Below are positions 1 to 64,000 of a DNA stretch of 64,000 nt, one piece after another (within the stretch, counting starts at the first letter, position 1; each line of letters begins with the position of its first letter). A program made the position numbers and the translations under genes. This DNA is from an uncultured Candidatus Rokubacteria bacterium (GTDB lineage: Bacteria > Methylomirabilota > Methylomirabilia > Rokubacteriales > DASRDR01): assembly GCA_963708025.1 (NCBI GenBank), contig CAVPSB010000032.1:1-64000 (forward strand). Reading direction: 5' to 3'. A model generated the notes under the pieces. That model worked only from the letters and a program-made list of their open reading frames with translations, did no database searches and was not told the DNA's origin.

Positions 1-3
1 ACG

Positions 4-1509
4 CTACCTCGCCCAGGCCACCTCCGAGAGGTCGAACGAGGGCGTCGGCAGGTCCTTCCAGATGCCCTGGACACCCTTCTTGGCGGCCACGATCCGCGGA
101 TAGACGTACAGCCAGACGACCGGCGCCTCCTCCACCATCATCTTCTGCAGGTCCTGGTAGAGGGCGCGCCGCTTGGCATCGTCCAGCGTCGTCTCGGACT
201 GCTTGTAGAGCTCCTGGAACCGCGGGCTGTCGTAGCGGTAGTAGTATTTGGGGTTGGCGTAGTTCCCCGCGTCCCAGGCCTCGGCGTGGCCGATGATCGT
301 CATGTCGTAGTCTGCGTTCTTGTAGACGCGCTCCAGCCACTGGCCCCACTCGATCTGCTCGAGCGTCACCCGGATCCCCGCCTTGGCGAGCTGGCCGACC
401 AGGACCTCCCCGGTCCGGACCGTGTACGGGTACTGGGGCGGCACTCTCAGGACCGCGTCGAAGCCGTTCGGGTAGCCGGCCTCGGCCAGGAGCTGCCGGG
501 CCCGGTCCGGGTTGTAGGGCACCGCCTTGGCCATGTCCACGAAGTAGGGATTCAACGGGTCGACGTTGGTGCCGAGCACGCGCCCGAAGCCGAACATCGC
601 CCCCTGGAGGATCTCGTCCTTGTTGACGGCGTGGGTGATGGCCCGTCGCACCCGGACGTCGGAGTACGGCTTCTTCGAGTTGTTCAGGGCCAGGATGACG
701 TCGCTGGTGGTCTCGCCGAGGACGACCTGCAGGGCGGGCGACCGGCGGACGACCTCGACCGACTCGGGGCCCAGGCCGAAGCCGAGCACGTCGATGTCGC
801 CGGCCTGGAGGGCGGCCAGCGCGGCGTTGGGATCCGGGATGAAGCGGAACGTGACCTGCTCGAGCCGGGGGAGCCCCTTGACGTGGTAGTCGGCGTTCTT
901 CTTGAGCACGATCCGGTCGCCGCGGTCCCAGCGGGCGAGCGTGAAGGGCCCGGTCCCGATCGGGTTCGACTTCTGCTGCTCGACCGTCTCGCGCGGATAG
1001 ATCACCGAGCCCTGCCGGGCCATGTTGTAGAGGAACATGGCGTTCGGCTGCTTGAGCGCGATGGTGACCGTCTGCGGGTCCTTGACGTCGATCGTCGCGA
1101 TGTCCTCGTATTGCCGCGCGTGCGGATGCTTGGTCTCGGGATTCCGGGCGCGATCGAGGACGAACTTGACGTCCTCCGCCGTGAAGGGCCGGCCGTTGTG
1201 GAACCGGACCCCCTTCTTGAGGACGAACGTGTAGGTCAGATTGTCCGGGGCCGTCTGCCAGCGCTCGGCCAGCCAGGGCACCAGCTTCCCCTGCTGGTCG
1301 ACCTTTAGCAGCGCTTCCTGGATGTTGTAGAAGACGACAGCGGCGGTCGCCGACGCCGGAGTCGCGGTCAGATCCAGTCCCGGCGGCTCGGAGGTCAGCT
1401 GGACCGCGAGGGCGCCGCCGCCGGGGGCGGGCTGACCCTGACCGGTCACCGGGAGGAGGGCGAGCAGCACGGCAGGGAGCACGAGCGCCACCGGACGGAC
1501 TCGGATCAT
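4..1509 (-). CDS. ABC transporter substrate-binding protein, family 5 (peptide/nickel, DppA/OppA-like)
   Basis: Signal peptide; [29 protein letters not shown] and [10 protein letters not shown] family motifs. Confidence 0.93.
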
Positions 1510-1616
1510 GGAGGCCTCCGCTTGACGGGTCGAGTGGATCTCGGGCTCACTATACCGAAGCGGGAAGGACGCGACAAGGCGGCCGGCCGGCCCGGCCGGC
1601 GCGAGAGGAGGCCCCC

Positions 1617-4094
<2,478 letters not shown>

Positions 4095-4191
4095 TGACGA
4101 CGGGCTTCATCCGGCCCCGTGCTAGACTGGCCCCGAACCCGTGCGGGAGCGCCGGGATGGCACCGCGCCGCTCCAGAAAGGGAGGTTGCCG

Positions 4192-4452
4192 ATGCGAAGC
4201 CGAGCCGCCGTCATCGTCGTGATCGTGGTGGCCCTGGTCGCCGCCACGGTCTGGTCGATCGCCGCCCCGAAGCAGTATCAGTTCACTGGCAGCGTGGTGG
4301 AGATGGACGCCAAGGCCAAGACGATCAGCGTGGACAAGGGCGGAGACGTCTGGGAGTTCTCCACCGCCGGGCTGAAGGACCTGAAGCTGAAGAAGGGCGA
4401 CAAGGTCACGGTCTACTACGAGATGACCGCGAAGAAGATCGAGGGCAAGTAG
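4192..4452 (+). CDS. Small secreted beta-barrel/OB-fold-like protein
   Basis: RBS GGAGG, signal peptide, FTGSVVEMD...LKKGDKVTVYY pattern. Confidence 0.7.
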   Translation: MRSRAAVIVVIVVALVAATVWSIAAPKQYQFTGSVVEMDAKAKTISVDKGGDVWEFSTAGLKDLKLKKGDKVTVYYEMTAKKIEGK

Positions 4453-4478
4453 CGGCCGGACCGCCCCCCGCCCGGGGG

Positions 4479-5267
4479 TCAGCGTCCCCGGGCCCGCCAC
4501 TCCACGGCGCCGACCTCCGCGAGCTGGCCGAGGAGCCGCGCGGCATCCGCGTCGGCCACGCCCGCCAGCGCTGCCGCCTCCGCCGTGGAGCGCACGCCGT
4601 CGAGGGCACCCAGCAGCCGCTCGACGGCCTCCGGACAGCGCACGGTCGTGACCCGGCCGCCCGGCGCCAGCGCGATCAGGAGCCGCGTCGGCGCGCGGAC
4701 CGGCTCGGGAAGCGACGTCTCGCCGCGACGGACCGCGGCGACGAGACCGGTGACGTCCCAGTCGAGCGCGCAGATCCGCGCGTGCGCCGAGCGCGCGGGC
4801 ATCACGCCGGTGCCGTCGCCCGTCGCGCGCCAGCGCCGGGGGCCGGCTTCGGCGCGGAAGAGCGCGCCCTCGTAGGCCACCAGGTCCCGCCCGTAGGTCA
4901 CCCCGCCGAGCGCCGCGGCGAGGGCCGTCTCGACGAGCGCCGCCACGCGCTCCGCGGTCTCCGCGGACCCCACCTCGGCGGCGTCGAGGAGCGCGTCGAA
5001 GGCCGGGGCGTCGATCACGCCCAGAGGATCCAGGCCCTGGCGGCGCGCCAGGACCCGGCTCGCGGCGAAGAGCCGCACGATCCGCTCCCGGTAGAAGTGG
5101 CGCCCCATGAACCGCGCCAGGCGCGCGAGCCGCTGACCGTCCGCCGCCCGGAGCACCGCCGCCTCTTCGGCGCCGAGAGGCGCGCCGCTCCCCTCGGGGA
5201 GCCGCCGCCGGAGGTCGGCGCTGGTGAGCACGCGGAGGAGCGCGTCGTGGACGGCGCGGCCCGTCAC
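4479..5267 (-). CDS. Putative MNIO partner protein (DUF2063/RRE-like)
   Basis: GTG start overlaps the MNIO TGA (GTGA); DLVAYEGA and LDWDVTGL...PTRLLI segments; C-terminal wHTH-like LDGVRSTAEAA...LLGQLAEVGAV. Confidence 0.65.
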   Translation of the reverse strand: MTGRAVHDALLRVLTSADLRRRLPEGSGAPLGAEEAAVLRAADGQRLARLARFMGRHFYRERIVRLFAASRVLARRQGLDPLGVIDAPAFDALLDAAEVGSAETAERVAALVETALAAALGGVTYGRDLVAYEGALFRAEAGPRRWRATGDGTGVMPARSAHARICALDWDVTGLVAAVRRGETSLPEPVRAPTRLLIALAPGGRVTTVRCPEAVERLLGALDGVRSTAEAAALAGVADADAARLLGQLAEVGAVEWRARGR

Positions 5268-6064
5268 GCCGGCAGTCCGAAGGCGTCCCGGATCGCGCCC
5301 ACTCCCGCCCGCAACGTCCCGGCGGTGAGGGCGGTCGAGAAGGCGTCGAACGTCACCGCGCGCAGGCCGGACGCCCGCCCCGCCGCGTACACCGCGAGGT
5401 CCAGAATCTCCCGGTCGGGGACGGCGGCGCCGATCCAGGGGCCGCCGAGGTCCCGGTCCGGCTCCACGCCCGCGACGTGGAGCTCCACGACCCGCTCGAG
5501 CGGGAGCGCGGCGACGAACTCGCGGGGCGGCACCCCGGCGTAGTACGCCGACAGCCAGGCGTGGGAGACGTCCAGCAGCATCCCGCAGCCGCTCCCGGCG
5601 TAGAAGCGGTGGACGAACTCGATCTCGCCGAGCTGCGGCAGCGGGAGGGCGAGATAGGTCGGGATGGGCTCGAGCACCAGCGGCAGCCCGAGGGCCTCGC
5701 GGAGGGCCCGGGCGTTGGCGACGTAGTCGGCCAGCAGGTCCTCGGTGTAGAGCGGGGGGAAGACGTAGTCGACGAACGCGGCGCCGTCGGTCGTGTGGAC
5801 GCGCTGGAGGTGCTCGGCGGCCCACGGCGAGCCGTAGAGCCCGACGAGCGACCGGGCCCGCTCGAGGGCGGCGCCCTCGAGCGGCTCGCTCAGCTGACCC
5901 AGGAAGTCGTGGAGCAGCAGGACGAAGCGCGCGCGGATCGCCGCGAAGTGCGGATCGTCGGGGCGTGGGGGATCGGCCATCGCGAGGTGCTGGATCAGCC
6001 CCTGCGCGTCCAGGGTCGCCGCCGCCAGGTGGGGATTGTAGAAGGCGCCGACCGAGATGGCCAT
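5264..6064 (-). CDS. DUF692 / multinuclear non-heme iron oxidase (MNIO), divergent
   Basis: AEHL, LVLEP, GCGMLLDVSH, LPLERVVELHVAG and VPD motifs typical of DUF692 TIM barrels. Confidence 0.85.
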   Translation of the reverse strand: MAISVGAFYNPHLAAATLDAQGLIQHLAMADPPRPDDPHFAAIRARFVLLLHDFLGQLSEPLEGAALERARSLVGLYGSPWAAEHLQRVHTTDGAAFVDYVFPPLYTEDLLADYVANARALREALGLPLVLEPIPTYLALPLPQLGEIEFVHRFYAGSGCGMLLDVSHAWLSAYYAGVPPREFVAALPLERVVELHVAGVEPDRDLGGPWIGAAVPDREILDLAVYAAGRASGLRAVTFDAFSTALTAGTLRAGVGAIRDAFGLPA

Positions 6065-6079
6065 CGGCTTACATGATAC

Positions 6080-6109
6080 GGCCCCGGGCGACGCGTGCCA
6101 CCCGGGGCC
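6080..6109. other. GC-rich stem-loop between precursor peptide and MNIO gene
   Basis: GGCCCCGGG-N12-CCCGGGGCC. Confidence 0.6.
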
Positions 6110-6112
6110 GCC

Positions 6113-6137
6113 GGAGCTCCTCAGCCGAGGAGCGTCC
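6113..6137 (-). promoter_or_regulatory. Candidate bacterial SECIS hairpin
   Basis: Minus strand GGAC-GCTCCTC-GGCT-GAGGAGC-TCC; loop begins 19 nt after the TGA at 6148-6146. Confidence 0.6.
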
Positions 6138-6191
6138 TAGTTGTGTCAGGTGGGGACGATCTCGAGTGTGTCGAACGATTTCCAGCTGCAT
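6137..6191 (-). CDS. Putative Sec-containing RiPP precursor MQLEI(V/F)DTLEIVPT-U-HN (needs 1-nt correction at ~6174-6176)
   Basis: Purine-rich RBS AGGAAAGGGGG; aligns without gaps to the 6385-6438 peptide with TGA opposite TGT(Cys); TAG at 6139-6137. Confidence 0.65.
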
Positions 6192-6384
6192 TGTCCCGCC
6201 CCCTTTCCTGAATGAAATGCGTTCCGAGCTCATCATCACCGAGCCATCGGTTTGGGCGCAACACATAATCGATGCGAATCGTCTTGGCCGATATCGCAGG
6301 CCGGCGAATCCGTTGACCCGGCGGCGGCGTCAAATTTACCGGGCGATTTTGCCCTCCCCTCCCACTCTCACCAAGGAGGTCCTG

Positions 6385-6438
6385 ATGGCCCTCGAAGTGC
6401 TCGACACGGTTGAAGTTCTCCCGACCTGTCACGCCTAA
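6385..6438 (+). CDS. Putative RiPP precursor peptide MALEVLDTVEVLPTCHA (17 aa)
   Basis: Strong RBS AAGGAGG at 6373-6379, ATG 6385, TAA 6436-6438; paralog on the opposite strand; next to MNIO. Confidence 0.75.
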   Translation: MALEVLDTVEVLPTCHA

Positions 6439-6457
6439 GCGACCCTGAACTGAGAGG

Positions 6458-6497
6458 GGACGACCCCGGGTGGGCGCGGCCTGCCCGGGGTCGTCCT
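6458..6497 (+). terminator. Long stem-loop after the Cys precursor
   Basis: GGACGACCCCGGGTGGG-cgcgg-CCTGCCCGGGGTCGTCC; weak U-tail. Confidence 0.5.
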
Positions 6498-6614
6498 GTC
6501 TGGGGAGTTTGATCGGGACCTCCCACCCACCCCCCAACCCCCTCCCCCACCGTCCGACGGCCTTCGGCCTTTGGCCGGGGGAGGAGAGCCTGAGGACCCG
6601 GCTTTCACGCGCTG

Positions 6615-8006
6615 TCAGTCGGAGCCCAGGAAGGCGCAGGCCAGCGCGCCGCCCCGGGCGACGTTGACAACCGGGGCCCGGCTGACCCGGCAGTGGAGAC
6701 CGAGGTCGCCCGGCGCGTAGAACAGGCCGAGGGAGAAGTGGCACGGCCCGGCGAAGAGCCGGCCGTCCCGGAGGTACGCCATGGGGCGCGGCGTCGCGGG
6801 GCGACGCTCCTGGACAACCCAGCCGCTCGGCTCCCGGAGCGCCCGCGCGATCCGCGCCTCCCACCGGGCCGCCGGGGTCTCACGGCCGAGCAGGATCCCC
6901 TCCCCGCTCGAGCCGACGTTGGGCTTGATGAGAAGCCCGGCGGCGTGGCGGCGGACGTACTCCGGCAGATCGACGCGCCGCCCGTCCGGCGCCTCCGTCA
7001 GCCGCGCGCCGAGGACTCGCGTCCATGGGACGACGGCGGCCAGCAGCCGGCGCTCGGCCGGGGAGAAGAGGCGCCGCCACGGGGGCCGAGTCAGGCACTC
7101 GAGGAGCCCCTTGTGGCCGAACTCGCCCGCCCCGTCGGGCAGCACGGCGCCCCGCGCCCGGAGGGTCCGGAGTCCCGCGAGACGGCGCCCCCGGGTCGGC
7201 GCCGGCCCCAGATCCTCGTAGGCGAGATCGCGGTACGCGAGGTCGACACGGACGTCTTTCAGGTAGACCTCGCCCCGGACCACGCGCAGCTCCTGCGGGC
7301 GCCCGTAGGCGACCCGGATCCCGCTGGCGGCGAAGGCGCGGAGGATCCGGGGCAGCTCGCTGTAGCCCGCCACCGGCGCTGGATCCTCGAGGAACGCGAC
7401 GCCCAGCGACCCGCGCCGACCGATCCGGCGGGCCGCCGCGAGCACCCAGCGGCGGGTCAGGTCCAGGAGGTCCGGCGGATCGGCGAGTCGTCGGCGCTCG
7501 GCGGGGCCGAGCAGCGACGGGAAGACCTCCGTCTTCAGGATGGCCACGCCGGCCGTGTGGTTGTAGAGCCCGGCGAGCGCGGTGGCGTTGGTCTCGAACA
7601 GGATCGGCCGCAGACCGCCGGGTCCGGCCGCCAGCCCCACGTCGGGCCGGATCATCAAGGCCCAGGACGCCGGGCGCGCGCCATCCGGCGAGAGCCAGCC
7701 CGCGGTGGTCTCCGAGAGCGGACAGAGGGCGCGGAAGCCGTCGAGGTCCGCGTGGTAGAGGGCGGGTGCGAGGGCCTGGAGGCGGTGGACGCAGTCGGCC
7801 AGCCGGCCGAGGGTCGGCAGGAGGCGGCGCGCCACCACGAAGGGCGTGAGCGCGATCGGGTGCGGCATCGGCCGCCCGCCGACCCGGTGGCGGTGGAAGA
7901 AGTCCACCGCCGCCTCGGCGCGCTCCACCCGGTCCAGGAGAGCGCGCCGCTCGCGCGGTGGCATGTCCAGGAGTCGTGCCGTGAGCGCGGCCTCGAGGGT
8001 CGGCAT
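6615..8006 (-). CDS. Circularly permuted ATP-grasp / glutathionylspermidine synthase-like ligase
   Basis: RPD...FETNA, VPWTRVL, LLIKPNVGSSGEGILLG, WVVQE, VVNVARGG. Confidence 0.8.
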   Translation of the reverse strand: MPTLEAALTARLLDMPPRERRALLDRVERAEAAVDFFHRHRVGGRPMPHPIALTPFVVARRLLPTLGRLADCVHRLQALAPALYHADLDGFRALCPLSETTAGWLSPDGARPASWALMIRPDVGLAAGPGGLRPILFETNATALAGLYNHTAGVAILKTEVFPSLLGPAERRRLADPPDLLDLTRRWVLAAARRIGRRGSLGVAFLEDPAPVAGYSELPRILRAFAASGIRVAYGRPQELRVVRGEVYLKDVRVDLAYRDLAYEDLGPAPTRGRRLAGLRTLRARGAVLPDGAGEFGHKGLLECLTRPPWRRLFSPAERRLLAAVVPWTRVLGARLTEAPDGRRVDLPEYVRRHAAGLLIKPNVGSSGEGILLGRETPAARWEARIARALREPSGWVVQERRPATPRPMAYLRDGRLFAGPCHFSLGLFYAPGDLGLHCRVSRAPVVNVARGGALACAFLGSD

Positions 8007-8080
8007 GGCGATCGGCGGAGAGGGTACCACGGCACGCCTGCCCGGTTGAACGCCGGTGCGCCTCCGGCTACCATCCGAGC

Positions 8081-8605
8081 ATGGCCCGGACGCAAAGCCC
8101 GCGGTCGCTGGCGCGATGGCGCCAGCGGTTCGTGGAGCGGATCGGCCGCTCGCGCGCGGCCACCCTCGCCCTCGTGGCCCGGATGCCGCAGGAGCTCGCC
8201 ACGCGGCCGCGGAGCCAGGGCGCCTGGTCCGTCAAGGACCTCCTGGCCCACATCGCCGCCTGGGAGGAAGAGGGCATCCGGCGTCTCCGGCTCATCGCCC
8301 AGGGCCACCCCGAGCGCGTGGTCTGGTACGACACGATGGCCGAAGTCAACCGGTACAACGCGCGCGCCGTGCGCGCCGCCCGGACGGCGTCGTTGCCGCG
8401 GCTCCTGACCCGGCTCGCGCGCGCCCGCGCCGGGCTCGTTCGAGCTCTCCGGCGCCTGCCGCCGCCGGCGCTCGCGGATCCGACCCACGCCCTGCCGGTC
8501 ACCGTCTGGCTCGAGGAGTTCGCCTTCACCCACGAGCGCGGCCACCGGCAGGAAGTCCGCGCCTGGCGGGCCGGCGAGCGCCAGCGCCGTTTGCACCGCA
8601 GATAG
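8081..8605 (+). CDS. DinB-family protein
   Basis: WSVKDLLAHIAAWE and HERGH motifs. Confidence 0.85.
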   Translation: MARTQSPRSLARWRQRFVERIGRSRAATLALVARMPQELATRPRSQGAWSVKDLLAHIAAWEEEGIRRLRLIAQGHPERVVWYDTMAEVNRYNARAVRAARTASLPRLLTRLARARAGLVRALRRLPPPALADPTHALPVTVWLEEFAFTHERGHRQEVRAWRAGERQRRLHRR

Positions 8606-8609
8606 AGCC

Positions 8610-9350
8610 ATGGGCGTCGATCCCTTCTTCAACGACCGCACCACCATCGACGTCTTCGAGCACGCCTTCTACGCCGGCGCCGAGGCGGCCGAAGAGGTGG
8701 CCGAGGTCCTGAGCTGGCGCCCGGTGCCGCGGCGCCTCCTCGACATCGGCTGCAACGGCGGCCTGCACGCCCTGGAGTGGGCTCGCCTCGGCGCCGAGGT
8801 GGTGGGTGTCAACGTCGCGCCCGTGGCCATCGACCTCGCGCGACGGCGCGCCGAGGGGCGGCCAGGCCCCCCGGTGCGCTTCGAGGTCGCCGACCTGCTG
8901 GAGGGCCGGTTCGACCGCTGGGGCCGATTCGATCTCGTCACCGCGCTCGGCGGTGTGTTCAACTGCATCGGGCGCGCCGACCTGGTGCCGGCGTTCCGGG
9001 CCGTCCGCGCCGCGCTGGCTCCCGACGGGGAGTTCGTCTTCGACGTGCTCAAGTGGTTCGACGGTGGGCGGAAGGTCTTCCTCCGGCGGGACGGCGCCGG
9101 CGCGCTGAAGATCGTCTGGCAATTCGACCTGGATCCCGTCCGGGGCCGGGGCCACGTCGTCGGCCACTTCCTCGAGACCGGCGCCGTCCAGGACTCCGAG
9201 CGCGCGTTCTACACGGCGCCCGAGGTGGGGACCTTGCTCGGCATCGCGGGGCTCGAGACGGTCGCCGTGGCCGGGAACCTCGCGTTCTCCGAGGACGCCG
9301 CGACCGCCGAGCCCAGTCTCTTCTTCCGCACCCGGATGCGCGACACCTGA
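8610..9350 (+). CDS. Class I SAM-dependent methyltransferase
   Basis: LLDIGCNGG, FDLV, LAPDGEFVFD. Confidence 0.88.
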   Translation: MGVDPFFNDRTTIDVFEHAFYAGAEAAEEVAEVLSWRPVPRRLLDIGCNGGLHALEWARLGAEVVGVNVAPVAIDLARRRAEGRPGPPVRFEVADLLEGRFDRWGRFDLVTALGGVFNCIGRADLVPAFRAVRAALAPDGEFVFDVLKWFDGGRKVFLRRDGAGALKIVWQFDLDPVRGRGHVVGHFLETGAVQDSERAFYTAPEVGTLLGIAGLETVAVAGNLAFSEDAATAEPSLFFRTRMRDT

Positions 9351-9384
9351 CCCGTCGGTCTCCGGGCTCTCCGGGAGGCGTGCC

Positions 9385-10014
9385 ATGAGAATCCAGCCGT
9401 TCACCACCAAGGAGTTCCAGATCTTCGACATCCCGGGCTTCGCCGAGCGCATGGCCGCGATCCGCGCCGAGATCCGGCCGAAGCTGGAAGCGCTGGGCGG
9501 CGCCCTCGCCCCGCCCCTGGCCCGCATCGCGAAGGTGGAGGTCTTCCCCCACGTCGCGAGGCACGCCCGGCGCACCGTGAACCCGCCCGACGACACCTGG
9601 GTCGCGTTCGGGCCCGATCGGCGCGGCTACAAGAAAGCCCAGCACTTCAAGGTCGCCGTCTCCCGCCACTCTCTCCGGTTCCTCTTCGAGGTCGGCCCCG
9701 AGTTCGCGGCGAAGCCGGCCTTCGTGAGGTCCTGGAAGCAGCAGGCGCCGCGGCTGGCACGGACGCTCGCCGCGGCCCGGGGGCTCGGCTGGTTCAAGAA
9801 CGAGCACGACGAGGAGCCGTCTGCGACGCTGGCCGATCTCGATCCAGCGGCCTGGAAGGCGCTGGGCGACGAGCTGGGCCGGACGCGGGACGGCCAGCTC
9901 GTGCTCGGCCGGCGCGTGGACGCCCGGGAGGCGGCGAAGTGGCGAGGCCCGGAGTACGAGAAGGCGGCGCTGGACGCCTTTGCCGCGCTCGGCGTCTGCT
10001 TCCCCCTCGCCTGA
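9385..10014 (+). CDS. DUF1054 (YktB-like) protein
   Basis: IRPKL, PHVARHARRTVNPPDDTWVAF, RGYK..HF. Confidence 0.85.
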   Translation: MRIQPFTTKEFQIFDIPGFAERMAAIRAEIRPKLEALGGALAPPLARIAKVEVFPHVARHARRTVNPPDDTWVAFGPDRRGYKKAQHFKVAVSRHSLRFLFEVGPEFAAKPAFVRSWKQQAPRLARTLAAARGLGWFKNEHDEEPSATLADLDPAAWKALGDELGRTRDGQLVLGRRVDAREAAKWRGPEYEKAALDAFAALGVCFPLA

Positions 10015-10019
10015 GAGCC

Positions 10020-10225
10020 CGTGAAGGAGGTCGCTCCGGCACCCCCCTCCCCCCCGGTGCCGGCCGGAAAGACGGGACGTCGCCCACAGGCCGAAGGCCG
10101 TCCGATCGGCCGTAGGCCCGAGCCGTCCCCCCCAGGCCGAAGGCCGTCCGATCGATCCGGTCAAATGGGAGGGGGGCCAAAGGCCGAAGGCCGTCGAAGG
10201 ATCGAGTGGGCGGGAGGTCCCGAAC
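10020..10225 (+). repeat. Repeat family A, copy 1 (GGCCGAAGGCC palindrome-rich)
   Basis: Near-identical to 10900-11070. Confidence 0.85.
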
Positions 10226-10229
10226 AAAC

Positions 10230-10817
10230 GTGAGCCTGGAGGACGCGCTCGCGCGGCTCGGCGCCAGGACGGCCCCGGAGCGGCGCGCGGCACTCGAGGC
10301 GATCGGGCGACTCGGGGACGCCCGGGTGACCGCACCGGTCGCCGCGTGCCTCCACGATGCCGACGCGACGGTGGCCGCCGCCGCCGAGGCGACGCTGTGG
10401 CAGATCTGGAGTCGCGCCGGCGACCCGCGGGTGAACGCGCTGTTCGCCGAGGGCGTCCGGGCCATGGAGAAGCAGGACTGGCTGGGGGCGGTCAGCCTGT
10501 TCAGCCAGGTCATCGAGGCGGCGCCGCGCTTCGCCGAGGGCTGGAACAAGCGGGCGACCGCCCGGTACCTCGCCGAGCACTACGCCTCCGCCATCGCGGA
10601 CTGCGAGGAGGTCGTCCGCCTGAACCCGGAGCATTTCGGCGCGCTGGCCGGGCAAGGTCTCTGCCACCTCGCCCTCGGCCAGTCCACCGAGGCGGCGGGC
10701 TGCTTCCGCCGGGCCCTGGCCATCCACCCGCGTCTCGAGGGCGTCCGCGAGAATCTTCGTCGTGTCCTCCAGCACTTGCTGCGCGGAAACGGCCACGGCG
10801 GAGCGCCGCTCTCCTGA
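10230..10817 (+). CDS. HEAT + TPR repeat protein
   Basis: RAALEAIGRLGD HEAT repeat; FAEGWNKRA and LNPEHFGALAGQG TPRs. Confidence 0.85.
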   Translation: MSLEDALARLGARTAPERRAALEAIGRLGDARVTAPVAACLHDADATVAAAAEATLWQIWSRAGDPRVNALFAEGVRAMEKQDWLGAVSLFSQVIEAAPRFAEGWNKRATARYLAEHYASAIADCEEVVRLNPEHFGALAGQGLCHLALGQSTEAAGCFRRALAIHPRLEGVRENLRRVLQHLLRGNGHGGAPLS

Positions 10818-10899
10818 TCCGCGGCGAATCGCCGCCGACGGCCGCTCGACAGGGTATCCCTTCGACCGACCGGCCCCGATCCGGGGTGGTCGGAGAGCG

Positions 10900-11070
10900 T
10901 GTGAAGGAATGGGGTGCTCCGGCCCCCCCTCCCCCCGGTGCCGGCCGGAGGGACGGGACGTCGCCCACAGGCCGAAGGCCGTCCGATCGGCCGTAGGCCC
11001 GAGCCGTCCCCCCAGGCCGAAGGCCGTCCGATCGATCCGGTCAAACAGGGGGGGGCGGGGAGGTCCCGAA
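10900..11070 (+). repeat. Repeat family A, copy 2
   Basis: Direct repeat of 10020-10225. Confidence 0.85.
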
Positions 11071-11166
11071 CTGGAGATCAGCCAGCGGGGCGTGCCCGGC
11101 AAGGTCGCGCGCGGACTACTTTCTCCGCCCGGCGTCTCGGGCTATAGTGGGTCGGACGACGGCGCC

Positions 11167-12072
11167 ATGGCGAAGTGGGCGTGCTTCCCGGACACGGCCG
11201 AGCCGCCGCGGGCGGTGGTCCAGCTCGCCGAGCAGGTGGAGCGGGACGGCGGTCACGTCCTCGGCTGCTACCAGGAGCCTCTGAAGAGTGCCTGGCAGCT
11301 CTTCGTCCTGCTGCCGATCGACCGGGTCCAGCCGACGCCCTACCAGCGCGACCTCTCGAAGCCCCACGTCAAGCGGCTCCAGGAAGTCATGAAGAAGCTC
11401 GGCCGGTTCGTCGATCCGATCGTGGCGGTTTCGTCCGGCCCCGGCCAGTACTGGACGCCGAACGGCAACCACCGGCGGGAGGCCTTGAGCAAGCTGAAGG
11501 CCGACTTCATCCCGGCCATCCTGATCCCGGACGCCGAGGTGGCGTACCAGATCCTCGCGCTCAACACCGAGAAGGCCCACAACGTCAAGGAGAAGTCGCT
11601 CGAGGTGATCCGGATGTTCCGGGGGCTCGTCGAGGAGGGTGTGTCGGCGACCGAGGAGGACTACGCCTTCCAGTTCGAGGCGCCTCACTTCATCACGCTC
11701 GGCCTGCTCTACGACGCGAACGCGCGGTTCGCGGGCGGCGCCTTCGCCCCGCTCCTCCGTCGCGTGGACAAGTTCCTGAAGCAGCCCCTGGCCAAGGCCT
11801 ACTCGGAGCGGGAGCGCCGCGCCGATCTGGTCCGCGAGGCCGACCGGGTCCTGGCGGACGTGGTGGCCAAGCTCAAGAAGCGCGGGATCAACCACCCATA
11901 CGTGAAGAACTACGTCCTGGCCCGCACGACCCCGCTCACCCGCGCCCGGAAAACGCTTCCCTCGTTCGACCAGACCTTCGAGCGCCTCCGAGAGAACCTG
12001 GAGAAGTTCGACCCGGCCAAGGTCCGCTACGACGAGATCGCCCGCTCGGCCGTGTTCGCCGCGCCGGCCTGA
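11167..12072 (+). CDS. ParB/Srx N-terminal domain protein
   Basis: VQPTPYQRDLS, DPIVAV, PNGNHRREAL. Confidence 0.8.
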   Translation: MAKWACFPDTAEPPRAVVQLAEQVERDGGHVLGCYQEPLKSAWQLFVLLPIDRVQPTPYQRDLSKPHVKRLQEVMKKLGRFVDPIVAVSSGPGQYWTPNGNHRREALSKLKADFIPAILIPDAEVAYQILALNTEKAHNVKEKSLEVIRMFRGLVEEGVSATEEDYAFQFEAPHFITLGLLYDANARFAGGAFAPLLRRVDKFLKQPLAKAYSERERRADLVREADRVLADVVAKLKKRGINHPYVKNYVLARTTPLTRARKTLPSFDQTFERLRENLEKFDPAKVRYDEIARSAVFAAPA

Positions 12073-12154
12073 CCGGAGGGGGCGTGTCCCCCGAAACAAT
12101 TGCCGGCGGCAGCGCGTCCAACCGGCCAGGCATGCTGATTCCCGGAGGACTCAC

Positions 12155-12478
12155 ATGAGACTGCCCTATCTTCGTCCGCCCATCCTGGCGGTGGGGCTGC
12201 TCCAGGCCGGCTGTTACGTTGTGCCGGCCCAGCCGCCGGTCGTCCAGACGCCGCCGCCCGCGCCGGCGCCGCCGGTCGAGGTGGTGCCGCAGACGCCCGG
12301 ACCAGCCTACGTCTGGGCCGGGGGTTACTGGGCCTGGCGCGGTCCCCGGCGGGGCTACGTCTGGGTGCCCGGCCGCTGGGTGGTGCCGGTTCAGCCCGGG
12401 TACGTGTGGGTCCCGGGCTACTGGGCGCCGGGCCCGAGCGGCTACGTGTGGGTGGAGGGCCACTGGCGCCTCCGATGA
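12155..12478 (+). CDS. YXWGXW-repeat lipoprotein
   Basis: Lipobox-like QAGC; YVWAGGYW, YVWVPGRW, YVWVPGYW, YVWVEGHW. Confidence 0.88.
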   Translation: MRLPYLRPPILAVGLLQAGCYVVPAQPPVVQTPPPAPAPPVEVVPQTPGPAYVWAGGYWAWRGPRRGYVWVPGRWVVPVQPGYVWVPGYWAPGPSGYVWVEGHWRLR

Positions 12479-12580
12479 TCCGGATCGGAAGGGCCTATCG
12501 ATCGAGACGGGCCTCCTCGGAACCTCCCCCTGGATAGTGATCCGGAGCAGGACCGGAGTCCGGTCCCGCTCCGGATCCCC

Positions 12581-13012
12581 TCAGGCCGCGCTCTTCTTCA
12601 CGACCTCGCGGACGGTCGCGAGGAGCTGGCGTGAGGAAAACGGCTTCGTGAGGTGGGCCGCCGCCCCGAGACCGAAGCTCACGGTCCGGTAGAGGGGGTC
12701 CATCTGGCCCGTCAGCACCACCACCGGGATGTCCCGCGTCGTGAGGTCCCCGGCCAGGCGGGTGACGACCGTGTAGCCGTCCATGCGGGGCATCATCACG
12801 TCGAGCAGGATCGCCGCCGGTCGGTGCTGGCGGGCCAGCTCGGGGATCGCCTCGCCATCGTGGACCACCACGGGCTGGAACCCGGCCTTGGTCAGAACCT
12901 CGGAGACCAGATCCCGGATCGCTCCCTCGTCATCGGCGACCAGCACGATCGGGCGAGCTTCGTCATCGTTCACGTGAGTCACGATATTCCTCCTCGATGT
13001 CGTCGTGTCCAT
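12581..13012 (-). CDS. Single-domain response regulator
   Basis: VLVADDE, LLDVMMPRMDG, KPF. Confidence 0.9.
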   Translation of the reverse strand: MDTTTSRRNIVTHVNDDEARPIVLVADDEGAIRDLVSEVLTKAGFQPVVVHDGEAIPELARQHRPAAILLDVMMPRMDGYTVVTRLAGDLTTRDIPVVVLTGQMDPLYRTVSFGLGAAAHLTKPFSSRQLLATVREVVKKSAA

Positions 13013-13020
13013 TTCGGTGC

Positions 13021-15999
13021 TCAGGCGCGCCGCGGCGCGCTCCCCGCCGGGACGCCGGCGTGGTCCAGGACGGCCCGGACCTTGCGGGCCAGCTCCCGCA
13101 CCGTGAACGGCTTCGGCAGGAAGGCCACGTCGGGATCGAGCACGCCGTGCTGGCCGAGCGCGTCGTCGGCGTAGCCGGAGACGTAGAGAACCTTCAGCCC
13201 GGGTCGGAGCCCCACCAGGCTACGTGCCACGTCGGGGCCGCTCATCCCGGGCATGATGACGTCGGTGATCAGCAGGTCGATCCGTCCGGGGTGGCGCTCG
13301 GCGATCGCCAGGGCCTCGTGAGCCCGGGCCGCCTCCAGCACCGTGTACCCCCAGCGGGTGAGGCTCTCGCGCACCATGCGCCGGACGTGACCCTCGTCCT
13401 CGAGGAGCAGGAGCGTCTCGTCGCCGGTGACCGGGGCTTCCGACGGCGGCTCGATCTCCCGCGTCTCGGGCGCCGACTCGACGCGCGGCAGGTAGATCCG
13501 GAAGGTGGTGCCGCACCCGGGGGCGCTCTCCACGTCGATGTGGCCGTCGCTCTGCTGCACGATGCCGTAGACGGTGGCCAGGCCCAGCCCCGTCCCCTTT
13601 CCAGGCTCCTTGGTGGTGAAGAAAGGCTCGAAGATGCGGAGCCGGGTCTCGGCATCCATCCCGATGCCCGTGTCCCGGACCTCGAGCGCGACCCAGCGTC
13701 CCGGGGGCAGGGCGACGGAACTCTCATCCGGCGCGGGCGGCACCTCTACGTTGGCGGTCCGGAGGACCAGCGCGCCGCCCCGCGGCATCGCATCCCGCGC
13801 GTTGACGGCCAGGTTCAGCGCGACCTGCCCGATCTGGCTGACGTCGGCGCGCACACGGCCCAGCGTCGGGTCGAGGGCAAGCTCGATGGCGATGTCCTCG
13901 CCGATCACGCGCCGGAGCATCTTCTCCACGTTGACGACGACCGCGTTCAGGTCCAGCACCCGTGGCTGCCGGAGCTGCTTCTTGCTGAAGGCGAGGAGCT
14001 GCTGGGTCAGCGCGGCGGCCCGGTCGCCGGTCTTCTGGATCAGGTCGGCCTGCCGCCACAGCGGATCCGCCGGGGGAAGGCCGTCCAGGAGCTGCTCGGC
14101 CCGCCCCTGGATGACGGTCAGCAGGTTGTTGAAGTCGTGGGCCACGCCTCCGGCCAGCCGCCCGACCGCCTCCATCTTCTGGGCGTGGGTGAGCTGCGCC
14201 TGGGTCCGGGCCAGCTCCGCGTAGGCCTGCTGGGCCTCGGCGTAGAGGCGCGCGTTCTCGAGCGCCGCCGCCGCCTGGGCGGCGAACAGCTCGAGCAGCT
14301 CCTCGTCCTCGGGGCTGAAGGCGGGCCGGGCCTTGGTGACCACCACCAGGGCGCCCAGCGCGCGCTCGCCCACGAGCAGCGGCACCGCGAGCTGCGAGGT
14401 GGGCGTCCCGCTCACCGGCCACTCCTGGCGGCTCAGCAGGGGATCCTGAAAGAGGTTGGCCGAGTAGCGCTTGGCTCGATGCTGGACGACCCACCCGACG
14501 ATGCCCCGACCGACCGGCAGCTCGGCGGCGCTCGCGCCGGTCCCCGGAGCCTCTCCCCGCGCCTCCCAGGAAGCCAGTCGCAGTCGTCGCCCCTCCTCCT
14601 CCAGCACCCACAACCGCGCGAGGTCCCCGCCCAGGAGGTCGAGGGCGGCCCCGGTCACGAAGTTGAGGACCTGGCGGTAATCGAGCGAGGACGCCGTGAG
14701 CTGGCTCAGGGCGGTGAGCCGCGCCATCCGGCGGAGCCGGGTCTGGGCGGCCTCGAACAGGCGCCCGTTCGTGATGGCGATCGTGGCGTGCTCGGCGAGG
14801 TGGGCAAGGACGGCCCGATCCCGGGCCGCGAAGGGCCGCGGCGAGTGGTTGCCGACGTAGAGGAGTCCTTCCATGCCCTGCTCGCTGCGGATCGACACCA
14901 CCAGCGCCGCCACCAGGCCTTCCTCGCGCATCACCGCGGCGTACTCCTCGCCGATCCGGTGGGCCTCGCCCTGGTGATCCGTCCCGAGAAGCCGCCGGAG
15001 CAGCGCGCCGGCCGTGTGGTAGCGCAGCACCATGGCCTGCGAGGCCGGATCGCGCAGGGCGACCGCGGCGATCTCGCTCCGGCACAGCTCCCGGGCCCCC
15101 TCCGCGATGCGCCGGAGCACCGTGTCCATGTCGAGCGACCGATTGATGGCGGCGATGACCTCGGCCATGATCTCGGCTTCGCGCCGCCGCGCCTCCGCAT
15201 CGCGATACAGCCCGGCGTTCTGCATGGCGAGCGCGATCTGCTCGGCCAGCGTCACGGCGAGCGCCGCCTCGTCCGGTGGCAGCGGGCGCTCGAGATCGAG
15301 CACGACCACACCCACGGCCCGCCCGAGACGGATGAGCGGGACGGCCAGCAGCGACCGGAGCCGGAACAGCTCGACCCAGCGGCGGGGCACCCGGACGTCC
15401 AGGCCGGCGTCGACGATCCGCACCGGCGCGCGCGTGAGCACGGCCTCCTGCAGGAACGGCACGGCCCGCAGCCGCGGCGTCCCCATGTCGGTGAACGTCT
15501 GCCACGTCTCGGGGTCCACGCTCCCCTCGGCGCGCTGCGACATGGCGGGGGTGAGCCACTCGCCCGACTCGTCGAGGAGATACACCGTGCAGCGCTCGGC
15601 CCGGCAGGCGCGGGCGGCGCCGCGCGTGATGTGACGCAGGAGCTCCTCCTCGTCCAGGGTCGAGCCGGTCGCGAGCGCGATCTCCAGCAGGGCATCGGCC
15701 TCGCGGGCTCGCTGGTCACGCTCCGCGCGAACGCTCCCCAGCTCCCGGCCCTGGTCCGCGAGCGTGTGACCGAGCCGCTCGACCTCGGTTGAGAGCGCCT
15801 TCACCGCGCGGCGGCGCCGGACCAGCCGCCAGAGAACGCCCGGCAGGATCAGGAGCACCAGCAGGTCGGCGTGGCGGGAGCCGGAGAGGACGATCAGCAG
15901 GGTGACGAGGGTGACCGCGGCGCCCACCACGATGGGGCGGATGATGGAGGGGTCGGCGATCTGCGTGACCCCGGGCATCGGGACGGGTGACTTCTTCAT
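13021..15999 (-). CDS. Hybrid histidine kinase, 3 GAF domains + receiver
   Basis: GVAHDFNN H-box, NARDAM, DTGIGM, FFTTK, GTGLGL, C-terminal REC. Confidence 0.92.
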
Positions 16000-16167
16000 C
16001 TCAGTGTCTGGAAATCGTGCAACGACAGTACCAAGAACAGAGCGACCCGAAGTCGCGTGAATGCAGGCGCTTTCAGGCGAAAAATCCCGTCCGGGAATCG
16101 TTCCGGGTGCGCGATTCCTGCCCGCGAGAAGGGCGCGCTGGAAAGAAGCGGACCAGCCGGCGCTAGG

Positions 16168-17115
16168 CTACGGGGCCGGCCGCCCGGCGCGCAGCTCGGC
16201 GTCCCACTCGGGACGACAGACCGCCCGGAAGTTGCACCGGCGGCAGATCCGCAGGTCCTCGCACCGCTCGAAGTCCTCGATCGCCGCCACGTTGGCCTCC
16301 GGGTCGCGGAGCCAGGCCTTCATGGCGCGGATCGACAGCCGGAGCCGCTCGCGCATGGCCTCCACGCGGGTGGCGTCCCAGGCGTGGACGGTCACGGCGC
16401 CCTCCCGCAGGTTCACCTCGAGGAGATCGACCAGCTCCGGGGGGACCTCGAGCACATCGCGCGCGTAGAGGGCGTAGCAGCCGAGCTGGACGGCGGTCTC
16501 CTCGGGATCGGGGCTGCCCGTCTTCCAGTCCACCAGCGCCAGCCGGTCGGCGACGGTCCAGTAGCCGAAGTCGGGAGCCGCGTACACCGGCGTCCCTTCG
16601 AACTGGAAGGCGCGGACGTCCTCGATGAGGGTCCAGCGCTCGCGCGGCGTCTGGCGGATCTCCGCCAGGAGCGGGAGGCGATGAAAGGTGCGGAGGCACC
16701 GGAGCACGTGATCGCGGAGCACCTGCCACGTGCGGTCGTCCACGTCGACGGCGTACTCGTGCTCGAAGAGGGCGACCGGCCCCTTGGGGGTCTCGCGATA
16801 CCCCCCGCTCTTCGAGAACCGCCACTCCTGGCGCATGCGCCGGAGCGTCTCGTCGAGGAGCCACGCCTCGGGCAGGTCCCGCCCGGCGTGGAGCACCCGG
16901 AGGGCCATCTCGACCGCCTCGTGGACGACGCGCCCCGCCCAGCCCTGCCGCCCGGTGAGCTGCTTCAGGACGTAGAGGCGCCGGGTCTCCGGTGGCGCGT
17001 CCGGCTCCCAGCCGCCCCAGGCGCCGTAGTAGTGGTAGAAGTACTTCCGCCGGCACGCCTCGAACATGACACCGCGGGAGCGGGACCAGGAAAGGACGTT
17101 GGCGAGGTCCGCCAC
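16168..17115 (-). CDS. PD-(D/E)XK nuclease (PDDEXK_1, AddB/Cas4-like)
   Basis: PD...VDWKTG, QLGCYALY, N-terminal Cys plus C-terminal CRRC-x5-C. Confidence 0.85.
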   Translation of the reverse strand: MADLANVLSWSRSRGVMFEACRRKYFYHYYGAWGGWEPDAPPETRRLYVLKQLTGRQGWAGRVVHEAVEMALRVLHAGRDLPEAWLLDETLRRMRQEWRFSKSGGYRETPKGPVALFEHEYAVDVDDRTWQVLRDHVLRCLRTFHRLPLLAEIRQTPRERWTLIEDVRAFQFEGTPVYAAPDFGYWTVADRLALVDWKTGSPDPEETAVQLGCYALYARDVLEVPPELVDLLEVNLREGAVTVHAWDATRVEAMRERLRLSIRAMKAWLRDPEANVAAIEDFERCEDLRICRRCNFRAVCRPEWDAELRAGRPAP

Positions 17116-17239
17116 CGCTCCAGAATAGCGACCGGTCCCGGGCCCGGCAACCCGGCTTGACGCTCCTCCCGGGGTCTGGTAGGTAGGGAAGGGGCAATCC
17201 GGCCTCGGTCAACCCGACACGTCCCATCAGGAGGGATCC

Positions 17240-18085
17240 ATGGCACACCTCGAACTGTCGCGTCGCGAGGCGCTCGCCGCCCTCGCCGCCGCCGGTGGCT
17301 ATGCGCTGGGCGCCGAGCCGGTCCTGGCCCAGGCCATCACCACCGACACCAAGGGGCTGGTCACCGGCACGGTCAACGTCGCGGGCGCCGACGGAACGCC
17401 GATCCCCGTCTACGAGGCCTACCCCGAGCAGGCGGGCGAGTACCCCGTCGTGCTGGTCATCTCCGAGGTCTGGGGCGTCCACGAGTGGATCAAGGACATC
17501 ACCCGCCGCTTCGCCAAGGAGGGCTACTACGCGGTCGCCCCCGAGCTGTTCTCGCGCGAAGGCGGCCTGGCCCAGGTCACCGACATGCCGAAAGTGCTAA
17601 GCGTCGTCTTCAACGCGCCCCTCAAGCGGGTCGTCGGCGACCTGCGGGCGGGGGTCGAGTACGCGCGGAAGCAGCCCGCGGCCAAGGGGGACCGGATCGG
17701 CGTGACCGGGTTCTGCTGGGGCGGACAGTTGACCCTCACCTTCCCGGCCTTCTACAAGGACACGAAGGCCGCGGTCTCCTGGTACGGGGCGATCACCCGG
17801 GCGCAGAAGGACGACCCCAAGCCGGTCACGGCGCTGGACGTGGCCGCCGAGGTCCCGTGCCCCGTCCTCATGCTCTACGGCGGCGCCGACCAGGGCATCC
17901 CGGTCGCGGACGTCGAGAAGGAAGCCGCCGCGCTCAAGGCGGCCGGCCGCACGGTCGAGGTCCACGTCTATCCGGACGGGCCGCACGGCTTCCTGGCCGA
18001 CTACCGGCCGAGCTATCGCCCGGAGATGGCGAAGGACGCCTGGGGCAAGTGCCTCGGGTGGTTCCAGAAATACCTGAAGGCGTGA
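17240..18085 (+). CDS. Dienelactone hydrolase family protein with Tat signal
   Basis: SRREAL, EVWG, GFCWGG, HGF. Confidence 0.92.
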   Translation: MAHLELSRREALAALAAAGGYALGAEPVLAQAITTDTKGLVTGTVNVAGADGTPIPVYEAYPEQAGEYPVVLVISEVWGVHEWIKDITRRFAKEGYYAVAPELFSREGGLAQVTDMPKVLSVVFNAPLKRVVGDLRAGVEYARKQPAAKGDRIGVTGFCWGGQLTLTFPAFYKDTKAAVSWYGAITRAQKDDPKPVTALDVAAEVPCPVLMLYGGADQGIPVADVEKEAAALKAAGRTVEVHVYPDGPHGFLADYRPSYRPEMAKDAWGKCLGWFQKYLKA

Positions 18086-18163
18086 TCCCAGCCGGAGGGG
18101 GCTCCTGATGGACGGGGGCCCCCTCCGGAACCTCCCCCCAGGAACATCGCACCCAGCCCCGAG

Positions 18164-19363
18164 CTGACCGACAGCCCGGACCGGGCCGGCCCTCTCGAGG
18201 GGCTCCGGGTCGTCGACCTGTCGGCGATCATCGCCGGCCCCATCGCGACGGCGTTCCTGGCGACCTTCGGCGCCGACGTCGTCAAGCTCGAGCCCCTCGA
18301 GGGGGACGCGCTCCGCGGCTACCCGTCCACCCTGCCCGGGGAGAGCCGCTACTTCCTGGGCATCAACCGGGGCAAGCGGAGTCTCGCCGTGGACCTCAAG
18401 CACCCCGAGGGGCTCGGGATCGCGCGGCGCCTGGCGCGCGACGCCGACGTCTTCGTCGAGAGCTTCCGCCCCGGCGTGGCCGCCCGGCTAGGGCTCGACT
18501 ACCCGGCGCTGGCCGAGGCGAACCCGCGCCTGGTCTACTGCTCCGTCTCGGCCTACGGTCAGCGCGGCCCGCTCTCGACCCGACCGGGGCTCGACCCGGT
18601 CGTCCAGTGCTACGGGGGCCTGGCCTGGGAGCAGGGCGCGCCCGAGGGCGAGGCGCCGGCCCTCGTCCGCGGGAGCCTGGTCGACTACTACACGGGCAGC
18701 CTGGCCGCGTCCGGGATCCTGCTCGCGGTGATCGCCCGGATGAGGACCGGCGCCGGCCAGTACCTGGAGACCTCGCTGCTCGACGGCGTCCTGGCGATGC
18801 AGGCCGGCCGCCTCTTCTGGGCCGAGGGCCGGGAGGCGCCGGAGGCCGTCCGCGACCTCCTCGGCGACCGCGTCTCTCGCATCTACCCGACCCGCGAGGG
18901 CTACCTCTACCTCTACGTCGAGCTGCCCAAGTTCTGGGACGGGCTCTGCCGCACGCTCGGCCTGGAGACCTGGCTGGAGGACCCACGGCTCCAGACGATG
19001 GTCGGGCGGCACGCTCACAAAAGCGAGCTGATCGCCCGGGTCACCGAGCGGCTGGCCGAGCGTACGGCGGCGGAGTGGGAGGCGATCTTCACCGCGGCCG
19101 ACGTGCCGTGCACACGGATCCGCTCGATCCCCGAGCTGCTCCTCGATCCCCACGTCGAGGCGAGCGGCATGCTCGCGACGGCCGCCCACCCGGGGCTCGG
19201 CCCGCTCCGCTACCTCGGGACCCCGATCCGGCTCGGCGGCACACCCGGACGGCCGCCCGCTCCCCCGCCCGCGCTCGGCGAGCACACCGACGCCGTCCTG
19301 CTCGAGGCCGGGTACGCCCGCGACGCCATCGCCCGGCTCCGGGCGGGCGGCGTGGTGCGGTGA
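18164..19363 (+). CDS. CaiB/BaiF class III CoA-transferase (start uncertain)
   Basis: GPLEGLRVVDLS...AGP, NRGKRS, ADVFVESFRPG, LGEHT; frame open upstream of the 18389 call. Confidence 0.88.
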   Translation: MTDSPDRAGPLEGLRVVDLSAIIAGPIATAFLATFGADVVKLEPLEGDALRGYPSTLPGESRYFLGINRGKRSLAVDLKHPEGLGIARRLARDADVFVESFRPGVAARLGLDYPALAEANPRLVYCSVSAYGQRGPLSTRPGLDPVVQCYGGLAWEQGAPEGEAPALVRGSLVDYYTGSLAASGILLAVIARMRTGAGQYLETSLLDGVLAMQAGRLFWAEGREAPEAVRDLLGDRVSRIYPTREGYLYLYVELPKFWDGLCRTLGLETWLEDPRLQTMVGRHAHKSELIARVTERLAERTAAEWEAIFTAADVPCTRIRSIPELLLDPHVEASGMLATAAHPGLGPLRYLGTPIRLGGTPGRPPAPPPALGEHTDAVLLEAGYARDAIARLRAGGVVR

Positions 19364-19415
19364 CCCGCGTGCACTCCGTCGCCGGCCGGTATAATCCTCT
19401 CGAGGAGATCAAGAC

Positions 19416-19880
19416 ATGATGACCCGCCGTCGGTTGCTCCTGGGCACCGCGCTGGCCGCCGGCGCCATCGCCGCCGGCCGCCGCGCCACGGGCGGCCCGA
19501 TCACGATCGACGAGATCGGGGATCGGGTGCAGACCGTTGGGAAGGGGGAGCTGCCGGAGTTCGCCGGGCCGGCGCCGCACATCCGCGCCGCCTACCGCTA
19601 CGCGCTCGACCGGGACGACCTCCGGAACATCCCGTGCTTCTGCGGCTGCGGTCGCTTCGGCCACACGTCGAACCGGGAGTGCTACGTCAAGACGCGCCAC
19701 CCCGACGGCCGGGTGACCTTCACCAGTCACGCCGCCACCTGAACGCACTGTCTCGACGTCACGCGTGACGTGATGACGATGCGGGCCGCGGGCAAGTCGC
19801 TCCGGGAGACGCGCCGCGCGATCGACGCCAAGTACGCAGGGAGCGGGAAGCCCACCCCGACCCCCCTGCCGCCAGCCTGA
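19416..19880 (+). CDS. PCYCGC-motif family protein, predicted selenoprotein (UxxC)
   Basis: PCFCGC; HAAT-TGA(19740)-THC reads on to KSLRETRRAIDAKY...KPTPTPLPPA, matching the family C-terminus. Confidence 0.82.
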
Positions 19881-19979
19881 GGCGGAGCGGCAGGCCACCC
19901 ACCCGATCGCGGGTTGACCCCGGTGGCGCCGGGGTGCTAAGACAGCACCGCGTCACATCCCACGACCGTGGAGGTCCCC

Positions 19980-20504
19980 ATGGCAACGATCCGGGTCCTG
20001 AGCCCCGTCGCCGAGAGCAAGGTGAGCCAGGAGGCGCCGCGGCCGCTGCCCGCCGCGCTGTCCGGCGCGACGATCGGCTTCCTCGACAACACCAAGCCCA
20101 ACTTCGACCGGCTGCTGCGGACGATGGAGGCCCTCCTCCGCGAGCGCTACGGCATCGCGGGGGCGGTCTTCCAGAAGAAGTCGAACTCGTCCACCCCGGC
20201 GCCGCCCGAGGTGCTCGCCGCCCTGGCCGGCGTCGATCTCGTCGTCACCGGGTCCGCCGACTGAGGGTCCTGCACGTCGTGGAGTCTCCACGACGCAGTG
20301 ACCCTGGAGCGGCGCGGGATCCCGGCGGCCGTCGTCACCACCTCGGCCTTCGAGACGCTGGCGCACCACGAGGCCCACACCCTGGGGATGGAGGGACTCC
20401 CGCTGCTGGTCGTCGATCACCCGCTGGGCGGTGAGCCACCCGAGCGGGTCGCTGACAAGGCCGCCCGCGCCATCGCCCAGCTCGCGGCGCTCATGGGGCG
20501 GTAG
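19980..20504 (+). CDS. UGSC-family selenoprotein
   Basis: DNTKPN; GSAD-TGA(20262)-GSCTSWSLHD reads in frame into ERRGIP...HP; downstream hairpin. Confidence 0.88.
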
Positions 20505-20510
20505 CCCACC

Positions 20511-21587
20511 GTGACCTCGCTCCCCCTCGCCTCGGAGGTCATCGAGCTGGAGGACTCGCTCGAGGCGGTCCAGGCCCACTTCGTCGAGCGCGGCTGGACG
20601 GACGGCCTCCCCGTCGTGCCGCCGACGCCCGAGCGGGTGACCGCGATGCTGGCCGGGATCGACGCCGAGCCCGACCTCGTCGTCGGGAAGATCCCGCCCC
20701 TCTGGGGCGAGGCGACCCTCGAGAAGGTCGCGATCAACGCGGTCATGGCCGGCTGCCGGCCGGCGGCGCTCCCGGTCCTGGTCGCCGCGCTCGAGGCGAT
20801 GCTGGAGCCCGGCTTCAACCTCTATGGCGTCCAGGCCACCACCCACCCGGTGGCGCCCCTCCTGATCGTCAACGGCCCGGCCGCCGCGCGCCTCGGCATG
20901 CACGCGGGCTCGGGCGCCCTCGGCCCCGGCAACCCGGCCAACGCGACGCTCGGCCGGGCGCTCCGCCTCTGCCTCTGGAACCTGGGTGGTGCGCGGCCGG
21001 GAGCCGGCGACATGGCCACGCTGGGAAGCCCGGCGAAGTACACCTACGCCCTCGCCGAGCGCGAGGACGCGAATCCCTGGGGCCCCCTCCACGCGAGTCT
21101 CGGCTTCGACGCCGGCGAGAGCGTCGTGACGGTCTTCGGCGGCGAGGCGCCTCACAACGTCAACGACCACGTGAGCCAGCGGGCGGGGAACCTCCTCGCG
21201 GTGGTCGCCGGCACCGCCGCCACCCTCGGCTCGAACCTCGGCTGGTACTTCGCCCAGAGCCAGCTCCTGGTCATCCTCGGCCCGGAGCACGCCGCCACCA
21301 TCGCCGCCGACGGGTGGAGCCGCGCCGACGTCCAGCGCTTCCTCTACGAGCACGCGCGACTCCCGCTCGCCCGGCGCAAGCTCGGCGGCATGTGGGGGAA
21401 CCACGACTGGCCCCGGTGGATGGCCACCGCGGACGACCGGGCGCTCCTCCCCGTCGTCCCCGGCCCCGAGGACGTCCTGGTCATGGTCGCCGGCGGCCCG
21501 GGCAAGCATTCCGCGGTCGTCCCCAACTGCTGCTTCTCCCGGGCGGTCAGCCGCGCCGTGACCCGCTGTCCGGGGCAGGGCCGATGA
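20511..21587 (+). CDS. UGSC-associated protein
   Basis: GWTDGLPVVPPT, VAINAVMAGC, NATLGRALRL, VAGGPGKHS. Confidence 0.8.
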   Translation: MTSLPLASEVIELEDSLEAVQAHFVERGWTDGLPVVPPTPERVTAMLAGIDAEPDLVVGKIPPLWGEATLEKVAINAVMAGCRPAALPVLVAALEAMLEPGFNLYGVQATTHPVAPLLIVNGPAAARLGMHAGSGALGPGNPANATLGRALRLCLWNLGGARPGAGDMATLGSPAKYTYALAEREDANPWGPLHASLGFDAGESVVTVFGGEAPHNVNDHVSQRAGNLLAVVAGTAATLGSNLGWYFAQSQLLVILGPEHAATIAADGWSRADVQRFLYEHARLPLARRKLGGMWGNHDWPRWMATADDRALLPVVPGPEDVLVMVAGGPGKHSAVVPNCCFSRAVSRAVTRCPGQGR

Positions 21588-21757
21588 GCTTCGCAACGTC
21601 CATCTCGGTCGTGACGCGCTCGGCCTGCGGCCTCGCGGCCGTCCCGACCTATGGGCGTCCTCGGTTCGTCGCCGATCCTCGGCGTACTCGGAGTACGCCT
21701 GCGGTCGGCGACTCCCTGCGTCCTAGCGCTGCTCGCTCCTCGGCCCCGCCCCCCCCA
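21584..21757 (+). repeat. Repeat family B, copy 1
   Basis: High similarity to 23756-23926 and to reverse copy 54413-54566. Confidence 0.85.
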
Positions 21758-21828
21758 AGACGAGCGCGGCTCGGCTAGAAGGGGCGGGGCGCGCTTTCGC
21801 GGCTGCTGACTGCGCGTAGAATGGGGGG

Positions 21829-22764
21829 GTGAGCCACGCCCCCCTGACCCCGGCCTGGCGCTCCACGGGCCTCGACGCCCGCCGCTCGCGCCTCGCCACC
21901 GTCCTGGCGCTGACCGCCGGCTTCATGGTCGTCGAGGTGGTCGGCGGCCTCTGGACCGGGAGCCTGGCGCTGCTGGCCGACGCCGGCCACATGCTCGGCG
22001 ACGTCGGCAGTCTGACCCTGGGCCTCCTCGCCGTCTGGTTCGCCCGCAAGCCGCCGACCCCGGCCAACTCCTTCGGCTATTTCCGGCTGGAGATCCTAGC
22101 GGCGCTCGTCAACGCGATCGTGCTGCTCGCGGTGGCCGGCGCGATCCTCTACGAGGCCTACCAGCGGCTGGCGGCGCCTCCCGCGGTCGCCGCCGGCCCG
22201 ATGCTGGCCATCGCCGCCGCGGGCCTCGCGGTGAACCTGGCCGGGCTGTGGATCGTCCACCGGGGCGCCGACCGGAGCCTCACGCTCCACGTGGCGAAGC
22301 TCGAGCTCCTGAGCGACGCCCTCGGCTCGGTCGCGGTCATCCTGGCGGCGATCGTCATCCAGGCCACCGGCTTCCTGGTCGTCAACCCGATCGTCAGCGG
22401 GGTCGTCGCGCTGTTCATCGTGCCGCGCACCTGGAGCATCCTCCGCCAGGCCGTTCACATCCTGATGGAGGGCGTGCCGCCCCACCTGGACCTGCGCGAG
22501 ATGGAGAGCGCCATGCGCGAAGCTCACGGGGTGCGCGCGATCCACGACCTCCACGTCTGGACCCTGACCTCGGGCACCGAGGCCATGAGCGCTCACGTGC
22601 TGGTGGACGATCTCGCCGACGGCCGCCACATCCTGGGCGACCTCCAGACGCTCCTCCGCGAGCGCTTCGGGATCGAGCACACGACCATCCAGCTCGAGAC
22701 GGACCGCTCGCCGGTCCTCCAGATCGCCCGTCCCGGCAACGGCAGCGGGGCCGGGCGGCCGTGA
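21829..22764 (+). CDS. Cation diffusion facilitator (CzcD/ZitB-like)
   Basis: SLALLADAGHMLGD, FGYFRLEILAA, HDLHVW, HTTIQLE. Confidence 0.92.
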   Translation: MSHAPLTPAWRSTGLDARRSRLATVLALTAGFMVVEVVGGLWTGSLALLADAGHMLGDVGSLTLGLLAVWFARKPPTPANSFGYFRLEILAALVNAIVLLAVAGAILYEAYQRLAAPPAVAAGPMLAIAAAGLAVNLAGLWIVHRGADRSLTLHVAKLELLSDALGSVAVILAAIVIQATGFLVVNPIVSGVVALFIVPRTWSILRQAVHILMEGVPPHLDLREMESAMREAHGVRAIHDLHVWTLTSGTEAMSAHVLVDDLADGRHILGDLQTLLRERFGIEHTTIQLETDRSPVLQIARPGNGSGAGRP

Positions 22765-23387
22765 CGACGCTCGCCCTGCCTTCAGAGCGCGCCCAGGCCG
22801 CCCGCGCTGGCCGAGGGCTCCAGTATCTGACCATCGCGTGGAACTCGGCCGAGTGCGTGGTGGCGCTCGTCGCCGGCACGCTGGCGGGAAGCGTCGCGCT
22901 GGTCGGCTTCGGGCTCGATTCGGCGATCGAGGTGACGGCCAGCGGCGCCGCGCTCTGGCGGCTCCGCCGCGACCCCGACGACGCGCGCCGGGAGGCGGTC
23001 GAGCGCCGGGCGCTCCGCGTGATCGGGGGCTGCTTCCTGATCCTCGCCGGGTACGTGCTCATCGAGGCCGGGCGGGCGCTGATCACGCGCCAGGCGCCGG
23101 ATTCGACCCTCGCCGGGACCATCCTGGCCGCGCTCTCGCTGCTGGTCATGCCACTCCTCGCCCGGGCCAAGCGGCGGGTGGCGAGCCGGCTCGGGAGCGG
23201 CGCCCTGGAGGCGGAGAGCCGGCAGACGGAGATCTGCGCCTGTCTGTCGGCGATCCTCCTGGCCGGCCTGGCCCTCAACGCCTGGCTCGGCTGGTGGTGG
23301 GCGGACCCGGTCGCCGGCCTCCTGATGGTGCCGCTCATCGCGCGCGAGGGCTGGGAGGCGTGGCAGGGTCACACCTGCTGCGCCTGA
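22761..23387 (+). CDS. Short CDF-like cation transporter
   Basis: SVALVGFGLDSAIE, GWWWADP, C-terminal HTCCA. Confidence 0.85.
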   Translation: MTTLALPSERAQAARAGRGLQYLTIAWNSAECVVALVAGTLAGSVALVGFGLDSAIEVTASGAALWRLRRDPDDARREAVERRALRVIGGCFLILAGYVLIEAGRALITRQAPDSTLAGTILAALSLLVMPLLARAKRRVASRLGSGALEAESRQTEICACLSAILLAGLALNAWLGWWWADPVAGLLMVPLIAREGWEAWQGHTCCA

Positions 23388-23437
23388 CCGGAGGGCTTGG
23401 CTTGCGCCGACTCCAGTCGCGTGGTAGGAGGTAGAGC

Positions 23438-23743
23438 ATGGCGAAGGCGCGGACCCCCGAGTTCGAGGTGACCTGCCCAGCCTGTCGCTCGGTCCTGACC
23501 GTGGACCCCGAGGTCAAGACCGTCCTGCACCATTCGCCGCCCCCGAAGACCGGGCCGGCCTCCAGCCTGGACAAGGCCATGGAAAAGCTCAAGGGCGCCC
23601 AGGCGCAGCGCGAGGCCCGCTTCCGGGACGCCGCCGAGGCCGAGAAGAACAAGGAGCAGGTCCTCGGCCGGAAGTTCGAGGCGGGGCTCAAGCGCGCCAA
23701 GGACATGCCGGACCCGGGCCCCCGACCGATCGACCTCGACTAG
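23438..23743 (+). CDS. Hypothetical protein with N-terminal CxxC
   Basis: RBS AGGAGG; VTCPAC; charged helical C-terminus. Confidence 0.75.
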   Translation: MAKARTPEFEVTCPACRSVLTVDPEVKTVLHHSPPPKTGPASSLDKAMEKLKGAQAQREARFRDAAEAEKNKEQVLGRKFEAGLKRAKDMPDPGPRPIDLD

Positions 23744-23755
23744 CGGGCGGGGCCG

Positions 23756-23926
23756 ATGAGCGTCGCTACATCGATCTCGGTCGTGACGCGCTCGGCCTAC
23801 GGCCTCGCGTCCGTCCCGACCTATGGTCGTCCTCGGTCGTCGCCCATCCTCGGCGTATGCGGCATACGCCTGCGGTGGGCGACTCCCTGCGTCCTAGCGC
23901 TGCTCGCTCCTCGGCCCCGCCCCCCA
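23756..23926 (+). repeat. Repeat family B, copy 2
   Basis: Similar to 21584-21757. Confidence 0.85.
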
Positions 23927-23965
23927 AAGCTTGCTTCACCGGCCCTGCCGTTCTAGGGGCGTGCG

Positions 23966-25000
23966 CTGGCCCCGACCGGGGAGGCGGATCTCCTCCAGCG
24001 GGTCCTCCCGGCCGTCAGCCGCTCGTTCGCCCTCTCGCTCCGGATCCTCCCCGCGCCGCTCCGCCGGCCGTTCGGCCTGACCTACCTCCTGGCCCGCGCC
24101 GCCGACACGCTCGCGGACACCCGCGCCGTCCCGCCCGCCGAGCGGCGCCAGGCGATCGAGATCGTGCGCGCGGCGCTCCGCAGTGGTGACGGCGCGGGTG
24201 TGGCCGCTCTGGCCCGGCTCGTCGCGGCCGATCACTCCCCGGGCGAGCGAGAGCTGCTCACCCGGCTCCCCGAGGCGCTGGCCGCCTACCGGACGCTCGA
24301 CGCCGGAGATCGCGGGAGCTGCCTGACGGTCCTGCTCACGCTCAGCCGGGCGATGCTGGACGCGCTCGAGCGCTTCCCGGAGGAGACGGCCGGCCGGATC
24401 GGCGCCCTGGAGACCCGCGCCGACCTCGACCGCTACACCTACATGAACGCGGGCTGCGTCGGGGAGTTCTGGACCGACATGGTGGTCGCGCACCGCCCTC
24501 GCTGCGCGGCCCGCTGGAACGTCCCGCTCATGCGCGAGCGCGGCGTGCGCTTCGGCCAGGGCCTCCAGATGGTCAACGTGCTACGGGACCTGCCGCGCGA
24601 TCTCCGGATCGGCCGCTGCTACCTGCCGCAGGTGGAGCTGGCGTCCCTCGGCGTGGCGCCCGAAGAGCTGCTCGACCCCAAGACCCTCGGCCGGGTCCGG
24701 TCCCTCGTCCAGGCGCTGATCGGCCAGGCCGCCGGACACCTCCGGGAAGGCCTGTCGTACATGCTCGCCGTTCCCCGCCGCGAAGGGCGGCTGCGCCTCG
24801 CCTGCGCCTGGCCCCTCCTCATCGGTCTCGCCACGCTCGCCCGCCTCGCGCGGGCCGACGATCTTCTCGACCCCGACGCCGTCATCAAGGTGCCCCGCGC
24901 GGAGGTGCGGCGCCAGCTCGCGCTGTCCACCGCGCTCGTCGGCTCCAACCGCGCCCTCAGCGCCTACGCGCGCCGCATCGGAAGGGAGGTCCCGTCGTGA
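23966..25000 (+). CDS. Squalene/phytoene synthase family protein (start uncertain, possibly CTG)
   Basis: VSRSFALS, YLLARAADTLAD, YTYMNAGCVGEFW, LQMVNVLRD, GRCYLP. Confidence 0.88.
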   Translation: MAPTGEADLLQRVLPAVSRSFALSLRILPAPLRRPFGLTYLLARAADTLADTRAVPPAERRQAIEIVRAALRSGDGAGVAALARLVAADHSPGERELLTRLPEALAAYRTLDAGDRGSCLTVLLTLSRAMLDALERFPEETAGRIGALETRADLDRYTYMNAGCVGEFWTDMVVAHRPRCAARWNVPLMRERGVRFGQGLQMVNVLRDLPRDLRIGRCYLPQVELASLGVAPEELLDPKTLGRVRSLVQALIGQAAGHLREGLSYMLAVPRREGRLRLACAWPLLIGLATLARLARADDLLDPDAVIKVPRAEVRRQLALSTALVGSNRALSAYARRIGREVPS

Positions 25001-25197
25001 AGCCCCTGACCATCGTCGGGATCGTCCTGATCGCGCTCGGCGTGGTGGCGCTCGTCTACCAGGGCTTCACCTACACGACGAAGGAGAAGGTCCTGGAGCT
25101 GGGCCCCCTCAAGGCCGAGGTCGAGCGCGAGAAGCAGGCAGGTCGGAGCGGCGGATCGGGAGAGTTGCTGGCTCCGAACCACCGTACCCCGGACTGA
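24997..25197 (+). pseudogene. DUF3185-like small membrane protein, C-terminally truncated
   Basis: VGIVLIALGVVALVYQGFTYTTKEKVLELGPL; the expected second TM helix is absent after ~25136. Confidence 0.6.
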
Positions 25198-25522
25198 AAT
25201 AGGGCGTGTCACCTGCCGGCACGAGAACCTGATGATTCATCAACGCGTCTCGACCCGTCGGGACGTCGGCCACGAACGCCCGGCGCCAGATACGGTTGGT
25301 GTTGTCGCTTCGACAGGTTGACGTACCCGAACTTGAAGCTCGTCACCTTGATATAGACTCGGAAGCCTGGTCCACATTCGGGTTCGCCACTCATCACTAC
25401 ATACTGGGCTGCTGTCTCGGCCGCCCTTTCAGGGGACAGAATTCAGTCCACTGTCGCGGACGCGGCCCGGGAGCCGCCAATCTCCGGATACCACGCCTTG
25501 CCGCCGATCGTGACGATGGTCT

Positions 25523-28465
25523 ATGATCCGCGTGATGATCCGGCAGCCGACGAGACGGTGGATCGTGCTCCTGGCGCTTGCCGGCTGCGCGCTGGCTGCC
25601 TCACCGGCCACCGCCCAGACCTCGGTCCCCATGGAGTTTCCGCCCACCGGCAGCCGCTGGATCACGCGGAGCCTCGACCAGGCCGGGGGCAGCCACCTCA
25701 CCACCTACACCGTGCTCGAGCCGGGCTCCTTCCAGGGCCGGCCCGGCTTCCGCGTCTCCGACAATGTCGGCGTCCAGTTCTTCGAGCGCGCGAGCCGCAA
25801 CTGGTTCGCCACCGTGGTGCGCGAGAAGGAGCGCTCCGGGGCCACGCCGCATCACGGGTCGCTCGCGTGGCCACTCGAGGTGGGCAAGAGATGGAGCGCG
25901 GTCTACCAGTTCCGGGACAATCTGCGCAACCTCCGCTTCAACCGCATCGAGACCGCGTGGCGCGTGGCCGTCGAGGAAGACGTGACCGCTCCCGCGGGCA
26001 CCTTCAAGGCACTGCGACTCGAAGGCGTCAACAACAGCAACACGTGGACCACCTGGTACGCGCCCTCGGTGCGGCTCGTGGTCAAGGAGATCCACGAGCG
26101 CAAGGCCAGCCATCCGTTCGGCCCCGGGCGCACCGTCACCGAAATGGTCCGCTACGCCGCCCCCGGCGGCGATGCCTGGTACGGCTTCGGCCTCGAGGCG
26201 AGCCAGTCAGCGGTGCGGCGGGGCGAGGGACGGCGCGCGGTGGCCTTCTACGAGAGCGCCGCGAAGGACTTCGAGGCCCGCGGGATGCCGGTCGAGGCCG
26301 CGCAGGCCCTGACCGATCTGGCGCGCATCGCCCGGCCGGTCGGCGCGGTCCAGCAAGGCCTGCGGGCCGGGCTCAGGGCCATCGACCTGCTGAAGGCAGC
26401 GCCCCGCAACGACGCGGTGCTCGGCGATCTGGCCAGCGCCTACCTGTTCGTCGGCGCTCTCTACCGCTCCGCGGGCAGCCTCGGTGAGACGCAGCGGTTC
26501 TTTCAGGAGGGCGCGCAGCTCAGCCCGGCCTTCGCGAGCCCGCAGCGCCGGCTCTTCTGGGCGGGTGCCTTCGGGCGGGCGCTGGGCGAGCTCGCCTTCG
26601 CTCGTCGCGACTACCCGGCCGCGGCCCAGCAAGGGGCGGAGGCGGTCAAGCAGTTCGAGCAGTATCTGGCGAACCAGTCCGCGTCCGGCTTCGATCAGGG
26701 TCGCCGCAGCACCCAGCGCAACCTGGTGCTCGCTCTCTCGCTGGTGGGCGACGTCGAGCGCCGCACCGGGAACAATACCGCGGCGGCCCAGGCGCTCAAC
26801 CGCGCCGTCCAGATCGCGCGCGACCTGGGCGCGACCGAGCTCGAGCTGGGGGCGCTGAACTCGCTCGGATATCTCGCGATGAACAAGCCCGACATCCCGG
26901 AGGCGCTCCGCCACCTCGAGGAGGCGAAGCGGATCGCGACCGCGACCGGCAACCCGGCGTACGTGATGTGGGCCAGCAACGGCATCGGACGGGCGCATTT
27001 CCGGGAGGGCCGGTACCCCGAGGCCCTGGAGGCCTACAAGGAGGCGGTGACGCAGGCCGAGGGCCTGCGCGGCTCGCTCCAGGACGCGGCCCTGCGGAGC
27101 GGGTTCCTGGAAGACAAGCAGGAGATGTACAACGGCGCGGTCTTTAGCGCGGTGGCGCTGCGCAAGCCGGACGAGGCCTTCGCCCTCGCCGAGCGCGCGC
27201 GCTCCCGCGCGTTCCTCGACCTGCTCGGCACCCAGACCGTGCTCTCCAAGGGCAAGACGCGCGCGCTCGTGGACGAGGAGATACGCCTGCGCACCCGGCT
27301 CGCCGCGACGAAGGCGGCCGCGGACGAGGCGGGTGAGGACGACGCCGCGGACGGCCGCGCGGAGGCCGAGGCGGCCGAGCGTGCTTATGGTGAGTTCCTG
27401 GATCGGGTCCGCAAGGAGAATCTCGAGCAGGCCTCGCTCATGTCGGTGGAGCCGGTGAACGTCCCCGAGCTGCAGGCCCTGCTGCCGGAGGGGACGACGC
27501 TGGTCGAGTACCTCGTCGGCCGGAACACCGCCCTCGCCTGGGTGGTAAGCCGGTCGTCCGTCACGGTCGTGCGGCTTCCCATCCCGCGCGACCAGCTCGT
27601 CTCCGAGGTGCGCGCCTTCCGGCGCGGCATCGAGGGCCAGGCCCCGCTGCCGGACGCGCAGAAGCAGGCGGAGGTGCTGCACGACCGGCTGTTCGCCCCG
27701 GTGCGCCAGCACATCAAGGGCAGCCGGGTGGTCGTGGTGCCGCACGACGTGCTCCACTACCTGCCGTTCGGAGCCCTGCGCAGCAAGGCGGGCCGCTGGC
27801 TCGTCGAGGACTACACGCTCTCCACGCTGCCGAGCGCGAGCGTGCTCAAGTTCCTCGAGGCCAAGCGCACGGCGAGCGGCGGGAGCGTACTGGCGGTGGG
27901 CAACCCGGACCTGGGCTCGGCGCTCAACCTGCGCTATGCGGAGCGGGAGGCGCGCGTGGTGGGCGATCGCTACGCGGGCGCCAGCGTGCTGGTGCGCCAG
28001 GACGCGACGGAGGCGCGCACCAAGAGCCTGATGGACGGGGCGCGGCTGCTCCACTTCGCCACCCACGGCGAGCTGAACGAGCGCGATCCGCTCGCCTCCA
28101 GCCTCTTGCTGGTGCCGGGCGGCCCCGACGACGGCCGGCTCGAGGTGCGCGAGATCTTCGGCCTCGACCTGAAGGCGCAGCTTGTCGTGCTCTCGGCCTG
28201 CGAGACCGGCCTCGGCCAGCTCAGCACCGGCGACGAGCTGGTGGGGCTGCAGCGGGCCTTCCTCTACGCGGGCAGCCCGGCGGTGGTCACGACGCTCTGG
28301 AAGGTGGACGATCGCGCGAGCTTCGCGCTCATGCGCGAGTTCTACGACCACCTGGCCACCGTCGACGCGGGCCAGGCGCTGCAGGCCGCCCAGCGCGCGG
28401 CGATGAAGGAGTTCCCCCACCCCTTCGCGTGGGCCGCCTTCGGCCTCACCGGCGTGGGCCGCTGA
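25523..28465 (+). CDS. Secreted TPR + CHAT (caspase-like) domain protein
   Basis: Signal peptide, TPRs, HFATHG and LSACETG catalytic dyad, HPFAWAAF. Confidence 0.92.
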   Translation: MIRVMIRQPTRRWIVLLALAGCALAASPATAQTSVPMEFPPTGSRWITRSLDQAGGSHLTTYTVLEPGSFQGRPGFRVSDNVGVQFFERASRNWFATVVREKERSGATPHHGSLAWPLEVGKRWSAVYQFRDNLRNLRFNRIETAWRVAVEEDVTAPAGTFKALRLEGVNNSNTWTTWYAPSVRLVVKEIHERKASHPFGPGRTVTEMVRYAAPGGDAWYGFGLEASQSAVRRGEGRRAVAFYESAAKDFEARGMPVEAAQALTDLARIARPVGAVQQGLRAGLRAIDLLKAAPRNDAVLGDLASAYLFVGALYRSAGSLGETQRFFQEGAQLSPAFASPQRRLFWAGAFGRALGELAFARRDYPAAAQQGAEAVKQFEQYLANQSASGFDQGRRSTQRNLVLALSLVGDVERRTGNNTAAAQALNRAVQIARDLGATELELGALNSLGYLAMNKPDIPEALRHLEEAKRIATATGNPAYVMWASNGIGRAHFREGRYPEALEAYKEAVTQAEGLRGSLQDAALRSGFLEDKQEMYNGAVFSAVALRKPDEAFALAERARSRAFLDLLGTQTVLSKGKTRALVDEEIRLRTRLAATKAAADEAGEDDAADGRAEAEAAERAYGEFLDRVRKENLEQASLMSVEPVNVPELQALLPEGTTLVEYLVGRNTALAWVVSRSSVTVVRLPIPRDQLVSEVRAFRRGIEGQAPLPDAQKQAEVLHDRLFAPVRQHIKGSRVVVVPHDVLHYLPFGALRSKAGRWLVEDYTLSTLPSASVLKFLEAKRTASGGSVLAVGNPDLGSALNLRYAEREARVVGDRYAGASVLVRQDATEARTKSLMDGARLLHFATHGELNERDPLASSLLLVPGGPDDGRLEVREIFGLDLKAQLVVLSACETGLGQLSTGDELVGLQRAFLYAGSPAVVTTLWKVDDRASFALMREFYDHLATVDAGQALQAAQRAAMKEFPHPFAWAAFGLTGVGR

Positions 28466-28506
28466 CCGAGGGCCTCCGAGGATCCCGCGCGCGAGTCGTT
28501 CGCGCG

Positions 28507-30315
28507 ATGCTGGTCGGCCTGCTGGTCTCCATCGCGGTGACCGGGCTGTCGCGCACCGGCGTGCTCGCGGGCTGGGAGACGCGCGCGGTGGACGCCTTCC
28601 TCTTCCTGCGCGACCGCGTGCCCGCCCCGGAGATCGTTCTGGTCTTCGTCGACGACGAGGCCTTCCAGGCGCTGGGGCAGCGCCAGCCGCTCTCGCGCCG
28701 CTACGTGGCGGATCTCGCCAACTTCCTGCTCGAGAGCGGCGCGAGGGTCGTGGCCTTCGATCTGGTGGTCACGACACCTTCCGTGCCCGCGGAGGACCAG
28801 GCCCTGCTCGCCACCGCGCGGCGCTGGAGCGCGAAGCGGCCGGGCTCGCTCCTCTTCGCCTCGCCGGCCATGCCGAGCGACCAGGGCGGCTACACGCTGC
28901 TCCCCCCGTTCTCACCCGACCTGGGCGGCATGGCCGGGTTCGCCAACGCGCCGGTCGGCGCCGACGGCGTGGTCCGGCGCTTCACGCCACTCCTGCCCGC
29001 CGCGGGCGGCGGCCGGCTGCCGGCCCTGTCGCTGGCCGCTCTGGCCGGGTCGGCCGGCGTGCCCCCCCACCAGCTCGCCGAGCGGCTCGCGGCGGACAGT
29101 GGCGTCATCGAGCTACCCGCGCGCGACCGCGCCGGCGAGATCGGCGTGGCCCCGGCGACGGTGGCCCAGCTCGCCGGCGCGCCGTGGCGCATCGACTACA
29201 CGGGGCCGCCCGGCGCGTTCACCGCGTTTCCGAGCGAGCCGCTGGTCGCGCTCGCGCGCGGCGGCACCCAGCCCGATCCCGACAATCCGTTCCGCGACCG
29301 CATCGTCCTCGTCGGCGCGACCTTCGCGGAGAGCCGGGACTTCTTCCCGACCCCGACGGGATCGATGCCCGGCGTGGAGATCCAGGCCCACATGGTGAAC
29401 ACGCTGCTCGCGCGCCGGGCCCTCTTGCCCCCGCCGTGGTCCCTGAACGTCGTCCTCCTCGCGATCGTGTGCGTGTTTGTCTCCGTGCTGTCGCTCTGGC
29501 TGCGACCGGCCTGGCTCGCGCTGGTCGGCCTGGGCCTGGTGGCGGGGCTGGTCGCGGCCTCGTACGAGGCCTACACGCGCGGTGGCTACTGGCTCGACTT
29601 CCTGGCGCCGCTCCTCGGCACGCTGGCCTACCTGCAGGGCGCCCACGTGCTGCGGCGGCGGCGGCTGCGCTCGGCCTTCGGCCAGTACGTGAGCCCCGAG
29701 GTGATGGACCAGGTGCTGCGCACCGGCGCGCCGCTGGGCGGCGAGGTGCGCGGCGTCACCGTGCTGATGTCGGACCTGCGCGGCTTCACCACGATGTCCG
29801 AGCGCCTGCCGCCCCAGGTCGTGTCCGAGATGATGAACGAGTACTTCACCGCGATGGTCGACGTGATCCTCGCCCACCGCGGGCTCGTGCAGGACTTCAT
29901 CGGCGACGCGATCATGGCGGTATACGGGGCGCCCCTCGACGACCCCGAGCACTGCTGGCACGCGGCCCGGACCGCGGTGGGGATGCACGCGGCGCTCGAG
30001 GCGCTCAACCGCCGCTGGGAGGCGGAAGGCCGCGGCCCGCTCGCCATGGGCATCGCCGTCCACGCCGGCGAGGCCTTCGCCGGCACGCTCGGCGCGCCGC
30101 GGAAGAAGAAATACGCCGTGCTCGGCGACACGGTCAACCTCACCGCTCGTATGGAGGGGTTGAATCGCGACCTCGGGACCGGCATTCTGATCAGCGGCGC
30201 CACGCTAGCCGCGCTGAAGGATCGGGTGGTGGTCCGGGATCGCGGCAGCGTATCCGTGAAGGGGCGGCGCGAGCCGGTCGAGATCTTCGAGCTCCTGAGC
30301 CTGAAGGAGGCCTGA
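28507..30315 (+). CDS. CHASE2-domain class III adenylate/guanylate cyclase
   Basis: CHASE2 (VVAFD, DGVVRR, PGVEIQA), 3 TM, SDLRGFT, FIGDAIMA, GDTVNLTARME. Confidence 0.92.
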   Translation: MLVGLLVSIAVTGLSRTGVLAGWETRAVDAFLFLRDRVPAPEIVLVFVDDEAFQALGQRQPLSRRYVADLANFLLESGARVVAFDLVVTTPSVPAEDQALLATARRWSAKRPGSLLFASPAMPSDQGGYTLLPPFSPDLGGMAGFANAPVGADGVVRRFTPLLPAAGGGRLPALSLAALAGSAGVPPHQLAERLAADSGVIELPARDRAGEIGVAPATVAQLAGAPWRIDYTGPPGAFTAFPSEPLVALARGGTQPDPDNPFRDRIVLVGATFAESRDFFPTPTGSMPGVEIQAHMVNTLLARRALLPPPWSLNVVLLAIVCVFVSVLSLWLRPAWLALVGLGLVAGLVAASYEAYTRGGYWLDFLAPLLGTLAYLQGAHVLRRRRLRSAFGQYVSPEVMDQVLRTGAPLGGEVRGVTVLMSDLRGFTTMSERLPPQVVSEMMNEYFTAMVDVILAHRGLVQDFIGDAIMAVYGAPLDDPEHCWHAARTAVGMHAALEALNRRWEAEGRGPLAMGIAVHAGEAFAGTLGAPRKKKYAVLGDTVNLTARMEGLNRDLGTGILISGATLAALKDRVVVRDRGSVSVKGRREPVEIFELLSLKEA

Positions 30316-30319
30316 CTCG

Positions 30320-31264
30320 ATGAGAGTGCATCTGCCGCTGCTCCTGTTCACCCTGCTCGGGCTCGCCGCTCCCGCGCTCGCCCAGACCGCCGAGACCGCG
30401 GCCGTCGTCACCGAGATCAAGCCGGGGCGCGGCCGTGTGGAGGTGAAGCCGGCCGCGGGCGGCGACTGGCGGCCGGCGCGGCCGCTCCTGGCGCTGCGCG
30501 CGGGCGACGTGGTCCGCACCACCGAGAACGCCAGCGTGGTGGTGCTGCTCTCGGGCGGACGCGGGACCGCGCGGGTCGAGGGCGCCGCGGGGTCCTTCAC
30601 GGTGCCGGGCCCGGCCGCCGCGGGCCAGGGGCAGAAGGCCAAGGCGCTCGTGGAGGCGAGCCTCGGCTTTCTCGCCGGAACCACCAAGGAGTCGTCGCAG
30701 GCGGTGCTGGCCACGCGCAGCGTGGCGCGGCCGCCCGTGATCGTGAGCCCGCGCAACGGCCGCATGCTGCCCGAGGCGCCGGCCTTCGAGTGGCTCGGCA
30801 GCCGCTTCACCCGCTACGCGGTCCGGGTGGTCGGGCCCGGCGGGCCCGTGGTCGAGCGGCGCGAGGTCACCGGCGCGCGGTGGGAGTACCCGGCCGACGC
30901 GCCCGCGCTCTCACCGAGCGTCCGCTACACGCTGCAGGTCACGGCGGTCGGCCACCCGCCGCAGGAGGCATGGTTCGAGCTGCTAGATCGGGAGCGGGCG
31001 CGCGCCGTCGCGGGGGACCTGGCCGGATTGGAGCAGGAGCTGGGGGCCTCGGTGTCGCCGACGTCGCGCGCCGTGCTGCGGGCGGGGCTGCTCGCGCGCG
31101 AGGGGCTCCTGCACGATGCGCGGCAGGTGGTGGTGACCGCGCTCGCCACTGACCGCGACGAGCCAACGCTCCACCTGCTGCTGGGCGACCTCTACACGCG
31201 CACCGGCCTGACCGACCTCGCTGCCGAGTCCTTCGACGAAGCCCAGTTCCTGCTGAAGAAGTAG
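30320..31264 (+). CDS. Secreted FecR-like/DUF928-like protein with C-terminal TPR
   Basis: Signal peptide; LRAGDVVRT; PAFEW; GLLHDA. Confidence 0.7.
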   Translation: MRVHLPLLLFTLLGLAAPALAQTAETAAVVTEIKPGRGRVEVKPAAGGDWRPARPLLALRAGDVVRTTENASVVVLLSGGRGTARVEGAAGSFTVPGPAAAGQGQKAKALVEASLGFLAGTTKESSQAVLATRSVARPPVIVSPRNGRMLPEAPAFEWLGSRFTRYAVRVVGPGGPVVERREVTGARWEYPADAPALSPSVRYTLQVTAVGHPPQEAWFELLDRERARAVAGDLAGLEQELGASVSPTSRAVLRAGLLAREGLLHDARQVVVTALATDRDEPTLHLLLGDLYTRTGLTDLAAESFDEAQFLLKK

Positions 31265-31329
31265 GAAACCCCCTCTCCCCTGCGCGGGGGAGAGGGTAGC
31301 GCGAGGGGCTTCGAACGTCGAGGGGGGCG

Positions 31330-31470
31330 GGCGCGGGCCGTGCGCCTACCCCGCCTCGGCGACCGGCCCTTCTCGCGCAGGCGCCGCACCAGGTCGGCGA
31401 ACGACTCGGCCTCGATGATGCGGTCGAACTGGCTTCGATAGGTGCCGACCAGGCTCACGTTCTCGGCCAC
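31330..31470 (-). pseudogene. C-terminal fragment of MlaC/Ttg2D-like protein
   Basis: ENVSLVGTYRSQFDRII...FADLVRRL; no N-terminal part. Confidence 0.6.
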
Positions 31471-31608
31471 GGCCGGACTGGGCTGCTCCCCGGCCACGCG
31501 CGCCCCCGATTCCCCATCTACTGCCGCCAGGCCCTAGCGCCGACTGCGGCAGTGTGGTCGCCTGGGCGGCGGTCTCCTCGGTCGGGTGGTGGAGGGGCGC
31601 CGCAGCGG

Positions 31609-32571
31609 CTACGGGGCGGCTGGTGGGGGCTCGATCGCGAGGAGGGCGATGGGATCGACCCGGGCGCCGCCGAGGAGCACCCCGAAGTGGAGGTGCGGGC
31701 CGGTGACCCGGCCGGTGGCGCCGACCGTGCCGAGCGTCTGCCCGCGCGTCACGACGTCACCGGTCGTGACGCGCGGCTCGTCCAGGTGGAAGTAGAGCGT
31801 GACGAGCCCGAGGCCGTGGTCCAGCACCACGAGCTGGCCGGCGAAGAAGTGGCGAGCCACCAGCGCGACCCGACCGGCGTTGGCCGCCAGCACGGGCGTC
31901 CCGACCGGCGCCGCCCAGTCGTAGCCGGTGTGGGGGCTCCGCGGCTGGTTGTTGATGATGCGCCGGAGCCCGAACCCGCCGGTCGGCCGGCCGTCGTCGA
32001 TCGGCGTGCGGAACGCCGCCCGCCAGAGCCGCTCGGGGACGGTCCCGGCCAGCGCGCCCTCCATCTCGGCCCGCTCCGCCTTGACCCGGGCCAGCGTCTC
32101 GGCGTCCAGGTCGACCTGGCCGGGTGGCAGGGTCAGGCGCTGGGTGTCGAAGGCCCGCGGGTGGATCCTCACCGAGCCGGTCCCGACGACGAGGCGCCCG
32201 CCCGTGGCCATGAGCCGGGTCAGGCGCCACTTGACGGGTCCCGGCACGACGTCCAGGTCCACGCCGGCCAGGGCGGCGACGCCGTCGCGGACCGGGAAGA
32301 AGCGGAGCGGGGCGGCTCCCAGCTCGCCCTCGAGGTCCGGCAGCGCCGCCTTCACGTGGACCAGGACGACGTCGCCGGGACGGGCACGCTCGGGGCTGAA
32401 GACCACGGTCGGGCCGGCGGCCGGCTGCAGGACGGCCGGGAGGATCAGGATCGCGAGCGCGGCGAGCCGAGCGGCTGACCGAGATCCCGGTACTGGTGAG
32501 GAGATTCCGGCGGCTCCTACATGCCGACTGTTGGCTTCTCGCAGCGCGCTGGCTCCCCGCCTCGCGGCCAT
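31609..32571 (-). CDS. M23 family metallopeptidase (start uncertain)
   Basis: HTGYD, LDHG, YFHL, TGPHLHF. Confidence 0.9.
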   Translation of the reverse strand: MAARRGASALREANSRHVGAAGISSPVPGSRSAARLAALAILILPAVLQPAAGPTVVFSPERARPGDVVLVHVKAALPDLEGELGAAPLRFFPVRDGVAALAGVDLDVVPGPVKWRLTRLMATGGRLVVGTGSVRIHPRAFDTQRLTLPPGQVDLDAETLARVKAERAEMEGALAGTVPERLWRAAFRTPIDDGRPTGGFGLRRIINNQPRSPHTGYDWAAPVGTPVLAANAGRVALVARHFFAGQLVVLDHGLGLVTLYFHLDEPRVTTGDVVTRGQTLGTVGATGRVTGPHLHFGVLLGGARVDPIALLAIEPPPAAP

Positions 32572-32610
32572 GGCGTTCCGCTTCGAGCCGCGGCTACGCC
32601 GCGGCCTCCG

Positions 32611-32648
32611 CGGGGGGGAATCGGGGGGGTCTTCCGAGACCCCCCCGA
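32611..32648. repeat. REP-like palindrome, family C
   Basis: TCGGGGGGGTCTTCCGAGACCCCCCCGA; relatives at 36417-36452, 52306-52345, 54955-54995, 18113-18140, 12510-12530. Confidence 0.75.
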
Positions 32649-32653
32649 GGTTC

Positions 32654-33541
32654 TCATTCGCGGTCGGGCTGGGGCGGCTGCTGGCGCATGAAGCGCTCGA
32701 TCTCGGCGACCAGGTCCTGGGCGCTGGGCAGCTCCCCCGAGGGCTCCTGGAGTGGCTCCTCGGCGACGGCGTGCGCCTCGAGCTTCCGCACGTAATTGGC
32801 CACCTTGCGGTTCTGCGCGAGGACCTCCGCGAGCTGGGTGTCGAACTGGGCCCCCGCCTCCTCGAGCTCCTGGACGTCGAGCGGCGCGTCGAGCAGCCGA
32901 TTGAGCCCCTGCACCAGCGCGAGCGTGGCGCGGGGGTTCTCGACCGCCGAGATGTAGTGGGGGACGTTGGCCCACAGGCTCGCGGTGGCGACCCCGGCGG
33001 CCCGCGCGGTCGAGGAGAGCACGCCCACGATCCCGGTCGGGCCCTCGTAGCGGGTCGGCCGCACGCCGAGCACCGCGGACAGCTCCGGATCGGTGGCGAA
33101 CCCGGTCAGGCGGATCGGGCGGGTGTGGGGGACCTCGGCGAGGAGCGCGCCCAGGGTGACGATGAGTCCGACCTCGAGCTCCCGGACCATGTCCAGGATC
33201 GTCCGGCAGTAGGTCTTCCACCGGAGGTGGGGCTCGGTGCCGACCCCGATCAGCACGTCCCGCGCGAGCGACTCCCGGATGCAGGCCGAGAACTCGGTGT
33301 CCGGCCAGACGATCTCCCGCTCGGTCGTCCCCGGCTTGAACCGCACCTGGGGCCGGGTGAGCCCGAAGTGATAGAACTCCTCGGAGTCGAGCGTGGCCAG
33401 GGGCTGGCCGTCCCAGGCCTGGCGCAGGAAGCGGGCCGCGTTGGTCGCCGACTCGGCCGCGTCGTTCCACCCGGCGAACGCCATGACGAGGACGGGGCGG
33501 CGCAGCCGGCCGGGCCGGTTCTGGTAGGTGAGGTGGGCCAT
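32654..33541 (-). CDS. PAC2 (proteasome assembly chaperone) family protein
   Basis: AFAGWNDAA, EPHLRW, LGALLAEVPHTRP, YEGPTGI, WANVPHY. Confidence 0.9.
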   Translation of the reverse strand: MAHLTYQNRPGRLRRPVLVMAFAGWNDAAESATNAARFLRQAWDGQPLATLDSEEFYHFGLTRPQVRFKPGTTEREIVWPDTEFSACIRESLARDVLIGVGTEPHLRWKTYCRTILDMVRELEVGLIVTLGALLAEVPHTRPIRLTGFATDPELSAVLGVRPTRYEGPTGIVGVLSSTARAAGVATASLWANVPHYISAVENPRATLALVQGLNRLLDAPLDVQELEEAGAQFDTQLAEVLAQNRKVANYVRKLEAHAVAEEPLQEPSGELPSAQDLVAEIERFMRQQPPQPDRE

Positions 33542-33562
33542 GCGGCCTTTATCCTAGCACGC

Positions 33563-34426
33563 CTACCCGGTCGCGGTCGGATTGTGCGGGTCGTGCTCCC
33601 ACTCGTACCAGGAGCCGGCGAAGTTGCGGGCGCGCGGGTAGCCGAGGAGCCGAGCGCCGAAGAGCCCGATGGCGGCCGACACGCCCGCGTTGCAGTAGGT
33701 GACGACGTCGCGATCCGGGGTCACCCCCGCCTCCTCGAAGAGGCGGCGCAGCTCCCCGTCCGAGCGCCAAATTTTGTGCTCGCCGTCCATGAGTCGGCCG
33801 ACCGGCAGGCTCACCGCGCCCGGGATGCGGCCGACCCGGTCGCCGCGGCCGATCTCGCCGCGGAACTCGGCCGGGCTCCGGCAGTCCACGAGGACCAGCC
33901 CGGGATCGTCGAGGCGACGGCGCACCTCGTCCACCGAGGCCCGCCACCCGGGCTCGACGCGGGCGGTGAAGCGGGCGGGGGCGTGCCGGGGCGGCTCGCC
34001 GGTCACCGGTCGCCCCTCGGCGACCCACTTGGTGAAGCCTCCGTTCAGCACGCGGACGGCGGGGTGGCCGTAGTAGTGGAGCGCCCACCAGAGCCGTGGG
34101 GCCAGGTGGCCGCTGTCGTCGTAGACGACGACGGCGTGCTCGTCCCCGATGCCGAGCCGCCCCATGAGCGCCGCGAAGCGGTCGGCGCCGGCCACCGTCA
34201 TCTTGACCGGCGCCGAGGGATCGACGATGTCCTGGAGCCAGTCCACGAAGACGGCCCCCGGGATGTGGCCCGCCTCGTACGCCTCCCGGCTGGCGGCGTA
34301 CCAGGGCGGGGGCGCGGTCGGCGGCTTGATGGAGCCCCGGATGTCCACGACCCGGAGGCCCGGGTCGCCGAGACGGGCGGCGAGCCAGTCGGTCTCGGCT
34401 AGCATCGAGTCGCGCGGCGTTGTCAT
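33563..34426 (-). CDS. Two-domain sulfurtransferase (rhodanese/SseA-like)
   Basis: GHIPGAVF, VLNGG, GRIPGA, YCNAGVSA, GSWYEW. Confidence 0.92.
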   Translation of the reverse strand: MTTPRDSMLAETDWLAARLGDPGLRVVDIRGSIKPPTAPPPWYAASREAYEAGHIPGAVFVDWLQDIVDPSAPVKMTVAGADRFAALMGRLGIGDEHAVVVYDDSGHLAPRLWWALHYYGHPAVRVLNGGFTKWVAEGRPVTGEPPRHAPARFTARVEPGWRASVDEVRRRLDDPGLVLVDCRSPAEFRGEIGRGDRVGRIPGAVSLPVGRLMDGEHKIWRSDGELRRLFEEAGVTPDRDVVTYCNAGVSAAIGLFGARLLGYPRARNFAGSWYEWEHDPHNPTATG

Positions 34427-34528
34427 GCAGTCCTCCCGCCAAATTGTAGCGGGGGTGTCCCCCAGCGTCCAGACTGCGGTATATTCGGAGCCGCCGGCCC
34501 AAACCGCCAACCCCGACAGGAGGCTCGC

Positions 34529-35044
34529 ATGGCCCAGGTGACGTTCAAGGGGACCCCCGTGGCCCTCGCCGGACCCGAGATCAAGCCCAACCAGCAGGCG
34601 CCCGACTTCTCCGTCGTGGACACCGCGCTCCAGCCCGTCCGCCTCAGCGCGGCGCGGGGCAAGGTCGTGATCCTGAGCGCGGTGCCGTCGCTCGACACCC
34701 CGGTCTGTGACATGGAGACGCGGCGCTTCAACGAGGAAGCCACCAAGCTGGGCGCCGACGTCGAGGTGTGGACGATCAGCATGGACCTGCCGTTCGCCCA
34801 GAAGCGCTGGTGCGGGGCGGCCGGCATCACGCGGGTCAAGACGCTGTCCGACTTCCGTGACAAGAGCTTCGGCCAAGCCTACGGCACCCTCATCAAGGAC
34901 GGACCGCTGGCCGGGCTGGAGGCGCGCGCGGTCTTCGTCGTCGGCAAGGACGGCCAGGTCAGCCACGTCGAGTACGTCAAGGAAGTGACCACCGAGCCGA
35001 ACTACGAGGCGGCGCTGAGCGCGGCGAAGGCCGCCGCCCGGTAG
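34529..35044 (+). CDS. tpx: Thiol peroxidase
   Basis: VPSLDTPVC, SMDLPFAQKRWC, RAVFV. Confidence 0.95.
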   Translation: MAQVTFKGTPVALAGPEIKPNQQAPDFSVVDTALQPVRLSAARGKVVILSAVPSLDTPVCDMETRRFNEEATKLGADVEVWTISMDLPFAQKRWCGAAGITRVKTLSDFRDKSFGQAYGTLIKDGPLAGLEARAVFVVGKDGQVSHVEYVKEVTTEPNYEAALSAAKAAAR

Positions 35045-35087
35045 CGCCGGCGCTGGCCGGCGGCAACCCCTCACACAGGAGGAGGCC

Positions 35088-36404
35088 ATGCGCACGATGA
35101 CGCGCTGGATCGCGTTCGGGCTCTGCGCCGGATGGCTCGCCCTGGCCCCGGCGGCTGACGCCGCCCAGCTCACGTGGTGGAGCCACTGGGCCGTGGAGGA
35201 CAGCAAGAAAGCGGTGCTGTTCGAGGCCAAGCGGCGGTTCGAGGCCAAGCACCCCGGCAATACGGTCGAGATCACCTTCTACGAGAAGAAGAACATGTGG
35301 CCGGCGCTCCGGGCCGCCTTCACCGCCGGCTCCGGCTTCCCGGACGTCTTCTACTACGACCAGGACGTGCCGGAGTTCGTGACCGCCGGCTGGCTGGCCG
35401 ACCTGACGAGCGGCATCCGGTGGGAGAACATCGAGCCCTACGGCAAGGCGTTCTGGACCCGTCCCGGGGCAGGCGGCCCAACAGCGAAGGTCGGCGTCTG
35501 GGCCATCCCCGTCGAGGCCGCCTCGGACGAGATCTACTTCAACAAGAAGCTCTTCAAGGAGCTCGGCATCACGGTGCCCGCGAGCTTCGCGTTCACGCAG
35601 GACCAGTTCAAGGACGTGGTCGCGAAGTGCGCCAAGGCCGGCCTGGCTGCCTTCGCCACCGGCGCCGCCGACCGGGAGTGGGCGGCGATGTACATCCCCG
35701 ACGCCCTGCTGCTCTCCAAGCTGGGCTACGCCGACACCAAGAAGCTCTTCGCCGGCGAGATCTCCTGGAAGGACCCGCGGGTCGCCGACGTCTTCCGCTA
35801 CTACAAGGAGCTGGTCGACCTCGGCGCCTACGCGAAGACGCTGACCAGCATGACGCTGGCCGAGGCCCACCGGTACTTCCACACCGAGCAGAAGGCGTGC
35901 ATGTTCCCGGTCGGCTCCTGGTACACGGGCCGGGCCTTCGTGCCGCCGGACAAGGGCGGCCAGCCCAAGGACTTCGAGCTGGGGCTGCTGAACAACCCGC
36001 TCATGAAGGACGGCAAGGGGCACGGCGAGAAGTTCCTCGGTGTCGCCGGCTCCCTGGCGGTGGCGGCCAAGAGCAACCACCTGCCGCTGGCCATCGAGGT
36101 GGCCAATGCCTTCGCCGACGTCGAGATCGGGAACATGTGGATGGCCCGGACCGGCATCCAGACGGGGATCAAGACGGACCCCGCCCGGATCGACAGCCCG
36201 ATCAAGTGGTACTTCGACGAGTTCGCGAAGGTCAACAAGACCACCAAGTGGGTGGACCTGACGGCCCAGGCGGTCAAGGCGATCATGAAGCCGGGGCTGT
36301 GGGAGACGTACGTCGCCACGGTGAACCAGGGGCTGCCCAACCGGCTGATCGGGGCCGACGAAGCCATGGCCAAGCTCGAGGAGGCGCGCCTCAAGGGGAA
36401 GTGA
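35088..36404 (+). CDS. Carbohydrate ABC transporter substrate-binding protein
   Basis: Signal peptide; PDVFY, IYFNKKLFKELGI; followed by permeases. Confidence 0.9.
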   Translation: MRTMTRWIAFGLCAGWLALAPAADAAQLTWWSHWAVEDSKKAVLFEAKRRFEAKHPGNTVEITFYEKKNMWPALRAAFTAGSGFPDVFYYDQDVPEFVTAGWLADLTSGIRWENIEPYGKAFWTRPGAGGPTAKVGVWAIPVEAASDEIYFNKKLFKELGITVPASFAFTQDQFKDVVAKCAKAGLAAFATGAADREWAAMYIPDALLLSKLGYADTKKLFAGEISWKDPRVADVFRYYKELVDLGAYAKTLTSMTLAEAHRYFHTEQKACMFPVGSWYTGRAFVPPDKGGQPKDFELGLLNNPLMKDGKGHGEKFLGVAGSLAVAAKSNHLPLAIEVANAFADVEIGNMWMARTGIQTGIKTDPARIDSPIKWYFDEFAKVNKTTKWVDLTAQAVKAIMKPGLWETYVATVNQGLPNRLIGADEAMAKLEEARLKGK

Positions 36405-36569
36405 TGTAGGTTCCTTCGAGGGGGTCTGGGAAGACCCCCCCGATTCCCCCCCGCCGTGGCGGCCGCTGTTGGACGGCCTTCGGCCTTTGGGCCGCCGCTC
36501 GGAGGTTCTGCGTGGCTCACGTCGCACGGCCGGCGACACGACATACTCGGACAGACTCGTAGCCCCGTC

Positions 36570-37522
36570 TTGGAAAAGGTCGAGGCGCTCCCCCACGTCC
36601 TGCCCCGGGTCGCCACCCGGCGGCCCGGGCCGAGACGCCCGTGGGGCGCCATCGCCGTCTTCATCGGCCCCACCCTCGCGCTCTACCTCGCCTTCACGAT
36701 CTACCCGATCCTCGTCACCTTCTACAACAGCCTCCACACCCTCCGCATGGACCTCGGCATGCAATACGAGTGGGTCGGGCTCGCCCACTTCCGCGAGATC
36801 CTGACCGAGGACGAGGTCTTCTGGAAGGCGGCGGGCAACTCGCTCACCTGGGGCCTGGTGGCGCCGCTGATCGACATCCCGCTGGCCCTGCTCCTCGCGC
36901 TGGCGCTGGCCGGCCGGGTGCCGCTCGCCGCGGTTCTTCCGCACGGTGTGGTTCACCCCGGTCCTCATGTCCTACCCGGTGGTGGGCGTGATCTGGCTCT
37001 GGGTCTACAACTACGACTGGGGGATGGCCAACCTGCTCTTGCGATCCGTCGGCCTGGGCCAGTACGCCCAGGCCTGGCTGGCCAGCCCGGCCACCGCGCT
37101 GCCCGCCCTGATCCTGGTCACCACGTGGATGTTCGCCGGCTTCAACATGGTGGTCCTGCTGGCGGCGATCCACGCCATCCCCGGCGAGTACCTGGACGCC
37201 GCCCGGGTGGACGGCGCCGGCAGCGTCCGCCGCACGCTCCACATCGTCGTCCCGCTGGTGCGGCCGACCCTGGTCAACCTGGCGATCCTCGACTTCATCG
37301 GCAAGATGAAGCAGTTCGCGCTGGTCTGGGTCATGACCCGCGGGCGGCCCGATGTGGGGCACGGAGACGGTCGCGACCTACGTCATCAAGCGGGCCTTCG
37401 AGTGGAAGACGCTCGACCTCGGCTACCCCTCGGCGATCGCGGTCCTGTGGTTCGTCATCATCTTCGGGCTGTCCTACGGCCTGACGCGCGTGCTGCAGCG
37501 GCGGGAGACGCTCCAGTTTTGA
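36570..37522 (+). CDS. Carbohydrate ABC permease (frameshifts near 36930 and 37345)
   Basis: VGLAHF, DAARVDGA EAA motif, LGYPSAIA. Confidence 0.85.
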
Positions 37523-38346
37523 GCGCGGTCAAGCGGCTCGCGCTCCTGGTGCCCCTCCTGGCCTACACGGCGTTCTCGGCCGGCCCGTACCTCTGGACCG
37601 CGATGATGTCGCTCCGGACGACCGACGAGATCTACCGCAGCCACTACGGCCTGCCCATCCCGCCCCACTGGGACAAGTACCACGCCGCCTGGACCCAGTT
37701 CGGCTACGCCACCTACTTCCGGAACAGCGCCATCGTGACGGTGGCGTCGGTCGTCCTGGTGACCCTGTTCGGCGCGATGGCGGGGTTCGCCTTCGGGCGG
37801 CGGCGCTACGCCTTCCCGCTCCGCGAGCCCTTGTTCCTGCTCATCTTCCTGTCGGTCATGTTCCCGCCCCAGATCATGCTGCTGGCCCTCTTCCAGATCC
37901 TGGTGCAGTACAAGCTGTTCAACTCGCTGACCGGGCTGGTCCTGGTCTACGTGACGACCGAGCTGCCGCTCACCATCTACCTGCTGCGGGCCTTCTTCGC
38001 CCAGATCCCCCAGGAGCTGGAGGAGGCGGCCCGGATCGACGGCTGCGGCGACTGGGCGATGTTCTGGCGGGTGATGTTCCCGATGGCGCTGCCGGCGGTC
38101 GCCACCACCGTGATCCTGAACTTCATCTACTTCTGGAACGAGTTCCTCTACGCGGTCGTGTTCATCACCCGGCAGCAGATCCGGACGCTCCCCCTGGCGA
38201 TCCAGTTCCTGGTCAGCGACCAGTACTTCGACATCGGCATGCTGGCGACCGGCCTCATGATCGCCACTCTCCCGGTGCTGGTCCTCTACCTGTTCCTCTC
38301 CGAGTGGTTCGTCAAGGGGATGACCGCCGGCGCCATCAAGGGGTGA
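37519..38346 (+). CDS. Carbohydrate ABC permease
   Basis: TTGA overlap start; [23 protein letters not shown]. Confidence 0.9.
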
Positions 38347-38367
38347 TCGATCGTCCGTCCGGTGCGA

Positions 38368-39062
38368 TCAGCTCCGATCGGCTTCGAACCGGTAGCCCTG
38401 GCCGTGGACGGTGAGGATGTGCGCGCGGGCGCTCCGGGTCGAGCTCGAGCTTCTGGCGAAGCCTCGAGCACGTGGGTGTCCACCGTCCGCGTCGTGGGAA
38501 AGCGCTCGTACCCCCACACCTCGTCCAGCAGCCGGTCGCGGGTGACGACCTCGCCCCGGTGCTCCACGAAGTATCTGGAGGAGGTCGAACTCCTTCCGCG
38601 TCATCGCGTACCTCGCTGCCCCCGCTCTTGAAGACCTGGCGGCCCCGGAGGTGCAGGCGGACGTCGCCGAAGGCGTAGGTCGTGAGGCGCTGGCGCGGCC
38701 CCGGGCCGTCCGGAGGACGGCCCGCACGCGGGCCAGCAGCTCCGGAGCGAGAACGGCTTGGTCACGTAGTCGTCGGCGCCCAGCTCCAGCCCCAGCACCC
38801 GGTCGACCTCCTCGCCCCGCGCCGTCAGCATGATGACCGGGATGTCGAGCTGCTTGTCGCGCAGGGCCCGGAGCACGTCCCAGCCGCTCATCCGGGGCAT
38901 CATGATGTCCAGGAGCACGAGGTCCGGCCCCTCCCGGAGGGCCAGCGCCAGCCCGGCGGCGCCGTCGGTGGCCGAGAGCGTCTGGTAGCCCTCGAAGCGG
39001 AAGTTGTCCTCCAGCCCCCGCACCATCTCCGGCTCGTCGTCGATGACCAGGATGCGCGCCAC
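38368..39062 (-). CDS. OmpR-family response regulator (multiple frameshifts)
   Basis: [51 protein letters not shown] in shifted frames. Confidence 0.85.
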
Positions 39063-39072
39063 GACGGGAAGG

Positions 39073-40592
39073 TCAGGTCCGCGGCCCGGCGACGGGCAGC
39101 CAGAGGGTGAACCGGCTGCCCGGCGCCCGGCCGGCTGTCCACCGTCACCTGCCCGCCGTGGGCCTCGGCCACGTGGCGGACGAGAGCCAGGCCGACCCCG
39201 CTGCCGCGCCGGCCCTGGGTGTCGCTCCGTCCCGCGCGGTAGAACTTCTCGAAGATGCGCGCCTGCTCCTCGCGCGGGATGCCGATCCCCTCGTCCTCCA
39301 CCGACAGGGCGAGCCGGCCGTCCCGGACCTCCGCGCCCAGCCGCAGGGTCTTCCGCTCGCCCGAGTACTTCATCGCGTTGTCGATGAGGTTGGCGAGCGC
39401 CTGGCCGACGGCGTCGGCGTCCATCACCACCTCGGGCAGGTCCGGCGCCACCCGCGCCTCGACCCGGAAGCCCGCCTGGCCCAGCGGGTACTCGAACGCC
39501 TCCAGCGCCTCGCGGACCAGCGGCTCGACGGGCGTGGGCACCAGGTCGTATCGCCGGCGCCCGCCCTCGATCCGGGAGAAGTCGAGCACGTTGTCGATCA
39601 GCCGGGACAGCCGCTCGCTCTCCCGCGTGATCACGCGGTAGTACTCCTGGCGCTGCGGCCTCGTCACGGACTCGCCCCAGCTCGAGCGTCTCGCCGAACA
39701 TCCGGATCAGCGAGAGCGGCGTCTTGAGGTCGTGTGAGACGTTGGCCACGAAGTCGGCCTTGAGCCGCGCGATCTCGGTCTCCCGCCGGACCAGGCGGTA
39801 GGTGGCGACGACGCCCGCCACGATCACGGCCAGCAGCAGGCAGAGCGCGCCGGTGAAGGTCGTGATCTGGCGGCGCAGGGCCTCCCGGGGCGAGGCCCCC
39901 GGCGCCCGGTAGAGCGCCAGGCGCCACGACGGGAGCGCCTGGCCGAAGCTCACCGTGACCAGGCGATCGGCTTCGGCCGGCGTCGCCGACCGATAGACCG
40001 GCTGCCCGCGCTGGTCGAGCACGGAGACGACCGCCGTCCGCTCCAGCGGGCCGAGCGCCGGGTCCAGGACGTCGCGCCGGAGCACCTCGGGGTTCCGGGT
40101 GAAGGCCGCGAGCAGCGAAGCGCCAGCGGCCGTCTTGACGAGGGCGGCGACGAGAACCCGGTCGCCGCCGATGACCTGACGGCGGCCGGGACGATCCCCG
40201 ACGCCGTCGCGGACCCTCGCCAGCGCTCCGGCCACGACCGGCGCGGCGTCCGGCGTCCCGCTCGCGGGGAAGAGGAGCCGGCCCCGCAGGTCGGCCAGGT
40301 ACAGGTCCTGGATCAGCGGCGTGCTGGCCCGGAAGGCCTCGAGCCGGTCCGGCACGAAGTCGGCCGCGCCGACGACCTCGGCCAGCCGACCCAGGATCCC
40401 CTCCTCCAGCTGCTGGAGTCCCATCTCGATCGTCTCCGCCGCCATGCTCGCCATGTACCGGGTCTGCTCGCTGAAGAGCTGCTCGGCCGACGCCTCCCAC
40501 TGCCGGAGGGAGACGTAGCCGAGGACCCCCAGGATGGCGGCCGCGACGACGATCGCCAGGAGCGAGCCGACGATGAACGCCCGCCCCGTCAC
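39073..40592 (-). CDS. Membrane sensor histidine kinase (frameshifted near 39655 and 39120)
   Basis: 2 TM; VSHDLKTPL; NLIDNAMKY, DEGIGI, GSGVGL. Confidence 0.88.
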
Positions 40593-40598
40593 CGGCCC

Positions 40599-41150
40599 TC
40601 ATCCCCCGACCGGCTCGGCCAGGAGCTTCGCCAGCAGGGCTTCCGTCTCCTCGTAGGCGCCCTCCCCGATGTGCGCGTAGCGGACGATCCCCCGGCGATC
40701 GACGACGATCCGGGTCGGCCACGCCCAGACGCCGAAGCGCTTCCAGATCGCGGTGTCGTTGTCCTGGACGACCGGGTAGCGGATGTCGAGCCGCCGGACG
40801 GCCTCGACCACCTTGTCGTGGGGCTTCTCCCAGAGGAACTCCGGAGTGTGCACCCCGACGATCGTCAGGCCCTCGGCCTCGTACTTCCGGTGCCAGACCC
40901 GCAACTGCGGGATCACATTCTGGCAGTTGATTCAGCCGAAGGTCCAGAACTCGACGACCACCACCCGGCCGCGAAGGGTCCCGAGGGACAGGGGGGAGCT
41001 GTTGATCCAGGGCCTGCCGGTCAGCTCGGGCGCCGGCTGGCCCACCCGCGCCACGCGCTGGCCGAGCGCGCCCGGCGCCCCGGCGAGCGCCAGCGCCCCT
41101 GCCGTGGACAGCACGAGTAGCCCCCGCAGCGCTCCCGTCCGGATGCTCAT
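40599..41150 (-). CDS. Thioredoxin/redoxin (DipZ/TlpA-like), predicted selenoprotein UxxC
   Basis: EFWTFG-TGA(40934-40932)-INCQN continues in frame to GVHTPEF, WP, GEG. Confidence 0.88.
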
Positions 41151-41327
41151 CGGCGCCTCCTCGGGGACGCGCCCGACTGGCCGCCCCGCCCCCTCAGTAT
41201 GGAACGGAGAAGACGGCCGGATGTCACAACGCTGTCAGATCGGGATGGGGGACGTCCCGACCCCCCTCCCCCACCCGTCGGGGGGAGGGGGTCGGAGCGG
41301 CCTCAGCGGCCGACGACCAGGACCGGT

Positions 41328-43401
41328 CTACCGGTGGGCGAGCGACGTCCGGGCGGCGGCGACCACGGCTTCGAGCGTGAAGCCGAACTTCTTCTGCAGC
41401 TCCTTGAGCGGCGCCGAGGCGCCGAAGGTCTTCATCCCGACGATCTCGCCGGTGTTACCGACGTAACGCCGCCAGCCGAAGATGGACGCCTGCTCCACGG
41501 CGACCCGCGCGGTCACCGCGGGCGGCAGCACCGCGTCGCGGTACTCGGGCGCTCTGCTGGTCGAACAGCTCCCAGCGACGGCATGCTCACCACGCGGGCC
41601 TTGACGCCGTCCTTGGTGAGCTGCTCGTAGGCCGCGACGCAGAGCGACACCTCGCTGCCCGTGCCCATCAGGATGACGTCCGGCTTGCCGCCGGGCGCGT
41701 CGGCCAGGACGTAGGCGCCCTTGGCCACGCCCGCGGGCGGCGGCGAACTTCGTGCGGTCCAGCGTCGGCAGGGCCTGCCGGGACAGGATGAAGCACGACC
41801 GGCTCGTGCGTCAGCTGCATGATGAACCGCCAGGCCTCCAGCACCTCGTTGGCGATCGCCCGGCCGCAGCACGATCAGCCCGGGGATCGCGCGCAGCGAG
41901 GCGAGCTGCTCGATCGGCTGGTGGGTCGGCCCGTCCTCGCCCACGCCGATCGAGTCGTGGGTGAAGATGTAGATGACCGGGATCTCCATGAGGGCGGCGA
42001 GCCGGATGGGCGCCCGCATGTAGTCGCTGAAGATGAGGAAGCCCGACCCGTAGGGCCGGATCTTGGAGAGCGACAGCCCGTTCAGGATCGAGCCCATCGC
42101 GTGCTCGCGGATGCCGAAGTGGAAGTTGCGGCCCGCCGTGGTCGTCGCCGTGAAGTCGCCGGCGCCGTCGAAGGTGAGCCGGGTCTTGGTCGAGGGCGCC
42201 AGGTCGGCCGAGCCGCCGATCAGCCACGGCACGTTCTTGGCGATCGCGTTGAGGACCTTGCCGGAGGCGTCGCGGCCCGCGACCCCCTTGGGGTCGGCCG
42301 GGAACGGCTCGAGGTCCTTGTCCCAGCCCTCCGGGAAGCTGGCGCTGCTGCATCCGGTAGAGCTGGTCGGCCAGCTCGGGGTACTTCGCCTGGTACTCGT
42401 CGAACTTCGCCATCCAGGCCTCCCGCAGCGCCTTGCCCCGCGCGCCCATGCCGGCGCGGAAGTGCTCCCGCACGCCGTCGGGCACCAGGAACTTGGCGTC
42501 CTCGGGCCAGCCGTAGTTGCGCTTGGTCAGCCGGATCTCCTCCTCGCCGAGCGGCTCGCCGTGAGCGGCGTGCGTGTCCTGCTTGTTGGGCGCGCCCCAG
42601 GCGATGTGGCTGTCCACGATGATCAGGGTGGGACGCTCCTTCTCGTTCTTGAAGGTCTGGAAGGCCCGCCCCAGCATCTCGAGGTCGTTGGCGTCGCCGA
42701 CGCGGGTCACGTTCCAGCCGTAGGCGATGAACCGGGTGGCGACGTCGTCGCTGAACGCCCACTCGGTGTGGCCCTCGATCGTGATCTTGTTGTTGTCGTA
42801 GATCCAGCAGAGGTTGGACAGCCGCAGGTGACCGGCCAGCGAGGCCGCCTCGCCGGAGACGCCCTCCATCATGCAGCCGTCGCCGCAGAGCGCGTAGACG
42901 TCGTAGTCGAACATGTCGAAGCCCGGCCGGTTGAAGTAGCTGCGCCTGCCAGCGGCTGGCGATCGCCATGCCGACGCTGGTCGCCACGCCCTGCCCGAGC
43001 GGGCCGGTGGTCGTCTCCACGCCGGAGGTCCAGCGGTACTCGGGGTGACCGGGGCACTTGCTGTCGAGCTGGCGGAACTTCTTGATGTCGTCGAGCGCGA
43101 CCGAGCAGCTCGCCGAGCGTCTCGTACTGCGGGTTCACCGCCTTCACGCCGGTCAGGTGGAGCATCGAGTAGAGCAGCATCGAGGCGTGGCCGATCGACA
43201 GCACGAACCGGTCGCGGTTCGGCCAGATCGGGTCGCTCGGGGTCGAAGCGCAGGAACTGCTGCCAGAGGGAGTAGATCACCGGCGCCATCGCCATGGCCG
43301 TGCCGGGGTGGCCGGAGTTGGCCTTCTGCACGCGCGTCCATGGACAGGGTGCGGATCGTGTTGACGCAGAGCTGATCGATCTTCTTGCTGTCGTCTTTCA
43401 C
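41328..43401 (-). CDS. tkt: Transketolase (many frameshifts)
   Basis: [57 protein letters not shown] across frames. Confidence 0.92.
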
Positions 43402-43545
43402 GGACACGCTCCTCTTCGGGTTGTTGACCCCGGATCCGAAAGTCCTCCTAGCACGGCAGGCAGCCCGGCTCGCCCGGTCCCGCCCGACCAACCCCGACCG
43501 GCTTGAGGCGATGCCAGAGAGAATACAAGGTCCGGACGCCGGAGC

Positions 43546-45552
43546 CTAGCCCCGTCTGGCCCGGGCGATCTCCAGCCAGGCCCGCAAGGTCTCGGCCACG
43601 CTCCAGCCCTGGGCGATGCAGCCCCGGGGTGTGTGGGGGGGATCCCCGTCGAAGATCTCGGCCACGCTCCCCACCCCGTAGTCGGCCAGGTGGTGGGCCA
43701 TCGGCTGGAGGAAGCCGGCCGCGGCGTCGGGATCGCCGTAGACCCGCAGGTGGGCGAGGGCGAAGGGGCCGAGTAGCCAGCCCCAGACCGGGCCCTGGTG
43801 ATAGGCGCCGTCCCGCTCCAGCACGCCGCCAGCGTAGCGGCCGTGGTACTGCGGATGCCCGGGGTCGAGGGTCCGGAGCCCGAACGAGGCGACCAGGTGC
43901 CGGGCGCAGGCCTCCACGACGCGCCGCTGGCGCTCCGGCGGGAGCGGGCTCTCGGGGAGCGAGACCGCGAAGATCTGGTTCGGCCGCAGCGCGGCGTCCA
44001 CCCCCTCCGGCCCGTCGATCACGTCGTGACAGTACCCGCCGGCCTCGTTCCAGAAGCGCGCGAATCCCGCGCGGACCCGATCGGCCAGCGCATCCCACGG
44101 GGCCCGCCGCCCGAGCCGCCGAGCGAAGCCGGCCATCGCCCGGAGCGCGTTGTACCAGAGGGCGTTGATCTCGACCGGCTTGCCGATGCGCGGGGTCACG
44201 ACCCAGTCGCCCACGCGCGCGTCCATCCAGGTGAGCTGGACGCCGGGCTCCCCGGCCCACAGGAGCCCGTCGGCCGGGTCCTCCCCGATGCCGTAGCGGG
44301 TGCCGGCCTGGTGCCGGGCCACGATCTCCTCGAGGATCGGGTAGAGGTCCCTGAGGAGCGTGTCGTCCTTCGTCGCCGCGTGGTAGGCCCGGATCGCTTC
44401 GAAGTACCAGAGGGTGGCGTCCACCGTGTTGTACTCGGGCACCTCGCCCTGATCGGGGAACCGGTTGGGCAGCATCCCGCGGTCGACGAAGCGCGCGAAG
44501 GTCGTCAGGATGGGTCGGGCGGCGTCGGGTCGGCCGGCGGCCAGGGTCAGCCCGGGCAGGCAGATCATCGTGTCCCGGCCCCAGTCCCCGAACCAGTGGT
44601 AGCCGGCGATGACCGACATGCCGTCCGGCGCGCCGGGCAGCGGCCGGCGGACGAGGAACTGGTCGGCGGCCAGCACGAGCTGCTCCACCCAGGCCGGCGC
44701 CCGCCGCGCGACGGGATCGACGCGCCGCCACCGGACCCGGAGGTCCTCGTCGTGAGCCGCGCGCCGCCGCCACGCGGCGTCGCCGTCGAGCGACGGCTCC
44801 GGCTCGGCGGAGAGCACCAGCGTCCACTCGGCCCCCGGCGCCAGCCGAACCCGGACGGTGCCGACGTGCAGGTGGTCGTCGAGGTAGTCGAGGCCGCGCT
44901 CCTGCTCCACGGTCAGCCAGAAGTGCTCGTACCACGCGTGGGCCGGCTGGAACTCGGCGTCGCGGGCCAGGAGGAGACACGCCCGGGCGCCGTCGAACGC
45001 GGTGACGCGGAGGCCCTGGGGCACCGTCTCGACCCGCATCTGCCAGCCGCGGCCCCGCGTGAGCGCGTGATAGTCCCGGTAGTTGGCGAGCAGGCACAGC
45101 TCGAGGGTGGCCGGGGTCCGCCCGCGGAGCAGCCGGTACTGGAGATACGTCGTGTTGGCGCCGGGCTCCATGAAGATCCGCTTCTCGAGCCGGGCGTCGC
45201 CGCAGGCGTACGTCCAGACCGGCGTGGTGCCCTCGAGGCGGAAACGCTCGACCTCGCGGTAGCCGTGGGGATCGACGTGGCCCTCGGGCCAGCGGTTCGC
45301 GGCAAGGCGGTAGGCCTGGCCGTCGTACTCGACGGTCTCGTCGGCCTTCGCGACCAGGAGCGTGCGGCCGAGCGGGGGGGCCAGGGCCGCGAGCAGGAGG
45401 CCGTGGTAGCGGCGCGTGAGGACGCCGGCCACGGTTCCCGAGGCGAAGCCGCCGACCCCGTTCGTGCAGAGCCACTCACGCGATTCGGCCAGGGGGAGCA
45501 CCCCGCAGACCTCGCGCCCCCAGTCGAGGAATCCCGGTGTCTCGTCGCTCAC
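43546..45552 (-). CDS. Amylo-alpha-1,6-glucosidase / glycogen debranching enzyme
   Basis: EWLCTNG, AGYHWFGDWGRD, TWMDA, RPNQ, YHQG, QGWSVAE. Confidence 0.92.
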   Translation of the reverse strand: MSDETPGFLDWGREVCGVLPLAESREWLCTNGVGGFASGTVAGVLTRRYHGLLLAALAPPLGRTLLVAKADETVEYDGQAYRLAANRWPEGHVDPHGYREVERFRLEGTTPVWTYACGDARLEKRIFMEPGANTTYLQYRLLRGRTPATLELCLLANYRDYHALTRGRGWQMRVETVPQGLRVTAFDGARACLLLARDAEFQPAHAWYEHFWLTVEQERGLDYLDDHLHVGTVRVRLAPGAEWTLVLSAEPEPSLDGDAAWRRRAAHDEDLRVRWRRVDPVARRAPAWVEQLVLAADQFLVRRPLPGAPDGMSVIAGYHWFGDWGRDTMICLPGLTLAAGRPDAARPILTTFARFVDRGMLPNRFPDQGEVPEYNTVDATLWYFEAIRAYHAATKDDTLLRDLYPILEEIVARHQAGTRYGIGEDPADGLLWAGEPGVQLTWMDARVGDWVVTPRIGKPVEINALWYNALRAMAGFARRLGRRAPWDALADRVRAGFARFWNEAGGYCHDVIDGPEGVDAALRPNQIFAVSLPESPLPPERQRRVVEACARHLVASFGLRTLDPGHPQYHGRYAGGVLERDGAYHQGPVWGWLLGPFALAHLRVYGDPDAAAGFLQPMAHHLADYGVGSVAEIFDGDPPHTPRGCIAQGWSVAETLRAWLEIARARRG

Positions 45553-45862
45553 TGGCTTCCCCTCCGCTACGGGCATGGCAGGCAACCCCCGGCATGGTAC
45601 CGCAGGGAGGCGGCAGGTCGGATACCCCATTCGAAAGGGGCCAGCGGGCGCAGGCAGGGTGAGGCGCCGCAGGTGAAGCGCCCGGCTGTAGCCCGCTCGA
45701 CCGCGTCCCCGCACTCGCGGAGCCTCGCCGGGCGAGGCTACCGCCTCAACTGCTGGATTCTATTGGACTGAAGCCGATCGGCCCGAGCGTTCTCCATGGC
45801 CGGAGGCCGCCGGCGGGAACCGACACCGGCCGGCCGGCGTTCGGAAATCGAGGGAGACCGAC

Positions 45863-46276
45863 ATGAGAATGGTGTCGCGGCTCGTTCTGGCGGGCCTGCT
45901 GGCGGCAATGCTCGGCTGCGCCGCGCCGGGCCCATCGCCCCGACCCGAGGACTTCCCGTCGCGGAACGTGGACCAGGCGCCGGTGACGGTCTACTGGCGG
46001 CTCGATAAAGCCGAGTCGGCGGCGAGCGCGACCGGGCTGGTGGACGTCAACGGGCTCGTCGACCGGCTCATCCAGGTCATCGTCGAGCTCCAGGGCCTGG
46101 ATGCGAGCGGACGGGTCGTCAGCCGGGGCCGCGCCATCACCGAGCCCCGGTCCTTCGTCGGTGACCGGCTGTGGCCTTTCACGGCCCGCCTCCGACCGAC
46201 CGGCCAGGAAGCGGACTACGTGCTCCGCGTGACGGAGGTGCGCTGGAAGATCGAGCGCGCCGGCGGCGGCATGTGA
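45863..46276 (+). CDS. Hypothetical lipoprotein
   Basis: RBS GAGGGAG; lipobox MLGC. Confidence 0.7.
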
Positions 46277-46289
46277 CGGGCCTCACCCG

Positions 46290-46665
46290 TCTGACGTCGC
46301 TCGCCCCGATGATCCGCACGTCCACCCGCACGGTCCGGCTGCTCCCGACCGGCTCGAACTCCTGCTCCTGGATGACCCGGAGGAGCTTCACCTGGGTCTC
46401 GAGCGAGAGCCATCTCCAGGCCGACGCCGAAGTAGGTCAACGGGAGCGCGGATTCCAGGACGAAGAGGCGCAGAACGTCCCGGGACGGCTCGTGCAGGAA
46501 GATGGCCGTTCGATCGAACGGGACGACGCGGCGCAGGGCTCCGGCGATAGCGTGGAACAGCGACTCCGGGTCTGGCTCGAGATGATGGCGTTGTTGATCT
46601 CGAGGAGGGTGCGGTACCGCTCGGCGGCGACGGCAGCCGGCTCGGTCGAGGGTGGACGCTCCATC
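46290..46665 (-). pseudogene. Collapsed remnant of a GAF/sigma-54 (FhlA-like) activator
   Basis: ERYRTLLEINNAII; LFHAIAGALRRVVPFDR; then [29 protein letters not shown] in different frames. Confidence 0.75.
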
Positions 46666-46802
46666 GTCGTCGGGCCGCTCCCCGTCACCCATGGCCAGCC
46701 GGGCCTCCGGGCGGCGGCCTGGTCAGGATAGGCCAGGGCCGATCCGGTCGCAAGGCGCGTACACGTGGTGGAGGGCGAGGGCGGCCGGGCGGGCGCCGGC
46801 GC

Positions 46803-48014
46803 TCAGCCGGCTGTCCGGGGCAGCAGGCGGGCGCCGAGCGCGACGAGCGTGCAGCATCCGCTGACCAGCCCCAGGGCGAGGGGCAGGCCGGTCAACTCGG
46901 CGGTCAGGCCGATCAGCGGTGGTCCGGCCAGGAAGCCGAAGTAGCCCGTGGTGGCGACCGCGGCGAGCGCGGTGCCCGCCGGAACCCCGGGGACCCGTCC
47001 GGCCGCGCTGAACAGGATCGGGATCACGTTCGCGATCCCGAGCCCGACCAGCCCGAACCCGGCGATCGCCGCCGCGGGCCGCCCGATCAGCAGGGCAAAG
47101 GCCAGGCCCCCGGCGGCGAGCGCCGCCGAGCCGCGCAGGAGCCGAGCCGGTCCCAGCCAGGCGGCCAGCCGATCGCCGCCGAAGCGCCCGGCGGCCATCG
47201 CCAGCGAGAAGGCCGTGAAGCCGGCCGCCGCCACCGCGGGGCTGGTCGCCAGCGCGTCGCGCAGGTACACGGCGCTCCAGTCGGCCATGGCGCCCTCGGC
47301 GAGCAGGCCACCGAAGGCCAGGAGCCCGAGCCCCAGGAGCGCGCGGCCGGGCCGGACGAAGACCGGACCCGGGCGCCCGGCGGGGTCGGCCGACGGCACG
47401 AGCCAGGCCAGGACCGAGAGGACCGCGACGGCGCCGACGAGGGCGGTCGCGGTCACGTGGGCGCGGTCACCCATCCCGCCGCTCATGGCGAGACCCGCGA
47501 TCGCGGCCCCGGCGAACCCGCCCAGGCTGAACAACCCGTGGAACGAGGACAGGATCGGCCGGCCGTACTGCCGCTCGAGCGCCACCGCCTGGGCATTCAT
47601 GGACACGTCGAGGATCCCGTTGCCCGCCCCCAGGACGAGCAGCGACAGGGCCAGCCAGGGGACGCTCGGGCTGACGAGCGGCAGCGGGAGCAAGAGACAG
47701 AATGCCACTCCGGCGAGCGAGGTCATGAGGCGGCTGCCGAGGCGGCCCACGAGCCAGCCGGCCACGGGCAGGGCGAGCACCGCCCCGACCGCCATGGCCA
47801 GCAGCACGAGCCCGAGCGCGCCGTCGCTCAGACCGTGCGCGTCCTTGACCGCCGGGATGTGCGGCACCCAGCTCGCCAGGACCAGCCCGTTGACGAAGAA
47901 GACGGTCGCGAGGGCCACCCGGGACCGGCGGGCGAGTCCGGGCGCCGGGCGGGCACGGCCGGCGCCCACCGCCACGCCGGCTGCCGGCGCCGCGAGGGCC
48001 GGTGTCTCGCTCAC
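46803..48014 (-). CDS. MFS transporter
   Basis: ~12 TM; DVSMNAQA, SSFHGLFSLG, EGAMADW. Confidence 0.9.
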   Translation of the reverse strand: MSETPALAAPAAGVAVGAGRARPAPGLARRSRVALATVFFVNGLVLASWVPHIPAVKDAHGLSDGALGLVLLAMAVGAVLALPVAGWLVGRLGSRLMTSLAGVAFCLLLPLPLVSPSVPWLALSLLVLGAGNGILDVSMNAQAVALERQYGRPILSSFHGLFSLGGFAGAAIAGLAMSGGMGDRAHVTATALVGAVAVLSVLAWLVPSADPAGRPGPVFVRPGRALLGLGLLAFGGLLAEGAMADWSAVYLRDALATSPAVAAAGFTAFSLAMAAGRFGGDRLAAWLGPARLLRGSAALAAGGLAFALLIGRPAAAIAGFGLVGLGIANVIPILFSAAGRVPGVPAGTALAAVATTGYFGFLAGPPLIGLTAELTGLPLALGLVSGCCTLVALGARLLPRTAG

Positions 48015-48051
48015 GAGCGCCGTGCGACCGCAATGGAAACCCACCCTAGCG

Positions 48052-50142
48052 TCAGGCCAACCCCGTGCCAGGCCAGAGGCGCTCGATCTCGACGCGGTTG
48101 TCGTGAAAGACGGCGCCGCCGCCCATGTCGGCGTCTCGCTCGTCCACGGTGGCGTTGACGGTCGCACCGTCCTTCGACAGCCGCGGCCAGCGCCCCTTGG
48201 TGCTGGCGACCACGCCCGGCCGGACCCGCGGGGTCACCTCCACCCGCGCGACGAACGCGCCGCGGTCGTTGAAGACGCGGGCCTCGCAGCCGGTCTCGAG
48301 CCGCCGGGGGGTCGCGTCCTCGGGGTGGACGCGGATGGTCGTCGGGCCGGAGCGCCGCGTCTGCGCGGGGACGTTCGCGAACACCGAGTTCAGGAAGTAG
48401 TGGTCGGCACCCGCGATCAGAGCCAGCGGGTACCGGGCGGCCAGCGGCGTGCCGCGCTGGGCCGCCTCGTAGGGCGGCGTGTAGCCCGCGAGCGGGTCGA
48501 GCCCCGCCTCGGTCATGCGAGCGGTGTAGAACTCGAGCTTCCCGGACGGCGCGGGGAAGCCGTCGGCGAACGGTACGAACGGCTCCGGGACGGCGAGCCG
48601 CATCCACCCCCGCTTCCTCAGGGCGTCGAACGTGATGCCGCGGAGCGATGGGTGATCCGAGTCGAGAAGCTCGCGCGCCAGCTCCTCGTCACTGTCGTAC
48701 AGGCAGGGCACGTCCAGACCCAGGCGCCGCGCCAGACGCCGGAAGATCTCGGTGGTGGACAGGCACTCCCCGGGCGGCGCCACCGCGGGCTCGTTCCACG
48801 AGATGTAGAGGTGCCCGTACGAGATCTGGACGTCCGCGTGTTCGAGCTGCATCGTAGCGGGGAGCACGATATCCGCGTAGTCGACGGTGTCCGTCCGGAA
48901 GTGCTCGACGACCACCGTGAAGAGGTCGGGCCGCGCGAGCCCCCGCCGGATCTTCGTCTGGTGCGGCACGCTGGCGGCCGGGTTGCTCGCGTAGACGAAC
49001 AAGGCCTTGACCGGCGGGTCCGTTACCTCGAGGAGGCCCTCGCCGAGGCGGGTCATGCTCAGCGCGCGCGCGGCGGTCTTCCGCAGATCGTCCCGATAGA
49101 GCCCCGCCCAGTTCACGCCGAAGAAGCCGCGTGTGTCGTAGCCAACGCCGCCGCCGGGATATCGCCAGTCGCCGGTGACTCCCGGGATGCAGGTGATGGT
49201 CCGCACCGCCATCCCGCCGCCGCCGTGTCGCTGGAGCCCCATCGTCACCCGGATGCCCGTGGGGCGCGTGCGGGCAATCCGCTTCCCCAGCTCCACGATC
49301 GCGTCGACCGGGAGGCCGCAGACCTCGGCGACGCGCGCCGGCGGGTAGTCCAGGATGCGCCGGCGGAACGCGTCCCAGCCGAGCGTGTGGCGGTCGATGA
49401 AGTCGCGATCCTCCGCGCCCTCGCTCAGCACGACGTGCAGGAGTCCGAGCGCCAGCGCGGCGTCGGTCCCGGGGACGAGCGCCAGGTGGCTGTCCGCGGC
49501 ATCGGCGGTGCGCGTCCGGGTCGGGTCGATCACCACCAGGTGGGCGCCGTTCCGACGCGCCGCCGTGATGGGGCGCCACAGGTGATGGTTGGTGGTCAGC
49601 GTGTTGCTGCCCCAGAGGATGATGAGCTTCGAGAAGCGGAGGGTCTCGGGATCCATGCCGACGCGGTTGTCGCCGAGCGTGTAGCCGGTTCCCACCCCGC
49701 CCGCGATCGTGCAGATCGTCATGAGGTGCCGGGAGGCGCCGACGACGTTCCAGAGCCGGCGCCCCGCGCCGTAGACGCCCTGGAGGAGCCCCATGCTGCC
49801 CGAGCCCACGTACGGCCATATGGCTTCCGCGCCGGACTCGCGGATGACGCTGCTCAGCCGCTCGGCGATCTCGTCGAGCGCCCCGTCCCAAGAGATCCGC
49901 TCGAAGTCGCCGGCCCCCTTCGGGCCGACGCGCCGCATCGGATACAGGAGCCGCTCGGGGGACTGCGTGTACGCGACGTAGTCGTTGAGCTTGTTGCACA
50001 GGACGCCGCGCGTGAAGGGGTGATCGGCATCGCCCTCGAGTCGCACGGCGCGGCCATCGCGCACGGTGACCACCCAGCTACAGGTGTCCGGGCAGTCCAT
50101 CGGGCAGGCCCCGAGGATCCGCTGCTCGCCGCTCACCGTCAT
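48052..50142 (-). CDS. Molybdopterin oxidoreductase catalytic subunit
   Basis: CPMDCPDTC...C Fe-S motif, RLLYPMRR, ADIVLPA, Mo-pterin dinucleotide C-domain. Confidence 0.92.
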   Translation of the reverse strand: MTVSGEQRILGACPMDCPDTCSWVVTVRDGRAVRLEGDADHPFTRGVLCNKLNDYVAYTQSPERLLYPMRRVGPKGAGDFERISWDGALDEIAERLSSVIRESGAEAIWPYVGSGSMGLLQGVYGAGRRLWNVVGASRHLMTICTIAGGVGTGYTLGDNRVGMDPETLRFSKLIILWGSNTLTTNHHLWRPITAARRNGAHLVVIDPTRTRTADAADSHLALVPGTDAALALGLLHVVLSEGAEDRDFIDRHTLGWDAFRRRILDYPPARVAEVCGLPVDAIVELGKRIARTRPTGIRVTMGLQRHGGGGMAVRTITCIPGVTGDWRYPGGGVGYDTRGFFGVNWAGLYRDDLRKTAARALSMTRLGEGLLEVTDPPVKALFVYASNPAASVPHQTKIRRGLARPDLFTVVVEHFRTDTVDYADIVLPATMQLEHADVQISYGHLYISWNEPAVAPPGECLSTTEIFRRLARRLGLDVPCLYDSDEELARELLDSDHPSLRGITFDALRKRGWMRLAVPEPFVPFADGFPAPSGKLEFYTARMTEAGLDPLAGYTPPYEAAQRGTPLAARYPLALIAGADHYFLNSVFANVPAQTRRSGPTTIRVHPEDATPRRLETGCEARVFNDRGAFVARVEVTPRVRPGVVASTKGRWPRLSKDGATVNATVDERDADMGGGAVFHDNRVEIERLWPGTGLA

Positions 50143-50329
50143 CGCCTCGTGTCTCCCCGCGATCTTACGATATCATGCGCGAGTGACCCCGGCGGGGACT
50201 CCCACGAGCCGCGTCGTCGGCGCGACCGTCGTCTCGCTCGCTCTTGGCGCGGTGGCGGCGCCGCCGGCGTCCTGGCCGCCGTCCTGCCGCCGTTCCCCCA
50301 GCTCGCCCTCCCTCGCGCTCGTGGCCGTG

Positions 50330-50415
50330 CTGCTGGTGCTCTTCCTGAAACTGCACCAGGTCCTTGGAGAAGACCAGGTCCAGGAGCCAGTCGAGCGCCA
50401 CCCGGGCCTTCGTCT
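50330..50415 (-). pseudogene. C-terminal remnant of an NDH-2-type oxidoreductase
   Basis: KARVALDWLLDLVFSKDLVQ resembles KLRVATDWTLDLILPPDIVQ of the adjacent gene. Confidence 0.55.
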
Positions 50416-50695
50416 ACCCGCAGAGGTGGACCGAGCACCTGGTGTGGGGATCGATCCTTCTCCTCCTGCTGACCCGTGGGGCCGGGGCGATCTCGCTCGA
50501 TCGGCTGATCGGCCTCGAGCCCGGCGACCACCGCCAGTGATCGGAACCGCAGGCCGGGATGCCCACCGGGGGTGAGCCGCTGAACGCCCCCCCGAGCGTC
50601 GCGGCGGCACCGGAGGGCGCGCCACGCGCAGCCGGCGCCGTCGCGGACGTCCTGGACACCGCCGGCCGACCGGCGTAACGTCCGGGAGCGGGAAC

Positions 50696-52301
50696 ATGGC
50701 CCGACCCACGCGAATCCTGATCCTCGGCGGCGGCTTCGGCGGGGTCTACACCGCCCTGTCCCTCGAGAAGCGGCTGGCGACCGAGCTGCGGCGCGGGACC
50801 GTCGAGCTCTCGCTCGTCAACCGGGACAACTACATGGTCTTCCAGCCCATGCTGCCCGAGGTGATCTCGGGGAGCATCGGCCTCCTGGACACGATCGCGC
50901 CGATCCGGCGGCTATGCCCGGGCACGAACCTCTACACTCGCGCGATCGAGCGGATCGACCTGGCGGGCCGGCGCGTGGTCACCGCCGCCGGGCTCGGCTC
51001 GCCGCCGTTCGACCTCGAGTACGACCACCTCGTCATCGCCCTCGGCACCGTCACCAGCTTCGCCGGCCAGCCCGGCCTCGCCGAGCACGCCCTGCCCTTC
51101 AAGTACCTCGGTGACGCGCTGGCCCTGCGGAACCGGCTCATCCACACCCTCGAGGAGGCGGACATCGAGCGCGATCCGGAGGTGCGCCGGGGCCTCGTCA
51201 CCTTCGTCGTCGCCGGTGGGGGCTTCTCCGGGGTCGAGGCGGTGGCCGAGGTGAACGACTTCGTCCGCGCCGTCGCGAAGAGCTTCCGGAACCTCGACCC
51301 CCGCGAGATCCGGGTCGTCCTGCTGCACGCCGGCGACCTCGTCCTGCCGGAGCTGCCGCGGTCGCTCGCCGAGTTCGCCCAGCGCTTGCTCGGGAAGCGG
51401 AACGTCGAGGTCCGCTTGCGGACGCGCCTGGCCGGCGCCACCGGCGACGCGGCGCTGCTCGAGGGCGGGGAGCGCATCCCGACCCGGACGGTGGTGAGCA
51501 CGGTGCCGTCGGCGCCGAACCCGCTGGTGGCGATGCTCCCCGTCAAGAAGGAGCGCGACCGGATCGTGGTCGACGGCCACCTGGCCGTGCCCGACTGGCC
51601 GGGCGTGTGGGCCCTCGGGGACTGCGCCTTCGTCGTCGACGGGAAGAGCGGCCAGCCCTGCCCGCCGACGGCCCAGCACGCCACGCGGCAGGCGACGTGC
51701 CTGGCCGGGAACCTGGTGGCCGCCCTGCGGGGCCAGGACCGGAAGGCCTTCGCGTTCACGGCGCTCGGCAAGATGGGCGCGCTGGGTCATCGCTCGGCGG
51801 TCGCCGAGATCCTCGGCCTCAGGGTCTCGGGCTTCCTGGCATGGTGGCTCTGGCGAACCATCTACCTGATGAAGCTCCCCGGGTTCGACCGGAAGCTCCG
51901 GGTCGCCACCGACTGGACCCTGGACCTGATCCTCCCACCCGACATCGTCCAGCTCAAGACCGAGAAGCCGCTCGCCATCCGCCGCGAGCACTTCGAGGCG
52001 AACGAGGTGATCTTCCGCGAGGGCGACCGGGGCGACTCGCTCTACATCGTGGTCGACGGCGAGGTCGAGGTGTCGCGGAGCGTTCCGGGCCAGGAGGCGG
52101 TGACGCTGGCGCGGCTGGGGCGCGGGGACTGCTTCGGCGAGATCGCGCTGGTCAAGGAGGCGACCGCGCTCGGCGACCGTCCGCACCTGCTCCCGCGTCA
52201 ACGTGCTGGTGATGGACCGCGAGGCCTTCCAGACGCTGTTCGCGCACCTGCCGCCGGTCCGCGGCTTCTTCGAGCGGCTCATCGAGCAGCGGACCCGGTA
52301 A
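50696..52301 (+). CDS. Type II NADH dehydrogenase-like flavoprotein with C-terminal cNMP-binding domain (frameshift ~52165)
   Basis: GGGFGG, GGGFSGVE, WALGD, PPTAQHA; IFREGD...FGEIAL...RSATVR. Confidence 0.88.
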
Positions 52302-52439
52302 CTCTTCGGGGGGGTCTCGGAAGACCCCCCCGATGCCCCCCCTCCGTTGCGGCGGCCGGGTACCCACGCCGGAGGCGCGTAGCGCCTCCGCGTGGGTGGC
52401 CGCTCGGGGTTACGCGGATGGAGCCTCGGGGCGGCGCCC

Positions 52440-52694
52440 TCAGCCCGAGCCGCAGCCGAGCTGCTCGAGCAGGAGGCGGCGGAGGCGCTCCTTCACCTCG
52501 TCCGGCATGGCCACGCGGCCGGCCGCGCCGGCCAGGTCCCGTGTCTTCCGGTACGTGTTCAGGTAGGCCAGGCACGCCGGGCAGTCCTGGAGGTGGCGCT
52601 CCAGGGCGGCGACGACCTCGTCGCCCAGCGCCGCCTCGAGGTAGTCGCCCATGATGGCGATCGCCTCCCGGCAGGTCAGCGGCCGCAGCTCCAT
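52440..52694 (-). CDS. zf-HC2 (ZAS anti-sigma-like) small protein
   Basis: C...HLQDCPAC. Confidence 0.85.
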   Translation of the reverse strand: MELRPLTCREAIAIMGDYLEAALGDEVVAALERHLQDCPACLAYLNTYRKTRDLAGAAGRVAMPDEVKERLRRLLLEQLGCGSG

Positions 52695-52749
52695 GCGACC
52701 TTGGATGGGGGAACCCGGGCGGTCGGTTCGCCCGTCGGCCCCCCGAAGA

Positions 52750-54369
52750 TCAAAGTTCCCAGGGGGGATCGATGGCCAGGGGCAGCTCGACGACCGTCGG
52801 CCCGGGGTGGGCCAGGGCCTTGGCCAGGGCCGGGCCGAGCTGGTCCAGGTCGTCGGCGCGCTGGCCGGTGGCGCCAAAGGCCCGGGCCAGGGCCGGGAAG
52901 TCGGGGTTGGCCAGGTCCGCCTCGCCCCATCGGCCGAAGATCGCCTCCTGGAGGTACTTGATCGCGCCGTACCGCTGGTCGTTCACCACCAGGAAGACGA
53001 CCGGCAGCGCGTACTTCACGGCGGTGGCCAGCTCGTTCACCGAGTAGAGGAAGCCGCCGTCCCCGACGACGGCGACCACCGGGCGGTCGGGCTGGGCCAC
53101 CCGGGCCCCGATGGCGGCCGGGACGCCGTAGCCGAGCGTGGCCGACCCGACCGGGTAGAGGAACGTCCGCGGCGCCAGGACCGGGAAGTGCCACTCCATC
53201 CAGTAGTTGATCCCGGTCTGGTCGCTCACCACGATGGTGTCGGCGGGGAGCGACTCGCGGAGGATCCGGAGGAGCCGGTCGATCGTCGCCGTGTAGCGCG
53301 GACCCCGCGCGACGCGCTGGGCCGCGAGCCGGCTCCAGTCCCACTCGGCCGTCGCCGGGCCGGGGCCCAGGACGGCGAGAAGGCCGGCCAGCCCGTCCCG
53401 GGCGTCCCCCACGATGCCGAGGGTCGCGGGGACGATCTTCCCGATCACGGTCGGGTCCAGGTCCAGGTGGATCAGGGACTGATCCGACCGGAACTGGAGG
53501 TTCAGGAGGAGCCCCCGGGTCGAGCGGTGGGCGAAGCGGCAGCCCACCGCCAAAACGACGTCGGCCGCCTCCAGGGCGGGCTGGCAGGCGCGCCGGTCGG
53601 GCAGCACGCCGAGCCAGCGGGGATGGGTCTCGGCCAAACCGCCCCGGCCCATCACGGTGGTGATGACCGGCGCCCCGAGTCGCTCCGCGAGCGCGGCCAG
53701 CTCCGCCCCCGCCTCGGCCGCCACCACGCCGCCGCCGGCGACGATGAGCGGGCGGCGGGCGCGGCGCAGGTACCGCTCGGCGGCGGTCTCGAGCAGGCTC
53801 ACGTCGCAGGGCGGCCGGCGGCCCTGGCCGGGTGGCGTGAGCTGTGCCTCGACGCGCGCGGTCAGGAGGTCGGTCGGGATGGAGAGCGCGATGGGACCGG
53901 GGCGACCCGTCCGGAAGAGGTGGAAGGCGCCCTGCACCGCGCCCGGGATGTCGCGCCCGGCCCCGAGCGTCTCCGCCCACCGGCAGACCGGCCGCAGGCA
54001 GTCGATCTGGTTCGGCACCTCGTGGAGCGCGCCGACCCCCTGGCCGATCAGGGCGGCCGGGATGTCGGAGGCGATCAGCAGCACGGGCTGGGAGCTCGCG
54101 TACGCCTCGACGAGCGGCGTCAGCGCGTAGGTGGCTCCGGGGCCGGTGGTGACCAGCACGACGCCCGGCCGGCCCGACGCGCGGGCGTAGCCGTCGGCCA
54201 TGAACCCCGCACCCGCCTCGTGGCGGGCCAGGATGTGCCGGATGTCGGTCTGGCCGAGGAGGGCGTCATAGATCGCGAGGTTGTGGACGCCGGGGATGCC
54301 GAAGGCATGGCGCACGCCTTCGGCACGCAGCGCCTCGACGACCCACTCGCCGCCGGTCCGCGTCACCAT
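52750..54369 (-). CDS. Thiamine pyrophosphate-binding enzyme (acetolactate synthase-like)
   Basis: FGIPGVHN, RHE, TGPG, GDGG...VND. Confidence 0.92.
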   Translation of the reverse strand: MVTRTGGEWVVEALRAEGVRHAFGIPGVHNLAIYDALLGQTDIRHILARHEAGAGFMADGYARASGRPGVVLVTTGPGATYALTPLVEAYASSQPVLLIASDIPAALIGQGVGALHEVPNQIDCLRPVCRWAETLGAGRDIPGAVQGAFHLFRTGRPGPIALSIPTDLLTARVEAQLTPPGQGRRPPCDVSLLETAAERYLRRARRPLIVAGGGVVAAEAGAELAALAERLGAPVITTVMGRGGLAETHPRWLGVLPDRRACQPALEAADVVLAVGCRFAHRSTRGLLLNLQFRSDQSLIHLDLDPTVIGKIVPATLGIVGDARDGLAGLLAVLGPGPATAEWDWSRLAAQRVARGPRYTATIDRLLRILRESLPADTIVVSDQTGINYWMEWHFPVLAPRTFLYPVGSATLGYGVPAAIGARVAQPDRPVVAVVGDGGFLYSVNELATAVKYALPVVFLVVNDQRYGAIKYLQEAIFGRWGEADLANPDFPALARAFGATGQRADDLDQLGPALAKALAHPGPTVVELPLAIDPPWEL

Positions 54370-54412
54370 GACCGCACCATCCGGAACGCCGGGCCTGCTC
54401 CGGGCCGAGAAT

Positions 54413-54566
54413 AGGGAGTCGCCGACCGCAGGCGTACTCCTGGTACGCCGAGGATCGGCAACGACCGAGGACGACCATAGGCTGGGACGGACGCCCCCAG
54501 GCCAAAGGCCGTCCGATCGCCGCAGGCTGAGCGCGTCACGGCCGAGATGAAGGTCGCGAAGGTCAT
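54413..54566 (-). repeat. Repeat family B, copy 3 (with an embedded family A motif)
   Basis: Reverse-strand match; contains GGCCAAAGGCCGTCCGATCG near 54500. Confidence 0.8.
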
Positions 54567-54946
54567 CGGCACGGCGCCTCCAGGACCCGGTCGAGCCGGA
54601 GCACCAGCTCCAGCAGGACCCGCGTCCCGGCCGCCAGGTCGGCCGGCTCCGTCCACTCCTCCGGGCAGTGGCTGCAACCCTCGCGGCACGGCACGAAGAG
54701 CATGCCGATCGGGCCGAGGGTCGCCACGTGGTTCGCGTCGTGGCTGGCCCCGCTGATGACGCGGCGGTGCGCCACGCCGACCGCCTCCGCCGCCGTGGCC
54801 GCCTGCTCCACCATGTCCGGTCCGATCTCGAGCGGCGCGTCGCGCATCAGGGGGACCACCTCCACGGCGACGCCGCGCCGGGCCGCCACCTCGGCCGCCG
54901 CCGCCTCGAACCGGTCCACGGTCTCGACCACGGCCACGGCGATCAA
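54563..54946 (-). pseudogene. C-terminal fragment of an M20 hydantoinase/allantoate amidohydrolase
   Basis: SGASHDA, MLFVP, GCSHCPEE; N-terminal two-thirds missing. Confidence 0.75.
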
Positions 54947-55926
54947 TCGGGCCGGGGGGGAGCTGCGCGCTCCTCCCCCGGACCCCCCCTCCGAGTGTCT
55001 CCTCGTTCAGGAATGCCCGGCGATTGCCTCGCCGCTTCTCCATCGCGCAGGACGGCGTCGGCCAGGCGGCCCGCCACGTCCTGGAGGGCGCGGCCCGTGA
55101 GGCTGTCCGCGTAATCGAGGACGAAGGGCCGGCCGCGATCGGCCCCGATCGCCAGGCGGGGGTCGAACGGCACCCGGCCGAGGAACGGGATCCCCAGCTC
55201 GGCGGCCGTGCGCTCCCCGCCGGGTCCGGCGTAGAGGGCCCCCATGGCCCCGCATTCGAGGCAGACGTAGGAGGCCATGTTCTCCACGAGCCCCAGCAGC
55301 CGGGCGTGCGCCTCGCGGGCCAGCGTGATCGACTTCTTCACGACCAGGTGGGAGACCTCGGAGGGAATCGTGACGACGACCGCGCCGGTGAGGTCGGGCA
55401 GCAGCCCGGCCACCGTCGGCAGCCGGTCGGCCCCGGGCGGGAGGTCGAGCAGCAGGAGGTCGAGCTCGCCCCACTCCGTGTCGGCCAGGAACTCGCGCAG
55501 CGCGTTCGCCTCCATCGTGCCGCGCCAGGTGTGAGCCTCCTCCTGGGTGGGCGCCGCCCAGACCACCGGTGTCTCGTCGGACGGGAGGAGGAGGTCCATC
55601 GAGAGGACACGGATCCCGCCGGCGGAGCGCGCCGGGGCGACGCCGGCCTCGCCGAGCCGGAGGGCCTGGCCGCGGACCCCGAGCATCTTGGCGATGGACG
55701 GCCCGTTGAGGTCGGCGTCCAGCACCCCCACCGCGTAGCCCTCGGCCGCCAGCGCCGCCGCCAGGTTCGCGGTGATCGAGCTCTTCCCCACCCCGCCCTT
55801 GCCGGAGACGACCGCGACCTTTCGGCGGATCCCGGCCATCCGCTGTCGCAGCCGCGCCTGCTGCTCGGCGATCTGGCCGACGATGTTCGATCCGCCATCG
55901 CCCGCGATGTCCTTGTAGCGCTTCAC
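54943..55926 (-). CDS. Mrp/NBP35 (ApbC) Fe-S carrier ATPase
   Basis: SGKGGVGKS, DADLNGPS, DLPPG, ENMASYVCLEC. Confidence 0.92.
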   Translation of the reverse strand: MKRYKDIAGDGGSNIVGQIAEQQARLRQRMAGIRRKVAVVSGKGGVGKSSITANLAAALAAEGYAVGVLDADLNGPSIAKMLGVRGQALRLGEAGVAPARSAGGIRVLSMDLLLPSDETPVVWAAPTQEEAHTWRGTMEANALREFLADTEWGELDLLLLDLPPGADRLPTVAGLLPDLTGAVVVTIPSEVSHLVVKKSITLAREAHARLLGLVENMASYVCLECGAMGALYAGPGGERTAAELGIPFLGRVPFDPRLAIGADRGRPFVLDYADSLTGRALQDVAGRLADAVLRDGEAARQSPGIPERGDTRRGGPGEERAAPPRPD

Positions 55927-56123
55927 TCTGGCTTCTTTCGATCAAGCCCTGCAGATCCAGGACCTGCTCGCAGGGGAATGGATTCCTTGGCGGACGGCGA
56001 CTTGAGTCCTCGCCTGACGATGCCGCGAACGATGTGCGCGGGGTCGGCTTCCGGGTGGCTGCGCTCGATCTTACGCACCCCACGGCGCCCACCCGTCATC
56101 TTCATGCGCCTGCTAGCTTTCAC
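55923..56123 (-). pseudogene. Possible degenerate BrnA-like antitoxin
   Basis: IVRRGLK...KESIPLR-AGPG resembles a BrnA core with the RHH helix deleted. Confidence 0.4.
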
Positions 56124-56144
56124 GGTCGTGCCCGAGCGACGATC

Positions 56145-56654
56145 CTAGTGACTGTGGAGCCATTCTAGAACGCGCTCGGGGAACACGCCACGGCGCTGCT
56201 CCTCGGCCAGAAGATGGTCCAGCCCCGGGTCAAGCACGAAGCGGGGTGGAGTCGTCGGGCCGGTCAGCTGCAACGTTCCCGGGAGCCCCAGCGTTGGAGG
56301 ATACCCCTTGATGGTGTTGGCGACCCTGGCGGGAAACGGGGGCTCGGTGCCCTGGCGCGGATCGTCCCAGAGCTCAACAACTCGGTTCATGGTCGCCTCG
56401 TTAACCTCGACCCAGAGGCCCCAGCAACAGGCCTCGCGCTTCCCTCGCACCGGAATGGGAAGAAGAGCTCGCAGGAAGAACTGGCGGTGTGTGTCCGCCG
56501 CGTTGTGCACGATGCAGTCATCTGAGCCGGCAATCGTGCGATGGGCCCGCTCCTCGGGCGGCACAGCCAGATAGGCATCGGGCTTGCCGTATGTCGGCTC
56601 GAGCTCCGTCCAGTCGTGTTCGGCACCACAATTGGCGCAACGAAGTGGGGGCAC
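56145..56654 (-). CDS. DUF2199 domain protein
   Basis: CANCGAEH, DDC, FFLRALLPIP, WGLWV, HLLAEEQRRG; lower GC than flanks. Confidence 0.82.
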   Translation of the reverse strand: MPPLRCANCGAEHDWTELEPTYGKPDAYLAVPPEERAHRTIAGSDDCIVHNAADTHRQFFLRALLPIPVRGKREACCWGLWVEVNEATMNRVVELWDDPRQGTEPPFPARVANTIKGYPPTLGLPGTLQLTGPTTPPRFVLDPGLDHLLAEEQRRGVFPERVLEWLHSH

Positions 56655-56704
56655 AGAGGTGTCTCCTGCCGTGCGCGGCTAGCGCCGAGAGTCTTCAGCG
56701 ATCA

Positions 56705-57709
56705 TTACGGGCCGGGCCCCTGGTCGGTCGTGTCGAGCGGGGCGGCGGCCGGGTCCTTGAGGTAGGTGCGGAAGCGCTGCATGAGATCGGGGCCGAGGAG
56801 GTCGCCGGAGGCGCCGTGGCGCTCGGTCTCGAAGTAGTGACGGATCGTGTCGAGCCGAGCCTGGGCCTCGGGATTGAGGCTGACCAGACGGATCCGGTCC
56901 TTGGCGGCGTCGAAGGCGTCGAAGGTCAGCTCGGTGAAGCCGAGCTCGCGGATCCGCCGGACGGCCTTCATCATCGCCTGGTTCCGGAACCGGGTCAGGA
57001 GCGGGGAGGTGATGACGGCCGCGCCCATTCGCCGCGCCCGGCGCTCGGCCGCCTTCCGGATCCCTTCCCGGACGAACTCGGGCGCGGTCTGGAGCCGCGC
57101 CCAGGCCTCGGGCGCCCACTCGACGGGCTCCTCGCCGCCGGTCGCCCACAGCTGCCGGAACACCTCGGGCGTGATCGTGGCCTCGCCGTGCCGCCGCGCC
57201 TCCACCTCGACGTCCCGCTTGAACAGCCGGAGGACGAAGTCGGCCATCATCGCCGGGGTCTTGCCGAGCCGCGCGACGAGGAGCGCCTCGGCCTCGTCCG
57301 TCCACGGCAGCGGCTCGGCCGCCCCCTCGATCTCGGCCAGCGCCTCGGCCTCCCGGATCAGCGTGGCGGTGACCCGCGGCGCGCGCTGCTCGGCGGCCAG
57401 CTCCTCGCAGATCCGGCGGGTCATCGGCCGCATGAACTCGGGGACGCCGGCCAGGAGCGCCTCGGCCTCCGCCGTCCACGGGGTGGCGGCCGCCGGGACG
57501 ATATAGGCGCCGCTGGCGGCGACGCCCATCATCTCCTGCTTGTACCGCGTCATCACCTCGGGGGTGATGACGGCGATCCCCTCGGCGCGCGCGCGCTTCT
57601 CGGCGAGGCGGCGGACCATGCCCCGGAGGAATACCGGCGCCCGCTGGAGTCGCGCCTCGGCCTCCGGGGTCCACGTCACCTCGCCGGGACCGGGCGCCGG
57701 CGCCGTCAC
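56705..57709 (-). CDS. Protein of four tandem PCP_red-like domains
   Basis: WTPEAEARL..P.F.R, WTAEAEALL, WTDEAEALL, WAPEAWARL repeats each followed by an IT/VT motif. Confidence 0.8.
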   Translation of the reverse strand: MTAPAPGPGEVTWTPEAEARLQRAPVFLRGMVRRLAEKRARAEGIAVITPEVMTRYKQEMMGVAASGAYIVPAAATPWTAEAEALLAGVPEFMRPMTRRICEELAAEQRAPRVTATLIREAEALAEIEGAAEPLPWTDEAEALLVARLGKTPAMMADFVLRLFKRDVEVEARRHGEATITPEVFRQLWATGGEEPVEWAPEAWARLQTAPEFVREGIRKAAERRARRMGAAVITSPLLTRFRNQAMMKAVRRIRELGFTELTFDAFDAAKDRIRLVSLNPEAQARLDTIRHYFETERHGASGDLLGPDLMQRFRTYLKDPAAAPLDTTDQGPGP

Positions 57710-58131
57710 GGATCGCGGCTCCAGGCGGCGCGGGCCAGGAGGATGGCGATCGCCAGCGTCATCAGCGAGAACGCCCAGGCCCCGAACCGGACCGGAAAGC
57801 CGAAGCCCGCCAGCGAGATCAGCTCCGGCTTCGGCCCGCGCCAGGCGATCCGAGCGACCTCGAGCGCCCGCCAGGCGAGGACCAGGGTGAGGATCCGGGC
57901 GAAGTCGCGCCGCGACAGCACCCAGCGATCGAACCACGGACGCTCGCGCCAGAGGAGCCACGGGATCACGAACACCAGAGCGCCCGACGCGACCAGGAGC
58001 AGCGCCACCACCCAGGCCGGCGGCCGGGGTCCCGCCCCCGCGGCCCGGAGGGCCAGCCCACCGAGCCAGTAGACGGTCCCGTACGCCGCGTAGCCCCCGG
58101 CGGCCTGGCGGAACTTCTCGTCGCGGTTCAT
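57706..58131 (-). CDS. Hypothetical membrane protein (4 TM)
   Basis: ATGA overlap with radical SAM stop; hydrophobic segments. Confidence 0.7.
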   Translation of the reverse strand: MNRDEKFRQAAGGYAAYGTVYWLGGLALRAAGAGPRPPAWVVALLLVASGALVFVIPWLLWRERPWFDRWVLSRRDFARILTLVLAWRALEVARIAWRGPKPELISLAGFGFPVRFGAWAFSLMTLAIAILLARAAWSRDP

Positions 58132-59478
58132 CCGCGGCGCGGCGTGAAGGGCCGCTCGGGGTTGATGCCCCAGCGGCTCCGCACCTCGGCCATGAGGGCC
58201 GGGGTGATCGTCGGCCTGGCCCTGGCTCCGCGCGTACGCCTCCACCGCCTGCACCACCATGCCGCGCGCGAACGCCGGGATCGCGTCGAGTCGCGCCCGG
58301 GCCATCGGCTCCCAGGCCAGCGTCGTTCCGACCTCGAGGCCGAACGTCTGATCAGCGGGCAGGTCCAGCACCTCGGTCCCGTACCGGCCGGGCTCGTAGG
58401 CGCACGCCGGATCCTCGGCCAGGTAGTCGCCGAAGGTCGCGTAGGCCCGGCACCGGCAGCCCCCGCAGATCCGCTGGAACTCGCAGGCGCCGCAGCGTCC
58501 ACCGAGCTTCGGCTCCCGGAGGTCGCTGAACACCTGGCCCCGCTCCCACAGTTCGCCGAAGCCGACCTGCCGGAGGTTGCCGGCCGAAACCGGCATGTAG
58601 GGGCACGGCGTCACGTCGCCCTCGGGGGTGATCCGGCAGTAGTACTTCCCCGCCGGGCAGGAGCCGTGGGCGTAGTTGGCGAGGAGCGGCGAGTCGGGGT
58701 CGAGCTGGTACAGGATCCGGCGGAAGTGGGGGGCGCACTTGGCCCGGATCAGGAGGCCGCCGGCGCGTCCGGCCGGCACGCTCCAGGGATCCTCGAGGCC
58801 GTCGACCACCGACGGCCGCGCCGGGGCGCCGTCCCCGCCCACACCCTGGACGCGCGCCAGGTAGGTCAGGATCTCCTCGTACCGGTCGGGCGTGATGTCG
58901 GTGAGCGCCTCGCCCCGTCCGGTCCGGACCAGGAAGAAGAAGTTCAGGACCCGGGCCCCGAGCTCCCGGGCGAGGTCGATCATCGCCGGGATCTCACCCA
59001 CGTTCCAGTCGGTCACGCTCATGTGAAGCGAGAAGTCGAGCCCCTCGGCCCGGAGCGCCTCGGTCGCCCGGACGGCGCCCTGCCAGGCTCCCGGCAGGTG
59101 GCGGAAGCGGTCGTGGCGGGCCGGGTCGGTGGAGTCCAGGCTGAGGGAGGCACCCTGGACGCCGTGCTCGCGGAGGAGGCGCGCCTGCTTCTCGCGGAGG
59201 AGGACGCCGTTGGTGCCGACCACCACCGTGAAGCCGTGGTCCCGGCCGTGGGCGGCCAGGTCGTAGATGTCCCGGCGGATCAGCGGCTCGCCGCCGGTCA
59301 GGATGAGGAAGACGTTGGGGTTGACCCGGGCGATGTCCGCCATGACGCGGCGGCACTCCTCGGTGGACAGCTCGCCGGCCGCGTCCGCGTCCGGCGCCGC
59401 GCTCATGTAGCAGTGCGCGCAGAACAGGTTGCAGCGCCGGGTCAGGTTCCAGGAGACCGCGTAGGCCTTGTAGGACAC
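58128..59478 (-). CDS. Radical SAM/SPASM protein (AhbC/D-NirJ-like) with C-terminal PCP_red domain (frameshift ~58215)
   Basis: WNLTRRCNLFCAHCY, TGGEP, KCAPH, CPAG, PCPY, CGAC...CGGCRCRA. Confidence 0.88.
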
Positions 59479-59484
59479 TCGATC

Positions 59485-59580
59485 CTCCCCTCTCCTTTGC
59501 GGGCGGAGAGGGTCAGGGGAGGGGCTCGGCCAACGGCGGAGCCCTCACCCTTGCGCCCTCTCCCTAGGCGGGAGAGGGAG
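59485..59580. repeat. REP-like doublet CCCTCTCC...GGAGAGGG (family D)
   Basis: Two hairpins here; a relative at 31268-31298. Confidence 0.65.
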
Positions 59581-61480
59581 TCGCGCCCTTCTTGTCGCGG
59601 ATGTAGCCGGCGATCACCTCATTCATCGTCGCGCGGGCGTGACCGATCCCCTCCTCGCAGACCGCCAGGTCGATCACGCCGAGCTGCTTCTCACGGGCGA
59701 CCTTCTCGATCGCCTCCCGCGTCAGGTCGCGCATGAAGCCGGCCGGCACCCGGTTGAGCCGCGCCACCGCGTCCTCGGTCCAGGTGAACTCGCCGGAGGG
59801 GGTCGCCACCTCCGCGAAGCTCGCCGGCTCGAACCGGGTGTTGGCGATGAGCGTGTCCCAGCCGGCGCCGAGCTTGTCCCGGCCGACGGTCTCCTCGATC
59901 AGCGGGAACGCCAGCTCCTTGGTGATGACCGGGATCTTCCGGGACCGGGCGTACTTCTCGATGCGCGCCTTGGCCCGCCGCCGCAGGTAGGCGTCCGTCA
60001 CCTCCCGGAGCCCCTCCCGGGCCTCGTTGGCCCACCGCACCGCGACCCCGGGCATCACCTCTTCCTCGGCCACGCCGCCCTCGGCCGTCGCGATCTGCTC
60101 GACGATCTGCCGGTCGATGATCGAGAACTTCTCGGGCCCGCCGCCGCAGACCGGACACTTCACCACCGGGTTCGGCCCCTTGACGGTGTACCCGCAGACC
60201 GAGCAGATCGCGGAGACCGCCGCCTCCTCGGCCCGGAGCTGGGCCACCGCCAGATCCTCGGCCAGGATCTGCATCTTCTCCGCCATCCGGCTCGGCATGA
60301 AGATCGCCATGGCCTCGTCGATGACCTTGGAGGTGATCACGGTGTGGCCCTGCTCGATGGCGTACCGGAGGAGGGCGGTGCGGGCGACTCCCGCCACCTG
60401 CTCGGGCACCCGCTTCATCCGCTCCTTCGCCTCGTCGGTCCAGGAGATGATCTCCTCGGCCTTGACGTCCAGCGGCGGGTAGAACTTCCCGGCAGTGAGG
60501 AGGACGTTGCACGGGGCCAGCCGCAGGAGGTTCTCGGTGTTCGAGCCCAGGTCCGTCTCGTTCTCGTCGGAGTGGACGCCCACCCGGCCGAGGATGAGGA
60601 GCCAGGGGTGCTCCTTCCGGCAGAACTGGAGGATCTTCTCGAAGCACTTCCCGTCGAGCAGCGTGATCGCCATGTCGACGCCGTCCTCGCGGGCGAGCTT
60701 CCGGCCAATCTCGAGGTGCGACTGGTAGATCTTGGCCAGCCCGGTGTCGATGATCTCCTCGTGGAGCTGCTCCTGCTCCTTGAAGCGGAAGACCTTCGAC
60801 GCCTTCTCGGAGAGGACGCCCACGATCCCGTTGAACATCGCGTAGTGGAGGTAGGGGTCGTAGACGGCCACCGCGTGGAGCGGCCGGCCGAGCGCCCGGG
60901 CCAGCGCGATGCCGAGCTTGAGGCCCTGGAACGACTGGGGACTCCCGTCCAGGCCCACCACGATGGCGCCCTGCTGGGCCTCGAGCGGCTCCAGGCTCCG
61001 GACCACCAGGGTGTCCACGGGCACCCGGCGGACGAAGCGCTCGGTGACCGAGCCGAGCTGGCTGTCCTTCACCGCCCCCAGTCCCAGCGCGCCGATGATC
61101 ACCAGGTCGGCGTCGCCGCCGCGGACGTCGTCGATCAGCGCCTTGTAGTGCTTGCCGTCCATCATCCGCCGCTCGAAGGCCAGCCCGGCCGCCTCGGACT
61201 TCCGCGCCATGACGTCGAGGTAGGAGTCGGAGATGAGCTGGAGGCCCATGGCGATGAGCGAGTCGTGGATCTTCCGCTGGCGCTCCAGCTCGGTCTCGTC
61301 CTTGTACTCGTCGGGCAGCGTGTACTCCATCTGCTTGAAGCGGTAGTCGTGAAGCCGCGCCGCGTAGACGTGGCAGCCGACCAGCGCGGAGCCGGAGGCC
61401 CGCCCGATCTCCACGGCCAGGTCGATGGCACGGTTCGAGTAGTCGGAGTTGTCGACGGGCACGTAGATCTTCCGGAACAT
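59564..61480 (-). CDS. Tandem USP domains + rubredoxin-like CxxC pair + three PCP_red domains
   Basis: KIYVPVDNS, LGSVTE, VGLDGS, LGSNTE; CSVC...CPVC; WTDEAK, WANEAR, WTEDAV. Confidence 0.85.
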   Translation of the reverse strand: MFRKIYVPVDNSDYSNRAIDLAVEIGRASGSALVGCHVYAARLHDYRFKQMEYTLPDEYKDETELERQRKIHDSLIAMGLQLISDSYLDVMARKSEAAGLAFERRMMDGKHYKALIDDVRGGDADLVIIGALGLGAVKDSQLGSVTERFVRRVPVDTLVVRSLEPLEAQQGAIVVGLDGSPQSFQGLKLGIALARALGRPLHAVAVYDPYLHYAMFNGIVGVLSEKASKVFRFKEQEQLHEEIIDTGLAKIYQSHLEIGRKLAREDGVDMAITLLDGKCFEKILQFCRKEHPWLLILGRVGVHSDENETDLGSNTENLLRLAPCNVLLTAGKFYPPLDVKAEEIISWTDEAKERMKRVPEQVAGVARTALLRYAIEQGHTVITSKVIDEAMAIFMPSRMAEKMQILAEDLAVAQLRAEEAAVSAICSVCGYTVKGPNPVVKCPVCGGGPEKFSIIDRQIVEQIATAEGGVAEEEVMPGVAVRWANEAREGLREVTDAYLRRRAKARIEKYARSRKIPVITKELAFPLIEETVGRDKLGAGWDTLIANTRFEPASFAEVATPSGEFTWTEDAVARLNRVPAGFMRDLTREAIEKVAREKQLGVIDLAVCEEGIGHARATMNEVIAGYIRDKKGATPSPA

Positions 61481-61496
61481 GAGCGCCTCCCGGCGG

Positions 61497-62252
61497 TTAC
61501 TTGAGCTCAAAGTCCAGCGTCGCCTCGCCCTTCGGTGGGATCGTGATCTCCTGGGTCAGCAGTCGCGGCGGGTCGTGGAGGGGGCGACCATCCTTGTCCT
61601 TGCCCGTCACCACCCAGCCCTCGTGCCAGGCCACCACCCGGTAGCGGCCGGGCGGGATCTCGCCGATCCGGAACCGACCCTCGTCGTCGGTGACGGCGAA
61701 GTAGGGGTTGTCGCGCACGACGATCCAGGCCCGCATGTGGGTGTGGGCGTCGCACTGGACGTCGATCACCCCCGGCTTCTTGATCCGCTGGGTGATGTCC
61801 ACCACCTGGTCCTTGTTCGGGAGCGCCACGTTGAACACGGTGACCCGGTCGAGGAAGCCGTGGGTGTTGTGCAGGATCGGGTCGCCGTTCTTGATCCGGA
61901 CCCGGGCGCCGGCCATCACCGCCGACACGTGGGGCACGAAGAGGCACTTGGCGTTGTCCAGCTCGAAGTCGGCCGGCTTCTTGCCCCGCTCCACACCCTC
62001 CAGGTAGACCACCGTGTTCCGCACGCCCTTGTTCGGCCCGACCACCAGGGCCTGGAAGGGCTTGGTGTCCCCGCAGACGTCGGTGTTCTTCCGGACCGGA
62101 AGGGGCTCCCCCTTGACCGACTCGCCGGCGAATCGCACGCGCCCCACCAGCGCGCCGCCATCGGCCACCGGCGCCTCGACGTAGGCCCCGGCCGGAACCG
62201 GCGTGATGGCCGCGAGCCAGACCGCGGTGACGACGAGCGACCGGAGCTTCAC
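61497..62252 (-). CDS. Secreted carboxypeptidase-regulatory/cupredoxin-like protein
   Basis: Signal peptide; CLFVPH, NGDPILHNTH, CDAHTHM, PPGRY...WHE. Confidence 0.8.
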   Translation of the reverse strand: MKLRSLVVTAVWLAAITPVPAGAYVEAPVADGGALVGRVRFAGESVKGEPLPVRKNTDVCGDTKPFQALVVGPNKGVRNTVVYLEGVERGKKPADFELDNAKCLFVPHVSAVMAGARVRIKNGDPILHNTHGFLDRVTVFNVALPNKDQVVDITQRIKKPGVIDVQCDAHTHMRAWIVVRDNPYFAVTDDEGRFRIGEIPPGRYRVVAWHEGWVVTGKDKDGRPLHDPPRLLTQEITIPPKGEATLDFELK

Positions 62253-62638
62253 CCGACTTCGTCCCTTCCGGGCCCCGGCCGAGTGTCGACCGGATCCACC
62301 AGGTAGTCGAGGCTGAGCCAGAGGCTCTTGCTGTAGCGGAAGAACCACAGGGGGAACGTGACGGCGAAGGTGCCCCACACGAGGAGCTGGAGGCCGACCG
62401 AGAGGCCCAGCGCCGCATCGAGCGCGAAGTACCCGGCGATCGAGATCAGCGTGGTCGCTCCGTAATTCAGGTAGATCGCCCCGACGAAGTAGCCGGGCTC
62501 GCGCTCGAAGACGAGCCCGCAGGCCGGACAGCGCTCGTGCATCCGGAACGGCCCGGCGAACACCGCCCCCGCCCCGCAGCGGGGGCAGAGGAGACGGAGC
62601 CCGCGCCCCATGACCCGCCGCAGCCGAGCCCAGCCCAC
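62249..62638 (-). CDS. DUF983 domain protein
   Basis: CPRCG...CPACG, EPGYFVGA, 2 TM. Confidence 0.85.
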   Translation of the reverse strand: MGWARLRRVMGRGLRLLCPRCGAGAVFAGPFRMHERCPACGLVFEREPGYFVGAIYLNYGATTLISIAGYFALDAALGLSVGLQLLVWGTFAVTFPLWFFRYSKSLWLSLDYLVDPVDTRPGPGRDEVG

Positions 62639-62665
62639 GTCCCCGTCACGTCGCGCCGGGACCCG

Positions 62666-62986
62666 TCAGTGCTTGGGGGCTTCGACCTTGACGGTGTCGG
62701 CCGTCCGGTGGTCCACCGCCCGGTTGTCGGGCAGCAGCACCAGCAGGAGCAGCGTCCCGATGGCCAGCGGGGTGAGCGCGATGTACGCGAGCGTGCGGGT
62801 CTCGAAGCGGAGGTGCATGAAGTACATCGCCACCAGTGCCGCCTTGGTCACCGCCAGCGCCACCAGCAGGGTGCCGACGACCACCTTGTTGAAGCCGGGG
62901 AGGATCACGGCGATCTCGACCACGGTGAGCGCGGCCAGCCACCAGAAGATCGCCATGTAGTTCGTCTTGTGCTCAGTGTCGGCCAC
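62666..62986 (-). CDS. Cytochrome c oxidase subunit IV family
   Basis: LTVVE, KAALVAMYFMHLRFE. Confidence 0.9.
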   Translation of the reverse strand: MADTEHKTNYMAIFWWLAALTVVEIAVILPGFNKVVVGTLLVALAVTKAALVAMYFMHLRFETRTLAYIALTPLAIGTLLLLVLLPDNRAVDHRTADTVKVEAPKH

Positions 62987-63001
62987 GGCTGCCTCCCGCC
63001 C

Positions 63002-63619
<618 letters not shown>

Positions 63620-63640
63620 GATCGCTCTCCTTGTGGGTGA

Positions 63641-64000
63641 TCATGCGAGATAGACGAGCAGGTACAGGATCGGCCACAGGGCGACCACGAAGTGCCAGTA
63701 CATCGCGCAGACGGCCACCCCCACGTGGTCCCGGGCCGCGTAGCGCCCGCGGGTCGCGGCCCACGTCACCAGCGTCAGCCAGACGAGCGCCACCAGGACG
63801 TGGACCCCGTGGGCACCGATCAGCGTGTAGAAGGTGGCGCCGTAGGCCCCGGAGGACGCCGTCAGGCCGAAGCCGATCAGCCGGATCCACTCGGCCCCCT
63901 GGACCGCGAGGAAGAGCGCGCCGAGGCCGGCCGTCCGGACGAGCTCGGTGACCAGGCGGCGGCGGTCGTCCCGGCGCACGGCGCGAAGCGCGCGGGTCAG
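63641..64000 (-). CDS. Heme-copper oxidase subunit III paralog (5' part outside window)
   Basis: FYTLIGAHGVHV, YWHFVVALW. Confidence 0.88.
   Translation of the reverse strand: MTRALRAVRRDDRRRLVTELVRTAGLGALFLAVQGAEWIRLIGFGLTASSGAYGATFYTLIGAHGVHVLVALVWLTLVTWAATRGRYAARDHVGVAVCAMYWHFVVALWPILYLLVYLA

Follow-up and report, generated by a model that had tools for sequence, protein, structure and literature searches.

We identified a mini-gene on the minus strand of the window (the whole 64,000-nucleotide stretch of DNA that was analyzed) that, judging from sequence comparison, is probably the selenocysteine (Sec) precursor of a three-gene RiPP operon made up of the precursor, an MNIO and a TglI-like partner. 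It represents a new family of Sec-containing precursors that goes with an enzyme class already known, and the members of this family appear to be the first MNIO substrates to contain selenocysteine naturally. The mini-gene, the signals around it and a nearby paralog are located as follows.

6137..6191, minus strand: Sec-form precursor gene, called from its sequence and from intact orthologs; relatives are one base shorter at 6174.
6192..6212, minus strand: purine-rich ribosome-binding region, GGAAAGGGGGCGGGACA, which abuts the ATG and is near-identical in most Rokubacteria relatives.
6116..6133, minus strand: bSECIS-like hairpin GCTCCTC-GGCT-GAGGAGC in the 3' UTR (dG −11.6 kcal/mol), meeting the bSECIS consensus.
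6080..6109, minus strand: second, stronger hairpin (GC stem of 9 bp), situated past the precursor and ahead of the MNIO start.
6385..6438, plus strand: paralog in the Cys form, MALEVLDTVEVLPTCHA; its ribosome-binding site is AGGAGG, and a hairpin comes after it at 6459..6495.

Read along the minus strand, the mini-gene starts with ATG (6191..6189) and continues CAG CTG GAA ATC, GTTC (6176..6173) and GAC ACA CTC GAG ATC GTC CCC ACC, after which come TGA (6148..6146), CAC AAC and TAG (6139..6137). As assembled, its translation is MQLEIV-(extra base)-DTLEIVPT-U-HN-stop, and the frame opened by ATG 6191 enters an unrelated 65-residue ORF. We considered another start codon for the Sec-containing part and rejected it: from the upstream stops to the core there is no ATG, GTG or TTG in frame with the ...DTLEIVPT-TGA part. 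Since no start codon serves this part, the precursor frame is broken in the assembly. The surplus base is either T at 6175/6174 (GTC appears as GTTC), and dropping one base of GTTC gives MQLEIVDTLEIVPT-U-HN, a peptide of 17 residues with Sec third from its C-terminus. This corrected peptide aligned with MALEVLDTVEVLPTCHA over 17 codons without a gap; 9/17 residues are identical, TGA stands opposite Cys, and His comes next in both. The Cys paralog is located 190 nt from the Sec-form precursor, and a search of the 8.17-Mb genome returned these two copies as the sole motif matches. With the motif occurring only twice in a genome of this size and the element conserved among relatives, a chance match is unlikely.

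Past the TGA, the stem of the hairpin at 6133..6116 is separated from the UGA by 12 nt and from the UAG by 3 nt. The bSECIS consensus, as described in PMC13188914, has a loop of 3–9 nt with G within its first two positions, a stem of 4–16 bp, a UGA-to-loop distance of 16–37 nt and an MFE of −7.5 kcal/mol or lower; the window hairpin fits this consensus with its GGCU loop, 7-bp stem, TGA-to-loop distance of 19 nt and energy of −11.6 kcal/mol. The first-pass annotation, which was made from the letters of the sequence, had described the minus-strand reading down to the TAG, the gap-free alignment to the peptide at 6385 and a hairpin in the 3' UTR with its loop 19 nt past the TGA. Every base of the reading was as claimed, and the alignment and the hairpin, in both sequence and spacing, were reproduced. 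That annotation had also likened the spacing to that of UGSC and PCYCGC genes in the window; the likeness stands for the UGSC gene (TGA at 20262, plus strand, loop about 20 nt after it) and falls for the PCYCGC gene, which was not found in any of the six frames.

To characterize the mini-gene in other organisms, we searched 40 relatives' genomes and found an MNIO ortholog (74–85% identity) in 10 of them. All 10 have an intact ORF of 16–21 codons directly upstream of the MNIO on the same strand; these mini-ORFs end in (V/L)PT-TGA-CAC-AA(C/T)-stop, followed by a hairpin and then by a second GC-rich hairpin. Two of the 10 relatives also have a Cys paralog on the opposite strand, ending ...LPTCHA (L034/L049 and L035/L076). 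A wider scan, limited to one genome per species, yielded 79 loci in at least five phyla (Rokubacteria/Methylomirabilota, Planctomycetota, Acidobacteriota, Nitrospirota, Gemmatimonadota and Actinomycetota). TGA occupies the Cys position of the P-(T/S)-C-H core at 21 of these loci and a Cys codon does so at 53; the remaining five are cut off upstream. The counts take in two loci from genomes flagged as unpublished (L084 and L087), and our claims are independent of both.

Each precursor comprises one to four units in tandem, roughly 15 residues long and with the pattern x-I-V-E-T-x-E-L-x-P-(T/S)-C-H-x, and has no separate leader; Cys-His is invariant in every unit listed. All 21 TGA loci encode single-unit peptides, each with an in-frame ATG or GTG 13–26 codons ahead of the TGA. 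Single-unit Sec forms make sense because a Sec near the C-terminus lets the SECIS be placed in the UTR, where no coding requirement restrains it. The ending ...PT-U-HN-stop was found in Rokubacteria, Planctomycetota and two Acidobacteriota, and ...PT-U-H-stop in seven Acidobacteria. In a quick maximum-likelihood tree of 78 MNIOs, there were at least two changes of state between Cys and Sec. Public databases list the MNIO as “UPF0276” and the Cys precursors, on hundreds of contigs (414 for one precursor), as “hypothetical protein”; none of six Cys-form precursors scanned, all from other loci, matched a Pfam or NCBIfam family.

A hairpin follows the TGA in 22/22 TGA forms, with its upper stem beginning 10–17 nt past the codon. 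In a strict scan (perfect bSECIS-type hairpin starting 8–16 nt past the codon), we detected it in 19/22 TGA forms versus 2/55 Cys forms; the three TGA forms outside the scan have a bulged stem (L043 and L058) or a 17-nt spacer (L079). The UGA-to-stem distance is 12–13 nt in most forms, whether the stop comes one or two codons on; this constancy despite the changing stop position means that the hairpin is anchored to the UGA and not to the stop. Stem sequences vary by clade (GCUCCUC, GCCUCC, CCUCCG and UCCGGC), with a CUCC/GGAG core common to those of Rokubacteria, Planctomycetota and L048/L050. A covariance model trained on Rokubacteria matched five U-H-N sites outside Rokubacteria in 632 kb of sequence (E value 5 × 10−4 to 2.5 × 10−3; the next best match scored 16 bits) and missed seven acidobacterial U-H-stop forms. 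Of the 102 stem cells in the fitted alignment, 96.1% are paired, a share that falls to 50–70% when the partner columns are slid. Both sides change in one of seven pairs (5 cells) and three pairs are invariant, so that formal covariation of the stem is modest; this count rests on 16 sequences, and MAFFT put the hairpins of different clades out of register. A search of Rfam at permissive E-values across 5800–6700 returned neither SECIS nor any other credible family. The second hairpin is also kept in relatives, with differing stem sequences, and probably acts as a partial terminator or RNA-stability element that would set the precursor-to-enzyme ratio.

The genome of the window encodes the machinery for Sec. 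We found selB (372 bits), selA (598 bits) and tRNA-Sec (76 bits) together on the window's contig, about 140 kb from the window, and selD (398 bits), which has one in-frame TGA, on another contig. Across the family, selA scored above its cut-off in 20/21 genomes with a TGA form, the exception (G095) being a low-coverage MAG, and it was absent from 11/11 Nitrospirota genomes, which have Cys forms. As 42/58 genomes lacking a TGA form also have selA, the capacity for Sec is required for that form but does not suffice for it. We give this association without a P value, and related genomes are not independent. The first-pass annotation had interpreted the mini-gene as a very small selenopeptide, and this interpretation is upheld on several sides: selA, selB, tRNA-Sec and selD are all present; the frame is intact in the 10/10 relatives with an MNIO ortholog, in 21/21 TGA loci and in a metagenome contig (L118); Cys and TGA alternate at one position both between the paralogs in the window and among the 79 loci; and homologs keep TGA-CAC and the hairpin.

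If the TGA were instead an ordinary stop, the peptide would end in ...VPT and the hairpin would be a transcription attenuator or RNA-stability element. Such an arrangement would not be out of place, since RiPP precursor genes often have a hairpin after them, a second hairpin is present here, and some Nitrospirota Cys forms have a weak, small hairpin ahead of the terminator. We nevertheless regard it as very improbable given what lies past the codon: His is retained in 22/22 forms, Asn comes after it in some of them, and an in-frame stop closes each. The stop itself varies (TAG, TGA or TAA), AAC is once AAT, and the tails mirror those of the Cys forms (CH-stop and CHx-stop). This conserved CAC(AAY)-stop speaks for Sec because a plain TGA stop would leave those codons unconstrained, and there would be no reason for it in every form across four phyla. 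A peptide ending at the TGA would also be without Cys-His, the sole residues that are invariant throughout the family. Moreover, an ordinary stop leaves unexplained both the fixed distance between TGA and hairpin and the confinement of TGA forms to selA-positive genomes, and no U-tract follows 3' of the bSECIS-like hairpin.

Sec insertion is thus our preferred reading of the TGA, and the genes that flank the mini-gene suggest what the peptide is for. These are the following.

5264..6064, minus strand: MNIO (DUF692, MbnB/TglH/ChrH family), 266 aa (PF05114, E value 1.2 × 10−25).
4479..5267, minus strand: partner protein, 262 aa, with a TglI/NGO1945 (DUF2063)-like fold and a C-terminal winged-helix, RRE-like domain.
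6615..8030, minus strand: glutathione-synthetase-like ligase (circularly permuted ATP-grasp), 471 aa, upstream of the precursor.
8081..8605, plus strand: DinB_2 protein, which keeps its synteny with the cluster at several loci from Rokubacteria.
8610..9350, plus strand: class I SAM methyltransferase, with synteny like that of the DinB_2 protein.

The MNIO gene begins 73 nt past the precursor stop on the same strand, and the GTG start of the partner overlaps the MNIO stop (GTGA). The MNIO scored 90.7 bits against PF05114 (cut-off 25) and is far under the NCBIfam cut-offs for ApyH (87/400 bits), BufB (77/310 bits) and HvfB (57/360 bits), which places it in a separate subfamily. Its best solved relatives by sequence are 8hci chain D (the TglHI holoenzyme) and 3bww, and in the alignments to both of them His, His, Glu, Asp and His are retained in shared columns, which are candidate iron-ligand positions. 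The partner itself had no Pfam matches, and NGO1945_C was matched by 3/27 of its homologs. Its predicted structure (pLDDT 94.4) had as top Foldseek matches 8hi7_A, a TglHI entry (E value 1.6 × 10−5), 8hci_A and 3dee, which is NGO1945 (E value 4 × 10−3). The partner gene comes after the MNIO in nearly all loci, and the three-gene core of the operon is conserved between phyla. As the mini-gene lies directly upstream of an MNIO and a TglI-like partner, we interpret it as a RiPP precursor; precursor, MNIO and partner is the standard MNIO RiPP layout. The first-pass annotation had not noticed this operon context, which gives the peptide its function.

Farther upstream, the ligase had a weak match to CP_ATPgrasp_2, and its structural model (pLDDT 74.9; Foldseek 2hgs, E value 4 × 10−14) is similar to circularly permuted ATP-grasp ligases, the eukaryote-type glutathione synthetases among them. 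Its association with the cluster is confined to Rokubacteria (nine loci). By synteny, the DinB_2 protein and the class I methyltransferase are candidate members of the pathway.

We then addressed the extra base in GTTC. The first-pass annotation had ascribed it to a read error, on the grounds that indels are common in the window. The second point is borne out: a transketolase gene and a DUF87 gene are broken, and frame switches are frequent. The transketolase gene (43331..41573) is split into at least six frame pieces that match Transketolase_N consecutively (18–48, 49–79, 81–131 and 135–329), then Transket_pyr and Transketolase_C. The DUF87 (HerA-like) gene, a single ORF of 873–945 residues in three relatives, is in four pieces here with three shifts between 1635 and 4091. 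Homology therefore confirms at least eight frameshifts in the window (at least five in the transketolase gene and three in the DUF87 gene), and according to a codon-phase model the 64 kb contain 12 switches of frame that have no stop close by. The read error itself is the likelier reading, given the indel-rich window and the relatives without the base.

At the position itself, contigs assembled from runs X2 and X3 and from RNA library X15 (about 96–98% identical to the window) have one base fewer at 6174. A second, more divergent contig from X15 has one base fewer at 6175, and the metagenome contig L118 reads ...GAA ATC GTC GAC... with an intact frame. The contig from the RNA library belongs to a relative and may derive from DNA. 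Position 6174 was thus compared through relatives (X2, X3, X15 and L118), the closest run, X1 (0.41 of sampled words), having no cover there. With a window so rich in indels and four near relatives without the base, an assembly error is the likeliest explanation; it is further favored because a 57-nt gene is a small target for mutation while the local error rate is high. We infer that the surplus T is most probably an assembly indel, in which case the real gene is probably intact.

The family could be real and the copy in the window a true, recent pseudogene, produced by a one-base insertion, with the Cys paralog now feeding the MNIO. The insertion is, after all, seen in the assembly, the Cys paralog 190 nt off is intact and has a strong ribosome-binding site, and the window differs by substitutions from all contigs compared, so that it represents a lineage of its own. 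Against this, the ribosome-binding region, the TGA, His-Asn, the stop and both hairpins are untouched, and a gene of this size offers little room for a real mutation, whereas the confirmed frameshifts and frame switches indicate assembly error and relatives 96–98% identical are without the base; we therefore consider a pseudogene unlikely. A real extra base that is bypassed by programmed ribosomal frameshifting is hardly credible. A shift near GTT-C would restore the frame, which is the sole point in its favor; neither a slippery motif nor a stimulatory structure is conserved, and the frame is plain and intact in every other TGA form (21 in all), in the 10 relatives and in L118.

For an intact Sec-form gene, established SelB/SECIS biology suggests how the peptide would be made. 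Translation would initiate at ATG 6191 and reach UGA 6148, where the hairpin 12 nt downstream would recruit SelB and Sec-tRNA(Sec) for the insertion of Sec; His and Asn would then be added and UAG would terminate the 17-residue product, ...VPT-U-HN. Since just His-Asn-stop come after Sec, the hairpin lies in the 3' UTR. As in other MNIO systems, the N-terminal segment LEIVDTLEIV, which is hydrophobic/acidic and beta-strand-prone, would be bound by the RRE-like domain of the partner, and the MNIO, an iron enzyme, would oxidatively modify the Sec of the invariant P-T-(C/U)-H core, or the Cys that takes its place in the paralog and in further phyla. By analogy, the default product would be a heterocycle or thioamide-type metal-binding group beside the His imidazole, here as the selenium analogue. 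A Sec analogue of TglA is described as an inhibitor of TglHI, the closest solved MNIO (PMC9016710); this inhibition and the lack of precedent for productive MNIO action on Sec count against our proposal.

A different product is suggested by the neighborhoods of the other loci. A Methyltransf_33 gene of the EgtD/EasF type lies beside the cluster in 62/79 loci (58–69 bits, compared with an EgtD cut-off of 291). Enzymes of this type are amino-acid alpha-N-methyltransferases. Because the position of this gene differs between phyla, we take it to be functionally linked to the cluster. Often alongside it are genes for an aldo-keto reductase (33 loci), an alpha/beta hydrolase (18), an ArsC-like protein (20) and an ABC ATPase (41). 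DinB-like proteins are likewise found beside the cluster, and Rokubacteria have the glutathione-synthetase-like ligase in place of the Methyltransf_33 gene. The Methyltransf_33 linkage, together with the invariant Cys-His pair, suggests a product of the thio- or seleno-imidazole type. Its raw material may be the invariant Cys-His or Sec-His pair itself: the MNIO would transfer or cross-link the S or Se to the imidazole of the His that comes next, and accessory enzymes beside the cluster would release and tailor the small compound. We consider this a rather doubtful possibility. The window's own genome has no Methyltransf_33 gene, a literature search for a tie between MNIO/DUF692 and ergothioneine or EgtD returned nothing relevant, and a paper on thiohistidine dipeptides deals with sulfoxide synthases with ATP-grasp enzymes, not MNIOs. 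If true, it would constitute a ribosomal route to ergothioneine- or selenoneine-like molecules in which UGA picks selenium over sulfur.

Several known systems resemble the one described here in part. In methanobactin (MbnABC), bufferin (BufB) and HvfA/oxazolin systems, an MNIO and a DUF2063-type partner convert Cys, in some cases repeated, into a metal-binding heterocycle, thioamide or thiooxazole. Compared with these, the P-T-C-H core with its invariant His after Cys is particular to the window's family, whose precursor has neither a signal peptide nor a DUF2282-type domain; we found no Sec forms of the methanobactin, bufferin or HvfA systems in the literature. The TglA/TglHI system of Pseudomonas syringae (3-thiaglutamate) is similar in that its enzymes resemble those of the window (8hci_D for the MNIO and 8hi7_A for the partner) and act on a Cys at the extreme C-terminus of a small peptide. 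The Cys of TglA is added post-translationally by a tRNA-dependent ligase, whereas the Cys or Sec in the window's family is encoded and then followed by His.

Among Sec-containing peptides, the closest likeness is to selenobacteriocin (TIGR04081) with its maturase SbtM, described as a natural RiPP whose core Sec is specified by UGA with the SECIS right after it (PMC11002830, PMC13188914); SbtM converts both Cys and Sec substrates (PMC11002830). Both systems have a RiPP precursor with a UGA-encoded core Sec and a SECIS immediately past it. Selenobacteriocin is matured by a radical SAM/SPASM enzyme at an SGUG motif, while the system in the window has an MNIO, a TglI-like partner and a P-T-U-H core; none of the proteins scanned between 4479 and 9350 is a radical SAM/SPASM maturase. 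Unlike selenobacteriocin, the window's family has peptides of 16–26 residues without a separate leader and a SECIS wholly in the 3' UTR. The UXX-star, KCU-star and GUXX-star selenoproteins have Sec one to three residues from the C-terminus (PMC13188914), so that their SECIS, by inference from this position, must likewise lie past the stop codon; they are folded proteins or domains, whereas the product here is a 17-residue enzyme substrate.

The 2026 selenoproteome review lists in its main text one RiPP-type family, the radical SAM-matured selenobacteriocin (PMC13188914). The terms TUH, UHN, PTU, MNIO and DUF692 are absent from that main text. In full-text literature searches, we found no natural Sec substrate of an MNIO and no paper or curated family for the window's precursor, and selenobacteriocin/SbtM was the sole natural Sec RiPP in print. 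The review also cites a Methylomirabilota MAG with 63 selenoproteins; the supplementary tables of that study, or of MNIO network surveys such as PMC12257519, may already include the subfamily.

Ribosomally made natural selenium peptides are very rare, and the family described here would add a second, unrelated RiPP-type family to them. It would also offer a clean case of a bacterial SECIS entirely within the 3' UTR. Genes of 16–26 codons such as these are overlooked by gene callers and selenoprotein pipelines; the Sec/Cys precursor family is widespread among soil bacteria, in at least four phyla. Because Cys and Sec versions coexist, side by side in three genomes, the family would provide a built-in comparison of sulfur and selenium with one enzyme.

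The window's assembly is rich in indels: a codon-phase model run over its whole 64 kb found 12 switches of frame with no stop codon close by, and the following genes are broken by shifts of frame.

1617-4091, plus strand: DUF87 (HerA-like) gene of ~870 residues, split by 3 frameshifts
36576-37516, plus strand: ABC permease, split by 2 frameshifts
41573-43331, minus strand: transketolase, in at least 6 frame pieces

Beyond the peptide gene, the Sec-form precursor, we found two genes in which an in-frame TGA is followed by a hairpin and which likely encode selenoproteins; more in-frame TGAs in the window were listed by the phase model.

20262, plus strand: likely selenoprotein gene, ...TGSAD-U-GSC..., TGA then hairpin
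40932-40934, minus strand: likely selenoprotein gene, thioredoxin-like ...EFWTFG-U-INC..., TGA then hairpin

In X15, a metatranscriptome library made from soil, a 244-nt contig (record 12) aligned over 5952-6196 with 4 substitutions and 1 gap, covering a close relative's peptide gene and approximately the first 37 codons of the MNIO gene, which encodes the DUF692 enzyme. This contig offers a weak hint that the two genes are co-transcribed in that relative, because DNA carry-over is possible. Immediately 5' of the MNIO start lies a conserved string, GTATCATGT (6068-6079, minus strand); it forms a minimal start-stop ORF in the window and in two relatives, with ATG directly ahead of a stop codon and 5 nt separating the ORF from the MNIO ATG downstream, while three other relatives carry ATG-TTC at this site instead.

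Between the hairpin of the Cys peptide, a paralog of the Sec form, and the 471-aa gene is a ~70-nt C-rich/G-rich repeat (6513-6582). By BLAST it has ~290 matches across the window's genome and is REP- or MITE-like; it is absent from contigs of runs X1, X2 and X3, in which 6507 is joined to 6614.

Across the wider scan of precursor-MNIO-partner clusters, an EgtD/EasF-type methyltransferase (PF10017) was linked to the cluster at 62 of the 79 loci, all within L045-L117, in every phylum but Rokubacteria and at varying gene positions. Its frequent companions were an aldo-keto reductase, a hydrolase, an ArsC-like protein and an ABC ATPase. Examples of the methyltransferase gene are as follows.

L046, 2738-3970
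L054, 2686-3633
L098, 1723-2724

The Sec forms were single-unit peptides in every case, whereas Cys forms outside Rokubacteria comprised 2-4 tandem units (loci L051-L116). This difference in unit number fits a requirement for a SECIS directly after each UGA.
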